This document shows positions 1 through 56,352 of a DNA stretch of 56,352 nt, piece after piece. The notes beneath the pieces are model-generated. The model worked only from the letters and a program-made list of their open reading frames with translations, did not search any database and was not told the DNA's origin. Origin of the DNA: Planctomycetota bacterium. Lineage in GTDB: Bacteria; Planctomycetota; Phycisphaerae; WQYP01. The stretch lies in contig JAJYFE010000005.1 of the NCBI GenBank assembly GCA_021785435.1, positions 1-56,352 of the forward strand, given 5' to 3'. The stretch's first letter is position 1, and the number at the start of each line of letters is the position of its first letter. The translations under genes were made by a program, and so were the position numbers.

Positions 1-1173
1 CATGTACGGTTGACGGGTCAGATTACCCGCAAATAACAGCCGGGTACCGATCTTCTTTTCATTTAAATGGTTGATCAGATCGACCCGCGTGAACGGGGCG
101 TCGTCCCGGATGGTGATGGGAAAACCAAACCAGGATGGTTGGCTCTTCGCGGTGGCCTGCGGCAGAATTAAAAATTCCTGCAAGCCGTCGAGCCGCCGCC
201 TTAAGTGCTCGAAATTGGCCTGGCGCGCCGCGCTGAAACGCGGCAGTTTATCCAGTTGGGCCAGGCCACAGGCTGCCTGCATATCCGTGATTTTCATGTT
301 GTATCCCATATGCGAGTAGATATATTTATGATCGTAGCCGAAGGGCAAATCCCCCAACTGCCAGCCAAAACGCTTTTTACAGGTATTCTCATGTCCCGGG
401 GCACAATAGCAGTCGCGGCCCCAATCCCGATAAGAGGCCAGAATAAGTTGCAGCAATGGGCTGCCGGTGAACACCGCGCCGCCTTCGCCCATGGTGATAT
501 GATGGGCGGGGTAGCAGCTTAAAGTCCCCACGTCGCCGAAACCGCCTACGGGCCGGCCGGCATAGCGGGCCCCCAGGGCGTCGCAGCAATCCTCCACCAG
601 CCACAAACGGTGGCGGCGGCAGAATTCCCCCACCGCGTCCAGGTTGCAGGGATTGCCCAACGTATGGGCCAGCATCACCGCGCGGGTATGGGGGCTTAGA
701 GCCTCGGTCAGATAACGGACGTCGATGTTGTAGGTGGGAATCTCCACATCCACAAAAACCGGCGTGGCCCCGTTCTGCATGATCGGATTGACCGTGGTGG
801 GAAAACTTGCGGCGACGGTGATGACTTCATCGCCGGGCTGGATAGCGCGCTTACCGAGTTTCGGAGAACACAGCGCGGTGAAAGCAAGTAGATTAGCCGA
901 GGATCCGGAATTGACGCTCAGCACGTATCGCGTTTGTAGAAGTTCTGCCAGCTTGTGTTCCAAAGCCGTGTTGAAACGACCGGCGGTCAACCAGCCGTCC
1001 AAAGCTGCTTCAATGATGGCGCGGGTTTCGGCCGCATCAATCACCCGGCCCGCCGGCGGGATAATCGTGACCCCCGGTTCAAAATGCTTTTCCGGGGCCG
1101 CCGCGACATATTGCTCAGCCAATTGGAGGATTTGCTGGCGTAATTCGTCCTGGCTATTTATCGCCTTGTCCAT
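1..1173 (-). CDS. rfbH: CDP-4-keto-6-deoxy-D-glucose 3-dehydrase (RfbH/DdhC); 3' end runs off the window
   Basis: Manual translation from ATG 1173: [16 protein letters not shown]...[11 protein letters not shown]...EDCCDALG...[13 protein letters not shown] (His in place of the PLP Lys, the E1 signature) and [14 protein letters not shown] (Fe-S motif). Lies downstream of rfbFG. Confidence 0.92.
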
Positions 1174-1361
1174 ACCGCCAGTGTACCGCCTTTCTTTTGC
1201 AGCGTAGACGACCCGCCCGCCTGTTGTACCGCAGGCCGGAGAATCGCCGCGGAGACCGTCCCGGCGGGCGCTGCTGCCGTTCCTGATGCGGACAGCATGC
1301 CCCTGCTACCACCGCCGTTTACCGACAGGACGCCCGCGCTACCTGGGCCGCCGCGCCAGGC

Positions 1362-2495
1362 TTAACGCCCGGGCGCCCGAATGCGGGCGGTTTCCGTTGG
1401 CACGCCGATCGCGTCGCTCTCGAAAGCGTCGATCTGACTTAAACCAAACGTCCGCATATCCTCGCCCACCAAATAGGCCCGATACCAACGCACGGTTTCC
1501 TCCACCGCCCGGGCCAATCGCCAACACGGTCGCCAGCGTAATTGGGTGACCGCCTTGTCGATATTAAGGCGCAGCGCGCCGGCCTCCGGTGGCTGCCGCG
1601 GGTCGCTCTGGTCCACCCACGTTCCGCCGCCCCAAGCGGCACAAAAACGTTGCACCAACTGCCGAACCGAAGTCTCTGCCCCATGCTGCGGGCCGAAGTT
1701 CCAGGCACTGCACAGCGCGGCTTCATCTGAGCGCAGCATCCGGTCCGCCAGCGTCAGATAACCCGCCAATGGATCGAGCACATGTTGCCAGGGGCGAATA
1801 GCCTCCGGATTACGCACGGGAATGGGTGTGCCTTTCGACAAATGGGTGATGGCATCGACTGCGATCCGGTCCGGCGCCCAGTCGCCCCCGCCGAGCACGT
1901 TGCCCGCCCGCACCGAGGCCAGCTTGAGGCGATGCTCCCGCACCCGCTCCGGGGCGAAAAACGACCGCCGATACGCCGCGGTAACCAGCTCGGCCGCGGC
2001 CTTGCTGGCGCTGTATGGGTCGGTTCCGCCGAGAGGATCGGTTTCCCGGAATTCACGCCTGGCCTCGCAATTCTCATAGCACTTGTCGCTGGTGACGATG
2101 AGCACCACGCAGCCGCGGCCGCGCCGGCGCACCGCTTCCAGCAGGTTGGCGGTTCCCAGCGCGTTGATCTCGAACGTTTCACGCGGTTGCGCATAACCGG
2201 TGCGAACCAGCGCCTGGGCGGCCAGATGAAATATGACTTCTGGATCCGCCGCATTAAGCGCCGCCTGCAAGCGCGGCACATCCCGAACATCCGCTTCGGT
2301 ATGGCCGGTGAAAAGCGAGCGCACCTGCGCCGCTTCAAAATGGTTGGGATGGGTCGGCGGCGGCAGAGCGTAGCCGAAGAGCTGGGCGCCCAGGCGGTGC
2401 AGCCACAGACTCAACCAGGATCCTTTGAATCCCGTGTGCCCGGTCAGAAAAACCCGCCGGCCATGCCAAAGGCGCTCGTCGAGGAAATCGGTCAT
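1362..2495 (-). CDS. rfbG: CDP-glucose 4,6-dehydratase
   Basis: LTGHTGFKGSWL, HLAAQALV, TSDKCY, YSASK and RPWQHVLDPL motifs. ATGA overlap with the rfbF stop supports a start at 2495. Confidence 0.95.
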   Translation of the reverse strand: MTDFLDERLWHGRRVFLTGHTGFKGSWLSLWLHRLGAQLFGYALPPPTHPNHFEAAQVRSLFTGHTEADVRDVPRLQAALNAADPEVIFHLAAQALVRTGYAQPRETFEINALGTANLLEAVRRRGRGCVVLIVTSDKCYENCEARREFRETDPLGGTDPYSASKAAAELVTAAYRRSFFAPERVREHRLKLASVRAGNVLGGGDWAPDRIAVDAITHLSKGTPIPVRNPEAIRPWQHVLDPLAGYLTLADRMLRSDEAALCSAWNFGPQHGAETSVRQLVQRFCAAWGGGTWVDQSDPRQPPEAGALRLNIDKAVTQLRWRPCWRLARAVEETVRWYRAYLVGEDMRTFGLSQIDAFESDAIGVPTETARIRAPGR

Positions 2496-3262
2496 GGCCA
2501 TACTTTCCAGGGCGCGGCGCCTTGCTCCCACAACATTTCCAGATGCTGCTTGTCCCGCAACATATCCATCGGCCGCCAGAATCCGCGGTGCTGGAACGCC
2601 TGCAGTTGGCCTTCCCGGGCCAGCCGTTCCAGCGGCTCGGCCTCCCAGAGGGTTTCATCACCGGCGATATAGTCGAGTACGTCGGTCTTTAAAACAAAAA
2701 AGCCGCCATTGATCCACCCCCCGTCACCAGGGGGTTTTTCCAGAAAGTTTTTCACGGTCCGGCCCTGGATATTCAAGGCCCCGAAACGACCGGGAGGCTG
2801 CACCGCGGTGATGGTGGCCTTGCACCCGTGACTGGCATGAAATGCCAACAGCTGTTTGATGTTTACATCGGCCAGGCCGTCGCCGTAAGTCAGGCAGAAA
2901 TCCTCCGCTCCCAGATATTCCCGTACGCGCCGCAGGCGCCCACCGGTTTGAGTTTTGTCGCCGGTATCCACCAACGTCACCTGCCAGGGTTCGGCTTGGT
3001 TTTGATGCGTGGTTACCTGGTTCCTGGCCAAGTCCACGGTTAGATCGGAGACGTGCCAATGGTAGTTCAGGAAATATTCCTTGATCATGTACCCCTTGTA
3101 ACCCAGGCACACGATGAAGTCCTTCAGCCCGTGCGCCGCGTATAACTTCATTATGTGCCATAGGATCGGCCGCCCCCCTATTTCCACCATCGGCTTGGGG
3201 CGCAAGGAGGTTTCCTCGCTAAGTCGCGTTCCCAAGCCACCCGCCAGAATCACCGTTTTCAA
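2492..3262 (-). CDS. rfbF: glucose-1-phosphate cytidylyltransferase
   Basis: ILAGGLGTRLSEET..PKPMVEIGGRPILWHIMK, TYGDG and INGGFF motifs; TTG start. Confidence 0.96.
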   Translation of the reverse strand: MKTVILAGGLGTRLSEETSLRPKPMVEIGGRPILWHIMKLYAAHGLKDFIVCLGYKGYMIKEYFLNYHWHVSDLTVDLARNQVTTHQNQAEPWQVTLVDTGDKTQTGGRLRRVREYLGAEDFCLTYGDGLADVNIKQLLAFHASHGCKATITAVQPPGRFGALNIQGRTVKNFLEKPPGDGGWINGGFFVLKTDVLDYIAGDETLWEAEPLERLAREGQLQAFQHRGFWRPMDMLRDKQHLEMLWEQGAAPWKVWP

Positions 3263-3569
3263 GGCGCCGCTCCTGTCCGCGCATTAATTTTAACAAATTT
3301 ACCGCGGCACAGCGCTGCCGACCGCCAGGCGGGTGGCCATGTTTTTCACCGGCAGTGGCCGTTTTTCCGGGGGCGTCGCCGCGGCAGGCATTTTGTTGGT
3401 AGGGCGGCCGTCTCTCGTTATCCCCCCCGGTGGGACCGCGCACGTCACGCAAGGGCTACTGCCTCGAAATAGCCGAAGGCGGAGGATCTCGTCGCGTCGG
3501 CGGGGATACCGGAGGAGGCGCGGCTGAAGCAGGAGATTCAGGCTTGGCTGGCGGCGGTTGCGGTGACCA

Positions 3570-3870
3570 ATGTTCAAAACGCGCAAAAGGATCGCCGCTG
3601 CAGTGCCGCTCGCCGTGGCGACGGGTTACCCCGGGGAATTGGCCCGGCGGCAGGTTCGTGTGCTGTGCCTGCCGCCATATTCTCCAGGCTTCAATCTCGT
3701 CGAGTGCAGGTGGAGCCAAGTCAAGGCCTATCTCCGTATCGCCAAGGCGCGGACCTTCTCCGCCTTGCTGCAGAGTGGGCCAGGCGATCGCCCAAGTCAC
3801 GCCCGCTGCTTGCCGGGCCTAATTCCAAAATTGCGGATACGCTACATCAAGATGAAAAGTGAGCTTGTAG
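3570..3870 (+). pseudogene. IS630-family transposase C-terminal remnant
   Basis: LPPYSPGFNLVECRWSQVKAYLR matches the IS630 LPxYSPxxNPIExxWxxxK motif. A shifted frame continues QVTPAACRA*FQNCGY, so there is a frameshift and a premature stop. Confidence 0.8.
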
Positions 3871-4099
3871 GTTACGCCGTTTTTTTTACTCTGCCCACAA
3901 CTTTTGATAGTGGCTCCCAGCACTGCGGTAAAAATCGCGGTAGGCACGCCCTCTGAGTGACCGATGACACCGATGCCTCCGGCTCGACTTCCGGGCGGCC
4001 GGGCTTGGTATGGCTGATCATGGCCCCTGGGCGGGGCCTAGCTTTGTCACCACATAGCTTTCGGGTACCCCGGCTGCCGCCATTCACCGGGTCGCCGTA

Positions 4100-4363
4100 G
4101 CGACTCCCAGACAGGATCAAGTTCGCCAAGACCCGCCCCAGGGGCCAGTTGGACCACACCCGCAGGCACAAGACGCGATGAAAATTGCTCCAATGGGCTG
4201 GGGCAAGGCCGCCCACGGCACGCACCATATTACTGACCGTGCGCTGCCGCAGATCCAGGATGGCGCCGAGCGTCAGGACCATCGCTCGCTGGAGATTGGG
4301 ACGGGTAAAGGCTATAGAGGAACGGGACCATAGCGGCTCGGCCGCTTGCGGCATGCACCACAT
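4100..4363 (-). pseudogene. IS701/IS4-like DDE transposase N-terminal remnant
   Basis: AFTRPNLQRAMVLTLGAILDLRQRTVSNMVR...HWSNFHRVL..RVWS resembles the N-terminus of IS701-like transposases. Similarity is lost after about 85 aa. Confidence 0.65.
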
Positions 4364-4686
4364 ATTGGATTCCTTTCCGTTTCGTTTGGTGACTCCCTAC
4401 GAAGAGAGGGCGGAATCCGATTTTTAAGGGATGCGGCTAGGTTCAGGTACCGGAGCCTCACCGCCTGAGATCAGCTTTGCCGAACTGCGTGAGGCTCAAA
4501 AACGGGGCAAAAGTTGAGCTAAAGGATTGAGAGATGGTTGGAAGACCCCTGTGGGGGGGGGCGGGCATCTCGCCGCCGCGAGTCGCCCCGCGGCAGCGGG
4601 TAAACTGTGACGACCGGCCCGATGGCAGCCTCGAAAGCCGCCCTCCAAGGGGCGGTCCACTGGCCCCGACCGCGCTGGTTTCAATC

Positions 4687-5502
4687 TTACGTGCCTGTGG
4701 TATAGCGGGATAGCTCGGTGCGCAGGAAGGTGGCGGCGCGGGCGGCGGCGGGGTTGGACAGGTCGCGCACGTCCGCAACGATGGGACCGTGGAAATCGAT
4801 TTCGCGCAAGGCGGACAGTATTTTTTCCGGCTGTGCCTGGCCGCAACCAAGTTCCACCGGGCGCAGCGCATTACCGCTGCGGACCGCATCGGCGCACGTC
4901 CACAGACCAATCCGACCGGCGAGCGTTGGCAGCGCGGATTGCAGATTGTCGCCGGCGCCGAGCAGGCGCAATGTGTCCAGATTCGCCTGGACCCATGGTG
5001 CGTTTATGACCGCGAGAATCCGGGCCAAAGGCGCCACAGCGCTGCTACTTAGCGCCAACTGGATTCCCACGCGATCCGCCTGCTCGGCCAGGGCGTCCAC
5101 GGCCCTGCGCCAGGTCTCCGGGGGTGGCGCCCCGGGGCCTGGATCGCCCAGATAAACCGACACCGTCGGTGCTTTTAAATCCCCGGCCAGCTGGATAGCT
5201 GCCAACGCCTCGGTGACGCAACGGTCTACCGTGGCGGGATCAAAAATTCCTCCCGCGCGGGCACCGCTGCGCAAACACGTAAGTTGCAGGCCGCGCGACG
5301 CCAGCGTGCGCCGCAAATGCCGCCGCCCCGTTGGGCCGAGGTTCGCCGGCGCCAGGGTTCGATGGCGGGCGCCCACCGCCACGCCGGAGAAACCCGCGCC
5401 CGCGGCCAGATCCATCGCGGCCCGTAAATCATCGCCCAACGGATCGAGGGCTAAAGCGGCTCGGAAAAGCGCGGGAGAATTGGGGTTAAGCGGCGGGGTC
5501 AT
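4687..5502 (-). CDS. sugar phosphate isomerase/epimerase (xylose isomerase-like TIM barrel), metal ligands look degenerate
   Basis: AP_endonuc_2-like pattern (A..AGF.GV, NLD, LG.G, L.EIDFHGPI). Downstream of and co-oriented with ymdB. Confidence 0.7.
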   Translation of the reverse strand: MTPPLNPNSPALFRAALALDPLGDDLRAAMDLAAGAGFSGVAVGARHRTLAPANLGPTGRRHLRRTLASRGLQLTCLRSGARAGGIFDPATVDRCVTEALAAIQLAGDLKAPTVSVYLGDPGPGAPPPETWRRAVDALAEQADRVGIQLALSSSAVAPLARILAVINAPWVQANLDTLRLLGAGDNLQSALPTLAGRIGLWTCADAVRSGNALRPVELGCGQAQPEKILSALREIDFHGPIVADVRDLSNPAAARAATFLRTELSRYTTGT

Positions 5503-5526
5503 AACACGTATTTCATTCGCAAAAGC

Positions 5527-6375
5527 CTATCGTTCACCACCGGCGCCGCCGCCTTTGCCATCATCGGCATCATAGGCGGCCGCAGTGGCGGCGCCCGCCC
5601 GATCGCAGCGGACGATGGACAAGGCGCGGCCGGAGTTTTCATCCACGCTGGCCAGCACGCCGCAGAGGCGCGGATCGCCGGTGGCGATTTCAAAAAAGCA
5701 GGGCATGCCGGTGAGCAAATGCTTAAGCACGCGATCTTTTTTCCGGCCCAGGATGCTGTCATAGGGGCCAGTCATGCCGGCATCGGAAACGAACGCTGTG
5801 CCGCCGGGCAGCACGCGGGCGTCCGCGGTGGGCGTGTGGGTATGCGTACCGAAGACGACCGAGGCCCGGCCATCCAGATGCCAGCCCATCGCGATTTTTT
5901 CGCTGCTGGCCTCCGCATGGAAATCAACGATGCGCAGCCGCACGCCCGCCGGCAGCGCTTCCAGCATTCGATCGACCGCATAAAACGGATCATCCAGCGG
6001 CTTCATGTACAGGCGACCCATCACCTGCAGCACCGCGACCTCCAACCCAGCTCGGCTCTTCACCACCGTGCAACCCTTGCCCACGGCGGGGGGCGGATAA
6101 TTCCCCGGACGGATCAGCTGCGGGGACGATTCCAGCAGCGGCATGATCTCCCGTTTGCGGTAGGTGTGATCCCCCAGGGTGCACACATCGACGCCGCAGG
6201 CCAAAAGTTTTTGAAAAATAGCGGGCGTCAGGCCAGAACCACCGGCGGCGTTTTCCGCATTAGCGATCACCAGATCAATGCGCTCGCGCTCAATCAGCCC
6301 CGGCAGGAGATCCGCCAGCACCTGTCGGCCTGGTTTGCCGATGATATCGCCCAGACACAGAATTTTGACAGGCAA
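5527..6375 (-). CDS. ymdB: YmdB-family (TIGR00282) metallophosphoesterase / 2',3'-cyclic nucleotide phosphodiesterase
   Basis: GDIIGKPGR, ANAENAAGG.G, TLGDH, DFHAEASSEK, GTHTHTPTAD and DAGMTGP motifs. A TTG start at 6375 is more likely than the ORF-track start at 6450. Confidence 0.92.
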   Translation of the reverse strand: MPVKILCLGDIIGKPGRQVLADLLPGLIERERIDLVIANAENAAGGSGLTPAIFQKLLACGVDVCTLGDHTYRKREIMPLLESSPQLIRPGNYPPPAVGKGCTVVKSRAGLEVAVLQVMGRLYMKPLDDPFYAVDRMLEALPAGVRLRIVDFHAEASSEKIAMGWHLDGRASVVFGTHTHTPTADARVLPGGTAFVSDAGMTGPYDSILGRKKDRVLKHLLTGMPCFFEIATGDPRLCGVLASVDENSGRALSIVRCDRAGAATAAAYDADDGKGGGAGGER

Positions 6376-6459
6376 GAGCGGTCCTTTCAAGGTTTCAGGT
6401 TTTAGCGGCGGCCAGCGGGGGCCTAGCGTTGAGCCCGTGGCATCTGGCATCTAATGCGT

Positions 6460-6600
6460 TGTCAAACCATAAATTTCGGGTTGGAGAAAGAGCCTCAGAC
6501 TCACCACCGAACCCGAAGCACCGGCCTCCGGGTCGCCGCGGCGACCCGGTGAACGGCTTCCGGACGCGACACCCGGAAGTTAAGCAGTGACCAAGCACTA
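6460..6600 (-). ncRNA. candidate structured RNA / cis-regulatory element, copy A (6S RNA not excluded)
   Basis: Collinear similarity to 46537-46689. Contains the 22-nt palindrome CCGGGTCGCCGCGGCGACCCGG and can be folded by eye into a long irregular hairpin with G-U pairs on the minus strand. Confidence 0.55.
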
Positions 6601-6775
6601 GCCTCTGGCATGTGGCATCTGGTACCTGCAACCCTGCAACCTGCGCCATCGTAACGGCTCCGGGGGCAGATGGGAAATCGCGAGGATTGCCGTGGGCAAG
6701 ACGGTGGCTAGAATAGTTCGGGTCGGGGCAAGCTAAGACCACCATGGCGGGGGCGCTGCCATATGGAATACGGCC

Positions 6776-8149
6776 ATGAATGCGCTGTTGTTATCACGAA
6801 TTCAATTCGGATTAACGGTTTCCTTCCATTATCTTTTCCCGCCTTTGAGCATAGGTTTGGGATTGTTGCTGGTTATTATGGAAGGCCTGTATCTGAAAAC
6901 CGGCCAGAAAGTTTATGAGCGGATGACCCGCTTTTGGCTGAAGATATTCGCTTTGACCTTCGGCTTGGGCGTGGCCACCGGCATTGTGATGGAATTTGAA
7001 TTTGGAACGAACTGGGCCAATTATTCGCGCTTTGTCGGCGACGTGTTCGGCGCCCCGTTGGCGGCGGAAGGGATTTTCGCCTTTTTTCTGGAATCAGGTT
7101 TTTTGGCGCTGCTGTTGTTCGGATGGGAAAAAGTCGGCCGCAAAATGCATTTTCTCTCGACGGTGTTGGTGGCGCTCGGGTCCATGTTCAGCGCCGTCTG
7201 GATCAACGTGGCCAATTCCTGGATGCAAACCCCGGCCGGTTTTCGTTTAGCCAGGCCTAACGGTGTGGTGCGGGCGCAGATGGTCAGCTTCTGGCAGGTG
7301 GTGTTTAATCCATCGACCATCGACCGTTTGGTGCATGTGCTGTTGGGGGCGTTTCTGGCCGGGGCGTTCCTGGTGCTGAGCGTGTCGGCGTGGTATCTGC
7401 TCAAGCAGCGGCATGTGGACCTGGCCCGCCGCGCCATGCGGATCGGCCTGCTGGTGGCCGTGATCGGGGCATGGTTGCAACTGGTCAGCGGGGACTTCAA
7501 CGCCCGGATGATCGCCCGGTATCAGCCGGCCAAGCTGGCCGCGTTTGAGGGGGCTTTCCCCGCCCATGCGCCGGAAGGCTTAGGCCTTGCCGGGTGGGTA
7601 AATCAGGCCCGGAGGAAAGTCTATGAATTACAGATTCCCGGTTTGTTAAGCTGGCTGCTTTATGGCAAAACCACGCGACCGGTGGAAGGGCTGGACGCCT
7701 TTCCCACCTCGGATTGGCCGCCGGTGAATCCCGTTTTTCAGTCTTATCACGCGATGGTCGCCATTGGCATATTGCTGATTGGGATCACCTTTCTGGGGGT
7801 GTTTTACTGGTGGCGCGGCACGTTATGGACGAAGCGCTGGCTGCTCTGGGTGTTTGTATTCGCAGTGATCGGTCCGCAGCTGGCTAATGAGTTGGGGTGG
7901 TTTTCCGCGGAAGTCGGCCGCCAGCCCTGGATTGTGTACGGGGTTCTGAAGACGGCGCAGGGCGTTTCGCCGAATGTGACGGCGGGGGAAGTGCTCACCA
8001 GCACCATTGGTTTTTCGGTGATTTATTTGCTGTTGGCGGTGCTGTTTTTCTATCTGCTGGATCGCAAAATCCGCCAAGGTCCGGAAGAGGCCCCGCTGTA
8101 TTTCCCGCCGGATGCTCCGTTGCCGCAGCACGGGCGGATGGACGCGTGA
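6776..8149 (+). CDS. cydA: cytochrome bd ubiquinol oxidase subunit I (short Q-loop)
   Basis: SRIQF...FHYLF, EFGTNW, NSWMQTP, QPAKLAAFEG and EVGRQPW motifs. Confidence 0.97.
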   Translation: MNALLLSRIQFGLTVSFHYLFPPLSIGLGLLLVIMEGLYLKTGQKVYERMTRFWLKIFALTFGLGVATGIVMEFEFGTNWANYSRFVGDVFGAPLAAEGIFAFFLESGFLALLLFGWEKVGRKMHFLSTVLVALGSMFSAVWINVANSWMQTPAGFRLARPNGVVRAQMVSFWQVVFNPSTIDRLVHVLLGAFLAGAFLVLSVSAWYLLKQRHVDLARRAMRIGLLVAVIGAWLQLVSGDFNARMIARYQPAKLAAFEGAFPAHAPEGLGLAGWVNQARRKVYELQIPGLLSWLLYGKTTRPVEGLDAFPTSDWPPVNPVFQSYHAMVAIGILLIGITFLGVFYWWRGTLWTKRWLLWVFVFAVIGPQLANELGWFSAEVGRQPWIVYGVLKTAQGVSPNVTAGEVLTSTIGFSVIYLLLAVLFFYLLDRKIRQGPEEAPLYFPPDAPLPQHGRMDA

Positions 8150-8293
8150 AGGTTAGCCCGGCGGCCCGCCGGCCGACCGAGCCGCGACCGTCAGGGAGCG
8201 GTCCAACCCCGCCGCCGGTTGGTTAGCTCGGCGGCCCGCACGCCGGTTGGTGGCGCAGGGACGCGGGCACGGCGGAGGCTGGAGTGTAGAGTG

Positions 8294-9310
8294 ATGAATC
8301 TGCATATTATTTGGTTCACTTTATTGGGCGTGTTGTTCGCCGGTTACGCCATCCTGGACGGCTTTGATTTCGGGGTGGGCATGTTGTTGCTGCTGGTGCG
8401 CGATGACCAGGAGCGCCGGCTGTTACTGAACAGCATCGGACCGGTTTGGGACGGCAACGAGGTGTGGCTGGTCACGGGCGGCGGCGCCATGTTCGCGGCT
8501 TTTCCCGGCGTATACGCGACGACTTTTTCCGGTTTTTATCTGGTGTTTATGGCCCTGCTGCTGGCGCTAATTTTTCGGGCCGTATCCATTGAGTTCCGCA
8601 GCAAGGAACCGATGGCGTGGTGGCGGCGGCTTTGGGACACCTGCTTCTTCCTGGGCTCCCTGCTGGCGGCGCTGTTGCTGGGCGCCTTCGTCGGAAATCT
8701 GGCGCACGGCGTTCCGCTGAACCATGCGGGCAATTTTACGGGCAGCTTCTGGAGCCTGTTGAATCCGTATGCGCTGCTGGTCGGCGTAACCACGGTGGCG
8801 CTATTCCTGATGCACGGGGCGATTTATCTGGTGATGAAGACCGAAGGAGCCTTGCACGATCGTATTCGCGGTTGGGTCAACAACGCCATTATTTTCTTTA
8901 TTATCTGCGCCGTCACCACGACCTTGACGACCCTGCTGTACGTACCGCACATGGTCACCGCGTTCCGACTGCACCCAGGGTTGTTTATGGTGCCCTTGTT
9001 GATGATGCTGGCCATCGCCAACGTGCCGCGGGAGATTCACCACCGGCGCGATTGGGCGGCGTTCTGCTCCAGTGCCGGGGCGATCGTGCTGCTGATGGCT
9101 CTGCTGGGTATCGGGCTGTTTCCGGACCTGGTTTACGCTACCAACCAGGCGGCTTACAGTTTGACCATTTACAATGCTTCCTCAACGGGACACACCTTGG
9201 GGGTGATGTTGGTGATTGCCTTCATCGGTATACCGCTCGTTCTGCTTTATACCACTTATATTTACTGGGTTTTCCGGCATAAAGTACGTCTGGACGCGCA
9301 CAGCTATTAG
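8294..9310 (+). CDS. cydB: cytochrome bd ubiquinol oxidase subunit II
   Basis: YAILDGFDFGVG and GPVWDGNEVWLV motifs; follows cydA; ATG 8294 downstream of GGAG. Confidence 0.96.
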   Translation: MNLHIIWFTLLGVLFAGYAILDGFDFGVGMLLLLVRDDQERRLLLNSIGPVWDGNEVWLVTGGGAMFAAFPGVYATTFSGFYLVFMALLLALIFRAVSIEFRSKEPMAWWRRLWDTCFFLGSLLAALLLGAFVGNLAHGVPLNHAGNFTGSFWSLLNPYALLVGVTTVALFLMHGAIYLVMKTEGALHDRIRGWVNNAIIFFIICAVTTTLTTLLYVPHMVTAFRLHPGLFMVPLLMMLAIANVPREIHHRRDWAAFCSSAGAIVLLMALLGIGLFPDLVYATNQAAYSLTIYNASSTGHTLGVMLVIAFIGIPLVLLYTTYIYWVFRHKVRLDAHSY

Positions 9311-9364
9311 AATCCCCCATGAAACAAGGCGTCCAGAATCTTATTCGGTTGGAGGTTCCCAGGC

Positions 9365-10408
9365 ATGCTTCGAGCGCCGGAAATGGACGCCGCTCTGCGG
9401 CGCTTGGTGGAAGCCGCCATTGCGGAAGATTTGGGAGGATTACCAGGCGCGCCGGGCGCCATCGATCAGACGGTGGCGGCCGCCATAAGCCCCACCCTGT
9501 CCTGCCGGGCGGAAATATCGGCTCGTGCGGATGGCATCACGTGCGGATTATTCCTGGTCGCGGCGATTCTTCAATATTACCATCCCGGCCTGACCTGGAC
9601 CCCTGAGGTGGCCGACGGGCAGGCGGTCATTCGCGGTCAGCGTTTGGGCGCCATCGCCGGGCCGGCGGGGGCGCTGCTTTCCGCGGAACGGGTAGTGCTG
9701 AATTTTGTGGGCCATTTAAGCGGCATCGCCACGCTGACCCATCGTTTTGTCAAGGCGGTGGAAGCGGCGGTCGAGGGCGAACGACCGGTGATCTGCGACA
9801 CCCGCAAAACCACACCTGGCTGGCGGCGGCTGGAAAAGTACGCGGTACGCTGCGGCGGCGGCGTGAACCATCGATTGGGGCTTTATGACGCCGTCATGCT
9901 CAAAGACACCCATTTGGCCGCGTGGGGAAAACAAGCTGGCCCGGCGAAATCATTGGCGGAACTGGCCGCTCAGGTTCGCGCGGCCTTGCCGCGTGACATG
10001 ACGCTGTGGCTGGAAGTTGAATCGCTGGAACAATTGGCGGCGGCTTTGGCTGGTGACGGTCCGGACATTATTCTGCTCGATAACATGACCACGCAGCAGC
10101 TGCGGCAGGCGGTGCGGATGCGGCGGCAGCGCCGGGGAACGCGCCGGCCGCTGCTGGAGGCGTCCGGCGGGATCAGCCTGGCCAACGTAGCGGCTATCGC
10201 ACGCACCGGTGTGGATCGAATCAGCGTCGGCGCGCTGACGCATTCCGCATCGTCATTGGATGTGGCCATGGAAGTCCTGTTCGAACCATCCGGCCCTGGG
10301 AGCCCCGCTCGCCCCGCCGCGGGCGAGCAGGACTTTGTCGAGCCGCCCTCTTCGGCGACCAGTGGGCGGGCGGGCTTTGGCGAGTCGCCTCCTTCGGCGA
10401 CATGCTAA
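9365..10408 (+). CDS. nadC: nicotinate-nucleotide diphosphorylase (carboxylating); C-terminal tail encoded by repeat elements
   Basis: ERVVLNF, SGIAT, DTRKTTPG, NHRLGL.DAVMLKD.H, LLDN, EASGGI and ISVGALTHS motifs. Confidence 0.95.
   Translation: MLRAPEMDAALRRLVEAAIAEDLGGLPGAPGAIDQTVAAAISPTLSCRAEISARADGITCGLFLVAAILQYYHPGLTWTPEVADGQAVIRGQRLGAIAGPAGALLSAERVVLNFVGHLSGIATLTHRFVKAVEAAVEGERPVICDTRKTTPGWRRLEKYAVRCGGGVNHRLGLYDAVMLKDTHLAAWGKQAGPAKSLAELAAQVRAALPRDMTLWLEVESLEQLAAALAGDGPDIILLDNMTTQQLRQAVRMRRQRRGTRRPLLEASGGISLANVAAIARTGVDRISVGALTHSASSLDVAMEVLFEPSGPGSPARPAAGEQDFVEPPSSATSGRAGFGESPPSATC
10333..10401. repeat. two tandem copies of repeat family A inside the nadC 3' end
   Basis: CTTTGTCGAGCCGCCCTCTTCGGCGAC and CTTTGGCGAGTCGCCTCCTTCGGCGAC; same arrangement as 37583-37686. 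Confidence 0.85.
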
Positions 10409-10509
10409 TGCGGTGGTGTGCCGTCGATAGCGAAGCAACCACCGGAACAGCGTTTGGTGCTCGACTGGCCGCGTTACGCGTGGGGTGGCGCCGGAGGCCG
10501 GGGCAGCGA

Positions 10510-12852
10510 CTATTTCGTTGGGGGGCGGTGGGCCTGGGCGTAAAGCAAAATATCGCGGGCCAGCTTCTGGGCCGAAGCCGGCGTGTATCCGGCGATGCCC
10601 CAGGTGTTGGTGCCCAGCAGGCCGCTGGTAATGTCCCAGGGGGAAAAGAGAATCACCCAGCGCCCGCCCGCTTTAACACCCAGTAAATGGGGGGGACGGC
10701 GAGCGTGGCGGACGTTCCGCATGGCCAGGTAGTACTTTCGGTATCGAACGGTCGTCGCCGGCACGCCGCCGGGAAAGGCGCCGCGATAAATGGCGCTGGT
10801 CGGTGGCAGGGCCACGAGGGGGGCGCCGGGCCAAAGTTCGCCGGCCAGCGTAGTAAAGGCGTTGGTAAATGCGGCTTTTCCGCCGGCGGCGTCAGCGAAT
10901 AACAGGCCGCCGGCGTGCAAGTACGTCCGCAAATGTCGCTCGGCCTGGGTTGACAGCTTAAACGCCTCGGTGCCAGTCAGATGCACCAGGGTAATAGTGG
11001 ATGGAATAGGATTTTTTCCGGTCAGTGTGCGGAGCGTCACGCGGGTTTGGAAATAGGTGCGGGCCAGCGCCGCCAGGCGCGGCCAGGCGCCGGGTTCGGG
11101 ATTCCAATTGCCCGCATATTCCAGTTGCGCCATAGTAAAGCGGTGCACGGGCGGGGCGGTGGGCGGCGGCACCCGCAATGATTTGAGCCGATTGGCGAGA
11201 TAGCCTTTGCCGGTGGCGTACCAATACAGGTTGGCCGGCAATTCCCAGAAATCCTTTTTATCGAACGCCCGCCGCTGCCACACGGCGCCAAAGTCGATCG
11301 GAGTGACCAGCCAAAGATAGCGCACTCCGTTGGAAATCGCGGTCAGGCGCATATTCCGCCGGAAGTGGTACCACGGTTGGAGATGATAGAGCGTGGCGCT
11401 GGGCGCCAGCGGATGGGGCGGGTAGCGATCCTGTACGACCTGGCGGCCCACCTGGAGCATGGCGCGCTCAAAGGCATAAGAATGGGCGGAAGAACAGAAG
11501 ACCATACCGCCAGCATCGACATAGGCCCGGAGTTTGGCGATCGCGGCTGCGGAGAAATGGGGGGCGCGATAGCCGGTGATGAACAGCAGCGGGCAGTCCA
11601 GCCAATTGGAGACCGGGGTATGGATGTTGACGACCTGCCAGTTCATCGGGGCTTCAAAATTGCGGCTAACCCAGGCGGTGACATTGGCGTCGTCCCGCGG
11701 CCGGGCGTTCCACGGGCCGTAATACCGCCGGCTATATTGCAGTTTGTTCATAAAGACGGGGTTTAAGCCGCGGGCCAGAATCAGCAAGGCGTAGGCGGTG
11801 CTGACCACCGGGGTGGCGCCGATAAAATTGCCCGACCAACTGCCATTGGCGGCCTGTTGATGCACCAGCGTGTACGCGAAATCTTTGTACCAATTATGCC
11901 CGCCAAAGGTTTGCAAACCGCTGGCCATCCCCACCCGTTCGTCGCCGTACATGGCGTAGAAGTTGGTTTCGGCTGGGTTGAAATGCTCGTCCATCCAGCG
12001 CAGACCGGCGAGAATATTTGGATCCGCCACGGGACGCCGTGGCACATGGCGGGCACCGAGGAACTCATCACAAATAAAGAGGCTGGCGACGCCGGCCGGG
12101 GTGAATTGCATGCCCCGGGCCGCGGTCACAGCGCCGGGGTGGGGCATGTAACCCCAACTGCCGTCAATATATTGCGAACTCCGCCAATGGTGTGCGGCCA
12201 ATAACCAGTAGCGTGGCGGTATGTTCAAGCCGGCGTGGGCGCAGGCCCACATGCCCAGGACACCGTATTGGCTATTGGAATTGTCCCAGCCGGCCAGGTT
12301 GTACACGTAGTGGTAACCGCCGTCGCGGTGGATGCTGCGCAAAAGAAATTGGGCGTCGCCCCGCAGCACGGCTAAGAATTTCCGGCGCCGGGGCAGCAGG
12401 GTCAGCGCGTTGGCTTGAAACGAGGTCGCGTAGGTGGCCGGGGTCCGCAACCGCAGCAAATAGGCGATGGCCTTATTCATGCGGGGGTTGAAGGCATTTA
12501 ATTGGCGGATCAGTTTGGCCACATGATCGCGCCGGCGGGCAACATGGGGAAGCCCCTGTCCGATATCCAGCAGTGCCTCGGTAACCAGGGCGGTCTCGCC
12601 GCCGGTTTCGTTGTAGAACCATTTATGACCGGTATAAGGTCCCTCCCAAAAAGTGCCGGCCTTTTCCCGCTGCAGCAGGTATTCGGCCCCCTTTTTGATG
12701 GCGGCGATCACCTGGCCGCTGCGTACGGTTCGCAGCGCCCCGGCGGCGCTGCCGGGCCCTGCGGCGGCCATGGCCAGTCCCACCAGAGCGGCGCAACGGC
12801 GCCACGCCTTGGGCGGCGCGCCGCGGAGGGCCGTGACAGGATTTTGCAGCAT
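10510..12852 (-). CDS. secreted protein with prenyltransferase/squalene-cyclase-like repeats and two DUF4159-like domains
   Basis: Signal-like N-terminus, DNSNSQYGVLG and Q..DGSW repeats, two domains with HLTG/FITG and YL..GG.LF.DA patterns. This architecture is typical of planctomycetes. Start uncertain. Confidence 0.7.
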   Translation of the reverse strand: MLQNPVTALRGAPPKAWRRCAALVGLAMAAAGPGSAAGALRTVRSGQVIAAIKKGAEYLLQREKAGTFWEGPYTGHKWFYNETGGETALVTEALLDIGQGLPHVARRRDHVAKLIRQLNAFNPRMNKAIAYLLRLRTPATYATSFQANALTLLPRRRKFLAVLRGDAQFLLRSIHRDGGYHYVYNLAGWDNSNSQYGVLGMWACAHAGLNIPPRYWLLAAHHWRSSQYIDGSWGYMPHPGAVTAARGMQFTPAGVASLFICDEFLGARHVPRRPVADPNILAGLRWMDEHFNPAETNFYAMYGDERVGMASGLQTFGGHNWYKDFAYTLVHQQAANGSWSGNFIGATPVVSTAYALLILARGLNPVFMNKLQYSRRYYGPWNARPRDDANVTAWVSRNFEAPMNWQVVNIHTPVSNWLDCPLLFITGYRAPHFSAAAIAKLRAYVDAGGMVFCSSAHSYAFERAMLQVGRQVVQDRYPPHPLAPSATLYHLQPWYHFRRNMRLTAISNGVRYLWLVTPIDFGAVWQRRAFDKKDFWELPANLYWYATGKGYLANRLKSLRVPPPTAPPVHRFTMAQLEYAGNWNPEPGAWPRLAALARTYFQTRVTLRTLTGKNPIPSTITLVHLTGTEAFKLSTQAERHLRTYLHAGGLLFADAAGGKAAFTNAFTTLAGELWPGAPLVALPPTSAIYRGAFPGGVPATTVRYRKYYLAMRNVRHARRPPHLLGVKAGGRWVILFSPWDITSGLLGTNTWGIAGYTPASAQKLARDILLYAQAHRPPTK

Positions 12853-13052
12853 GAGGGCTACTATAATGAAGGCGTCTAGGATAATGCAACCACTGGGCTT
12901 GCGTGCGGGCGGGGGGACATGATACAATACGGGATTATGAAATGCCGGGCCGGAACGATCCTGATCAGAGCCATTGCTTACCTTCACACGGCGGAAACAA
13001 CTTCGGTTGTGGCGGCGCCATAAGTCCTTGACCATGTGGCAGAGGTGACTCC

Positions 13053-16000
13053 ATGCGTATAACGCAGGTACGTGACTATTCCAAGCGCGGCGACGCGATC
13101 CCGATTCCCAATCTCATGGAAATGCAGACCGCCGCCTACGAGCGTTTTCTGCAAGCTGACGCCGAGCCGGAGCAGCGCCGGCCGGAAGGGCTGGAAGGGT
13201 TGCTGCGTGAAGTGTTCCCGATTGCGTCGTACAACGGCACGATGAAGCTGGAGTACCTGAGCTACAGCCTGGGTAAGCCGCGCTACAGCCAGGATGAATG
13301 CCGGGCGCTGCGGCTGACCTACGGGATGCCGCTCAAGATAAAGGTGCGCCTGGTGCGCAAGGACAAACCGGACATCGTGGAGGAAGCGATCTACTTAGGC
13401 GACGTGCCGATCATGATCGGGGGCGGGGAATTCATCATCAACGGCGCGGAGCGGGCGATTGTATCGCAGTTGCACCGCTCACCGGGGGTGGATTTTGTCA
13501 TTGAAACGCAGGAATCGGACCGCCCGCTGCACGCCTGCCGGGTGATCCCGGAACGGGGCAGCTGGATTGAGATCAACGTGACCCGGAAAGACCTGCTGGT
13601 GGCGCACATTGACCAGTCCGGTAAGATTCCCGCCACCACGTTCCTGCGGGCCATGGACGAAAAATATGGTTCAGACGAGGCGTTGCTGCGAGCCTTCTAC
13701 GAAACCCGGACGGTCAGCGCCGGGCAGCTTCAGGCGGATTATTACGCCGTCGGCGCCATCGTCGACGCCGCCACCGGGGAGGAAATCGTCAAGAGCGGGG
13801 CGCTGATCGGAGATCGCGTGGCCCGGATTCAGAACAGCTCCATCAAGCAGGTGGAAGTGATCGAGAAGGTCACGGATCCGCTGATTCTTAACACTCTGCA
13901 GGAAGATGACGCCCACAGTCACAAGGAGGCGTTGCGCAAAATCTACAGTCGCCTGCGGCCGGGCAATCCCCCCAACGACGACAAAGCCCGCGCCCTGTTC
14001 GCGGAGCGGTTTTTCGATACCAATCGCTACCGGCTGGGCCGGGTGGGGCGCTTCCGGATCAACCGCAAATTCGGGCAAAACGTGCCCGAGGATGTGATGA
14101 CGCTGCGCCCGGATGACATCCTGGGGTGCATCAAATACATCATGGAAATGCGTTCCGGGAAGGGCTACGTGGATGATATCGACCATCTGGGCAACCGCCG
14201 GTTGCGCACGATCGGGGAACTGGCGGAGGAAGAGCTGCGTAAAGGCTTCCTGAAACTGCGGCGCACCGTGCAGGAACGGTTGTCGATGAAAGCGCCGGAG
14301 GAAGTGGCTAAGATCGTGGAGCTGGTCAATTCCAAAAGCATCAGCAGTTCTATTGAGTTCTTCTTCGGACGCAGCGAACTTTCCCAGGTGGTGGATCAGA
14401 CCAATCCGCTGGCGCAACTGACCCATGAGCGCCGCCTGTCGGCTTTGGGCCCCGGCGGGCTGAATCGCAAGCGGGCCGGGTTTGAAGTGCGCGATGTGCA
14501 TATTTCCCACTACGGGCGGATCTGTCCGATTGAAACGCCGGAGGGCACGAACATCGGTCTGATCGCCTCGCTTTCCATTTACGCCGGCGTGGACGCCTAC
14601 GGGTTTCTAATCACCCCCTACCGCGTGGTGGAAGGCGGCAAGGTTAACGGCGAGGTGAAATACCTGCGGGCCGATGAGGAAATGAAAACCGTGCTGGCGC
14701 CGCCGGAATCGGTGGATCCCAAGACGGGTAAAGTGAAGTCGGACATGCTGCTGGCCCGGGTCAACGGGGATCTGCAGCAGGTCAAGGGCGGCGACGTGGC
14801 CTACATCGACATCTCCCCCAAGCAGACGGTCGCTATTTCCGCCGCCCTGATTCCGTTTCTCGAACATGACGACGCGAATCGGGCTTTAATGGGATCGAAT
14901 ATGCAGCGCCAGGCGGTGCCGCTGCTGATCACAGAACCGCCGTTGGTCGCCACAGGGCTGGAAAAGCACATTCCGCCCAACAGCGGCATGGTGCGCAAGG
15001 CGGAGCGCGCCGGTACGGTCACGTTCGTGGATGCGGAGCGCATCGTGATCGACCACTCCGATGAATATGTGTTGCGCAAAAACGCGGGGCTTAACGACAA
15101 AACCTGCCTGACCCAAAAGCCGTTGGTGGCGGTTGGCCAGAAAGTGAAGAAGGGCCAGATCATTGCCGACGGCCCGGCCTGCCGCAACGGCGAACTGGCA
15201 CTGGGCCGCAACGTGCTGGTGGCGTTCATGACGTTCGACGGCTACAACTTTGAAGACGCCATCGTGGTCAACGAACGGCTGATCAAGGGGGATGTGTTCA
15301 CATCAATCCACATCGAGGAATTCGACGTCGAGATCCGGGAGACGAAACTGGGGCGGGAGGAATTCACACGCGATATCCCCAATGTCAGCGAACGGGCGCT
15401 GAAGAACTTGGATGAGCACGGCGTGGTGCGCCTCGGCGCCCGGGTGGTTCCGGGCGATATTCTGGTGGGCAAAGTGTCGCCGAAGAGTAAAACCGAGCTA
15501 TCCCCGGAGGAAAAACTGCTCCACGCCATCTTCGGACGGGCCGGGGAGGATGTGAAAAACGATTCTCTGGAGGTGCCGGCGGGGACGGAGGGAGTGGTGA
15601 TCGGGGCGCGGCGATTCAGCCGTCGTACGCACCTGGACGATGAGCAGAAAAAGCAGCTGCAAAAGGAAATGAAGAAATATACGCAGGAGTTGAACACCCG
15701 TTTGGTGAACGTTTTCCGCGCTATGGCGGCGGAAATCAACGCCGCCACGGGCCAGACCATGGTCGATCCGTCCACCCGGCAGAAAGTCGGCAAGTCCGAA
15801 GACGTCGACGTGCTTCTGGAACAGGTGCAGAACTTTACCACCAAGTGGATTAAGGGCGGCGAAGAGGGCCGGCGCAAAGGCGAACAAATTTATCAGCGCT
15901 ATCAAACGCGGCTGCAGGATCTGCAGGAAGAAAAAACGCGCCAGTTAGAACGCCTCAAGCACGGCGACGAGCTGCCGGCCGGGGTGTTGGAAATGGTTAA

Positions 16001-16799
16001 AGTGTATGTGGCCACCAAACGCCAGCTTTCGGTGGGGGATAAGATGGCCGGACGGCATGGCAACAAGGGCGTTATCGCCCGGATCGTGCCGGAAGAGGAT
16101 ATGCCGTTCCTGGAAGATGGCACACCGGTAGATATTCTGCTGAATCCGCTGGGCGTTCCCTCGCGTATGAACGTGGGGCAGATTCTGGAAACCCATCTGG
16201 GTTGGGCGGCGGCGGTGCTGGGATTCCAGGCGGTCACGCCCGTTTTCGATGGCGCCACGGAAGCCGAAATCCACGACGCGGTGGAAGAGGCCAACGGGCA
16301 TATCCGCAGCCGGCGCAAGCAACTGGCGGAACGCCGGCAGCCTCCACCGGCGTCGGAAATTTTTGTGGAAATGCCGCCGTCGCTGAAGGTGTCGCTCTAT
16401 GATGGCCGAACCGGGGAGCCTTTTGAGCAGAAAGTGACCGTCGGGTACATGTATATGCTCAAGCTGCACCATCTGGTGGATGATAAAATCCACGCCCGTT
16501 CCACCGGTCCGTACAGCCTGATCACCCAGCAACCCTTGGGCGGCAAGGCCCGCACGGGCGGCCAGCGTTTCGGGGAAATGGAGGTCTGGGCGCTGGAGGC
16601 GTATGGCGCCGCGTATGTGTTGCAGGAACTGCTCACCGTCAAGTCGGACGATGTCGAAGGCCGCACGAAAATTTATGAAAGCATGGTGCGGGGGAACAAC
16701 GTCCTGGAGGCAGGCACGCCGGTGTCCTTTGATGTCCTATGTAATGAAATCCGCGGGTTGGGTCTGAATATCAGCCTCGAAAAGCGCCAGGGGATATGA
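13053..16799 (+). CDS. rpoB: DNA-directed RNA polymerase subunit beta
   Basis: [43 protein letters not shown] and GGQRFGEME motifs. Confidence 0.99.
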
Positions 16800-16930
16800 A
16801 GAAGGCGCAAGGAAGAGGGCCGAAGGCTCGGACCCAGGTTTCAGGGGTTAGGTTTAAGCCAAGAAGAGGCGCCGGAAGCCTGAAACCTGAGAACCAATAG
16901 ACCAAGCACCTGAAGTTGGAGCGTTACACC

Positions 16931-19900
16931 ATGGCTGAACCTGTTTATGATCGAGTCAACGATTACAGCTCCGTGAAGATCGCGCTGGCCAGTCCGAACG
17001 ACATCCGTTCCTGGAGCTTCGGCGAAGTCAAAAAACCGGAGACGATTAACTATCGCACCTACCGTCCGGAACGGGACGGCTTGTTCTGTGAGCGCATTTT
17101 CGGTCCGGAACGGGATTGGGAATGCGCGTGCGGCAAATACAAAGGGACTAAATACAAAGGGGTGATCTGCGACCGGTGCGGCGTAAAGGTGACGCACAGC
17201 CGCGTGCGCCGCAAGCGGATGGGCCACATCAACCTGGCCGCTCCGATCGTGCATATCTGGTTTTTCAAAGCCATGCCGAGCCGGCTGGGCAATCTGCTGG
17301 ATATGAAGACCGGCGATCTGGAAAAAGTGATCTATTACCAGGATTATTGCGTCACGGATCCGGCCTCCACGCCGCTGAAAAAGAAGCAACTGCTGACCGA
17401 GGAAGAATACCGCGAAGCCCGGCAGAAGTACGGCCCGGACTTCAAGGTCCACATGGGGGCCGATGCCATCCGCGTGTTGTTGACCGCGATGGATCTGGCC
17501 GCCACTTCAGCGGAGATCCGCCAGCAGATTGAAAAGACCGCCAGCAAGCAGAAGATTAAGGATTTGACCAAGCGGCTGCGCGTGGTCGAGGCGATCCGCA
17601 AGTCCCAGAACAAGCCGGAATGGATGCTCTACGAAGTGATCCCGGTCATTCCGCCCGACCTGCGCCCGCTGGTGCTGCTGGAGTCCGGTAATTTCGCCAC
17701 CAGCGATTTGAACGACTTGTATCGCCGCATCATCAACCGGAATAATCGCCTCAAGAAGCTGGTGGATTTGAACGCGCCGGAGGTGATCATCCGCAATGAG
17801 AAGCGGATGCTCCAGCAGGCGGTCGACTCCCTGTTCGACAACGGCCGCTGCCGGCGGCCGGTGCTGGGATCGTCGAACCGGCCGCTCAAGTCGCTGACCG
17901 ACATGATCAAGGGCAAACAGGGCCGCTTCCGGGAAAACCTGCTGGGCAAACGGGTGGACTATTCCGCCCGCTCGGTGATTGTCGTGGGGCCGGAGCTGAA
18001 GCTGCATCAGTGCGGCCTGCCGAAAAAGATAGCCCTGGAGCTGTACCAGCCATTCATCATCCGTAAACTGAAAGAGCATGGCCTGGCGGATACGATCAAG
18101 TCCGCCAAGAAGATGATTGAGCGCCGCGACCAGGAAATCTGGGATATTCTGGAAGAGGTGATCAAAGGCCATCCCGTGCTGCTGAATCGCGCTCCCACCC
18201 TGCACCGCATGGGCATTCAGGCCTTCGAGCCGGTGCTGATTGAAGGCAACGCCATCAAGATTCACCCGCTGGTCTGCAAAGGCTTCAACGCCGACTTCGA
18301 CGGAGACCAGATGGCCGTGCACCTGCCCCTGTCGATTGAGGCCCAAGCGGAGGCGCACCTGCTGATGTTGTCCACCCACAACATCTTCTCGCCGGCGAAC
18401 GGTTCCCCGATCATCGGGCCGTCGCAGGACATCGTGCTGGGCATCTATTACATCACCGCCCTGCGCCAGGGCGAGGCGGGGCAGCGGGAACCGGGCCAGG
18501 AACTCGCGTTCCGGGATCTGGCCGAGGCTCTGCGGGCGTACGAGGAGAAACGGATCGGCATGCACACCGCGATCCGCGTGCGTATCGAGCGGGACGCGGT
18601 GGTCCAGGCCCAAACTAAATCGGCCGAACCGGCCCCGGCCCATCGCCGGCTCGTGACCACCGTGGGCCGCTGCCTGTTCAACGACATTCTTCCGCCCAGG
18701 ATGCCGTTCTACAATTACACGCTTTCCAACAAGGGCGGCAGCCGGGTGATCGCGGATTGCTACCATCTTCTCGGCCGCCCGGCCACCATTGATCTGCTCG
18801 ACAACATGAAAGAGCTGGGCTTCAAAATGTCCACGCTGGCCGGCTTAAGTTTCGGCATCACCGATCTGCGCATTCCGGCCCGTAAGGCGCAGATCATTGA
18901 AGGCTCCCAGAAGAAAGCGGAACGGGTGGAACGCAACCTGCACCTGGGCGCCATTACAGAGCGCGAACGCTATAACCAGTTGTTGGACATCTGGGCCCAC
19001 GCCCGCGAGGAAGTCACCAAAGAAATGATGCATGAGCTGGAGCAGGACACCCGCGACCCCCAGACTTATGCGCTGCTCGCGCCGGGTGACGCCAAGGGCA
19101 AGCCCTATCTGAACCCGATCTTCCTGATGGCCGATTCCGGCGCCCGCGGTAACGTGGATAATTTTCGACAGTTGGCGGCCATGCGCGGCCTGATGAGCCG
19201 TCCTTCCGGCGAAATCATGGAAACCCCCATCAAGACGAATTTCCGCGAAGGGCTTTCCGTGCTGGAGTATTTCACCTCCACCCACGGCGCCCGCAAGGGT
19301 TTGGCCGACACGGCGCTCAAGACCGCCGATTCCGGCTACCTGACGCGTAAACTCGCCGACGTGGCCCAGAATGTCATTGTCGCCATGAACGATTGCGGCA
19401 CCTCGAACGGGATCCGCAAGAGCGCCCTGTATAAGGGGGAACAAATCGACGTGCCCCTGCGCGACATCATCGTCGGGCGTTGCGCCGCCGACAGCCTGAT
19501 TAACCCGGTCACCGATGAAGTCATCGTCCGGGAAGGGCAGATTATCACCGAGCCCATCGCCCGCAAGATTGAGGCGATCAACATCGAAACGGTGCGGGTG
19601 CGCAGTCCCCTGACGTGCGAATGCGCCAGCGGCGTGTGCGCCAAATGCTACGGCGTGGATCTGTCCACGAATACCCTGGTGGAAGAAGGCATGGCGGTGG
19701 GCATTATCGCCGCCCAGTCCATCGGTGAGCCGGGTACGCAGTTGACCATGCGGACGTTCCATACCGGCGGTTCGGCGACGCGCATTCTGGAGAAGAACGA
19801 CGTGCGGGCGGGCGTGGCGGGCACGGTGCAATACCGTGACTTGAACGCGGTTCAGGCCTCCGACAGCGAAGGCAACCAGCATACCGTGGTGCTCAAACGC

Positions 19901-21322
19901 AACGGCGAGATCGCCGTGTTGGACGCCAAGCAGCGCGAGCTGGAAAAATATCCGGTGCCCTACGGGGCGTTTTTGATGGTCAAGGACGGCGAGGCCGTTC
20001 GCGCCAACCAGCCTTTGTGCAGCTGGGATCAACACCGCACGCCCATCCTGGCGGAAAAGGGTGGCCAGGTGAAGTTCGAGGATATCCAGGAGGGTGAAAC
20101 CGCACGGGCCGAATCGGAAGGCCGCGGTGGCAAGAAGCGCCTGGTCATCATCGAACATCGCGGCGAGCGCCATCCCCGCATCGTGATCGAGGACCCCGCC
20201 GACGGCAAGATTCTGGATTTCCATTACCTGCCGGCCAAGGCCCGTATTGAAGTTGATCCGGGTCAGAAAGTGACGCCGGGCACTCTGTTGGCCCGCCAGC
20301 CGCGGGAAGTGAAGGGTACTTCGGATATCACGTCCGGTCTGCCCCGGGTGACGGAAATTTTTGAGGCCCGCAAACCGAAGGATCCGGCGGTGATGGCGGA
20401 GATTTCCGGCGCGGTGGAACTCCGCTCTGACAAGCGCCGCGGCAAGATGACCATTATCGTGCATGGCGCGGGAGGTCTGGATCGCGAATACCACGTTCCA
20501 CAGGACCGCCAGCTGCGCGTGCACACCGGCGACCAGGTCGATGCCGGTGATCCGTTGATTGAAGGACCGCTGGTTCCGCACGACATTCTGCGCATCAAGG
20601 GGGAAGATATGCTCCAGGAATATCTGCTCACCGAGGTGCAGAACGTCTACCGCACGCAGAATCAGCGCATCAGCGACAAACACATCGAGGTGATTGTGGC
20701 GCAGATGCTCCGGCGGGTGAAGGTTGATAACGCCGGGGACACGGGCTTTCTGCCCGGCGAGGTGCTCGACAAGTTCCGGTTCCGCCGTGGTAATGAAGCC
20801 GTGGCCAGGATGCTGGTGGTGGAAGATCCCGGCGATACTTCACTGGCGGTTGGCAGTCTGGTGTCGCGGGAACAGTTGAAAGAGGCCGTCGCCGCGCTGG
20901 AAGGCAAGAAGGCCAAGGAGCCGCGGACGCGCCGCGCCAAGCCCGCCACGGCCAAAACGCTGCTGCTGGGGATTACCAAGGCCAGTCTGCAAAGCGATTC
21001 GTTCGTCTCCGCCGCAAGCTTCCAGGAAACCACCAAAGTGCTCACCGAGGCCGCCTTGGCCGGGCGCGAGGATACCTTGCAGGGTCTGAAAGAAAACGTG
21101 ATCTTAGGCCACCTGATTCCAGCGGGAACCGCGTTCCGCCCGTATCAGGAAATCCAGTTGGCGCATCTGGGCAAGCCGGTGGTGGAGGTGACGCCGGAGG
21201 AACTGATCCAGGTTATGCCGACACCGGAACCCGCGGCGCCAGCCGTCGCGGAAGCCGCGGCTCCGACCACGGCGAAGACCGAAACCGCGGTCGAAGTGGA
21301 AGCCGCCGTTGCCGCGCCATAA
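16931..21322 (+). CDS. rpoC: DNA-directed RNA polymerase subunit beta'
   Basis: NADFDGD catalytic motif, zinc-finger cysteines, [13 protein letters not shown]; ATG 16931. Confidence 0.99.
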
Positions 21323-21463
21323 ACCGATGCCAAGCGATCGTTCCAAGGTCGGCCTGGCGCGCCGGCTATGGGAAATTCATGGCGATTATGGCTTCGGCGG
21401 GGCGGTTCATGCCGGGATCAGGGCAGGGCGGAACAAACGCGCTATGGGCCGGGTGGTTGGTGC

Positions 21464-21493
21464 TCTGTTCCACCTGTAATGAGGGGTGGACGG
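21464..21493. repeat. 30-bp direct repeat, copy 1
   Basis: TCTGTTCCACCTGTAATGAGGGGTGGACGG, identical to 35567-35596. Confidence 0.9.
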
Positions 21494-21515
21494 CCGACGA
21501 GGGCGTCGGCTCTAC
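21493..21515 (-). repeat. GTAG-type REP (family B)
   Basis: Minus strand reads GTAGAGCCGACGCCCTCGTCGGC: GTAG tetranucleotide plus palindrome. Related copies at 28390-28413, 31719-31741, 36920-36974 and 39850-39873. Confidence 0.8.
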
Positions 21516-21559
21516 GGGGGGCGCCGGCGGGAAATCAGGGGCTGGCGGGTGCGAGCCGC

Positions 21560-22768
21560 TCAGCAACCAACTTCCCGTAGTTCGGTACCGAAGGTGGTCA
21601 AACTCTCCCAACCATCGCGCGTGATTACTCCGGCATCCTCCAGCAGCATCCACACGCCAGCCGGTCCAAGGCTTATTTCGATCACCACGACCATCCCTTC
21701 TTCCAGGACCGTTTCGTCGTCCGGGCCCAATACGGGCGGTTCATGGCACTCAATGCCCAAGCCGTGTCCCAGGTAGGGAAGGGATTGCCCGACCGAGGTT
21801 AGATAATCCTGGCCTGCCCGGTAGACCTCGCACGCACGCGCCCCGGGGCGGATGGCCGCCTGGACGCGCTCGCGGGCCTTTCGTAACAGCTGATAACCAT
21901 CCCGCACCTCGGCCTCAGCCGGGCCGAGCGACACCATCCGCCCGAAATCGGTCGTGTAGCCGCCGTGGATCAGTCCTATGTCGAGCAACACCACGTCGCC
22001 GGGATGGATGCGAAAATCCGGCTCGCGCGAGACAGCGCCGCCGGGCCGGTAGACCGGTGCGACGTAACCGAACTGGAGCGGCGGGCAACCGGCGGCGAGC
22101 GCCCGCTGCATTTCCATCTCCCGCACCTCACCCACGGTTGGCGACCGTGGCAGCAGATCCAATACCGCGCGGTAGATTTCCTCGGCCAGCCGGTACGCCT
22201 GCCGCTGGCGGGCGAGCTCGCTTTCCGTTTTGACCATCCGCATGCGCCACACCACCTCGCTTGCGTTCCGCCAAGTGGCGGCGGGCAGCCGGCTCTGCAA
22301 CTCCTGAAAGATCCCCACTGGCAGATTATTTCTTTCAATGCCGATCCGCGCCCCTGCCAGCCCGCGCTCCTCGATCGCCGCCACCAGGCATTCCACCGCC
22401 GATGGTTTTTGGCCCCGGTCGCAGTACGGCTTGACGTCCGCGATCCAGCCGCGCCCGCGCCAGATATGGGCGCGGTTCTCGTGGGCGATCACGAACGCCG
22501 GGGCCGAACGGTCGGCGGGCAGTCCCGCGAAGTAGTACGCGGCGCAACCGTCATCCTCGCGTTCCAGGCAATGGGCCACCTCGGGGTATTCCCAAACCAG
22601 CAAACTGAACCGCCCGGTCAGGTAGGCCACCGTGTGCCGCCGCGAGGCCAGGATCAGGTCCAGCCCTGCTGCCTCCATCAGCGTCGCGGCGCGGCGTGGG
22701 TCAAACAGCGGTTGAGCATCATGGGCTGGTGCGGCATTCGTAAGCATGGTGAAATCCTCATTTTCCAA
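21560..22768 (-). CDS. M24 family Xaa-Pro peptidase-like protein
   Basis: Creatinase-like N domain plus RMVKT, DIG...GYTTDFGR, GHGLG.ECHE.P, IE and LLED metal-ligand motifs. Confidence 0.88.
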   Translation of the reverse strand: MENEDFTMLTNAAPAHDAQPLFDPRRAATLMEAAGLDLILASRRHTVAYLTGRFSLLVWEYPEVAHCLEREDDGCAAYYFAGLPADRSAPAFVIAHENRAHIWRGRGWIADVKPYCDRGQKPSAVECLVAAIEERGLAGARIGIERNNLPVGIFQELQSRLPAATWRNASEVVWRMRMVKTESELARQRQAYRLAEEIYRAVLDLLPRSPTVGEVREMEMQRALAAGCPPLQFGYVAPVYRPGGAVSREPDFRIHPGDVVLLDIGLIHGGYTTDFGRMVSLGPAEAEVRDGYQLLRKARERVQAAIRPGARACEVYRAGQDYLTSVGQSLPYLGHGLGIECHEPPVLGPDDETVLEEGMVVVIEISLGPAGVWMLLEDAGVITRDGWESLTTFGTELREVGC

Positions 22769-23771
22769 ATACAGCCCGGCAGACCCGGAGGAAGTTCAGG
22801 CCGAGTATCTTTTGGACCTCCCCGTCGCCGTATCCTCGCGTCACCAGGGCGCGCGTGACCAGGGGCATTTGGCTCAGATCATCGATGGCCCAGCGAATGG
22901 AGTTCGCGCCCTGGACCCGTTGAAAATCAAGCCAGGCGCCGCCGGTCGGGAAGAAATCGACGCCGAGTCCGATGTGGTCGATCCCCACCAACGCTTTCAG
23001 GTAGTCGACCTGATCAACGAACTCATCGAGGCCGAAGCCCGGCGCCCGGCGGCCATCCGGCAGCACCTTCGCCAGGTAGGTCGAATAAAAGTGGATCCCG
23101 ATGACCCCTCGGGTGGCCGCGACCGCGCGAATTTGTTCGTCGTCCAAGTCCACCGTGACGCCGCGGGCCGCTCCGTGCGAGACAATCACCGGCCGGCCCG
23201 TCAGGCCGATCACGTCATCGAACGCGCGGCGGGGCAGGTGCGTCAGGTCTATGATCAGGCCGAGGGTGTTCATTTCCCGCACCACCTCCCGGCCGAACGC
23301 GGTAAGCCCCCCCTCTCCGGCGATCTGATTGGCGAAGGCCCAGGTAAGCTGCAACTCGCGCAGGCCAAGCCGATGGAAGGAGCGCAGCAAAGGCAGCTCA
23401 CCCTCCAGCAATTTGCCGCCCTCACAGCCGAGCACGATGGCGCGCCGGCCCGCCGAGTGGGCGGCCTCGATGTCCCCCGCCGTCAGAGCGAGGCGGGCTT
23501 CGTCGGCATGGGACTCGAGGTCGCGGAGCACCTCCTCCAGGCCCAGCAGCGCGCGGCGCGCCCAGCCCTGCCATTGCGCGGCACTGGCCTGATAATCGGC
23601 CCCGATGTCCGCATCCACGCCGATGTTCACCACTTTCGCGATCACGCCGCCCCGTGCCATGCGGGGTAAATCCATGCCCACCGGGTTGTGGTCGTGCATT
23701 ACGATCACCAGCGAGCGTTGATGCAAGTTGAGTGCGTGGTCCCCGGTCATCTGCGTACCCCGCAAAGTCAC
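22758..23771 (-). CDS. M19 membrane dipeptidase family protein
   Basis: HDH, LGCEG, GLT.FGREVVREMN.LG.IIDLTH, SH and GIDHIGLGVDF motifs. Confidence 0.88.
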   Translation of the reverse strand: MTLRGTQMTGDHALNLHQRSLVIVMHDHNPVGMDLPRMARGGVIAKVVNIGVDADIGADYQASAAQWQGWARRALLGLEEVLRDLESHADEARLALTAGDIEAAHSAGRRAIVLGCEGGKLLEGELPLLRSFHRLGLRELQLTWAFANQIAGEGGLTAFGREVVREMNTLGLIIDLTHLPRRAFDDVIGLTGRPVIVSHGAARGVTVDLDDEQIRAVAATRGVIGIHFYSTYLAKVLPDGRRAPGFGLDEFVDQVDYLKALVGIDHIGLGVDFFPTGGAWLDFQRVQGANSIRWAIDDLSQMPLVTRALVTRGYGDGEVQKILGLNFLRVCRAVFGK

Positions 23772-24664
23772 AAAACGCTGGTTTGGGTAATCAAGCGCTT
23801 GGGAAATTTCACCTTGCAGGTGACGCCGCTCTGATTTACCACCTGCGAGATGGCGGCGTGGCCGGCGGCGCCCGCCAGAAGGTAGGCCTCCTCAAACCGC
23901 GTTCGCAGGCGTGACGCGAGAAATGTCACCATCCGGTCAGCGGCCGTTCGTAGCGCCGTCTCCGGATCCGGATCGGTGGCCAGCGTAATCCACTCGGCTT
24001 CGGTTTCCACGAGCGGACCATCGACCGGCGCCCGCTCCGCCAACGAAACCCGGATACCCACCTCGCCGGCGACCTCCACTCCGCTGCCGCTGATTTCCCC
24101 GTCACCCATCGCGGCATGCACGTCCGCGAGGTACAAGCCGGCGCCTGGCGCCTGTACGGGCAGATGCACCCGCGCGCCGGCGGCGATCTCCCGCGTGTCC
24201 AGATTCCCGCCGTAGTCACCGGTCATCAGCGTGCGCACGGTCCATGTCGCCGGTGTGACGCCGATGACGCCCACCATCGGCGCCACCGGTAATCGGCGCC
24301 CGCGGGGGAACTCGATATGGCTATCTCGAATCGGGAGAAACAGTACCTCGTCTTTCCCGACCTTGCCGCCCAAAAGGCCCACGCCCGGCCGTAACACCAT
24401 GATGCCGACGTCAGCCACTCGAACATGCAGGATCTCCACGCACAGGCCCATTCCGGGCCGCGCCCCTTCCACCCGAATGGGGCCGAATGCCGGGCACCGG
24501 TTGCCCCGATGGATGTTCCCATGGGTGGCGGGATCATGCCGCACCCCGCCCTCCACCCAGTCGGGAATGAACAGCGCCTCCTCCACGCCGACCCGCATCG
24601 CCAACACCGGCGCGGTGGCGGGTCCGATCTCATAATTGTAATGGGTAAATCGGTGGACTCCCAT
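23768..24664 (-). CDS. acetamidase/formamidase family protein
   Basis: GPIRVEGARPG, PMVGVIGV, GGNLD and DVHAAMGDGEISG motifs; start taken at MGVHRF. Confidence 0.88.
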   Translation of the reverse strand: MGVHRFTHYNYEIGPATAPVLAMRVGVEEALFIPDWVEGGVRHDPATHGNIHRGNRCPAFGPIRVEGARPGMGLCVEILHVRVADVGIMVLRPGVGLLGGKVGKDEVLFLPIRDSHIEFPRGRRLPVAPMVGVIGVTPATWTVRTLMTGDYGGNLDTREIAAGARVHLPVQAPGAGLYLADVHAAMGDGEISGSGVEVAGEVGIRVSLAERAPVDGPLVETEAEWITLATDPDPETALRTAADRMVTFLASRLRTRFEEAYLLAGAAGHAAISQVVNQSGVTCKVKFPKRLITQTSVL

Positions 24665-24665
24665 T

Positions 24666-25835
24666 TCAACCCCGTGGCTCGAATTTATCGACGGCCGCCA
24701 CGACGCGGCGACCGGCCTCCATAACATCACGCGTTTCGCCTCCGAAGGGGATCCGCAGCCAGCCCGACAGGCCGTGGTACGTCCCCGGCGTATTCGGAAC
24801 GCCGTGCGACTCGATCAGGCGCCGCGAGAACCGCACATCCTCTTTTCCCAGTCCGGCCACCTTCACGAATACAAACGGGTTGCCGCCCGGCGCCGTCACT
24901 GCGAGCCGGGGGCTGGCCCGCAGGATCCCGACCAGCGCATCGCGGTTACGCTGGAACCGGGCCGTTACGTCCGCCAGCCAGCCGGCGCCGGAGCGCAGGA
25001 CCAGCGCCGCCACCTTTTGGTTCAGGTAGGGGCCGAACAGGTTGGTCCATTCCAGGGCTTTCCGCGCTGCCCGGATGGCGGGGGCCGGTCCCACCAGGTA
25101 CCCGACGCGCCATTGGGGCAGACCGTAGCTTTTCGTGAAGGACCGGACCAGCAGCCCGCATTCCCGCCCCATCCGGGTGGCGAAGAAGCTGGTATGCCGG
25201 CGTCCGTCGTACACCAGTTTATCGTACGACTCGTCGCTGATGACCACCCCGCCCGTCGTCTTCGCCCATGCGGCGATCGCGCCCAACGTCGCCGCATCCG
25301 GCACGACGCCGGTGGGATTCACAGGCGCGTTGAGGATCAGGACCCGCGCCCGCGGAAACGCGGCAAGCCTTTCGACCGGCAGCCGAAAGGCCTGCCGCGG
25401 ATCACAGGGCGCCGGCCGCGGCACACCGCCGCAAAGCTCAATGAGTCCGCCGAAAAAGAAGCTGGGCGTGAAATACAACACCTCCGCGCCGGGGTCGAGC
25501 GTCGTCAACAGGGCCAGCTGCAGGGCGTGCATGGCGCCCGCCGTGACCAGTACCTCCGACTCCGGATCCGGTCGCCAGCCCACTTCACCCGCCAGCCGGT
25601 CGGCGATGGCTTCGCGAAGCTCCAGCAGCCCGACCGAGGGCGGATGGGCGCCCACTTTCAGCCCGCGCGCGGCCGCGGCGCGGATGGCTTCCGGCAACGG
25701 GTGGCTCGGATAGGCGCTCAACGGCAGCATTCCGGTTCCGCGCCTCCGGGCGGCCGCGGCCAGTTCATCGGTCAAACGGGAGCCGACGCGTGGGATGCGT
25801 TCGATGCGCGCCGCGATGGGGAGCTGATACGTCAT
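24666..25835 (-). CDS. class I/II PLP-dependent aminotransferase
   Basis: GL.ELREAIA, VTAGA, PVNPTG, SDESY and SFTKSYGLPQWRVGY motifs. Confidence 0.92.
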   Translation of the reverse strand: MTYQLPIAARIERIPRVGSRLTDELAAAARRRGTGMLPLSAYPSHPLPEAIRAAAARGLKVGAHPPSVGLLELREAIADRLAGEVGWRPDPESEVLVTAGAMHALQLALLTTLDPGAEVLYFTPSFFFGGLIELCGGVPRPAPCDPRQAFRLPVERLAAFPRARVLILNAPVNPTGVVPDAATLGAIAAWAKTTGGVVISDESYDKLVYDGRRHTSFFATRMGRECGLLVRSFTKSYGLPQWRVGYLVGPAPAIRAARKALEWTNLFGPYLNQKVAALVLRSGAGWLADVTARFQRNRDALVGILRASPRLAVTAPGGNPFVFVKVAGLGKEDVRFSRRLIESHGVPNTPGTYHGLSGWLRIPFGGETRDVMEAGRRVVAAVDKFEPRG

Positions 25836-26048
25836 GCGAATACCCGTTAGCGGAAAACCGGGGGCCGGTTAAACCCAACCCTTCACGGCCGAGACGCGGA
25901 GATCGCGGAGACTGGGGAAATGAAAACGCCCTGGGGAGGGCTTTTCCACAACACCGCGGGTACGGGATGTCCGCGGCGACATCCTGGTTATCCCTTTATT
26001 CCTCCGCCGCCCCTGCGTGCTCCGCGCCTCCGCGGTGGAAAATTCGGC

Positions 26049-26879
26049 TTAAGACGGCTGGCGCAGGCCCGCGCCGCGGAGGCGCCGGACCACCGCGGCG
26101 CACGCCTCCAGCGCCGTCATCCCATCCGGGACCGCGCCTTCAATGGCGACCACGCCGCGGTAATCGACCGCCTCCACAACGCGGATCGCTTCCGCAAAGT
26201 TGATCTCGCCAAATCCCGGCAGGGGCCGGTCCGGTTTCCCCGGCGCGGAGCAAAAATCCGAAAAATGAATATACCCGATTTGCGGCTTTGCCCGCGCCAG
26301 GGCCGCGTTGAAATCCTCCCCGTTGCAGTGGGCATGGTAGGTGTCGGCGCACACCATGACGCTCGGCGATCCGAGGCCACGGCAGAATTCAGCGGCCGAC
26401 TCAATCGTATCGAGCAACGGGCGGTTCGGGCGGGAAAGCGGCTCGAGGAAAACCTTCGTGCCAATCGCCGCCGCATACCTGCCCAATTCCGCGAACGACT
26501 CGCCCACGTACGCCAACGCCTCATCGCGGGCGGCCGGCGCCGCTTCCGGTTCCCGCCGGTGGTCGATCGTCACGACGCCCCCGGCGTTCGATTCCACCGC
26601 GAGGTCGAGCAACGGCTTCATTCGCTCCAGGGCGAAACGGCGGGTTGCGGCGGCGGGGCTACAGGCGCCACGGATGCCGTAAACCCAAATCGCGCCGATC
26701 TCCAGCCCGGCGTCGCGCGACCTCCGCACGGTCTCTTTCGCCAACGGTATGTACTCCGGCCTGCCGCAGCCGACCCAGGCCAGTTCGATGGCCGCGAAAC
26801 CCGCCGCCTTGAGCTTAGGCAATACGCGAGCCACTTCCTCGACCGGGAACAGCATGTCCGGACAGGAAAGCGGAATCAT
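26049..26879 (-). CDS. sugar phosphate isomerase/epimerase (D-psicose/tagatose 3-epimerase-like)
   Basis: LEPL, DTYH, YIHFSD, R.LPGFGEINF and YRGVVAIE metal-binding motifs. Confidence 0.85.
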   Translation of the reverse strand: MIPLSCPDMLFPVEEVARVLPKLKAAGFAAIELAWVGCGRPEYIPLAKETVRRSRDAGLEIGAIWVYGIRGACSPAAATRRFALERMKPLLDLAVESNAGGVVTIDHRREPEAAPAARDEALAYVGESFAELGRYAAAIGTKVFLEPLSRPNRPLLDTIESAAEFCRGLGSPSVMVCADTYHAHCNGEDFNAALARAKPQIGYIHFSDFCSAPGKPDRPLPGFGEINFAEAIRVVEAVDYRGVVAIEGAVPDGMTALEACAAVVRRLRGAGLRQPS

Positions 26880-26967
26880 CGTTGGTCTCCTGGATTTCGC
26901 GTTCCTACCCAGCGCCGGCTGGGTGATCCGGCAGGCCTTGGCCTGCCGGATCAGCGGCGCCCAAGCC

Positions 26968-28272
26968 TCACCACGCCTCTTGTTTCGCGGCGTAGCTGGG
27001 ATTCACGATTCGTATCGGCATCATGCAGACATCAAACGGGGCGCCCAGTGTCATAATCGGAGGGGGGACAACTTGGTAGTATGGGTCGTTCATGGCCTCG
27101 TATTGCAGCTGGCTGGTATCCGTGGCGCCATTGACCGGGACGACCGGGTTACCATTGTAGTTGTGGAACGTGAAAATGTTGTCGCCGTCTTGGCCCACGT
27201 AAGGCGAAATTTCCCAGGTCACGTGATCGTCACCGAAGCCGACATTCTGGCCGTCGCCGGCGTGATTGCCGGAGTTGTAAATATAGGGGCCATAAGTATT
27301 GGCCGTCGGCAGCGTGGCGACGGCCCGCTGGTACACGCCCATGCCCGGACCGTCGCCAGTGGGTCCCCACCCCCACGGCCCGGTGCCATTCTCCGGCGAC
27401 ATGTCGCTGACCAGGGGAACTTGGGTGTTGGCGCCGTTGGTGGTCCACCACTGACCCACGGGGCCGGGGACGCCCGAACTTATGACATTCGAAGGGTACG
27501 GGAAAGCGGTGGAATAGCTTATGCCTTGGCCCTCCTTGCTGGTTACATAGCCGCCGACGGAGCTGTAGGCGCCGGAGCCGGGCACCAAGCCAAAGTTGCT
27601 GAAGTATGCGGGAACTCCCGCATTTTTATAGTATTCCTCGGATGGGCCGAACGCCAAGGGGTCCGACGGGCAGATGAACGTCGCCGGGGTGGCATAGCCC
27701 TGGAGCACCAATATCCACAAGCCCGCCAGCGTGTCGACCATGCTTCCCGGATGCGAACTCTTGTACCAATCTTGCACCACGTTGGCGGCGGCGCCGGCCT
27801 CGGTGGGGACGTAGCCATAGGCGTTGTCGGGCGCGTAGTCGACGGCGCCCCCGCCGTAAGCTCCCGTAGCCGCGGACGCATTGGCGGTCGCCGGGAACGT
27901 GCCGTAGTTGCTGTTCGCGTACGTGGTCATCGCCTGGATGATCCCGCGGATGTTGGCCATGCACACCGCCCGGTTGGCCAGTTCCCGGGCCTTGGCCAAG
28001 GCTGGTAAAAGTATAGATATCAATATAGCTATAATTGATATCACCACCAGCAGCTCGATCAGCGTGAACGCGGCGCGTTTAGTTCGCGCCGGGCGCAGGC
28101 GGGCATCGAGGGCGGCCAGGAGCGGGGCGTCGGTGTAATCGCCGGGACGCCACGCGCCTGAACCGTCCAGCCCGGCGGGCCGCAGTTCCGCCACGGCGGC
28201 TCGCCTTGTCGAGTCGCCCTCTTCGGCGACTTCGGCCGCCAGGGCCAGCAGGTTGACTTGGGAAGCACTCAT
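26968..28272 (-). CDS. prepilin-type N-terminal cleavage/methylation protein (DUF1559-like)
   Basis: [40 protein letters not shown] and an H-X9-DG-like [16 protein letters not shown]. Further in-frame starts at 28350 and 28443. Confidence 0.88.
28199..28230. repeat. repeat family A copy inside the prepilin leader coding region
   Basis: GCTCGCCTTGTCGAGTCGCCCTCTTCGGCGAC; translates as [11 protein letters not shown] on the minus strand. Confidence 0.9.
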
Positions 28273-28545
28273 GAAAGTCTCCTTACAAAAAGAGGGAACA
28301 ATCCCGCCCATCCGCGGTTTCAGGTTTTCAGCGCCTTGGGAACCATTCATGGAAGTCTCCTGTAAAAAATGGACCACAATCTTTACGCCAGCCGTCGAGG
28401 GCGACGGCTCTACATGGGAATTGATGCCTTGTGGCACTTCCATGGAAATCTCCTTAAAAAAAAAGGGGGAACAATGTCACCCGTTGGCGGTCTTGTGTTT
28501 CCAGTTTTCGATGCATCGAACACGGTAAACTCCTTACAAAAAAAG
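28270..28545 (-). repeat. four degenerate tandem units, each ending in a T-run, an SD-like AGGAG and a start codon
   Basis: TTTTTGTAAGGAGACTTTCATG (28272), TTTTTTACAGGAGACTTCCATG (28350), TTTTTTTTAAGGAGATTTCCATG (28443) and TTTTTTGTAAGGAGTTTACCGTG (28523). Confidence 0.85.
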
Positions 28546-28639
28546 CCAACGCTTTCATAATAGCCCCGGGGCCCGGGGCTTGTCTTTAGCAATTTTGATA
28601 ACGGATGTCACAGTCTTAAACACAGCGCCGGCCCCCTTT

Positions 28640-30583
28640 TCAAGGCCTTGGGAGCTTGCGGCCCCAGGCTTGCATGACCCGGGCGATGGAACCGTACCCG
28701 GCCGGCCCGTTGTCGAACACCCAGCCGCCCTTGAAACTCCGGATAAATGTTTCCAAGCCGTCCAATTCCTGTCTGGCCCGCCGAAACTTGCCCTGCGCGC
28801 GCCGATCCAGGAAACGGCGGGTGCGCAGAGCCACCTGATAGCCCGCCCAGACGCCTTCCAGGCGTTGGGCGTACAGATGGCGGCCCCGAACCAGCGCCCG
28901 GGCCCGGGCCATATCGCGCCCCAGTTTCCGAAGCAGCGCGTCCGTGAAAAGATTCCACGCGCCCCAGCCGCCGCTGTAGAAATGGCCCCCGCCTTCCGCC
29001 GCCTTTTCCATGGCCTGGTAATACCGCTTCATGGGCGCCGCGGCGGGGCCGAAATAATTCTGGTAGTACCGGTCCAATTCCTTGTGGACGTTCATATTGG
29101 GATTCCACAGGAGCTGGCCGTACATATACAGGTCCAGCCCCTGCGGCCCCCAGCTCGGGTGCGACTCCAGGTACACTCCATCCACGTGGTAACGGCGGTA
29201 GGCGCGCAAGCGATTCACCATGGTATGAATAATGGGCAGCGGGCCGTACCAGCAGTAACCGGACCAATATTCGTAGGTCATCAGGGGCGGCCTCGTCAGC
29301 CGGGCATAACCCTTCAGGACCTTGAGGAAATTCGCGTTCCCCGGGCTGGACGGATCGGTCAGGCTTCTGGAATAATCGCTGTAGGATGCGGTGTAGGCGG
29401 CAGCCTGCACCACCAGGTTCGGCGCCAGTGAATGGACCAGGCTGGGGACCCCGGTGTACTCGGAATAGGCGAGGCAGCCGATCCTGGCCCAAGGCACTGC
29501 CTTGGCCACCAGGCGGGCCACAATATTATTGAATTCGCAGACGCGATTAGACATCGACACGCCGCCGTAGGGACTTTTTTGGCCGGGATCGTCCATGGCT
29601 CTGGACTTCGGGCCTTGGCTAAAGAGTCCCAAGTTATCCTGCGGGGTGATGGAAAAAATCCGCTGTTCGGGATTGGCCTTGGCCTCGGCGATAATTTGGG
29701 CGGCCACCAGTTTTTGTACGGCCCGGTTGGCCAAGTCCAGTTGTCCATTGGGGTCGCGTCGGCCATTGATTAAAGCGAAATAGTTCGGATGTTTGGCGAA
29801 ATATTCCTGGGGCGGCACCAGCTGGTCGTAACTGCCGTCCCCAAAATTCACCCAAAAGCAACCGCCGTATTTTGTGATGAGGCCCGCCTGGCCGGTATTG
29901 ACCAGGTCAACATTCAAGCGACTGCGCACCGCCCACAGGCGGGCCATGGCGCGCTGCCGGGCCGTTTCGTCCTGCCACTCCACGTATTTTCTGATTCCCC
30001 AGCGATATTTATACGCGGGGCGATACGTCTTGCGGCCCAGCGGCAGAACAATCCGTTTCAATTTTGGCACATATTCGCCCCAGCGCTCGGGCCGATACCA
30101 GCGCACGCCGAGGCTTTCCAGAAACTGGTACACGCCGTACAACGTGCCGCGTTCCTGAACAAAGACCTGCCCTTGCGCTTTGACCGTCGGGCCAATGCCG
30201 CCGGCGATGCGCAGGCGATGGGGGCTTACGGCGATGGCGAAAGAGTCCGGCCCCAGCTTTTGCCAACCCAGGCCGCGGTTGTAGGGATGCGGGCCAAGGA
30301 TAATCAGCGGGGCGCCGACCGGTGTGGCGGTCCGCGCGATTTTCAACTTTTTACCCGTGATTCGCCGCAGGTAAGTCCGCAACTGCCGCGCCGCGAAGTT
30401 TTCCACCGGCGTCGGCGAAACCGGCAGCACGATCACCGGCGTGCGATGGGCGCCCAGCAGGACCATCGATGAACGGGCGGCCGCGGGTGGCGCCGCAACC
30501 GCCTGGCGGCAGGCGCCGCCCGCGAACAGCATCGCCAGCAGGGCGCCAGCGACGCGGAAATAGGGTTGGCAGGTGTACCGCAT
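28640..30583 (-). CDS. secreted DUF4838-like protein (putative glycoside hydrolase-like)
   Basis: Signal peptide, E.FAA.QL..YL..ITG, RGTLYGVY.FLE.LGVRW, YFA.HP.YFAL..G.R, LAY..Y and LLWNP motifs; SD AGGAGG upstream. Confidence 0.75.
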   Translation of the reverse strand: MRYTCQPYFRVAGALLAMLFAGGACRQAVAAPPAAARSSMVLLGAHRTPVIVLPVSPTPVENFAARQLRTYLRRITGKKLKIARTATPVGAPLIILGPHPYNRGLGWQKLGPDSFAIAVSPHRLRIAGGIGPTVKAQGQVFVQERGTLYGVYQFLESLGVRWYRPERWGEYVPKLKRIVLPLGRKTYRPAYKYRWGIRKYVEWQDETARQRAMARLWAVRSRLNVDLVNTGQAGLITKYGGCFWVNFGDGSYDQLVPPQEYFAKHPNYFALINGRRDPNGQLDLANRAVQKLVAAQIIAEAKANPEQRIFSITPQDNLGLFSQGPKSRAMDDPGQKSPYGGVSMSNRVCEFNNIVARLVAKAVPWARIGCLAYSEYTGVPSLVHSLAPNLVVQAAAYTASYSDYSRSLTDPSSPGNANFLKVLKGYARLTRPPLMTYEYWSGYCWYGPLPIIHTMVNRLRAYRRYHVDGVYLESHPSWGPQGLDLYMYGQLLWNPNMNVHKELDRYYQNYFGPAAAPMKRYYQAMEKAAEGGGHFYSGGWGAWNLFTDALLRKLGRDMARARALVRGRHLYAQRLEGVWAGYQVALRTRRFLDRRAQGKFRRARQELDGLETFIRSFKGGWVFDNGPAGYGSIARVMQAWGRKLPRP

Positions 30584-30724
30584 GGTTTGGTCCTCCTATC
30601 TTGTTTCGATTCATCCACCCGGTGCGGCGGCTGGTTCTTGTTCCGATCGCACGGCTTGGTATGATAATAAACAATGAAGGCGTGCGCCTTTAGCGATCCT
30701 GATAATATATTTCACGATCTTGAT

Positions 30725-31702
30725 ATGACCAGCCCAGCTAAATCGCCGGTTTCCGTCGTGCGGCCCGCCGGGGCGGTGCACGGGCCCCCGGTGCGACCAG
30801 TGCCGTCCGTGGGTTGCGACCGGGCGGTTATGACGAGCTTCGCCGCGGTGGGCGAAGTGCCGGTGCGACAAGTGCTGTACTGCGATCGTTACTCGCGTCC
30901 GCCCAGTGGCGCCCTGGTCGTCAGCGACGGGTACCCGGGCCATCTGCTGCAACTGGCGGTCAGCGGTCGCGTGGAGTACGAGGTGGCCGGGCGTACCTAC
31001 CTGCTGCGGCCGGGCGACTTAATCTGGCACCACGAGCTCGAGACGGTCAAGCGGCGCGTCTTGACGGGGCAGTGGGAATGCTACAGCGTGAATTTTCTGG
31101 CGCCGGATTTGCCGCCGCCGCCGTTCGATCGGCGGGTGCGCCATGTCAGCCCGGCGATCGAGCGCCGCTTCGCCGCGCTGCTGGCGGCTTGGCGGCAAAC
31201 GGCCGCGCTGCCGGTGGTGCGTTTGCTGCGCGTCCATGCGGCCTTAGGCGAGTTGTTGGCGGATCTATTGGCGGGCTCGTCCGCGCCAACTCCCGAAAGC
31301 GGCTTCCGCACGGACGAGCCGGCCTTGTTGTGGTGGCAAATCGAAGAGCGCCTGCGCCACAAGCTCGCCGGGCCGATGACCACGCGGCGAATCGCCGAAA
31401 TAGCCGGCTACAGTTTCGCCACAGTCAACTCCGCTTGTCATGCCGCGACGGGTCAATCGCCGATGAAGCGCTTTAAGCACCTTCGCCTGAGCCTGGCCCG
31501 CAGCCTGGTGGAACGCTCGCGGATGAAATTTTGGGAAATCGCCGAGCATGTCGGTTACGAACTGCAGCATCAGTTCAGCCGCGACTACCATAAAGCGTTC
31601 GGCGCCGCGCCGCGCGACCACCGCCGCGCGGCTGCTGGGCAGGGGCCCGAGGGGGGCGGGGGCCGACGGAGCCAGGCTCAAGCGCAAAGGCGCGGCGGGT
31701 AG
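30725..31702 (+). CDS. AraC family transcriptional regulator
   Basis: Cupin-like N domain plus C-terminal IAE.AGYS...TGQSP...LRL..AR.L...IAEHVGY....FSR.Y.K.FG..P. Confidence 0.9.
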   Translation: MTSPAKSPVSVVRPAGAVHGPPVRPVPSVGCDRAVMTSFAAVGEVPVRQVLYCDRYSRPPSGALVVSDGYPGHLLQLAVSGRVEYEVAGRTYLLRPGDLIWHHELETVKRRVLTGQWECYSVNFLAPDLPPPPFDRRVRHVSPAIERRFAALLAAWRQTAALPVVRLLRVHAALGELLADLLAGSSAPTPESGFRTDEPALLWWQIEERLRHKLAGPMTTRRIAEIAGYSFATVNSACHAATGQSPMKRFKHLRLSLARSLVERSRMKFWEIAEHVGYELQHQFSRDYHKAFGAAPRDHRRAAAGQGPEGGGGRRSQAQAQRRGG

Positions 31703-31832
31703 ACCCCGTGTGACGACCAGCCGACGGGGCGTCGGCTCTACAGGGGGGGCGGCGCTACGGGGGGCTGAAGCGCGAAGTATTTTATTAAAACTGCCAAAGG
31801 CGCGAGCCGCGCCGCAAGCTTATAATTACCAT

Positions 31833-32993
31833 GTGGCCAACACGCTTACTTATCCGCCGATCACGCCGCTTGCCGGTATTCATGTCTGGACGGAGCGGCT
31901 TGAACACATCGCCGGCCAGCCGCTGGAATTTTGCCCGGATTTTCCCGCCATTACACGGAGGTTCGAAGCCTGGTGGGCGCACGAGTTGATCGACCGCCCG
32001 ATTTTCATCGCCGCAGCCAATACGAATCCAGGCCGGCCCATCAATCGCCGGCTCGAGCTGCTGGAAAATCCCCAGGCCTGGCTCGCGGCGAAGCTGGCTG
32101 ACCTGCGGCAGACCCATCGGGTGGGCGACGCGTTGCCCCACGTCCGTGTGGATTTCGGCCCCGTGCTGCTCGGCGGAATGCTCGGCGGTAAGACCGAGTT
32201 CGGCGCTGACACAACCTGGACGCACTCGTTTATCCATGACGATTGGTCGAACGCGCCGGACTGGACGCTGCGTCCGGACAATCAGCTTTGGGTGTTGTTA
32301 CGCCAACTGTTGCGGCTCGCGGCAAAGGACGCGAAGGGGCGATACCTGGTGTGCACCCCGGACCTGGGCGGATCGGCCGACGTGTTGCTCAACCTCCGCG
32401 GCTCAGCGCCATTATGCTTGGACACCGTGGAGCAGCCGGAACGCGTGCGTGGCGCCCTGGAGGCCATTTATCCCGCCTGGCGCCGGGCGTTCACGGAGAT
32501 GAATCGCATCCCGCTCGAAAGCGGCGCCGGCGTCATTCACTGGCTGGGGCTTTGGTCAAACCGCCCTTATATGATCCCGGCCTGTGATTTTAGTTTCATG
32601 ATCGGCCCCGCCGAATTTCGGCGACTATGTTGGCCCGACATCGCGCGCCAGGCCGCCACGGTGGGCCGGGCGGTCTTTCACCTCGATGGCCCCGGCGCGG
32701 CGCGGCACGTGGATGCGCTCCTTGAGGTACCGGACATCCAGGCCATCCAGTTCACGCCCGGTACGGGAACGCCGTCGGCGCTGGCGTGGGTGGATATGTT
32801 CCGGAAAATTCAAGAACACGGTCGCTCCATGCTGGTGATCTGCCCCGCCGACGAAGTGTTATCCTTGTGCGACGCGCTGCGTCCTGAAGGATTGGCCATC
32901 CTTATCGTGGATGCGCTAACGCCCGAAGCACTGGACGAACTATTCGCCGGATTCGAGAAAAAGTTCCTGAACGGAAAAGGATCCATGCCGTGA
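31833..32993 (+). CDS. UROD/MtaA-like TIM-barrel protein, function unknown
   Basis: RFEAWW..E..DRP, TPDLGG..D.L..LRG, CDFS.MI.P..F, FHLDGPGA.RH.D.LL and IQFTPG pattern; GTG start at 31833 is probable. Confidence 0.6.
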   Translation: MANTLTYPPITPLAGIHVWTERLEHIAGQPLEFCPDFPAITRRFEAWWAHELIDRPIFIAAANTNPGRPINRRLELLENPQAWLAAKLADLRQTHRVGDALPHVRVDFGPVLLGGMLGGKTEFGADTTWTHSFIHDDWSNAPDWTLRPDNQLWVLLRQLLRLAAKDAKGRYLVCTPDLGGSADVLLNLRGSAPLCLDTVEQPERVRGALEAIYPAWRRAFTEMNRIPLESGAGVIHWLGLWSNRPYMIPACDFSFMIGPAEFRRLCWPDIARQAATVGRAVFHLDGPGAARHVDALLEVPDIQAIQFTPGTGTPSALAWVDMFRKIQEHGRSMLVICPADEVLSLCDALRPEGLAILIVDALTPEALDELFAGFEKKFLNGKGSMP

Positions 32994-33028
32994 GTCGTTC
33001 CGGGCGGCGGAAAAGGGAGTTGGGCCAT

Positions 33029-34375
33029 ATGGGCCGTCTTAGTCAACTAAAAATAGTTCTCATTGGCGGCGGCAGCGTCAATTGGGCCCCCAACATCGTC
33101 CGCGACATGTTGCTGACGCCATCCCTGTGCAACTCGGAATTTGTTCTCCTTGATATTGACCAGGCGGCCGGCGATTTAACGAAGGCCTTTCTCCAAAAAC
33201 TGGCGACGGGGCTCGGCGCCAAGGCCCGGTTCGAGTCCACCACGCAGCCGTCCGCGCTGGCCGGGGCCGATTACGTGCTGATCACCATCTCCACCGGCGG
33301 TTTGGAAGCCATGGCGCACGATCTGAGGATTCCCGAAAAATATAGCGTCTTCCACACGGTCGGCGACACCTGCGGCCCCGGGGGTTGGGCGAGAACCATC
33401 CGCAATTTCCAGGTTTTCGACGATCTGTCCAAGCGGATCAACCGCTATGCCCCTGGCGCCATGGTGCTCAACTACAGCAACCCGATGACCACCCTGACCG
33501 ACGTCCTGGCGCGACGCTGCCAGGGACCTGTGATCGGTCTGTGCCACGGCCTGTTCGAAAATTTGGAATTCATCAAGGGCCTCTATAAGCTCGACCGCGA
33601 GGAAGACATTACCCTTCGCTATGGGGGGCTTAATCATTTTTTTTGGTGCACCAGCGTCCGGGCCCGGGATATCGACGTGCTGGCGGATTTGAAACGCCGG
33701 CTGCCGCGGGGCGGCTTCACCCGCCTGCTCAGCCACCTGAGGCGCGACGCCGCGGGTTTTGGCTCGGAAAACCGCGAAGTGGCGACGGAGCTGTTTCAGG
33801 TGACCGGGACGATGCCGTACCTTGGCGACCGGCATACGTGCGAATTCTTTTCCTGCTACCTCACCGACCGGCGGAATCTGAAGAAATACAAACTGGTGCG
33901 CACCACCATCGCCCAGCGGCGGCGGATGGCCCTGCGAAGGCGACGCGAGATCGAGCGCCTGGCGCGCACGACCCCGGACCCGAGCTATCATCAGCGAACG
34001 CGTGAAACCGCCGCCGACATTATCGACGCCCACGTCCGGGGGAGGAGTTTTATCGACGTTGGCAACACGCCCAACCGGGGGCAGATTGCCAATCTGCCGC
34101 GCGGCCTGGTGGTGGAGACGGCGGTGCGCGTCGATGGTACGGGCGTAACCCCGCTGACCTTCGGTGAATTGCCGGAGCTCATCGCTGGTTTCGTGCAACC
34201 GCACGCGCAGGCGTTTGGAATGGTCGTGGACGCCTGTCGGCACGGCAACCGCAGCTTGGCCGTTCAGGCGTTGCGTCTGGATCCACTGTGCGCTCATCTT
34301 ACCGGCGAGCAGGTCCGGCGGTTGGCCGATGAATTGCTCGGGGCGCATCGTTCTTACATTCGGTGTTTTGGCTGA
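33029..34375 (+). CDS. family 4 glycoside hydrolase (NAD+/Mn2+-dependent, alpha-galactosidase/glucosidase-like)
   Basis: KIVLIGGGS, D..IP.KY, GDT.GPGG, NYSNP, GLCH and GLNH motifs. Confidence 0.92.
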   Translation: MGRLSQLKIVLIGGGSVNWAPNIVRDMLLTPSLCNSEFVLLDIDQAAGDLTKAFLQKLATGLGAKARFESTTQPSALAGADYVLITISTGGLEAMAHDLRIPEKYSVFHTVGDTCGPGGWARTIRNFQVFDDLSKRINRYAPGAMVLNYSNPMTTLTDVLARRCQGPVIGLCHGLFENLEFIKGLYKLDREEDITLRYGGLNHFFWCTSVRARDIDVLADLKRRLPRGGFTRLLSHLRRDAAGFGSENREVATELFQVTGTMPYLGDRHTCEFFSCYLTDRRNLKKYKLVRTTIAQRRRMALRRRREIERLARTTPDPSYHQRTRETAADIIDAHVRGRSFIDVGNTPNRGQIANLPRGLVVETAVRVDGTGVTPLTFGELPELIAGFVQPHAQAFGMVVDACRHGNRSLAVQALRLDPLCAHLTGEQVRRLADELLGAHRSYIRCFG

Positions 34376-34546
34376 TGCGGCAGGGGCGCCAGTTATCCGC
34401 GTCCGTGTACCCGGCGGTAGGCACGCGGCAATCCGGATTTTCCATGGAGGCGGTCGGAAAAGGCCGGCGACCCTGGGGTGATTCAGTGGTTGAATGCGCA
34501 CGGAGTGACGCGAATACGGATTAGTTAAACAGGGGTACATCAACTT

Positions 34547-35476
34547 ATGCGCGTTTTGATCATCGGGGGAACGGGACATATCGGCGTTTTTCTTACCAAA
34601 ATGCTGGCGGACGACGGAAATGAGGTCACCGTAGTCTCAACCGGGCGCACCATGACCGACGTGGGCGCCCTCCGCGGCGTCCACCTGGCCAGGATGGATT
34701 ACCGGCAGGCTCTCGACGATGGCACGTTCATCAAGCTCCTAAAGGAGAGCAATATTGAGGCGGTGGTGGATATACTGCAGAGCCACAGCGCCTTGGTATA
34801 CGATGCCTGCCGCAAGTCAGGAGTGGCGCAACTCGTCGCGTGCGGATCCGTCTGGATGTTCGGTCGACCGAAGGTGGTGCCCACACCGGAAGTCGACCAG
34901 GGAGGCAATCCGTTTGGCGGCTATAGGCAGAGGTTCGCGGAGATGCTGGAGGTGATGCATCGGTCGAAGCGCGACGGCTTTCCCTTCACCGGCATCATGC
35001 CTCCGAACATCTGCGGGCCAGGCAAGATCCCGCTGGAGGGGGCGGGCGGAAGGTCCATTGAGGTTCATCGGGCGCATCAGAGGGGCGAAGAGGTTGTGTT
35101 GCCGTTCCCCCGTACGAACCTTATCGGTCCCTGCGACGCCGAAGACGTCGCACGCGGGTTCCACGGCGCGCTGCGCAACCGCCAAGCCGCGGCGGGGGAG
35201 ATTTTCAATGTCGGTTCCGCCTATGCGCTGACGACGGAGAAGTTCATTGCAACCTACAGCGGGATTTATGGGTCAAGGATACCTGTCCGCTACGTCCCGG
35301 CGGAAATATACACAAGGGATATATCTCCCGAAATAGGCGCGCACTTCCATTTCATCGAGCCTATGTGCCCGGACATCTCCAAAATCTCCTCCCGTCTCGG
35401 ATACAAGCCCAAGTACACGCCGGAAGAGACCATGGCGCGGGCGGTGGGATGGATGCGCGAGAAGGGGATGCTGTAA
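34547..35476 (+). CDS. NAD-dependent epimerase/dehydratase (atypical SDR)
   Basis: MRVLIIGGTGHIG Rossmann motif, P.NICGPG and GEIFNVGS. The YxxxK motif is not intact (YRQRF). Confidence 0.8.
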   Translation: MRVLIIGGTGHIGVFLTKMLADDGNEVTVVSTGRTMTDVGALRGVHLARMDYRQALDDGTFIKLLKESNIEAVVDILQSHSALVYDACRKSGVAQLVACGSVWMFGRPKVVPTPEVDQGGNPFGGYRQRFAEMLEVMHRSKRDGFPFTGIMPPNICGPGKIPLEGAGGRSIEVHRAHQRGEEVVLPFPRTNLIGPCDAEDVARGFHGALRNRQAAAGEIFNVGSAYALTTEKFIATYSGIYGSRIPVRYVPAEIYTRDISPEIGAHFHFIEPMCPDISKISSRLGYKPKYTPEETMARAVGWMREKGML

Positions 35477-35566
35477 GCCAGTCCGACTAAGACCGAGCGC
35501 GCCTTTTGCATCTCCGCAGGTTTCCGCGGAGGATGAGGCATCCTGGTGAAACCATCGGCTAGCGCT

Positions 35567-35596
35567 TCTGTTCCACCTGTAATGAGGGGTGGACGG
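35567..35596. repeat. 30-bp direct repeat, copy 2
   Basis: Identical to 21464-21493. It runs into a long inverted repeat (GGTGGACGGAGGGCCGTGTGGCCGCAGGC ... GCCTGCGGCCACACGGCCCTCCGCCCACC). Confidence 0.9.
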
Positions 35597-35719
35597 AGGG
35601 CCGTGTGGCCGCAGGCGCGAAGCGAGGAGGATGGCGTATGGGTGCATACGCCGACGACGAGCGACAAAGCCTGCGGCCACACGGCCCTCCGCCCACCGGT
35701 CGCCTCCTTCGGCGACCGG

Positions 35720-36225
35720 CATGATTTTGTAGGACAGTATAATTACCAGGGCATGGCCCCGCGCGCGGCTGGCCAGACGCACATGCACCGGGCGCATCTC
35801 CAAGTCCATGGTCCCGCCGTAGCGGATCTTCGATTTGCTGGTTCGGAACACCCACTCCACCATGGCCAGGTCCTTGTGGCGGGCGTGGACACTCTGCGCG
35901 TTGAGCTGGGCTGGGGTCGGATCGGTCGGGAGGACATAGCAACCGTCGCGCTTTTGCTGGTCGGCCAGTCTGGGAGTCGCTGTGGCGCCCCAAGGTCACT
36001 GCGCCGTCGCCGATCTGGGAGTCGGTACGGCGACAGCGATCGGCGACCTTGCGGATCTGACTGGCCATCGTTGCGGTGTCCTGGGTATTGCCGGCAAATA
36101 CCTCCATCGACAGCGGTTGGCGTTGGGCGTTGCACAGCAGCCCGATGACGATTTGTCGTTGGCCCTTTTTGCCGTCGCGGTTATAGCCGAAGGCGGCCAG
36201 TTTATTGCAGATCCCTTCGAGATAT
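35720..36225 (-). pseudogene. IS1634-family transposase remnant with internal deletions
   Basis: Fragments GYNRDGKKGQRQIVIGLLC...EVFAGNTQD..T and VEWVFRTSK...LEMRPVHVRLASRARGHALV lie in different frames. Confidence 0.8.
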
Positions 36226-36423
36226 ACTCAATGCGGCCTCTGACGGCACATTATGGGGAGCGAAGGCTGCGGAAACATGCTGATTTTCCGGCCATCATAC
36301 CGAATCAGATATCCCATTAACAGCCGCGTACAATAAATGTCTCATTACAGGCCAAACGGAGTATAGCTGTCCGGCAGACCTGGAGGTCTGCACCACAAGC
36401 ATTTGCCGTGGGCCTCCAGCCTG

Positions 36424-36919
36424 ATCGGGATAGGGAAGGCCGGTTGATTCCGGCGTCCCCTCCCGCCAGACCGGACGGGCGGATTTCCCGCATCCGGCTT
36501 TCCAGTCAGTGGGCCATCTTCTCGCCTTGTCGAGTCGCTCTCTTCGGCGACATGCAACCTTTCGCTCCATGCCCATGACGGCACTTCTTCGCTACTATGG
36601 TTGCCTTGACTCCTGCCGGCCGGGCCCGCCTTCGGCGCGCCAGCACTGTTGCCAACAGGTCTCATGGATTCACGGATTCCAGCCTTCCAGCCATACCGTC
36701 TCCAACCACCCTATGTCGCCGAAGAGGGCGACTCGACAAGGCGAGCTAAATCGAGTTCACCTGGGCAGGTCAGTCACTGCCCGTGTTACGGTCTGATTGT
36801 TCGTCTTCGGTTGCTTGCCACCCTGCCTCGCGGCAACGCGGTGACCTTCGACTACACGCCGGAACATCGGCGTGGGGAGGACTTCCACCTCTCCGACTCA
36901 AATCTGCTCTCCATCGCAC
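36424..36919 (-). mobile_element. ORF-less group II intron (IIB-like domain V)
   Basis: 5' GUGCG at 36919; domain III-like CAUAGUAGCGAAGAAG...GGAGCGAAAG; domain V GAAAGCCGGAUGCGGGAAAUCCGCCCGUCCGGUCUGG with AGC triad; domain VI ending CCCUAUCCCGAU at 36424; no RT ORF. Confidence 0.88.
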
Positions 36920-36974
36920 TGGAGCCGACGCCCTTGTCGGCTGGTCGCCTGATCGATAGGGGCATCGGCCCTAC
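36920..36974. repeat. REP doublet (REPIN-like) interrupted by the intron
   Basis: (G)TGGAGCCGACGCCCTTGTCGGCT ... GGGGCATCGGCCCTAC, an inverted pair of family B REPs. Confidence 0.75.
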
Positions 36975-37091
36975 ATGGCCCGGAGCCTAAGGGACGACGA
37001 TGCTGGCTGTATTTCCACGCTGGTGCTGGTAGCCCTTGTTCCGAGGCGGCGGCTGGATGAAAATAGCGGCGGTATTTTTGAGCGGAGTCGG

Positions 37092-37460
37092 ATGTACGCC
37101 ATTGAAGTCCAAACCGAGTTTCTGGCCGCGCATCAGCTTCGCCTGCTAGATGGTTCGCTGGAACCGCGGCATGAGCATCGCTGGCTGGTGCGGGCACGGA
37201 TTGAATCACCGCAACTCGACACCCTTGAAACCGTCATGGATTTTCACGTGCTCGAAGCACAGCTGCGGGCGATTGTCGCGCCGTGGCAGGGGCGGCGCCT
37301 TAATGACCTGGAGCCATTTGCCACCCAAATGAATCCTTCCGCGGAGCGCGTCGCGGAGCATATCGCATCGGTGCTGGCCCCGCAAATCCATCGCCCGGCC
37401 CGTCTGGTCTGCGTTCGGGTTACGGAAGCGTCGCATTGCCACGCCATTTTCACGCCCTGA
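37092..37460 (+). CDS. queD: 6-carboxytetrahydropterin synthase / PTPS family
   Basis: F.AAH.L, HEH.W, MDF, LNDLEPF..MNPSAE..A and V.V.E motifs. Confidence 0.8.
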   Translation: MYAIEVQTEFLAAHQLRLLDGSLEPRHEHRWLVRARIESPQLDTLETVMDFHVLEAQLRAIVAPWQGRRLNDLEPFATQMNPSAERVAEHIASVLAPQIHRPARLVCVRVTEASHCHAIFTP

Positions 37461-37582
37461 CGGGAGTACCCGCGGGTGTCCGCGGGACGCGGAAGTGGTT
37501 CGCAACGGTGGGCGTGGCAATTTTTCCGGGCGGGGGTTGAAAAGGCCACCTTTTCACGGGAGCTCTGAAGCCCACTCGCCCC

Positions 37583-37686
37583 GCTCGCCTTGTCGAGTCG
37601 CCCTCTTCGGCGACCAGTGGGCGGGCAGGTCGCCGGGGGGCGACTCGCAGACTGGCGAGCTTTGTCGAGTCGCCTCCTTCGGCGAC
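37583..37686. repeat. composite of repeat family A hairpins
   Basis: Three GTCGCC-N-GGCGAC hairpins. A reverse-orientation homologue lies at about 55699-55757 and a partial one at 10333-10401. Confidence 0.85.
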
Positions 37687-37873
37687 CGGGATAAACCCGG
37701 TGGCTCGCCGGGCGAGTTGATGCGGGATGCCCGGAAAAATTGCCGCATTCGCAACGGTGAGGGGGCATCACCGGCTACGCTGACCGCTGGGTGCGAATCG
37801 CACGCCCGGTTCCCCCACATCCCTGCGTAAACCGGCGGCCCAGACCCGACCGCGGCCAACGCCTGGGCCGGAA

Positions 37874-38881
37874 CTATGGCATATATAAATATTCCATGCG
37901 CGGACGGGCCAGGTCCAGCAGAAGGCGGCGCGAAATCTGCAGGCGCGGCGCCGGTAGGACACTGCGCACATTCAGCAGGTTTAGTAAACCAGGCGCCGCT
38001 TTCAGCTCCACGATCGTCGGATGCGCGATCCTGGCCAGCTTCGCGGCCGCCTGACAGGCTGCCGCCAGATACCCGATATGATCCACCAGGCCTTGGCGCA
38101 GAGCCGCTCGAGCGGTGAAAATTTTGCCATTGGCCACCTGGGCTAGCGGCGCCTTTAAGCGTGTACCGCGCCCCCGCTGGACGATGCTTTCGAAGCGCGC
38201 ATCATCGACATCCAGCAGATGTTGCAGATAGGCTTTCACCGGGGGGGTGAATTCGGAGAACGGCGACCCCGCCTCCTTCCATACGGCGGCCTTGCTGGTA
38301 AGGAATTCCGGTTTAACTCCGATTTTGTTAAGCAGCCCCGTCATTTGAAAGCCCGGCATCATCACCCCAATGCTGCCGGTAATGGTGGTCGGTTCCGCGT
38401 AAATTTGCTGGCTGGCCATGGAAATGTAGTATGCCCCACTGGCCGCCAATGCGCCCATGCTCACCACAATGGGTTTGGCGCCGCGCAGTTTGCGAAGGGC
38501 GTGGTAGCAGTCATCCGCCGCCGTGACGCCTCCGCCCGGCGAATCCACCCGCAGCACCAGAGCCTTGATGGCCGCGTCGTGTCGGATGGTGCGCAGATCC
38601 ACCCGCAGTTGTTGGACCGTCGCCGAGCTGATTAAACCGGAAATGGGAATGATGGCAACCTTGTTGGGCGTGCCATGCCGGATCACCACTTGCCGCACGC
38701 GCCCCGGTGCGAAGCCACCGGTCAAAATGGCCATCCCACTCAACGCCGCGATTAGAATGCCGTTGAGCACCAGCGAAACCAGAAGCACCAGGTAAAACAC
38801 CACGCGAAAAAAAATTCTTCCCGTCCGCGGCGGCGGATTTTGATATACCATCACCGGATTGGAACCGCCGGCTTGAGTCAT
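37874..38881 (-). CDS. sppA: signal peptide peptidase SppA (S49)
   Basis: LRVDSPGG, SMGALAASGAYYI, TITGSIGV and GLVD.IG motifs. Confidence 0.93.
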   Translation of the reverse strand: MTQAGGSNPVMVYQNPPPRTGRIFFRVVFYLVLLVSLVLNGILIAALSGMAILTGGFAPGRVRQVVIRHGTPNKVAIIPISGLISSATVQQLRVDLRTIRHDAAIKALVLRVDSPGGGVTAADDCYHALRKLRGAKPIVVSMGALAASGAYYISMASQQIYAEPTTITGSIGVMMPGFQMTGLLNKIGVKPEFLTSKAAVWKEAGSPFSEFTPPVKAYLQHLLDVDDARFESIVQRGRGTRLKAPLAQVANGKIFTARAALRQGLVDHIGYLAAACQAAAKLARIAHPTIVELKAAPGLLNLLNVRSVLPAPRLQISRRLLLDLARPRMEYLYMP

Positions 38882-38942
38882 GATTCACCTCCCGTCAAAA
38901 TGGGCCTGGATGCCGGCCCAACCAGTTGCAGCGCGATAGCAC

Positions 38943-39707
38943 TTATACGTGCGCCAGTCTCCGCAGGTTCTCCCGGCTGAGGCGCGCCGCCTCCAGCGGC
39001 GGCGTGTCGTAACAGTTGTCCTGTTCCACCACCAGCCAGCGCACGGCGGTTTTGGCGGCGGCGGCTAAAATCGCCCTCCAATCCAACACCCCCGCGCCCA
39101 CCGGGGCGAATTTCCGCTCCGGCCCGGCCGCCATGTCCTTGACATGCAGAAACGATATCCGCGCCGCATGGCGCTGAATGTATTCCGCGGGGTTGCCTCC
39201 ACCAAACTGTACCCAGTACGTGTCCAACTCCCACTTCAAGTTTCGCGGATCGGAGTTTTTCAGAAGAATATCCAGCCCCGTCGTCCCATCGAATTTATCA
39301 AATTCAAAGGCGTGGTTATGGTAACTCAGAGTCGCACCTCGCTCGCGGCAGCGCTGCCCCAGCGCCGACAACTTTTCAGCGCTGGCCGCCCAATCCGCGG
39401 CGGTGCGACGACGATCCTCCGGCAGCCAGGAGCAAACGAGCTGCGTGACGGCCGCCTGCCCGTAATATTCCAGCACCTGGTCTAATTGTGTCTCCAGGGC
39501 CTCAATACCAACGTGCACGCCACAGGCCGTCAGTTTCATCCTTGCCAGGGCGGCGCGCAGATCAGCGGCGCTAAGCGTGGTGCGGGTGTCGCAAAGCTCC
39601 ACGCCCTGGTACCCGAGATCAGCCACCTGTTGGCAGGTCCCCGGAAAATCTTTTGCCGCCAACGTCCGCACGGTGTACAGTTGCAGCGCTGCCTTCATCT
39701 TCGCCAT
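38943..39707 (-). CDS. sugar phosphate isomerase/epimerase (IolE/MocC-like TIM barrel)
   Basis: LQLYTVR, GYQGVE, YHNHAFEF, ELDTYW, HVKD and VEQD motifs. Confidence 0.9.
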   Translation of the reverse strand: MAKMKAALQLYTVRTLAAKDFPGTCQQVADLGYQGVELCDTRTTLSAADLRAALARMKLTACGVHVGIEALETQLDQVLEYYGQAAVTQLVCSWLPEDRRRTAADWAASAEKLSALGQRCRERGATLSYHNHAFEFDKFDGTTGLDILLKNSDPRNLKWELDTYWVQFGGGNPAEYIQRHAARISFLHVKDMAAGPERKFAPVGAGVLDWRAILAAAAKTAVRWLVVEQDNCYDTPPLEAARLSRENLRRLAHV

Positions 39708-40209
39708 GATGCTTCCGCCTCCGCGGATACTGAAGATCCAGTCAATGCCCGCCTTCAGCCCGTCGGGCGATGGGCCGATCCAGCCGCCAGTTGGTCACGC
39801 TCCCGACCCGTCGCCGCAGTTTAGTCGCCCTTGGCGACCTCCGGGCTACGTAGGGCCGATGCCCCCATCGGCCAAGCGAGCAGCCGGGCAGGTGCTGCGG
39901 TGGCCCAGCCGAGGCTTCATCATAACTCCGGCCGGCGCCGCCGCCAACCATCGCACTGCCGGGTGATGGCTAAGCGCTGCTGGTCCTGAAAACGGAGAAT
40001 TTGTGCAGCGGGTGAGTCAACCAGTCTGCGAGGCGACGCTTTCGATCGGATGATCATCCGGTGCTCCCGCGCCGCACCCGGCTTCAAGCACTGCGTTTCA
40101 ACGCGGTGAACGGGGGACGGCAGGATTCTCGTGGCGTTGGTGGAGCGCCGAGCGTCGGCGATCGCCAAACCTTGCAGAGAGCCGGCGCTGGTGGCTGGAA
40201 ACGATGGCT

Positions 40210-40701
40210 TTAGTGACCGGCATGGGCCGGGTTGAAAGTCTGGTTCAGGTAGTTAATCACATCCCAGCGTTGGGTGCGGGTTAAGCTATCCCGGAAGCTG
40301 GGCATCGGGCTGTGGCCAGTGGTGATTTTCCAGAAAATGGCTCCCTGACATTGTTTCCAGAAGGCCGCGGTGGTCAGATTCGCCGGGTGAGGCGAAAGGA
40401 AAGACGCCGTAGGGCCATCCCCTTGGGCGTTGTCCCCATGGCAGGCGGCACAGTTCTGGCTGAACACCGCTTGGCCGGTTTGAATGGACTCAGCGGTGAG
40501 TGGGATGGGATTCTTGGTCTTACAGGCCCGGGCCGGGGCACGCCAACGGTCCAACCGTAAAATAGGGCGGCCGCCCACCATCCCGGCGTGGCGGGGCGGC
40601 TTGGGCCATGCAGAGATCACTCCACGACCGGTTCCGACGCACACCACACCGACGATGCCCGCTACGGCAAGAAGAATAGCGGCGGCGTGCTTGGCTGGCA
40701 T
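40210..40701 (-). CDS. monoheme c-type cytochrome
   Basis: N-terminal hydrophobic segment, KNP, CAACHG, PANLT, MPSF (Met ligand) and W.VINY; start uncertain. Confidence 0.88.
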   Translation of the reverse strand: MPAKHAAAILLAVAGIVGVVCVGTGRGVISAWPKPPRHAGMVGGRPILRLDRWRAPARACKTKNPIPLTAESIQTGQAVFSQNCAACHGDNAQGDGPTASFLSPHPANLTTAAFWKQCQGAIFWKITTGHSPMPSFRDSLTRTQRWDVINYLNQTFNPAHAGH

Positions 40702-40811
40702 TTGGTTCTTCCCGCAGGCGCGTCTCGCTGGCGGCGAGACAGAACAGCATATTATAGGCGGAGCCTTCATCAAGGCAGCTTTGGCGAAGGCAGTCAAGAA
40801 ATCCGATAGAC

Positions 40812-40852
40812 TTGACTTAATAGCTGTATGCTGATATAGTCATACAGTTGTT
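40812..40852 (+). promoter_or_regulatory. sigma70-type promoter overlapped by an inverted-repeat operator
   Basis: TTGACT(40812)-17 nt-TATAGT(40835). CTGTATG-N10-CATACAG brackets the -10 element. Confidence 0.7.
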
Positions 40853-40905
40853 TAACACTGGCGCGTCATAACAGCACGAGGTGGAACATTTAGAGGAGAT
40901 GTCCT

Positions 40906-41100
40906 ATGACGATCGAAAACGCGGTGCGATCCCTGGCTGGAAGTATGGTGTTGATCGGCGTGATCTTGAGCCTGACGGTAAGTCCCTGGTGGCTGCTGCT
41001 AACGGCGTTCGTTGGATTGAATCTCTTGCAGTCGGCATTTACAGGATTCTGTCCAGCGGAGAAGATATTCAGACGCTGCGGGCTTAAGGCGCAGGTGTAG
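40906..41100 (+). CDS. DUF2892 (YgaP-like) membrane protein
   Basis: R..AG..VL..., FVG.NLLQSAFTGFCP; SD AGGAG upstream. Confidence 0.88.
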   Translation: MTIENAVRSLAGSMVLIGVILSLTVSPWWLLLTAFVGLNLLQSAFTGFCPAEKIFRRCGLKAQV

Positions 41101-41113
41101 ATAGCGGAATTTC

Positions 41114-42244
41114 ATGGTATCCCCGAAATTGTGGCAACAGTTTTTCTGCGGCGGATGGTGGCGCTGGTTGCGTAAGATCACGCTCACTGTGGCGTTGGTG
41201 GCGCTGGTGACGGCGCTGCTGCTAAGGTTTACCGGAGCCTTGGCGCCGAAAATTCCCGCCGGCTCAGTGCCCACAGCGGTCGGTCCGCCCTATCGCGGCC
41301 CTTACGCCGTGGCGCGGCTGGAAACCATTCCCGAGACGATCCGGGCGGTGGGCACGGTTCGCCCCATTGAACCGGTGGTGCTCACGCCGCGAATAACGGG
41401 CCGCGTGGTTTATAGCGCGCTTTTCGCGGGAGCCAGGGTGCACCGCGGCGAAGTGCTGCTCCGGCTGGACGACGTTCAATTGAAAGCCGAGTTGGCGCAG
41501 GCCGTCGCCGCGGTATTCTTGGCGAAGGCGCAACTGCACCAGGCGCGCATCGATCAGCGGCGTGACCAAACGCTCCTGGCCACCGGCGATGTCACGCGTG
41601 CCGCGATGGATCTCGCCGATACGAAGGTAGCGGTGGATCGGGCGGACGTCGCCCGGGCCCTGGCGGCCCGGAAAACCGCGCGAACGGTGCTCGGTTACGC
41701 GACCATCCGCAGCCCCCTCAACGGCCTGGTCATGCGCAAATTCGTCAGCGTCGGCGACATGGCCCTGCCCGGCCAAGCGCTGGCGGATTTGTACGATCCC
41801 CGGAAATTGCAATTGGCGGCCGTGGTGCGGGAGGCGCTGGCGTCGGACTTGCGGCTGGGGCAAAAACTACCGGTGCGGCTGGAGGGGCTTCGGACCACGG
41901 TGGCGGCGCGGATTCGGGAGATTGTGCCGCGCGTCAACGCCCGAACCCGCAGCTTTACGGTGAAGGCGGCCGGAGTCTTCCCCGCCGGAGTTTGGCCCGG
42001 CATGTACGGCACGCTGCGGATTCCGACCGGCCAACAGAAAGTTCTGGTGATTCCGGCGGCTGCCATCCGGCACGTGGGTGAGTTGGACCTGGTAACGTTG
42101 GTGGAGCATGGCCGGCGGGTGCGGCAGACCGTGCAGCCCGGCCGGCGCTTAGGGGCGCTGCGTGAAATCCTGGCCGGTCTGACCGCCGGCCAGCGTGTGG
42201 TGATTCCCCGCGTCCGCCATACGCTCCCGGCGCCGGCGGGATAA
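41114..42244 (+). CDS. RND efflux periplasmic adaptor subunit
   Basis: N-terminal TM, G..V.RGEVL..LD lipoyl half-motif, helical hairpin, I.SP..G.V, PGMYG and GL.AG.RV. Confidence 0.92.
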   Translation: MVSPKLWQQFFCGGWWRWLRKITLTVALVALVTALLLRFTGALAPKIPAGSVPTAVGPPYRGPYAVARLETIPETIRAVGTVRPIEPVVLTPRITGRVVYSALFAGARVHRGEVLLRLDDVQLKAELAQAVAAVFLAKAQLHQARIDQRRDQTLLATGDVTRAAMDLADTKVAVDRADVARALAARKTARTVLGYATIRSPLNGLVMRKFVSVGDMALPGQALADLYDPRKLQLAAVVREALASDLRLGQKLPVRLEGLRTTVAARIREIVPRVNARTRSFTVKAAGVFPAGVWPGMYGTLRIPTGQQKVLVIPAAAIRHVGELDLVTLVEHGRRVRQTVQPGRRLGALREILAGLTAGQRVVIPRVRHTLPAPAG

Positions 42245-42418
42245 AAAGGGACCGTGGCGGCGGAGGGCGCCGTGTGGTAATACGATGGCGCGCGACCGGG
42301 CGCGCCCCAACCAATCTCCGCGGCGACGCTTCGACCGGGTTATCAACCGGTGCTCGGTTCTGTTTTGATCGTTCGCGGACGGCCGCCGCGCTGACGGCAG
42401 GGGGCAATGGGGTAAATC

Positions 42419-45400
42419 ATGGACCAACAACGTTCCGATAGCGCCAATCAACTCACGGCGATCGAACGGCTGGTCAAGCTGTTTTTGTACTCTAAACTTT
42501 CGCTGGTGCTTATTCTGCTGGCCGTAGCCCTGGGCGTGGCGGCCCTGGTCATCACGCCGCGCGAAAAAGATCCGCAAATCGTCGTGCCCATGGTGGATAT
42601 TTACGTCAGCTTTCCGGGCCACAGCGCCAAAAGCGTTGAACAACTGGTCACCACGCCGCTGGAGCGAATTCTATATCACATTCATGGCGTGCAATATGTA
42701 TATTCCACCAGTCAGCGCGACCAGGCATTGGTGACCGCCCGGTTTTTCGTCGGGCAGAATCTGGAACGCAGCATCGTCAAGGTGTTCCGGGAGTTCAAGG
42801 AGCATAGGAGCCTGATTCCGCCGGGGGTGGCGGGATGGGTGATTAAACCGGAGACGATCAATGACGTACCGATAGTGACGTTCACGCTTACCAGCCGGAG
42901 GGCCAGCGCGGTCGCCCTGCGGGAAACGGCGGAGGAACTGGCGGCCCGCTTGGCGGCGGCGCCGGATGTTTCCCGGGCCTACGTGGTCGGCGGTCGGCCC
43001 CGGGTGGTATACGCCTATCTGAATCCGGCCCGCCTGCACGCCTATAACCTGACCCCGCTGGAAATTGACCGCGACATCAAGGCCGCGGATGTCACCCTGA
43101 CCGCGGGCCGTTACAAGCGTAACAATCAGGAAATTCAGGTGCTCGCCGGTGTGGCGTTCGCCAATGCCCGGCAACTGGGGCGCCTGGTGGTGGCGGTGTG
43201 GCATCAACAGCCGGTGTACCTGCACGAAGTGGCCCGGGTGGTAGATGGTCCGGCGGAGGTTCATTCCTATGTGTGGCATACTTGGGGGCCGGCCGGGCAG
43301 GCCCCGGAAAACCTGGATTTCCCGGGGACGATGCTGGCGGGATCCACCGCGCGCAAAAGCGGCTCCGGGGCGCCGGCGGTGACGGTCGCGGTCGCCAAAA
43401 AGGCGGGCAGCAACGCGGTCTGGGTGTCCGCGGATGTCATCTCACGGGCCAGGAAGCTGGCCCGGGTGCTGATCCCCCACGACATGAATCTGATTATCAC
43501 GCGCAACAGTGGCCTGTCCGCCAACGCCAAAGTCGACTCGCTGGTGGAAGGGTTGCTGGTGGCGATTGTCATCGTCGTCGCCCTGCTGATCATCGGGCTG
43601 GGTTGGCGGGAATCCGTGATCGTGGCGGTGGCCATACCCGTGGTGTTCGGGCTGACGCTGACCTGCAACCTGCTGCTCGGATTCACGATCAATCGCGTGA
43701 CGCTTTTCGCGCTGATCTTATCGCTGGGTTTGCTGGTGGATGATCCCATTGTGGACGTGGAAAACATCAGCCGGCATTTTGCGTTGGAAGGCCGGGCCAC
43801 GCGGAGGATCGCGCTGAAAGCCATTTCCGAAATCCTCCCTCCGCTGATTGTGGCCACGCTGGCGGTGATTCTTTCCTTCGTTCCGATGTTCTTCATTACC
43901 GGCATGATGGGACCGTACATGCGTCCGATGGCGTTCAACGTACCGGTGGCCATGATCGTATCCATGCTGGTGGCGTTTACCATCACACCGTGGCTAAGCT
44001 TCCATTTGCTTAAGCACAAGCCTCACGAAACGAAACTCCACGCCCGGGAGGACTCCGCCGATCCGCAGGTCCGGTCGGTGATCACGCATACCCTGCGTTA
44101 CCGGATTTTTTCCCCCCTGCTCGGGTCGCTGCTGAAATTTCGGCTGGCGCGTTGGGGCTTTCTGGCGGCGGTGGCCGGGATCACGGCGGCGGCGATCGCC
44201 TTGCCGGCTTTACGCATGATTCCGTTGAAAATGCTGCCGTTCAGCGATCAAAGCAATCTGCTGATCGTCGTGCACGCTCCCCGCGGCACAACCCTGCAGC
44301 AAACCGACGCCGCCACCCGGGCGCTGGCGGAACGGCTCCAGCGGCTGCGGGAGGTGGTGGATCTGACCAGTTATGTCGGGGTGGCGGCGCCGATGGATTT
44401 CAACGGTCTGGTGCGCCATTACTTCCTGCGCAATCAGCCCAACGACGCCCAGATCGCCGTCGATTTAGCGGGCAAGAAGCAACGCGCCATGCAGACCCAT
44501 GAAATCGCTCTGCGCATCCGCCATTCCCTTACGGCCATTGCCCGGCGCTTCGGCGTGCGCCTGCAGATTGTCGAGGCTCCGCCGGGACCGCCGGTGCTGG
44601 ACACCATCGTCGGGGAAATCTACGGTGCGCCAACCACCAGCTACCATGAAATGCAGTTGGCGGCCCGGACGTTGCGCCACCGCCTGAGGCTGGAACCGGA
44701 CGTGGTGGATGTGGACGATTCCGTGCAAGCGCCGGAGAAACAACTGGTTTTTGTCACCGACCAGCGCAAGGCGGCGCTTAACGGCATAAGCACGGCGGAA
44801 ATTTCGCAAACGCTGGCCCTGGCCCTGGGCGGGCAAGTCGCGGGAATTATTCACGCCCCGCGTCAGCGGCAGCCGCTGAACATTATTCTTCGCCTGCCCA
44901 GAGCGCGGCGTTCCAGCCCGGTGGATTTAGCCAAGATTTTCGTCCGTGGCACCAACGGGGCGCTGGTTCCGTTGGCGGAATTGGGGCGCTGGCGGCAGGA
45001 ATGGGCCGGCGAAGCCATTTACCATAAAGACCTCCGTCGCGTGGTGTATGTATACGCCGATACCGCCGGCCGGCCGCCGGTCAACGCCATTCTGGATGTG
45101 GAGGCGGACCGCCGGCCCGACGCCAACACCCCCGCTCTGGCGGGCATGACGCAGGTCGGCGCCGGATGGATTCATCAGGTGAAACCTCGACCGCTTTCCG
45201 CCCGGTCCTATTTTCATAACGGTTCCGGCATCGCCTGGCAGTTGCCGCGGGGACTGTCGGTTAATTTCGCCGGCGAGGGTGAGTGGCGCATCACCCTGCA
45301 CGTATTTCGCGATCTGGGTATCGCGTTTGGGGCGGCCATGGTCGGCATCTATATTCTGCTGGTCGCCCAGACCGGGTCTTTCCTGCTGCCTCTGGTGATC

Positions 45401-45865
45401 ATGCTGGCCATTCCGCTGACCATCCCCGGCGTCATGCCCGGCTTCTGGGTGCTGAATCTGCTGACGGCGCACCGTGTCGGCGGTTATCAGGACGTGGTCT
45501 TTTTCACCGCCACCGCCATGATTGGGATGATTGCCTTGGCCGGCATCGTGACGCGTAATTCGGTGATCCTGATCGATTTTATTCACCGGTCGCTGGCCCG
45601 CGGGCAAAGCCTGTATGACGCGATACTCGAGAGCGTGGTGGTGCGGATGCGTCCGATTCTGCTGACCGCGGGGGCCGCCATGTTTTCATCGACGCCCATT
45701 TTGAGCGATCCGATTTTTTCCGGCCTGGCGTGGGCGCTGATTTTCGGCCTGCTGGCCTCGACAGTGTTTACGCTCTTTGTGGTGCCCGTGACCTACTGGA
45801 TTCTCTTCGCACGCCAGCCGGGCCACGGGGCGCCCCGGAAGGCGGACGGGCCAGGCCAGGATTGA
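42419..45865 (+). CDS. RND efflux permease subunit (AcrB/AcrD/AcrF family)
   Basis: TPREKDPQI.VP, LGLLVDD.IV.VENI, GIV.RNS..LIDF and R.RPILLTA motifs. Confidence 0.95.
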   Translation: MDQQRSDSANQLTAIERLVKLFLYSKLSLVLILLAVALGVAALVITPREKDPQIVVPMVDIYVSFPGHSAKSVEQLVTTPLERILYHIHGVQYVYSTSQRDQALVTARFFVGQNLERSIVKVFREFKEHRSLIPPGVAGWVIKPETINDVPIVTFTLTSRRASAVALRETAEELAARLAAAPDVSRAYVVGGRPRVVYAYLNPARLHAYNLTPLEIDRDIKAADVTLTAGRYKRNNQEIQVLAGVAFANARQLGRLVVAVWHQQPVYLHEVARVVDGPAEVHSYVWHTWGPAGQAPENLDFPGTMLAGSTARKSGSGAPAVTVAVAKKAGSNAVWVSADVISRARKLARVLIPHDMNLIITRNSGLSANAKVDSLVEGLLVAIVIVVALLIIGLGWRESVIVAVAIPVVFGLTLTCNLLLGFTINRVTLFALILSLGLLVDDPIVDVENISRHFALEGRATRRIALKAISEILPPLIVATLAVILSFVPMFFITGMMGPYMRPMAFNVPVAMIVSMLVAFTITPWLSFHLLKHKPHETKLHAREDSADPQVRSVITHTLRYRIFSPLLGSLLKFRLARWGFLAAVAGITAAAIALPALRMIPLKMLPFSDQSNLLIVVHAPRGTTLQQTDAATRALAERLQRLREVVDLTSYVGVAAPMDFNGLVRHYFLRNQPNDAQIAVDLAGKKQRAMQTHEIALRIRHSLTAIARRFGVRLQIVEAPPGPPVLDTIVGEIYGAPTTSYHEMQLAARTLRHRLRLEPDVVDVDDSVQAPEKQLVFVTDQRKAALNGISTAEISQTLALALGGQVAGIIHAPRQRQPLNIILRLPRARRSSPVDLAKIFVRGTNGALVPLAELGRWRQEWAGEAIYHKDLRRVVYVYADTAGRPPVNAILDVEADRRPDANTPALAGMTQVGAGWIHQVKPRPLSARSYFHNGSGIAWQLPRGLSVNFAGEGEWRITLHVFRDLGIAFGAAMVGIYILLVAQTGSFLLPLVIMLAIPLTIPGVMPGFWVLNLLTAHRVGGYQDVVFFTATAMIGMIALAGIVTRNSVILIDFIHRSLARGQSLYDAILESVVVRMRPILLTAGAAMFSSTPILSDPIFSGLAWALIFGLLASTVFTLFVVPVTYWILFARQPGHGAPRKADGPGQD

Positions 45866-45872
45866 CCGCCGG

Positions 45873-46448
45873 TTAATCCAGCGGTTGCAGCGCGGCGTGG
45901 TGCAGACTGCGATAAACAACCCCTTGAGCGGAAGGCGTACTTTGCATCAGCGACACTTCACCTACCGGCCAGGGCCCGAGCGGTGCAATCCGCCCCGCCG
46001 CAAAACGCTCCAGCCGGCGCAGCAGTTTGTTTAGCGAATGGTTGCTCCGCACGCGACCGAGCGTCAGGTGCGGGCGCAGGGGCCGCGTGTCCAGAGGGAT
46101 CCCCAGCCCGGCGAATTCCTGATCGATCCGCCGATGCAGCCGGTTTAACCGCTGATCCGGCGACACCACCTCGGCCATGATTATGCGGACCTGCCCCCGC
46201 ACTTCCAGACGGGACAATCCAGATATCGACAGAGCAAACGCGGGCGTTTCCGCGGCGGCCTGGTCCAGACGATTGCGAATCTCCGCCCAGCGCGCCTCCG
46301 CGATTTCTCCGATGAATTTGACGGTGAGGTGATATTGCTCCGGCGGCACCCAACGCACCTGGGCGGGAATTCGCGCCAGCTGTTGCTGCCATTCTGACAA
46401 TTGTCCGGCAATATCCAGGCGGACGCCTACTGCCACAAACAGACGCAT
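45873..46448 (-). CDS. thpR: RNA 2',3'-cyclic phosphodiesterase (2H phosphoesterase, LigT/ThpR)
   Basis: MRLFVAV, RWV...YHLTVKFIG and PHLTLGR (two HxT motifs), L.QS....G.VY. Confidence 0.93.
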   Translation of the reverse strand: MRLFVAVGVRLDIAGQLSEWQQQLARIPAQVRWVPPEQYHLTVKFIGEIAEARWAEIRNRLDQAAAETPAFALSISGLSRLEVRGQVRIIMAEVVSPDQRLNRLHRRIDQEFAGLGIPLDTRPLRPHLTLGRVRSNHSLNKLLRRLERFAAGRIAPLGPWPVGEVSLMQSTPSAQGVVYRSLHHAALQPLD

Positions 46449-46536
46449 GGATTGGTTCCTTTCCGCTGGCGACGGGCGTGCACAGATAATGTGGATTCTC
46501 GCAGAAAGCGACCACGAAATAAACCGCCTACGGCTC

Positions 46537-46689
46537 TGTCAAGCGGTCAATTCCTGGGGGGAGAAAGAGTCCCCGCCCCGCCGCCGAACCCCGAGCACCG
46601 GCCTCCGGGTCGCCGTAGCGAGTCGCCGGCGGCGACCCGGTGAATGGCGGCGGCCGGGATACCCGAAAGATAAGTGGTGACAGAGCACT
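46537..46689 (-). ncRNA. candidate structured RNA / cis-regulatory element, copy B
   Basis: Homologous to 6460-6600, with a 14-nt insertion at the tip of the central CCGGGTCGCCG/CGGCGACCCGG stem. Confidence 0.55.
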
Positions 46690-46986
46690 GCTCGGCGATC
46701 AATAAACCGTGCGCGGTGATCCGATTCACGGCACATATGGCTTCCGGGCCTGTTGGCAACGTTGAATCTTTTTCGCGGGCGGCTTGGGACCCGGGTTAAG
46801 GTTCTGTCAGCGCCGCGCTAAGCAGGCGCATGGCTGCCGTCCCGGGGCGGCTATTATCCAAGAACATACCTTTCACCCATCAAATCCTAACAAATCTCAG
46901 CATAAATATGGGCGTATCCCACGCCGAATGGTTCGCGGCGCGGGTTTGGAGTTGTGGTTGTTTTCTTCTTCTTAAGGAGTTCCATC

Positions 46987-48450
46987 ATGGCGAGTGTTAC
47001 CAGCACCACGGGAATTAAAGGACGGGCTTTCGCGGCCGCCCTGGGGGCCGCTCTGGCCGCCATGGGCGCGACTTGGAACGCCGGGCCGGCGTGCGCTGCG
47101 GATCCGACCAATGCCCAATTACAGGCCGAGATTAAGGCTCTGAAAACCGAGGTCGCCCAATTGCAGGCCAAACCGGCCACGGGCGATCAGCAATGGACCC
47201 GCACGCAGGAAGCGGCCCAGATGAAGGCCATTGCCGAGGAAGTCATGGCGGAAAGTCGGAAGCAGCAGGCTTCCGCACTGCAGGCCGGCTACAACAACGG
47301 CTTTTTCATCCAGACGCCGAATAAGGATTTCAAGCTGACGATCAATGGCTACCTGCAGTTCCGCTACAGCTACGCCGCGGCCGGAAATGACACTACGCCC
47401 GCCGGTGCCGCGGGTGAGCATAAGGACTACAGCGGGTTTAACTTCCGCCGGGCCCGCTTGATCTTGTCGGGGAATGCCTTTAAGAATTTCATTTACTGCA
47501 TCTCCGGGGATTTCGAGACGGGAATCAGCGGAGCGCCGGCCGGCAGTAACAACGCTTTCGCCATTCTCGACACCTGGGCGGGCTACCGATTCAGCCCGAT
47601 GTTCATTGTGCGGGCCGGCTCCATGCTGGTGCCGTTTACGCATGTGGAATACTTTTCCTCGGGAACCGAATTTCCGGACTTCGCGGTGAGTGAATATCCG
47701 TTTGATCCGGTCCGTTCGGACGCGCTGGATCTGGAAGGGGCCATCGTGCCGCACACGTTTAACTACGAAATCCAGATCAACAATGGTTCCACGTCGCAGG
47801 ACAACGGGCCAGTGGGACCGGGGGGGCACTTTGGAAATCGGATGGGGGTATACGGTCGGGTTAATTTCGCCCAAGGCGGGCCTATTTCAGATTTCAACGA
47901 TTCGCCGGATGTGGCCTGGCACCGGCACTTGGCCTGGCTGATCGGCGCTGCGGCCGGTTATGAATCGCAGAATTCCACCTTGCAGACCACCACGTCGTTT
48001 CCCAGCCTCGGTGAATGGGAAACCGGCGCTGGCAACTACACCCTCAACGGAAGCCTGTCCCGCTTCACCATCGATGCCCATGCCAAGTATCGCGGCTTTG
48101 CTTTCAACAGCGCGCTATACCTGCAGAACATCAGTGACGATGCCCCCTCGCCGGCACTGGCCGGGTATGCCTCGGTTTTGGAGACTGGCTACTATGTCGA
48201 AGGCGGTTATTTTGTTATCCCCCACCGGTGGGAGCTGGCCGCCCGGTTCGGCGAGCTGCTGTTCAATCACAGCTCCGAGCACCAATACGAAGCCACCGGT
48301 GGCGTGAACTACTATATCTTCGGCGAAAACGCCAAGATTCAGGCTGCGGTTACCTACGTTAATAATGCCGCCTACACCAACAGCAACCTGGGTACAACCG
48401 TCGGGACCGACGACCTGATTGGTCAGATTCAGTTGCAATTCAAGTTCTAA
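46987..48450 (+). CDS. outer-membrane porin (OprO/OprP-like) with N-terminal coiled coil
   Basis: Signal peptide, coiled coil, GY..GFFI...DF.L.ING.LQFRY, F..RRARL..SG, alternating beta-strands and C-terminal QLQFKF; SD AAGGAG upstream. Confidence 0.85.
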   Translation: MASVTSTTGIKGRAFAAALGAALAAMGATWNAGPACAADPTNAQLQAEIKALKTEVAQLQAKPATGDQQWTRTQEAAQMKAIAEEVMAESRKQQASALQAGYNNGFFIQTPNKDFKLTINGYLQFRYSYAAAGNDTTPAGAAGEHKDYSGFNFRRARLILSGNAFKNFIYCISGDFETGISGAPAGSNNAFAILDTWAGYRFSPMFIVRAGSMLVPFTHVEYFSSGTEFPDFAVSEYPFDPVRSDALDLEGAIVPHTFNYEIQINNGSTSQDNGPVGPGGHFGNRMGVYGRVNFAQGGPISDFNDSPDVAWHRHLAWLIGAAAGYESQNSTLQTTTSFPSLGEWETGAGNYTLNGSLSRFTIDAHAKYRGFAFNSALYLQNISDDAPSPALAGYASVLETGYYVEGGYFVIPHRWELAARFGELLFNHSSEHQYEATGGVNYYIFGENAKIQAAVTYVNNAAYTNSNLGTTVGTDDLIGQIQLQFKF

Positions 48451-48481
48451 AGCCCGGCCACCCACAGCACATCTGTTCCCC

Positions 48482-48510
48482 GGCCCGCCGCTCAAGGCGG
48501 GCCTTTTTCT
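48482..48510 (+). terminator. intrinsic terminator after the porin gene
   Basis: GGCCCGCC-GCTCAA-GGCGGGCC followed by TTTTTCT. Confidence 0.85.
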
Positions 48511-48670
48511 TTGAGCCAGGCGCAAGAACCGCACCCGCGGGCCGGACGCGCGGCGCCCGGTTCGCTCCGCGGATACGGGCATGTTCGCAGCGGGTCGCCG
48601 CGGGCGGCCAAACTACTGAGGCCCCGCCAGCTGAAGGGTGCGGTTGGCGCTGGGACGCGCTGGTGCAATA

Positions 48671-49516
48671 TCAGGGGCCGCCCGGTCCCACCGGCACGAA
48701 AACCAGCACCGTTTCGCGCTGCGGCACACGGCGGGTTTGGGTCAGAAACCTGGCGGCGAGCGACAGGGCAGAGCGGCGGGCCGCCGCGGGCGCCAGCAGC
48801 AGGAAGTAATGCGGCGGAATGGCCGCGTCGATGCGCATAGTGGTGAACACGCGCTGCAGCGGCTGTACGCCGGCCACCACCCCCAGAGCGGCCGGTCCCC
48901 GCTGGAATGCCACGGTGCCCAGGTCGACCGCAGGTTCCAATTGCACGATAGTTTCGGATGAATCGGGCCGAACGTGGGCGGCCAGCAGAAACACATTGTC
49001 ACAATCTTGGTAGGTCCGGACTGTCAGGCCGCCGTCCAAGCCCCGCCACGCCACAATTTCCCGTCGCACGTTCGCCCGGGCCGTCAGGGTAACGGGATGG
49101 ATGGCCGACAGTTGGCAATAAATGCGTTGGTGCGTAGCGCCGGGACGGTTTAAAAGCTGGGCGATGGTTTTCCAGGCGGTGAACGGCGCCAGACCGGCCC
49201 GGAAGCCGTTGGCGGCCAAAAGGGCCGTCGTCGCATCGGCGTTGGCCACCGGTCGCAGCAATTTCCACACGCCGGGGTTGTTGCTGCACGCTCCCAGCGG
49301 CAGGTGCAAAACCAACACCTGAACCTGCAGCGCCGGCGGGAACGGCGACGCGCGGGCGGCAGGTGCTGATACGTGCGGCGTGGGCGGCGCACGGTTCAGC
49401 GAGACCAGAAAAGGGCCTCTCTTCACTGTACAGCTGGCAAGCAGTAACAGACTGGTCGTTCCCAATACACCGGCCGCCGCCAAGGCGGCGCTGCGGAAGC
49501 GTCTGGTCAGCCTCAT
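48671..49516 (-). CDS. hypothetical lipoprotein
   Basis: Basic N-terminus, hydrophobic stretch and LASC lipobox; long ORF with host-like codon use. Confidence 0.65.
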   Translation of the reverse strand: MRLTRRFRSAALAAAGVLGTTSLLLLASCTVKRGPFLVSLNRAPPTPHVSAPAARASPFPPALQVQVLVLHLPLGACSNNPGVWKLLRPVANADATTALLAANGFRAGLAPFTAWKTIAQLLNRPGATHQRIYCQLSAIHPVTLTARANVRREIVAWRGLDGGLTVRTYQDCDNVFLLAAHVRPDSSETIVQLEPAVDLGTVAFQRGPAALGVVAGVQPLQRVFTTMRIDAAIPPHYFLLLAPAAARRSALSLAARFLTQTRRVPQRETVLVFVPVGPGGP

Positions 49517-49600
49517 AGCGGCATGATACGCTGCGCCTGGCAGCGGTGGCAATATGGGGGACTAAATGTTCCGTTTTCGGGGTTCCGTTTTCAGAATGTT

Positions 49601-50029
49601 TCAGGCCAGAAAGTCGAAGGGATTGTTGATCGCACCGCCCTGGCCCAGGCGGGCGAGGATTTTTTCCGCGGTTTGCAGCAATTGGCGGAGTAATTGCTGG
49701 ATTTGCTTCTCTTCGACAGCGGACGGCGGCGGCGCCGATGTGATGACGGAAGTCGGGGGCGCGGCACCCTGCAGCGCCCACGGGTCTACGGCCGCCGCGT
49801 CGGGACGCCCCTCCCCATGGCGTGGCGTTTCTACCCGCTGACTTCGCTGCTCTAACGCGGGGACAAAGCGGCGCTGCAACTGGCGCCATTGCGGTGCGGT
49901 AAACGGCCGATCTTGGCGCCGACGTGGCGTGGCACGATCGGACGTGACTGTCTCCGCGGGCCGCGGCGTTTCGCGGAGCTCCTTTGGGAATGGTTCGGAT
50001 TCGAGCGACTGGGGTTCGTTTTCGGTCAT
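49601..50029 (-). CDS. hypothetical protein downstream of the phage neck-tail module
   Basis: GGAGG SD upstream of the ATG; low-complexity N-terminus and amphipathic C-terminal helix. Confidence 0.55.
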   Translation of the reverse strand: MTENEPQSLESEPFPKELRETPRPAETVTSDRATPRRRQDRPFTAPQWRQLQRRFVPALEQRSQRVETPRHGEGRPDAAAVDPWALQGAAPPTSVITSAPPPSAVEEKQIQQLLRQLLQTAEKILARLGQGGAINNPFDFLA

Positions 50030-50115
50030 GGCATGACCTCCGGTTGTGGTTTAATTGGTATTGGCACTACCTGCGCCAGCCGTTTTTCAGCTGTGCCCCG
50101 CCGGCCGCGCTATAT

Positions 50116-50260
50116 CACAATCCTTGAAAATCTTCGCGCGGTGTGAAGATTTTTGTTCGTCATCGGGACAGCATGTTCGCCGGCGGACCTGCTACCCCCG
50201 GCAAGGTCTCCAAAGGCGACTCCTCGATCCGCCTCCGTGCGGACCGGGGGCTATCGTTTT
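50116..50260. repeat. ~140-nt dispersed structured repeat, copy 1 (copy 2 at ~56034-56210)
   Basis: Shared CACAATCC..AA.ATCT.CGCGC.GTG.GAAGATTTT hairpin and CCCCCGGCAAGGTCTCC.AAGGCGACTCCTCGATCC...GCCTCCGTGCGGACCGGGGG. Confidence 0.8.
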
Positions 50261-50315
50261 TGGGTTGTCGACGTAGTTTAGTCGCCATGGTGACCCGCGT
50301 CGGGTCATCGGCGAA

Positions 50316-50702
50316 TTATGAATTTATCCAGGTTTTGGTGTACGGCCCTACCGATGCGATCTCCGCGGTAAATACGCTGACCTGCCCAACCTGCAGGCGG
50401 ATCCGTAAGCGGGTGAGATTGAAATTGCCGCTGACGACGCAGCCAGCGGCGGCGGTAAAGGTAATCGGCACATTCGCGTGCATGGCGGCCAGGCCAGGAT
50501 CATAATCCGTCAGCCAGCCGATGACGGTGCCCCGCAACCGCATTCCGGTCAGCACGCCGCCGCCATAGCCCGCGTCGAGAAACGATTCCGCATCTTTTTC
50601 GCGGAAATCCTCCTCCAGTTGAGCCTCATAAATATTGGCGGTCACGCCCGGTGGCAAGGTGACCGAAGCCGTCAGGCCGGACAGGGGAATGGGGCTGGAC
50701 AT
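50316..50702 (-). CDS. putative phage tail tube protein (minimal)
   Basis: 128 aa, beta-rich, SG..ASV start, D..SF loop, final F.AEI.S.G strand; lies after the tail terminator gene; strong SD AAGGAG. Confidence 0.6.
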   Translation of the reverse strand: MSSPIPLSGLTASVTLPPGVTANIYEAQLEEDFREKDAESFLDAGYGGGVLTGMRLRGTVIGWLTDYDPGLAAMHANVPITFTAAAGCVVSGNFNLTRLRIRLQVGQVSVFTAEIASVGPYTKTWINS

Positions 50703-50840
50703 GGTTGGGTCTCCTTATTTAGCGGTCAGCATGCAGCTTGCGGTGACCAGCGGGCGGCTGGGCCGCAGGTTTTCAGTTTTCGGTCCAGCGGGGCGAAGCT
50801 TCGGGTTTCAGTTCTCAGTAGCGCGCCCCGCGCAGCCTGG

Positions 50841-51275
50841 CTACGCTCCCGCGGCGTTGAACACGGAACAAATGAATTTCACTTCCACGTGGTACACTTC
50901 GGTGTTGGCGGCGTCAAAACCAGCCAGGGCGGGTTGCGGGGCCGCGGTTTGCCGACAATCCAGCAGCGTCCCGACGGACAGGGGAAAGGAGGCCGCATCC
51001 AGCAGCGTTGTAAGTTGATCCGCCATGGCCAAAGCGGTGGTCAGGGCGCCGGCTACGCAGGTCAAGGTGAGGCTCGCCGGCGTGATTCGATCTCCGGCGA
51101 AGTCATGAGCGCCCGCTAATCCCGGCGTGCCGGCGGCAACATGCAAGGTGATAAACGGCATCGTCGCCGTTTCCGGGGCCCGGCTCAGGTAGACCGTCGG
51201 AGCGGTTCCGGCGATTTGCGACAGCGCACTATCGCTGCTGATGCGGTTAAGGATAGCCTGAATCAGTGGTTGCAT
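50841..51275 (-). CDS. phage tail terminator / tail completion protein (DUF3168, SPP1 gp17-like)
   Basis: L..AI..R...DSAL......VY...APE.A.MPFIT pattern and gene position. Confidence 0.75.
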   Translation of the reverse strand: MQPLIQAILNRISSDSALSQIAGTAPTVYLSRAPETATMPFITLHVAAGTPGLAGAHDFAGDRITPASLTLTCVAGALTTALAMADQLTTLLDAASFPLSVGTLLDCRQTAAPQPALAGFDAANTEVYHVEVKFICSVFNAAGA

Positions 51276-51286
51276 GGAGCCTTTCC

Positions 51287-51640
51287 TTAATCCTGCGGCG
51301 CCAGCCGCTGCGTATAGATCGCCCAGCCTTGGTCGCGATCCCCCAAATTGATCGTAAAGCGCACCTGGTAATAGTCGGTTCCATCGAAAATGCGGTCGCC
51401 GAAATCGGCGCCGAGGGCAGCGCCAACTATGATTACATGGGTAGCGCTCATGCTACGCCGATCCGGGGGCGCTGGCATGGCTAAGGCGCCTTGGCCGCCC
51501 TGCACCCGCAACGCCAGGATGGTGGCGGGAATATTTGCGGCGAGAATCCGCCATTGACGCAGCGCCTCGCCGTTGGGGCCGGTGGAGACGGTGGCGCGCT
51601 GCAGGCTGATTTGCCGGCGGCATAGCAAACGTAAACTCAT
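51287..51640 (-). CDS. phage head-closure/stopper protein (SPP1 gp16-like)
   Basis: ISLQR......PNGE....W......IPA.I and GDRI.DG...Y.V pattern; ATGA overlap with the upstream connector gene. Confidence 0.7.
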   Translation of the reverse strand: MSLRLLCRRQISLQRATVSTGPNGEALRQWRILAANIPATILALRVQGGQGALAMPAPPDRRSMSATHVIIVGAALGADFGDRIFDGTDYYQVRFTINLGDRDQGWAIYTQRLAPQD

Positions 51641-52470
51641 ACCAACACATCCCGGTAGCGATCCAAAATCGCCTTGATTTCCGGCGTAAAAATTAAATCA
51701 CCGGCCCGGGCGACATATTCATAGCCGACGGTCTTGCCTTGGGATTCGCGCTGCTTGCTCAAGTCCGGTTGGTTGAGCACGTTGCCGATGGCCAGGGCTG
51801 CGGCCAGCTGGATGTCCTGCGGAATCAGGCTGCCGCTGATCTGGCAGCCCGCGGCATGGGCATTGACAAAAACGGCGGCGAAACCCGTCGCGGTGGTGCT
51901 GATGACGCTGATGATTTCCTGACTGTCCTGATCCGGATCGATCGTTAAATCCATGCTCGGGGTGATGGTCCAGGGTTGGCCGTCAAAAAGGCCGCTCATG
52001 GCCTGCGGCGTAACGGAGGCCGGGCCGGCGGCAATGGCAGCGCTGGCGGTGGTCAAAAAACCGAAGCCGGCATTGTAATCCACCAAGATGGCATTCAGCC
52101 CCGCATAGGCGAACCCGGCGCGTTGGGCATAGCCACCGGGAAAGTTCGCGGTGAGCTCCGGCCTAAAGCTAAGCCGCCCGATTTCCGGGCGCAGGTCGAA
52201 TTGATCCACGGCGTAGTTGATGGGGTTGGGGCCTGTGGGGAAAAAGGTCACCGCATTGACGGCCAGCACCGGCGTGCGGCGAAGCATCAAAAACGGCATC
52301 GCACCGGCGTCGTGGTATTCCTGGTAACGGGCGGGCGTGAAACTGCGCCGACAATAACGCTCCACCGCCTGGCTGACGGCGGAAATCAGGCTGGCCAACA
52401 TGGCACTATCGGCGCCGCTGGCCGCAGGGGTCACGCTGGTGACATAAGCTGCGGTGACGAGATCAGCCAT
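51637..52470 (-). CDS. phage head-tail connector/adaptor (HK97 gp6 / SPP1 gp15-like) with an inserted domain
   Basis: MADLVT, D..L..LI.A.S..VERYC.RSF, L...PV..V..V, V.Y.AGF, IP.DI..A and P.IK.ILDRYR; 277 aa from ATG 52470. Confidence 0.8.
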   Translation of the reverse strand: MADLVTAAYVTSVTPAASGADSAMLASLISAVSQAVERYCRRSFTPARYQEYHDAGAMPFLMLRRTPVLAVNAVTFFPTGPNPINYAVDQFDLRPEIGRLSFRPELTANFPGGYAQRAGFAYAGLNAILVDYNAGFGFLTTASAAIAAGPASVTPQAMSGLFDGQPWTITPSMDLTIDPDQDSQEIISVISTTATGFAAVFVNAHAAGCQISGSLIPQDIQLAAALAIGNVLNQPDLSKQRESQGKTVGYEYVARAGDLIFTPEIKAILDRYRDVLV

Positions 52471-52853
52471 GAGAAAGCTATAGCGGCGGCCGCCGGGGGT
52501 AATAGGTGAACTGGCTTGACGCCGTTCCGGCAGGGCGCCGCCGGGCCAGGCGTCCGCGAAGAACTGGCGCCCCGCCGGTGATAAATTCGCGTCCCCCGAC
52601 TTGTGGTTGTTACGGGAGTGGCCGATAATCCTAAGTAGGAACGCAGAGTGAATGCGGCGATTGAAACGAGGCTTCCGGATGGGTCCCAGTAGCAGGCACG
52701 GTCCCCGTGCCGTGGCTTCTCCGCTTGGTTTAACGGCACGCGGAACGCGCCTTCTAGCGCATTCATTCTGCGTTCCCACTTAGCCACAAGGCTGGGCCAC
52801 AGGGTGTTGTTGGTGCTTGGCGCAATGCGGCGCGTTCTGGTTAGGCAGGCGCG

Positions 52854-53792
52854 GTGAGCTACGAGAGTGAAATGCTGCGGCGGTTTGGGATGCCGCCCCG
52901 GAAGCGGGTGTCGCAAACCCTGATGCGCGTGCTGCTCAAGCACGGTGGCGTGGTAAAAGAGTTCGCTTCCGGCCAGCAGGTGGTACGCGAAATAGCCGAT
53001 GAGCTTGGGCTGAATGAGCGGCAGCGCTCCGCCTGCCTGGAGACGGTGTACCGGAAGGAGGGACGCTTGAAGAAATCTCTTTTGTGGCATCGTCTGCTCT
53101 TCCGCGCGGCGGATGCCCTCGCACGACATGGGCTGGCCTCCCGTCCGACGCGGACGGCACGGCTTACCGAGCAACGGGAGTGGATGCTAACGGAGAAGGG
53201 CCTTGACGAAGCGCTCGGGCTGTGTGGTATCCCAGCCGAAAAGAAGGAGTCCCTCCCCCTTAGGTCGTACGAGGTTCAAAGGATCGCAAGCACGCTCGCA
53301 CGGTCCGCGCGGGCCGAGGATTACGATCCGTTCGACAGGGGCAAAAATACGGTCGTACGCCAAGAGAAATCCACGCTACGGGGCAGGGGGTTCCGCCAAG
53401 CGGTGATCGACGCCTATGATTGCCGCTGCGCGATCTGCGGGCTAAAAATAAGGTCACCCGATGCGTTGTCCTGGGAGGTGGAGGCTGCGCATATCGTACC
53501 CAGCGGGCTGCTGGGAAAGGACGATCTCTGCAACGGCATTGCGCTGTGCCGTCTTCACCACTGGGCGTTCGACGTGGGCTGGCTTACCCTTCTGGACAGC
53601 TACCGGGTCCAGGTCTCACCCCGCGTGGACGGGCTGCCGCCAACGTGGGGACGGATCGGAGGATACGAGTGCATCCGGGCGCTCGCGGGAAACCCCGGAA
53701 GAATACGCCTGCCGTACCGGGAGGAGATCTACCCGCATCCCAACGCGATGCGGTGGCACCGCGAGAACGTCTTTTACGGCCGGGATCGATGA
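52854..53792 (+). CDS. HNH endonuclease with N-terminal Mrr_N-like winged helix (putative restriction enzyme)
   Basis: IADELGL...QR, W.......A...L...GL and W.LTEKG; FRQAV..AY..RCAICG, EAAHI and NGIALC..HH.AFD.G. Confidence 0.85.
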   Translation: MSYESEMLRRFGMPPRKRVSQTLMRVLLKHGGVVKEFASGQQVVREIADELGLNERQRSACLETVYRKEGRLKKSLLWHRLLFRAADALARHGLASRPTRTARLTEQREWMLTEKGLDEALGLCGIPAEKKESLPLRSYEVQRIASTLARSARAEDYDPFDRGKNTVVRQEKSTLRGRGFRQAVIDAYDCRCAICGLKIRSPDALSWEVEAAHIVPSGLLGKDDLCNGIALCRLHHWAFDVGWLTLLDSYRVQVSPRVDGLPPTWGRIGGYECIRALAGNPGRIRLPYREEIYPHPNAMRWHRENVFYGRDR

Positions 53793-53812
53793 TCTGGGGT
53801 GGCTGACGGACA

Positions 53813-54139
53813 ATGAACGAACAAAAAAGGGTGGTATATTCCATAGAGGTAGGGGACCTGCAGGCCGTCGCTAAGCAGGAACTCGGGCGGAGATTAACCC
53901 CCAAGGAGGCCCGCGCGGTCGAACGCACGCTCGACGACTGCCTCGCCTGGTACGACGCCGTTGCCTACGCGATCAGTGCTCGCGTGGGATTGGACGCTGC
54001 GTCCAAGCCTCGACGAACGCGCGCGGCCCGCGCCACTGGAGTCCCCCTGGCTCTTCGCCACAGACCCGCGGCGCACAAACCCGCGCGTCGGGGCGAAGAC
54101 GCCCGGGGCGTTAGGGGAACACGGAAAAACTCGGCCTAA
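53813..54139 (+). CDS. small hypothetical protein
   Basis: ORF directly after the HNH gene; helical N-terminal ~55 aa (YSI...DLQ.VA..ELGR.LT..E...V...L) and low-complexity tail. Confidence 0.55.
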   Translation: MNEQKRVVYSIEVGDLQAVAKQELGRRLTPKEARAVERTLDDCLAWYDAVAYAISARVGLDAASKPRRTRAARATGVPLALRHRPAAHKPARRGEDARGVRGTRKNSA

Positions 54140-55392
54140 CCGTACCGATCCGGGTTCAGTCGCTCCAGAGCGATGGCCGGCGTTTCACCGGAGAGCACCT
54201 GGGCCATCAACTGGCCGGTGATCGGACCCAGGCTCAGGCCCATCATGGCGTGCCCCGCCGCCACCGCAAGATTCGCGTAACGGGCGAAGCGCCCGACATA
54301 GGGCAGACCGTCGGGCGAGCAGGGGCGCAAGCCGCACCAGCGCTGGCCTTCCCGGAAATCATCCGGTCCAAACTCCGGCAGATATTGCCCAATGGATTTA
54401 AGCATGCCGTGGATGCGGCGCGGATTCAGCGACAGGTCCAGGCCGCCGATTTCCATGGTGCCGGCGAAGCGCAGACGCTGGCCCATGGGCGTGACGGCGA
54501 CGCGCGCTTCCGCCAACAGCACACTTCGGGTCGGCTTTGTTTTCGCGCGTGGCAAGGTCAGGTGATAACCTTTGCCCGCCTGCAGAGGCAACCGCAAACC
54601 CAGCTGGCCGGCCAGCCGCGCCGACCAGGAACCGCCTGCGATGACAAACTCATCCGCGGAAATATCGCCGTGATTGGTTTGTGCGGCGATGACGCGGTGG
54701 TGGTCGACGCGCCATCCGGCAACTTCCGTGGAAAAGGACAGTTGCACTCCGCGGTCCGCCGCCAGGCGCCGCAACGTGGCCATAAAGCGTTCTGGAACGA
54801 GATGGCCATCCTGCGGATAGTACACCGCTCCGGCGATGTTCATCTGGAAATTCGGTTCCAACCGCTTGGCTTCTTCAGGCGTCAGCACCTCCACTTGCAG
54901 GCCGAGCTTGCGCACCAGCTCGGCCGTTTCCCGTTCCTCCCTTAATCCCGGCGCAGACCGGCACAGCACGAGCAACCCGCTTGGGGTCAATCCAAATTCA
55001 TTGCCGGTAAGATCCGCCAATTCGTCAAAAAGTCGGCGGCTGGCCAGATGCAAATCCCGCAACAGCGGCGCACAGGCGGCGACGTGCGCGGCATTGGCGG
55101 CGCGGTAAAATAGCCAGCTCCACCGCCATAAATCGCGGTCCCAACGGAGCCGCAGGTAAAACGGGCTTTCCGGGTTGAGCATCATCCGCAGCCCCTTGGC
55201 CACCATGCCCGGCGCGGCCAGCGGCACGCAGTGGCTCGGAACAATGAACCCGGCATTGCCAAATGAGCAACACTCGTCCTCCGGGGCGCCGCGTTCCACG
55301 ACGGTGACGGGATGCCCCCGCTGCCGCGCGTAATAGGCGGTGCACAAGCCGACGACCCCGCCGCCCACAATCAAGATTCGGGAGTTTGGCAT
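54136..55392 (-). CDS. dadA: FAD-dependent D-amino acid dehydrogenase (DadA-like)
   Basis: IVGGGVVG, SFGNAG, GKGY, GLRPCSPDGLP and GH.M.G.SLGPITG motifs. Confidence 0.85.
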   Translation of the reverse strand: MPNSRILIVGGGVVGLCTAYYARQRGHPVTVVERGAPEDECCSFGNAGFIVPSHCVPLAAPGMVAKGLRMMLNPESPFYLRLRWDRDLWRWSWLFYRAANAAHVAACAPLLRDLHLASRRLFDELADLTGNEFGLTPSGLLVLCRSAPGLREERETAELVRKLGLQVEVLTPEEAKRLEPNFQMNIAGAVYYPQDGHLVPERFMATLRRLAADRGVQLSFSTEVAGWRVDHHRVIAAQTNHGDISADEFVIAGGSWSARLAGQLGLRLPLQAGKGYHLTLPRAKTKPTRSVLLAEARVAVTPMGQRLRFAGTMEIGGLDLSLNPRRIHGMLKSIGQYLPEFGPDDFREGQRWCGLRPCSPDGLPYVGRFARYANLAVAAGHAMMGLSLGPITGQLMAQVLSGETPAIALERLNPDRYG

Positions 55393-55995
55393 CTTCTGTT
55401 TATTCCAGGCCAGCGCGGTGCGGGCGGCATCCTAAAAGTTTTGGAGAATCCCAGACCGCCAACCCGCGGCCGCATAGGATAACGTTGGTCCGTCGATTGC
55501 CCAAACCCAATTGGCCCAGCGTTCCGCTCCCCGAATAGCCGTTCCTGCCCAGCGGATACTCTCCGCCGCGGGCCTTCGGCCTGAGGATTATGAAAATAGC
55601 GTTCACCTGGCCTATCTATACCGCGCGCAACCAAGTTTGAAACAAATGGTCGGGGCAGGGTCGGGCGTCGGCTGCCCCGTTGCCCGGGTCACCGCGGGCG
55701 AGTCGCCAAAGCTCGCCAGTCTGCGAGTCGCGCCCTGGCGACCTGCCCGCCCACTGGCGGGGTGACCCGAAGCCCCGGTGCTTTTGATAGGCACCGCTGG
55801 GGCGCCTAAAACCACGCCTTGCCAGGCGCCGGCACTTCGAAGTTGGGTGCGTCGGGGATAGCCCCGATCGAAGAGTCGCCTTGGGAGATTTTGTGGAGGG
55901 TGCTGTTACCGCGCCACCCCAGCCCGTCATCTGCGGGGCAGGAACGCCACTCGGCGACGTGGTACAATGCTCCGAAGGGTAACGATGAAATCGAT

Positions 55996-56255
55996 GCTCG
56001 CCTTGTCGAGTCGCCTTCTTCGGCGACCGGTGCCACAATCCGTCAAGATCTCCGCGCCGTGCGAAGATTTTGGTTCGGTAGGAAACTTTGGTTGCCCGGC
56101 GGCCCCGACACCCCCGGCAAGGTCTCCGAAGGCGACTCCTCGATCCACCGAGGGTCGCCGGGGCGACTGAACCGATCCGCCTCCGTGCGGACCGGGGGAT
56201 ATATGTTTGGTTGCGGCCCGCAGGTCGCCGAAGAAGGCGACTCGACAAGGCGAGC
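55996..56255. repeat. inverted pair of family A repeats enclosing copy 2 of the ~140-nt structured repeat
   Basis: GCTCGCCTTGTCGAGTCGCCTTCTTCGGCGAC (55996-56027) and its exact reverse complement (56224-56255). Confidence 0.85.
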
Positions 56256-56290
56256 CGCGCTGGGCAAACACCAAATCCCAGGAGGCCGCG

Positions 56291-56352
56291 TTGGAATTAA
56301 ACCGCATCCACCAGGGCGATTGTATCGCCGGCATGGCACAGCTGCCCGCAGA
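56291..56352 (+). CDS. N-terminus of a probable site-specific DNA methyltransferase (N4/N6), truncated by the window edge
   Basis: AGGAGG SD, then TTG start: MELNRIHQGDCIAGMAQLPA, the typical N.I..GDC...M..LP start of beta-class methyltransferases. Confidence 0.7.
   Translation, partial: MELNRIHQGDCIAGMAQLPA

Follow-up and report, generated by a model that had tools for sequence, protein, structure and literature searches.

A probable relic of a IIC-like group II intron lineage that used REP hairpins as insertion targets in a Planctomycetota genome

Introduction

Group II introns of class IIC target terminator motifs and, in a smaller fraction, attC sites, according to an excerpt of PMC4424553. 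The same excerpt describes introns without an open reading frame (ORF) as rare in bacteria, and as nearly always located in genomes that also contain related introns. With regard to REP elements, a table in Tobes and Pareja (2006; PMC1525189) lists a group II intron of Pseudomonas putida KT2440 as REP-associated in two of nine copies. Within the limited full-text corpus that we searched for group II introns in connection with REPs or RAYTs, this table entry was the only record found.

Here we analyze an intron located at a REP in the genome assembly of a Planctomycetota bacterium. The whole stretch of DNA under analysis, 56,352 nt, is referred to as the window, and the intron within it as the window intron. 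A preliminary description of the locus had proposed a non-autonomous ORF-less intron with a IIB-like domain V that homes into REPs and would be mobilized in trans. The window intron is compared below with its siblings in the same genome, with full-length homologues in related genomes, and with the REP families into which the copies are inserted.

Results

An ORF-less group II intron in the head of a REP

As read directly from the sequence, the window intron is a 496-nt segment of contig C209 at 36424-36919(-) that contains no ORF. Its ends, GUGCG and ..CCCGAU (an AU end, at 36424), agree with the group II consensus of GUGYG at the 5' end and AY at the 3' end (Table 1). The Rfam model for domains V and VI, RF00029, matches 36424-36502(-) (41.6 bits, gathering score 40, E 7.9e-05), and this is the sole gathering-level Rfam match in the 56-kb window. 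The match spans model positions 1-77. It includes the AGC triad and the two-nt bulge of domain V, and domain VI has its bulged A; the Rfam alignment flags one pair of the basal helix as non-standard. The 5' flank reads AGCCGAC-AAGGGC-GTCGGCT-CCA and the 3' flank begins with CAGG, so that deletion of the intron would generate G|TGG followed by the hairpin of a REP family, REP1, on the plus strand.

A PTPS-family ORF is listed at 36975-37460(+), and the intron lies upstream of it in antisense orientation. The listed start codon of this ORF is directly adjacent to the REP doublet, and the Pfam domain does not begin until residue 43, so that translation probably initiates farther downstream. A repeat of ~150-200 bp with lower G+C (36223-36370, and about 36150-36423) adjoins the REP2 arm beyond the 3' end of the intron. 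It has matches in 18 other contigs of this genome, in about 15 of which the match covers most of the repeat, and about 30 matches in the same-genus genome G001; Rfam gave no match for it at 36223-36370.

Table 1. Features of the window intron and its flanks, with the types and insertion sites of its sibling copies
Feature	Location	Strand	Basis or description
Intron relic, ORF-less, internally deleted, 496 nt	36424..36919	(-)	Rfam domains V/VI and alignment blocks at intron 1-171, 202-359, 399-496
5' end GUGCG	36915..36919	(-)	direct read; identical 5' end at 30 junctions of relatives
5' exon: REP1 hairpin AGCCGAC-N6-GTCGGCT, tail CCA	36920..36942	(-)	direct read and REP1 matches
Partner REP, GTAG-GGCCGATG type, in inverted doublet with REP1	36951..36974	(-)	direct read; doublet layout at many REP1 loci
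3' exon: C, then spacer and right arm (GTGGTGCAG...) of a REP2 doublet without left arm	36374..36423	(-)	REP2 match 36374-36396
Proximal domain I (intron 1-171)	36749..36919	(-)	pairwise alignment to G024 homologue
REP3 copy replacing the distal domain I arm	36715..36746	(-)	32-nt match to many genome loci
Remainder of domain I (3' side) and domains II-III	36561..36718	(-)	homologue 244-398, 69-86% identity; compensatory pairs in consensus structure
UGGAG, earlier EBS1 candidate	36700..36704	(-)	A1 columns 262-266, identical in 8/8 homologues, paired with columns 144-148
Second REP3 copy, in opposite orientation, where the ORF of domain IV was deleted	36521..36554	(-)	intron 366-399; predicted to pair with first copy
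Domains V and VI	36424..36502	(-)	RF00029, 41.6 bits vs 52.5 to 56.1 in siblings C86 and C109
Alignment block 1	intron 1-171		homologue 1-148
Alignment block 2	intron 202-359		homologue 244-398
Alignment block 3	intron 399-496		homologue 1786-1884
5'-truncated copies	C86, C172, C103		
Internally deleted copies	C100, C109 (253 nt)		
Copy with 5' end, ORF piece and REP3	C175		domains V and VI absent
Mini form, 170 nt	C193		
Copies with first ~110 nt only	C9, C50		
Eleventh fragment	C218:1707-1803		domain I segment only
Insertion after REP1 hairpin + CCA	C209, C175		GGCTCCA|
Insertion after REP1 hairpin + CTA	C9		GGCTCTA|; first base of intron reads C
Insertion after REP2 hairpin + ACCA	C109		CTGCACCA|
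Insertion after REP2 hairpin + ACCG	C193, C50		CTGCACCG|
Insertion after unrelated hairpin + TA	C100		

REP families and a RAYT gene

In the genome, REP1 has 31 core loci and 28 strict matches, the partner type of REP1 has 40 matches, REP2 has 27, and a third family, REP3, has 84 strict matches. REP1 and REP2 conform to what is expected of REPs: each is a short imperfect palindrome with a GTAG or GTGG head, present in many copies and arranged in inverted doublets. REP3 has the form GTCGCC, six loop bases, GGCGAC and then TCGACAA; copies are located in the window at 28206-28230, 37590-37614, 37662-37686, 56003-56027 and 56224-56248. Two intact REPs had been cited in the preliminary description, and both are confirmed: 31719-31741 is a GTAG-type REP1, and 21493-21515 is a variant with one arm reading GGCCGAC.

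An ORF at C225:51288-51836(-) matches NF047646 (NCBIfam 'REP-associated tyrosine transposase') with 81.1 bits against a cut-off of 80, and REP1 cores are located on both sides of it, at C225 51196-51215 and 51911-51930, about 75-90 nt away. This arrangement bears out the proposed link between the REPs and a RAYT. It supports REP1 as a RAYT-associated REP family, REP1 being the only family seen to flank the gene. A second, weak Y1_Tnp match lies near C225:39178-39387, with REP1 cores at 38837 and 39656; in the whole genome there are 12 Y1_Tnp candidates, four of which score above the cut-off.

Insertion often occurs a few nucleotides after a hairpin

Distinct 5' junctions of the intron family were collected, 30 from related genomes and seven from this genome; 13 motif-only 'junctions' that a lax motif scan returned in this genome lacked BLAST support and were for that reason left out of the counts. 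A hairpin was scored when its stem comprised 6 bp or more and its loop 3-8 nt, and when it ended 2-5 nt before the junction. Hairpins so defined precede 18 of the 30 junctions in relatives, not all of which are independent because some are orthologous sites (L084/L101, L097/L106), and six of the seven in this genome, as compared with 1486 of 20,000 random genome positions (7.4%). The last four bases of the exon are GCTA at 18 of the 30 junctions in relatives.

Six of the seven junctions in this genome are located 3-4 nt after a REP1 or REP2 hairpin (Table 1). The typical junction is ..CCA|C, inside the GTGG/GTAG head, and it recurs in two REP families; relatives without these REPs have the intron at the same distance after unrelated hairpins. 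Seven copies retain a 3' end, and in six of them C is the first base of the 3' exon. C193 and C50 have their upstream flank in common and are regarded as one insertion event, later duplicated. Among REP1 sites, uninterrupted tails read CTAC in 30 cases and CCAC in one, as against two of three intron-bearing sites that end in CCA, an enrichment of the CCAC type that is significant but based on small numbers (Fisher p 0.014). The association of the family's insertion sites with REPs is non-random and exceeds chance. With this fixed position, shared by six of seven junctions, the earlier account of an ORF-less group II intron whose family inserts in the GTRG head of REPs is upheld.

At one locus in a relative (L086, G052:C253; locus position 671), an intron copy directly follows the 3' end of another in tandem; the target hairpin in this case was apparently the domain VI stem-loop.

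The flanks of the window intron are chimeric

The 3' exon of the window intron consists of C, a 26-nt spacer and GTGGTGCAG..., which correspond to the inner spacer and right arm of a REP2 doublet. Eight such spacers are present in the genome. Six follow a REP2 left arm ending in CACCAC and one follows unrelated sequence; the remaining one is that of the window, where the 3' end of the intron is found exactly where CACCA would end. The window intron thus has a REP1 half-site on its 5' side and a REP2 half-site on its 3' side. Copy C109 is its mirror image: the 5' flank is REP2, and the 3' flank is the sequence that follows the REP1 hairpin and CTAC in C173 and C225, both of the paralogues that reach the junction. 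The simplest reading is that homologous recombination between intron copies residing in REP1 and REP2 sites gave rise to these flanks. The REP that had been described as restored by removal of the intron is real with respect to the literal G|TGG join and the REP1 hairpin, but on the 3' side it continues into REP2-doublet sequence (spacer and right arm) and not into REP1 context, which makes the restored element a hybrid of two REP families.

Full-length homologues place the lineage near class IIC

Used as a query, the window intron matches 10 of 41 genomes at E up to 1e-8 (its own genome included). All ten are from the same family, and no match was obtained in 16 genomes that represent other families of the class. 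A query consisting of the 5' part of a homologue matches 16 of 45 genomes of the order. Complete introns of 1884 nt are present in G024:C88 and G020:C110. Both share the 5' end of the window intron and comprise all six domains, with an ORF located in domain IV; the ribozyme outside the ORF is about 495 nt in length. The ORF product is 462 aa in length, and in G024 the reverse transcriptase (RT) consists of RVT_1 and GIIM only; a Pfam search of it detected no En (HNH) domain.

Among solved structures, the homologue RT matches the GsI-IIC RT (6ar1) with 229 bits, a group II intron RT/maturase (7uim) with 228.8 bits, 'retron-type' RT fragments (5hhj and 5hhl) with 198.8 and 196.9 bits, a maturase RT (6me0) with 183.5 bits and LtrA with 157.7 bits. 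We take 7uim, 5hhj and 5hhl to represent IIC introns of gut Firmicutes, and 6me0 presumably represents a IIB/CL intron. By these scores the homologue RT appears nearest to solved IIC RTs; since none of the matched structures is labeled class D, E or F, the class label stops at IIC-like. Classification by Rfam, which had been recommended, succeeded for domains V and VI, where RF00029 exceeds its gathering score, but not for class: models of domains I-IV gave sub-threshold matches only (RF02003, 22.4 bits for the window intron; RF02001, 30.2 bits against 32 for G020), which carry no class label. An En-less RT together with hairpin targets and a short IBS1 would make the lineage IIC-like, and the IIB-like label was not borne out.

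A probable EBS1 loop in the distal arm of domain I

Eight homologues were aligned (alignment A1), from which RNAalifold predicts 116 base pairs, 38 of them with compensatory changes. In the consensus structure domain I contains a distal arm of three hairpins, the first of which (A1 columns 165-192) has an 11-nt loop. The central five bases of this loop are UAGCC or UAGCG in introns whose exons end in GGCUA. In G006 they are CAGCC, and the exons end in GCUG in two of four cases. In copy C86 the loop reads UGGAG, which complements the REP1 tail CUCCA without mismatch and can pair with the common CUCUA via one G-U. On the strength of its position, the RNAalifold hairpin and this complementarity, the loop is probably EBS1. 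Exon and loop differ by one mismatch in G020, G051 and G058, and C218, the other surviving arm in this genome, reads UAGUG; for these reasons the assignment stays at probable and the REP match at suggestive. The C86 loop, from a single decayed fragment, is suggestive of tuning to the REP1 tail. When further EBS1-bearing copies were sought in 45 family genomes, none was detected in this genome beyond C86 and C218.

EBS1 had previously been placed at the UGGAG of 36700-36704. The pentamer is indeed present there and is complementary to the 5' exon end CUCCA, but it does not vary among the eight homologues, the exons of which end in GCUA, GCCA, GCCG and, in one tandem copy, CUAU, and RNAalifold pairs it with columns 144-148. 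It is better modeled as a structural motif of domain I.

The window intron has lost the ORF and the distal arm of domain I

Global alignment of the window intron to the 1884-nt homologue from G024 yields three matching blocks (Table 1). Homologue positions from about 149 to 243, ~95 nt of domain I that comprise the whole three-hairpin arm with the probable EBS1, are missing, as are positions from about 410 to 1785, which contain the ORF. A genus-specific 25-nt hairpin insertion is found at intron 132-156 and also in copy C100. Segment 36561-36610 had been considered as domain IVa with the RT start codon; this reading was dropped because in full-length homologues domain III is located there and the ORF starts later.

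The two REP3 copies within the intron are predicted to pair over about 30 bp in both the minimum-energy and the centroid folds. The closing helix of domain I does not form in these folds and is replaced by the REP3 helix. The high predicted stability of the RNA (z -6.64) is attributable to the inverted REP3 pair. Judging from these models, the RNA would be able neither to bind its 5' exon nor to fold correctly, and splicing and mobility would both be lost. Alignment to the homologues shows an incomplete ribozyme in which domain I is partial and the probable EBS1 hairpin is absent. Of the intron proposed earlier, what stands is an ORF-less group II derivative, with ~95 nt missing from domain I and two REP3 copies inside. 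Most likely the window intron is a fossil that has lost both the enzyme gene and the target-recognizing RNA arm.

Sibling copies are ORF-less and each is deleted differently

The family in this genome comprises about 11 ORF-less copies, each with different deletions. With a minimum match of 50 nt, BLAST of the 496 nt against the assembly returned ten contigs, and the window copy is the longest of the family in the assembly. The Rfam domain V model gives 10 matches in the genome at E up to 1, seven of them above the cut-off, and five of these seven belong to this family. Mini derivatives of 170-253 nt (C193:6569-6738, C109:1379-1631 and, in G001, C57, locus L051) retain ~100 nt of the 5' end joined to domains V/VI.

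One RT/maturase gene is present in the assembly, at C130. It is 35% identical to the lineage RT, and its intron belongs to another RNA lineage (RF01999, 88 bits). Besides C130, tblastn of the lineage RT against the assembly recovered only a 23-residue remnant in C103 and no lineage RT; the assembly (4.4 Mb in 234 contigs) is 93.8% complete, and an intact or RT-bearing copy could be unassembled. The check suggested in the preliminary description, whether other copies share the REP junction, gave REP hairpins at six of the seven junctions in this genome and no RT-encoding copy of the lineage in the assembly. The C130 element itself (C130:15652-about 17549(-)) appears to be an intact RT-encoding intron, with a domain V of 53.3 bits and an open RT frame containing a YADD motif; no obvious hairpin precedes its insertion site. 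A second 3' end is located at a contig start (C17:1-103).

The junction of REP3 with the end of the ORF, upstream of domain V, is identical in C209, C86, C100, C109, C172 and C103, and in C175 up to its break, a count that includes every copy keeping the sequence between the ORF deletion and domain V. Further upstream, domain III is joined to REP3 in both C209 and C86, and an RT-0 piece is joined to REP3 in C100, C109 and C175. Because these upstream breakpoints recur at more than one locus, deleted forms have spread between loci. Without domains II-III or the EBS1 arm, these exact forms are unlikely to have reverse spliced. They could equally well have spread by gene conversion or recombination between copies, for which the flanks provide evidence. 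At least five end points of deletions or truncations coincide with REP3 boundaries (C86, C218, C172, C103 and the window intron), which suggests that REP3 hairpins may promote rearrangement.

A search of the same-genus genome G001 (69% complete) for an orthologous empty site returned repeats only and no syntenic locus. No conserved counterpart of the window form was found, G001 containing fragments only. Among the sequencing runs listed as containing this DNA, those of DNA are metagenomes and none is of RNA. Metagenome contigs of four runs compared with 36000-37400 gave short, repeat-dominated pieces, none of which spans that whole interval or shows an empty site; one joint among them, from 36479 to 36810, resembles another locus of the mini-derivative type.

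Discussion

The combined evidence makes it highly probable that the window intron is a non-functional relic of a IIC-like lineage that used REP hairpins as targets and subsequently decayed. An intron of this kind, with an RT that lacks an endonuclease domain, would require a DNA target composed of a stem-loop and a 4-5-nt IBS1. The ancestral lineage would have adopted REP hairpins as its stem-loops in at least two families, REP1 and REP2. The target strands of both end in ..CCAC or ..CUAC; insertion between CCA and C would fall inside the GTGG/GTAG head, and the probable EBS1 loop, UGGAG in the one sibling that keeps this version, would match the REP1 tail. Copies would then have lost the RT ORF, acquired varied internal deletions, many of which end at REP3, and recombined with one another, so that the window copy now lies between REP1 on its 5' side and a REP2 doublet on its 3' side. 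The evidence supports REP targeting by the family but not current mobility.

A broader proposal can be put forward only tentatively, and we are inclined to doubt it as a whole. In this proposal the IIC-like lineage would have re-tuned EBS1 to UGGAG and homed into the conserved head and tail of RAYT-type REPs, with REP doublets providing a multicopy safe harbor. ORF-less derivatives would have spread in trans before they decayed, and the intron would compete with the RAYT, or disable it, at each REP that it splits. Mobilization in trans, which the preliminary description had also invoked, is unlikely for the window copy in any case because the arm with the probable EBS1 has been deleted.

That description amounted to an active, non-autonomous intron in which the UGGAG of 36700-36704 is EBS1 for CUCCA and the element is moved in trans into REPs. 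The complementarity to the 5' exon end is compatible with such activity, and so are domains V and VI that still exceed the Rfam threshold, an RT-encoding intron at C130, and deletion junctions common to several loci, which show that ORF-less forms spread. Nevertheless we regard activity as very unlikely. The pentamer is invariant in homologues with differing exon ends and is predicted to be paired; the three-hairpin arm is missing; the ~30-bp REP3 helix is predicted to take the place of the domain I closing helix; the C130 RT is only 35% identical and belongs to another RNA lineage; and the flanks are chimeric.

It is similarly improbable that events occurred in the reverse order, with REPs or REP doublets inserting or recombining beside existing intron ends and the intron never targeting REPs. 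REPs are mobile through RAYTs, a RAYT gene is present, REP3 copies have clearly entered or rearranged intron copies, and the flanks of C209 and C109 are recombinant, all of which would fit. However, two unrelated REP families are split at an identical nucleotide (CCA|) in loci with differing flanks, and relatives lacking these REPs carry insertions at the same distance from unrelated hairpins; the complementarity of the C86 loop to the REP1 tail and the excess of the rare CCAC variant among occupied REP1 sites also argue for targeting by the intron. Retention of the element as a structured non-coding RNA or regulatory element co-opted by the host has hardly any probability, since its predicted stability and its place antisense to and upstream of the PTPS-family gene are outweighed by the different deletions in each of the ~11 copies and by the failure to find the window form conserved, with only fragments in G001.

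It is by hairpin shape that IIC introns are known to select terminators and attC sites. With a lineage settled on REP hairpins and a matching EBS1, REPs would constitute a third class of hairpin target and would link retrohoming introns to the RAYT/REP system, the two being otherwise separate mobile systems. In addition, the locus preserves in condensed form the death of bacterial group II introns, through loss of the ORF, deletions that end in repeats, and recombination that reshuffles the flanks. For annotation, it follows that domain V matches in genomes such as this one should not be read as active introns.

Among the closest described parallels are the IIC introns that insert at intrinsic terminators, exemplified by B.h.I1 in the excerpt of PMC4424553. 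Those introns and the present lineage have in common an En-less RT, a short IBS1, insertion a few nt after a GC-rich hairpin and a small ribozyme. Their targets, as described there, are terminators, whereas the targets here are REP hairpins of RAYT-type families, and the window copy is ORF-less with a partial domain I. The IIC-attC introns of integrons, as portrayed in part of PMC3001079, are likewise a IIC sub-lineage specialized on one hairpin family used by another enzyme. In their case the pair is attC and the integrase, and the introns are intact and encode an RT; here it is REP and RAYT. Several ORF-less copies per genome are also known from Thermosynechococcus, where an excerpt of PMC2882425 describes ORF-less introns that are acted on in trans. 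There the ribozyme of the ORF-less copies is complete and RTs related to them occur, in contrast to this genome, in which no complete copy and no lineage RT were found.

With respect to REPs, the P. putida KT2440 record (PMC1525189) is alike in that intron copies occur at REPs; the table entry itself is silent on the position of the junction, on an EBS1 match and on ORF-less derivatives. In the same part of that source, ISPpu9, ISPpu10, ISPa11 and IS1397 likewise exploit REPs as abundant safe sites, but these elements are DNA transposases, in contrast to retrohoming by a ribozyme and RT guided by base pairing.

Follow-up and report, generated by a model that had tools for sequence, protein, structure and literature searches.

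Gene transfer agents (GTAs) are defined, in the accessible text of PMC9662315, as phage-like particles made of proteins derived from tailed phages, whose genes are fully endogenised, often over several loci, and mostly inherited vertically, and which do not package their whole genome and carry mostly random host DNA that is delivered to cells. Besides RcGTA of Rhodobacter capsulatus, BaGTA of Bartonella and VSH-1 of Brachyspira are named there as other GTAs, and the GTA-like contigs described in the available part of bioRxiv 2022.02.18.481119 are alphaproteobacterial. A literature search, with subscription journals and supplements outside its scope, returned no planctomycete GTA. BaGTA and VSH-1 were exapted independently and are laid out over multiple loci, and VSH-1 is inducible by DNA damage. 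Demonstrated GTAs come from few lineages.

Here we describe a dispersed set of phage-derived genes in a Planctomycetota genome (G000; 4.4 Mb, 94% complete) whose relatives indicate the class Phycisphaerae and bacteria not yet in culture; part of the set lies on contig C209, the whole of which constitutes the window, i.e. the 56,352 nucleotide stretch of DNA that was analysed. The set resembles RcGTA in its siphophage-type neck, its stopper-terminator-tube order and its putative short tape measure (available part of PMC7296036), and resembles RcGTA and its alphaproteobacterial relatives in being endogenised over several loci and inherited vertically (accessible text of PMC9662315). Unlike RcGTA, it belongs to another phylum and apparently stems from a separate phage ancestor, its core is split into four or more operons, a glycosyltransferase is encoded in its capsid operon, and it appears to be controlled by a sigma pair of its own, preceded by an SOS-like box. 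At the level of genes it shares with BaGTA and VSH-1 an independent domestication and a multi-locus layout, and no run-off replication module is co-inherited with it. Our preferred reading, to which we assign a probability of roughly 0.55, is that the set builds a short-tailed GTA-like particle that packages host DNA and is likely induced by damage via its own sigma factors; we favour gene transfer over other functions because the genes for terminase, portal, stopper and tip are maintained, and because nothing for phage replication or excision is linked to them. Half or more of the window stretch is held by 11 sequencing runs from five studies, one of them the possible source sample; those with labels come from mine drainage, sediment or mine tailings, and no RNA dataset is among the listed runs.

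Four co-oriented, uninterrupted ORFs occupy the minus strand at positions 50316-52470, as a preliminary description of this DNA had stated, and its functional calls were largely borne out. The head-tail adaptor (P0001, 277 aa, 51637-52470) matches phrog_442 with E 1.6e-18 and PF05135 with E 0.07 only. Its stop overlaps the start of the stopper or head-completion gene (P0002, 117 aa, 51287-51640, minus strand) as ATGA, confirming the proposed coupling; the window protein gave no HMM match as a query, and its identity is backed by PF05521, found in 12 of 15 aligned homologs. The tail terminator or completion protein (P0003, 144 aa, 50841-51275, minus strand) is recognised by PF11367 (E 1.3e-6). 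The non-contractile tail tube protein (P0004, 128 aa, 50316-50702, minus strand) has no HMM match at all, and its predicted siphophage tube fold is suggested by an AlphaFold model (pLDDT 68) with nine Foldseek hits at E<=0.001, all to tube or tail chains from Sf11, lambda, RcGTA and monocin, as well as by the ESM Atlas, which assigns PF06199 at 0.96. Tube and stopper alignments, used as HMMs against PDB sequences, produced chance hits only. The gene order had been likened to that of RcGTA, and the order itself stands; it is a weak argument because siphophages ordinarily have this order with one gene more, and because sequence similarity to RcGTA is low, the tube proteins being 13% identical in superposition. 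PF04883, the HK97 gp10-like family, found nothing in G000. Orthology with the RcGTA family is likewise not indicated by the adaptor, which scores 14 bits against the 39-bit cut-off of TIGR02215, a model that presumably covers the RcGTA adaptor.

The limits drawn in the preliminary description hold for these four genes but have to be widened by a promoter-like motif at 52476-52505 and by a fifth gene at 49601-50029. The latter (P0005, 142 aa, minus strand, with a GGAGG ribosome site) is named by its position and, with weak sequence support, is probably a miniature tape-measure protein. In 13 of the 16 genomes that carry the module, an ORF of 106-277 aa, mostly 106-190 aa, follows the tube gene directly or behind a chaperone-like gene, and 12 of these 13 ORFs end in similar NPFxF-like tails; no such candidate was seen after the tube genes of G006 and G020. 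The chaperone-like gene of G002, G018 and G012 contains a second overlapping frame, an arrangement that may be read as resembling lambda G/GT. In related viral contigs, ORFs of 460-610 aa precede the P0007 homolog, and the link between mini and long tape measures is not significant (BLAST E 0.006, hhalign 0.6%). The mini tape measure evolves fast under loose constraint (dN/dS 0.30-0.74). A long tape measure was not found in G000, where PF10145 had no match and PF20155 reached E ~0.28 only. RcGTA combines a tape measure of about 216 residues with five rings in its tube, according to the available part of PMC7296036, from which a tail of only a few rings may be predicted here by analogy. A tape measure of 106-190 aa would make it one of the shortest tube-based tails.

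A multicopy MITE/REP-like host element at ~50108-50300 (no strand assigned; 165 BLAST hits across 102 contigs) separates the tube gene from the fifth gene. The short repeats noticed earlier in the terminator-tube spacer are present as two imperfect copies of 17 nt (50768-50784 and 50803-50819, no strand assigned, 82% alike); their 12-mer core occurs 15 times in G000 against 0.1 expected, so that they represent a host-wide repeat and no part of the module. The host-like base composition was confirmed, with a module GC of 0.60-0.63 against 0.615 genome-wide and a GC3 of 0.71-0.74 against 0.77-0.79 for rpoB/rpoC. Directly upstream of the module, on the plus strand at 52854-53792, lies an HNH endonuclease gene (PF13391), which G001 has too; its product resembles phosphorothioate-DNA restriction enzymes, with 89 bits against a cut-off of 180 for NF045808.

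The window had been described as devoid of terminase, portal, capsid and integrase genes, and genome-wide searches indeed place capsid, portal, terminase and tyrosine integrases on other contigs, so the complementary head and packaging modules sought elsewhere in the genome are present. G000 encodes one HK97 capsid (C153:8862-10241, PF05065 9e-42) and one pair of portal (C86:13376-15025, PF04860 1e-39) and protease (C86:15297-16022, PF04586 3e-8). TerL (C153:170-1690, phrog_2 1e-28, PF04466 2e-8) was located by reading contig C153, PF03237 having missed the G000 terminase and PF03354 having given nothing in this genome. It is of the PF04466 type with weak PDB matches, including Sf6 gp2 (E 0.0013), a headful packager according to the available part of PMC7947584. 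TerS-like, ParB-like and ATPase genes stand at the C121 end; as the ends of C121 and C153 carry one common tandem repeat, the two contigs probably adjoin. This tandem array of ~39-bp units lies between terS and terL in G000 (C121 start / C153 start), and the two genes overlap directly in several relatives. The set further comprises small membrane proteins, a conserved two-domain glycosyltransferase adjoining the capsid gene, and the tail-tip candidates P0007 and P0008 on C153. The label tail-tip or hub for P0007 is a candidate assignment by position; its model (pLDDT 54) has no structural hit at E<=0.001, and it falls into unnamed, mostly viral clusters of the ESM Atlas. The chaperone and two Cys-rich tip genes of relatives were not found in the 94% complete G000, and neither was an endolysin linked to module genes; a holin match is weak (E 0.034), and the three amidase genes of the genome are found on different contigs. 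The capsid operons of G013, G007 and G021 contain variable genes of 500-680 aa ahead of the glycosyltransferase (L093 5447-9322, L103 10010-11593, L104 7964-9481), which may encode swappable surface or depolymerase proteins, and a similar-looking gene follows the capsid gene of the viral contig L255.

These head genes bear directly on the idea that the window genes on their own form a head-less tailocin or monocin-like structure, i.e. a tail without head and packaging genes. The tube model does match monocin chains, but the adaptor and the stopper serve to join a head, the genes for capsid, portal, protease and terminase are inherited along with the window genes and have the promoter motif in common with them, and no long tape measure was found, which leaves a tailocin very improbable. 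The tail-derived particle that the preliminary description had offered as an alternative is likewise unsupported, since the terminase, portal and capsid genes inherited together with the module are intact.

The same 16 of 41 genomes, which belong to a single family, are marked by adaptor, tube and P0007, with adaptor and tube gene as single copies. The module is therefore not strain-specific: carriers amount to 16 of the 25 family genomes, and P0007 occurs order-wide in 29 of 45. Within nine genera, 29 of 32 genomes have the latter gene, the remaining three being 62-67% complete, and none of the 13 genomes from eight other genera has it. Orthologs of capsid, portal and TerL were recovered in 15, 14 and 14 of the fetched loci of the 16 carriers, some of which are cut by contig ends, and one TerL copy in G019 has an internal TAA. 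Flanking genes vary between genera and the modules persist. Distant extra copies of P0007 were also seen in G047 and G053.

Selection on the four window genes is purifying (dN/dS 0.02-0.29), contrary to the expectation of neutral evolution for a dying prophage, and pooled values for seven congeneric pairs range from 0.096 to 0.161. Pooled module dS in these pairs (0.13, 0.17, 0.95, 1.26, 0.32, 0.85 and 0.36) tracks rpoB dS in the same order (0.08, 0.16, 1.29, 1.12, 0.29, 0.65 and 0.33). The 16 carriers are monophyletic with a support of 1.000 on an RpoB+RpoC tree, for which G001 lacked RpoC and G012 contributed only a partial one. Trees were built by FastTree and compared by AU tests, with the second P0007/P0008 copies of G012 excluded and G016 left out of the RpoB-only tree. 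The expected congruence with the host tree was found for 15 of the 16 carriers but not for G015. Without this genome, host and module distances correlate with r 0.915 (Mantel p 0.0002), or 0.855 when each genus is represented by a single genome, and the AU test rejects neither topology (p-AU 0.15 and 0.45). With it r falls to 0.52, or 0.05 for single genomes per genus, and the test rejects both trees (p-AU 0.007 and 0.0016). This discordance means that at least one replacement or a long-branch artefact has to be allowed for.

Phages close to the set were not found: the capsid reaches at most 33% identity in 50,697 phage records, and the adaptor has no relative in IMG/VR. Nearest outside the clade are a second copy in G012 and the IMG/VR contig L255, a candidate virus with a 61% identical capsid that holds terS, terL, portal, protease and capsid in one run, the last four being 49%, 46%, 61% and 61% identical. 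In L260, L264, L271 and contig C561 of G012, a tape-measure-like ORF of 460-690 aa stands ahead of the P0007 homolog. On the latter contig (L195), a distant second P0007 follows a tape-measure-like ORF of at least 687 aa near an integrase-like ORF, and it is probably a real prophage related to the ancestor. These viral and prophage relatives are contiguous, have long tape-measure-like genes and occur sporadically, in contrast to the host set, which is divided up, single-copy and miniaturised.

Purifying selection is known from defective prophages, and low dN/dS could be a viral leftover in a decaying or recently grounded prophage that was scattered by rearrangement and has no function. Such a reading would be favoured by that known selection, by the G015 copy, near-collinear on two contigs with host-like genes interposed and discordant with the host tree, by the second G012 copy with its long tape-measure-like gene beside an integrase-like ORF, and by the phage-like order of L255. 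Against it, open frames persist at dS >1 in several pairs, the genes are single copies whose dS tracks rpoB, and separated operons bear the same promoter motif, so that we strongly disfavour it. Nor does the set look like an intact temperate prophage, which would be contiguous and have an integrase, replication genes and a long tape measure; the integrase check covered tyrosine integrases, and none of the seven matches in G000 falls on the four module contigs.

Set against the definition of GTAs, the genes are of tailed-phage ancestry and comprise a near-complete structural set from which particles, known here through genes, would be made. In this fragmented assembly they are endogenised on four contigs among host genes (three loci if C121 and C153 adjoin), and they diversified vertically with their hosts in the 15 congruent carriers. 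Packaging of the whole set in a single particle would seem unlikely given this scattering. That a phage-derived particle gene set has been domesticated and co-regulated is well supported, and we hold it with little doubt. The proposal of a domesticated, dispersed GTA-like set instead of a decaying prophage has thus gained support, DNA transfer itself being a prediction.

Co-regulation is suggested by the promoter-like motif TTACC-N14-CTATAG, located on the minus strand at 52476-52505 and ending 7 nt before the adaptor ATG; the adaptor start is likely leaderless. With the family consensus TTATC-N14-16-CTAYAG, it was found in 39 of 70 operon-leading upstream regions against 1 of 61 internal ones and an average of 0.5 in shuffled sequences, a control that overstates the motif because these very sequences had served to recognise the pattern by eye. 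Its end usually lies 6-8 nt ahead of the ATG, the capsid gene being an exception with ~110-150 nt. In G000 the motif fronts the capsid (25.5 bits), P0007 (24.2), portal (24.0), adaptor (21.4) and parB (17.0) operons, as scored with a matrix built without G000 and G001. A genome-wide scan was unspecific, as 29 sites exceeded 17 bits in the genome and 17 and 21 did so in two shuffled controls, and most other top matches belong to repeated elements in which no gene is evident. Near-perfect copies of the module promoter motif form the start of two families of non-coding repeats (contigs C61, C117, C217, C127 and C26, and contigs C170, C229 and C168). Between motif and capsid start, ~150 nt upstream of the ATG on C153 of G000 and in the corresponding leader of relatives, a GC-rich element of ~25 nt is conserved across genera and may form an RNA structure.

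The conserved TerS-like HTH gene, kept before terL together with ParB-like and ATPase partners, would also suit a site-specific packager, in which the TerS-like protein would initiate headful packaging from a single chromosomal position or from a resident mobile element, resulting in a lateral-transduction-like or helper activity instead of random transfer. An unrelated integrase-bearing element with a ParB-like paralog and an AAA_25 gene, apart from the domesticated set, does exist in G000 (C88, 2604-15000). A co-inherited passenger element was not found, however, and the AAA_25 gene that bears the promoter motif is patchy, occurring in 11 of 25 genomes, non-carriers included, which makes such a packager improbable. 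This AAA_25 gene on C215 was for the same patchiness rejected as a core replication gene despite its motif. Its neighbours are a 1538-aa ORF and an array of spaced repeats that has the look of a type V CRISPR locus (C215, 18410-26225).

Divergent from parB stand two genes with sigma-70 region 2 (PF04542). Full-length orthologs of the first occur in 10 of the 15 other carriers and in none of nine non-carrier family members (partial in two of the nine) or 16 other class members; the second follows the first in nine of these ten loci, and both are under selection (dN/dS 0.10-0.33). A sigma-like ORF of G015 had no tblastn match in G000. From their co-occurrence as the one ground, the sigma pair may read the TTATC-N14-16-CTAYAG promoters. 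In all 11 loci a GTTH-N7-GTTH direct repeat stands ahead of the pair; with a matrix built without G000, in which two of ten training sites are poorer second matches, the best G000 site reaches 28.6 bits against a shuffled maximum of 18.2. This strongest site is flanked by an SRAP gene (PF02586) and an imuA/imuB/dnaE2-like operon, which we read as imuA-imuB-dnaE2. The recA gene has a box match, while the region upstream of lexA in G000 has no box. Direct repeats of this type are LexA boxes in Alphaproteobacteria, and by analogy the box would be an SOS/LexA-type site in these bacteria.

In our preferred reading, DNA damage would lift LexA-type repression of the sigma operon, whereupon one or both sigma-like proteins would read the promoters of the adaptor, capsid, portal, tail-tip and parB-terS-terL operons. 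Protease-matured HK97 heads would be filled by the PF04466-type terminase, for which chromosomal DNA would be the only substrate, given scattered genes and no linked replication or excision module. Adaptor and stopper would then close the head, and the terminator would cap a tube of few rings, its length set by the 106-190 aa tape measure. The particles would exit by some lysis route and deliver DNA to kin as a repair template or for gene flow.

Data on inheritance, selection and regulation would fit equally well a domesticated, co-regulated particle with a non-transfer job, such as a stress-released decoy, a DNA-filled biofilm component or a killing particle. The tiny, loosely constrained tape measure and the loss of chaperone and tip genes in some lineages speak for it, and the shrunken tail and the glycosyltransferase beside the capsid gene would serve surface display. 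Purifying selection on terminase, portal, stopper and P0007 in turn fits DNA filling, sealing and ejection, and we therefore consider a non-transfer role unlikely, yet the most serious of the alternatives.

Taken to its full extent, the GTA-like reading becomes more tentative, and we put forward the following with reservation: an independent Planctomycetota GTA of mine-drainage and sediment bacteria, in which an SOS box would act on a sigma pair and this on leaderless late promoters, caught mid-domestication, almost tail-less and supplying kin DNA after damage. The carriers would then form a domestication series, from a near-collinear copy with chaperones in one genus to progressive scattering elsewhere, with the tape measure shrinking from ~700 to ~110 residues. 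If true, an independent origin with sampled stages would allow the route from phage to host organ to be tested through scattering, promoter gain by each fragment, chaperone loss and tail shortening. Prophage finders would miss scattered sets of this kind, so more may exist, and SOS-like control would bear on whether GTAs serve DNA repair or gene spread.
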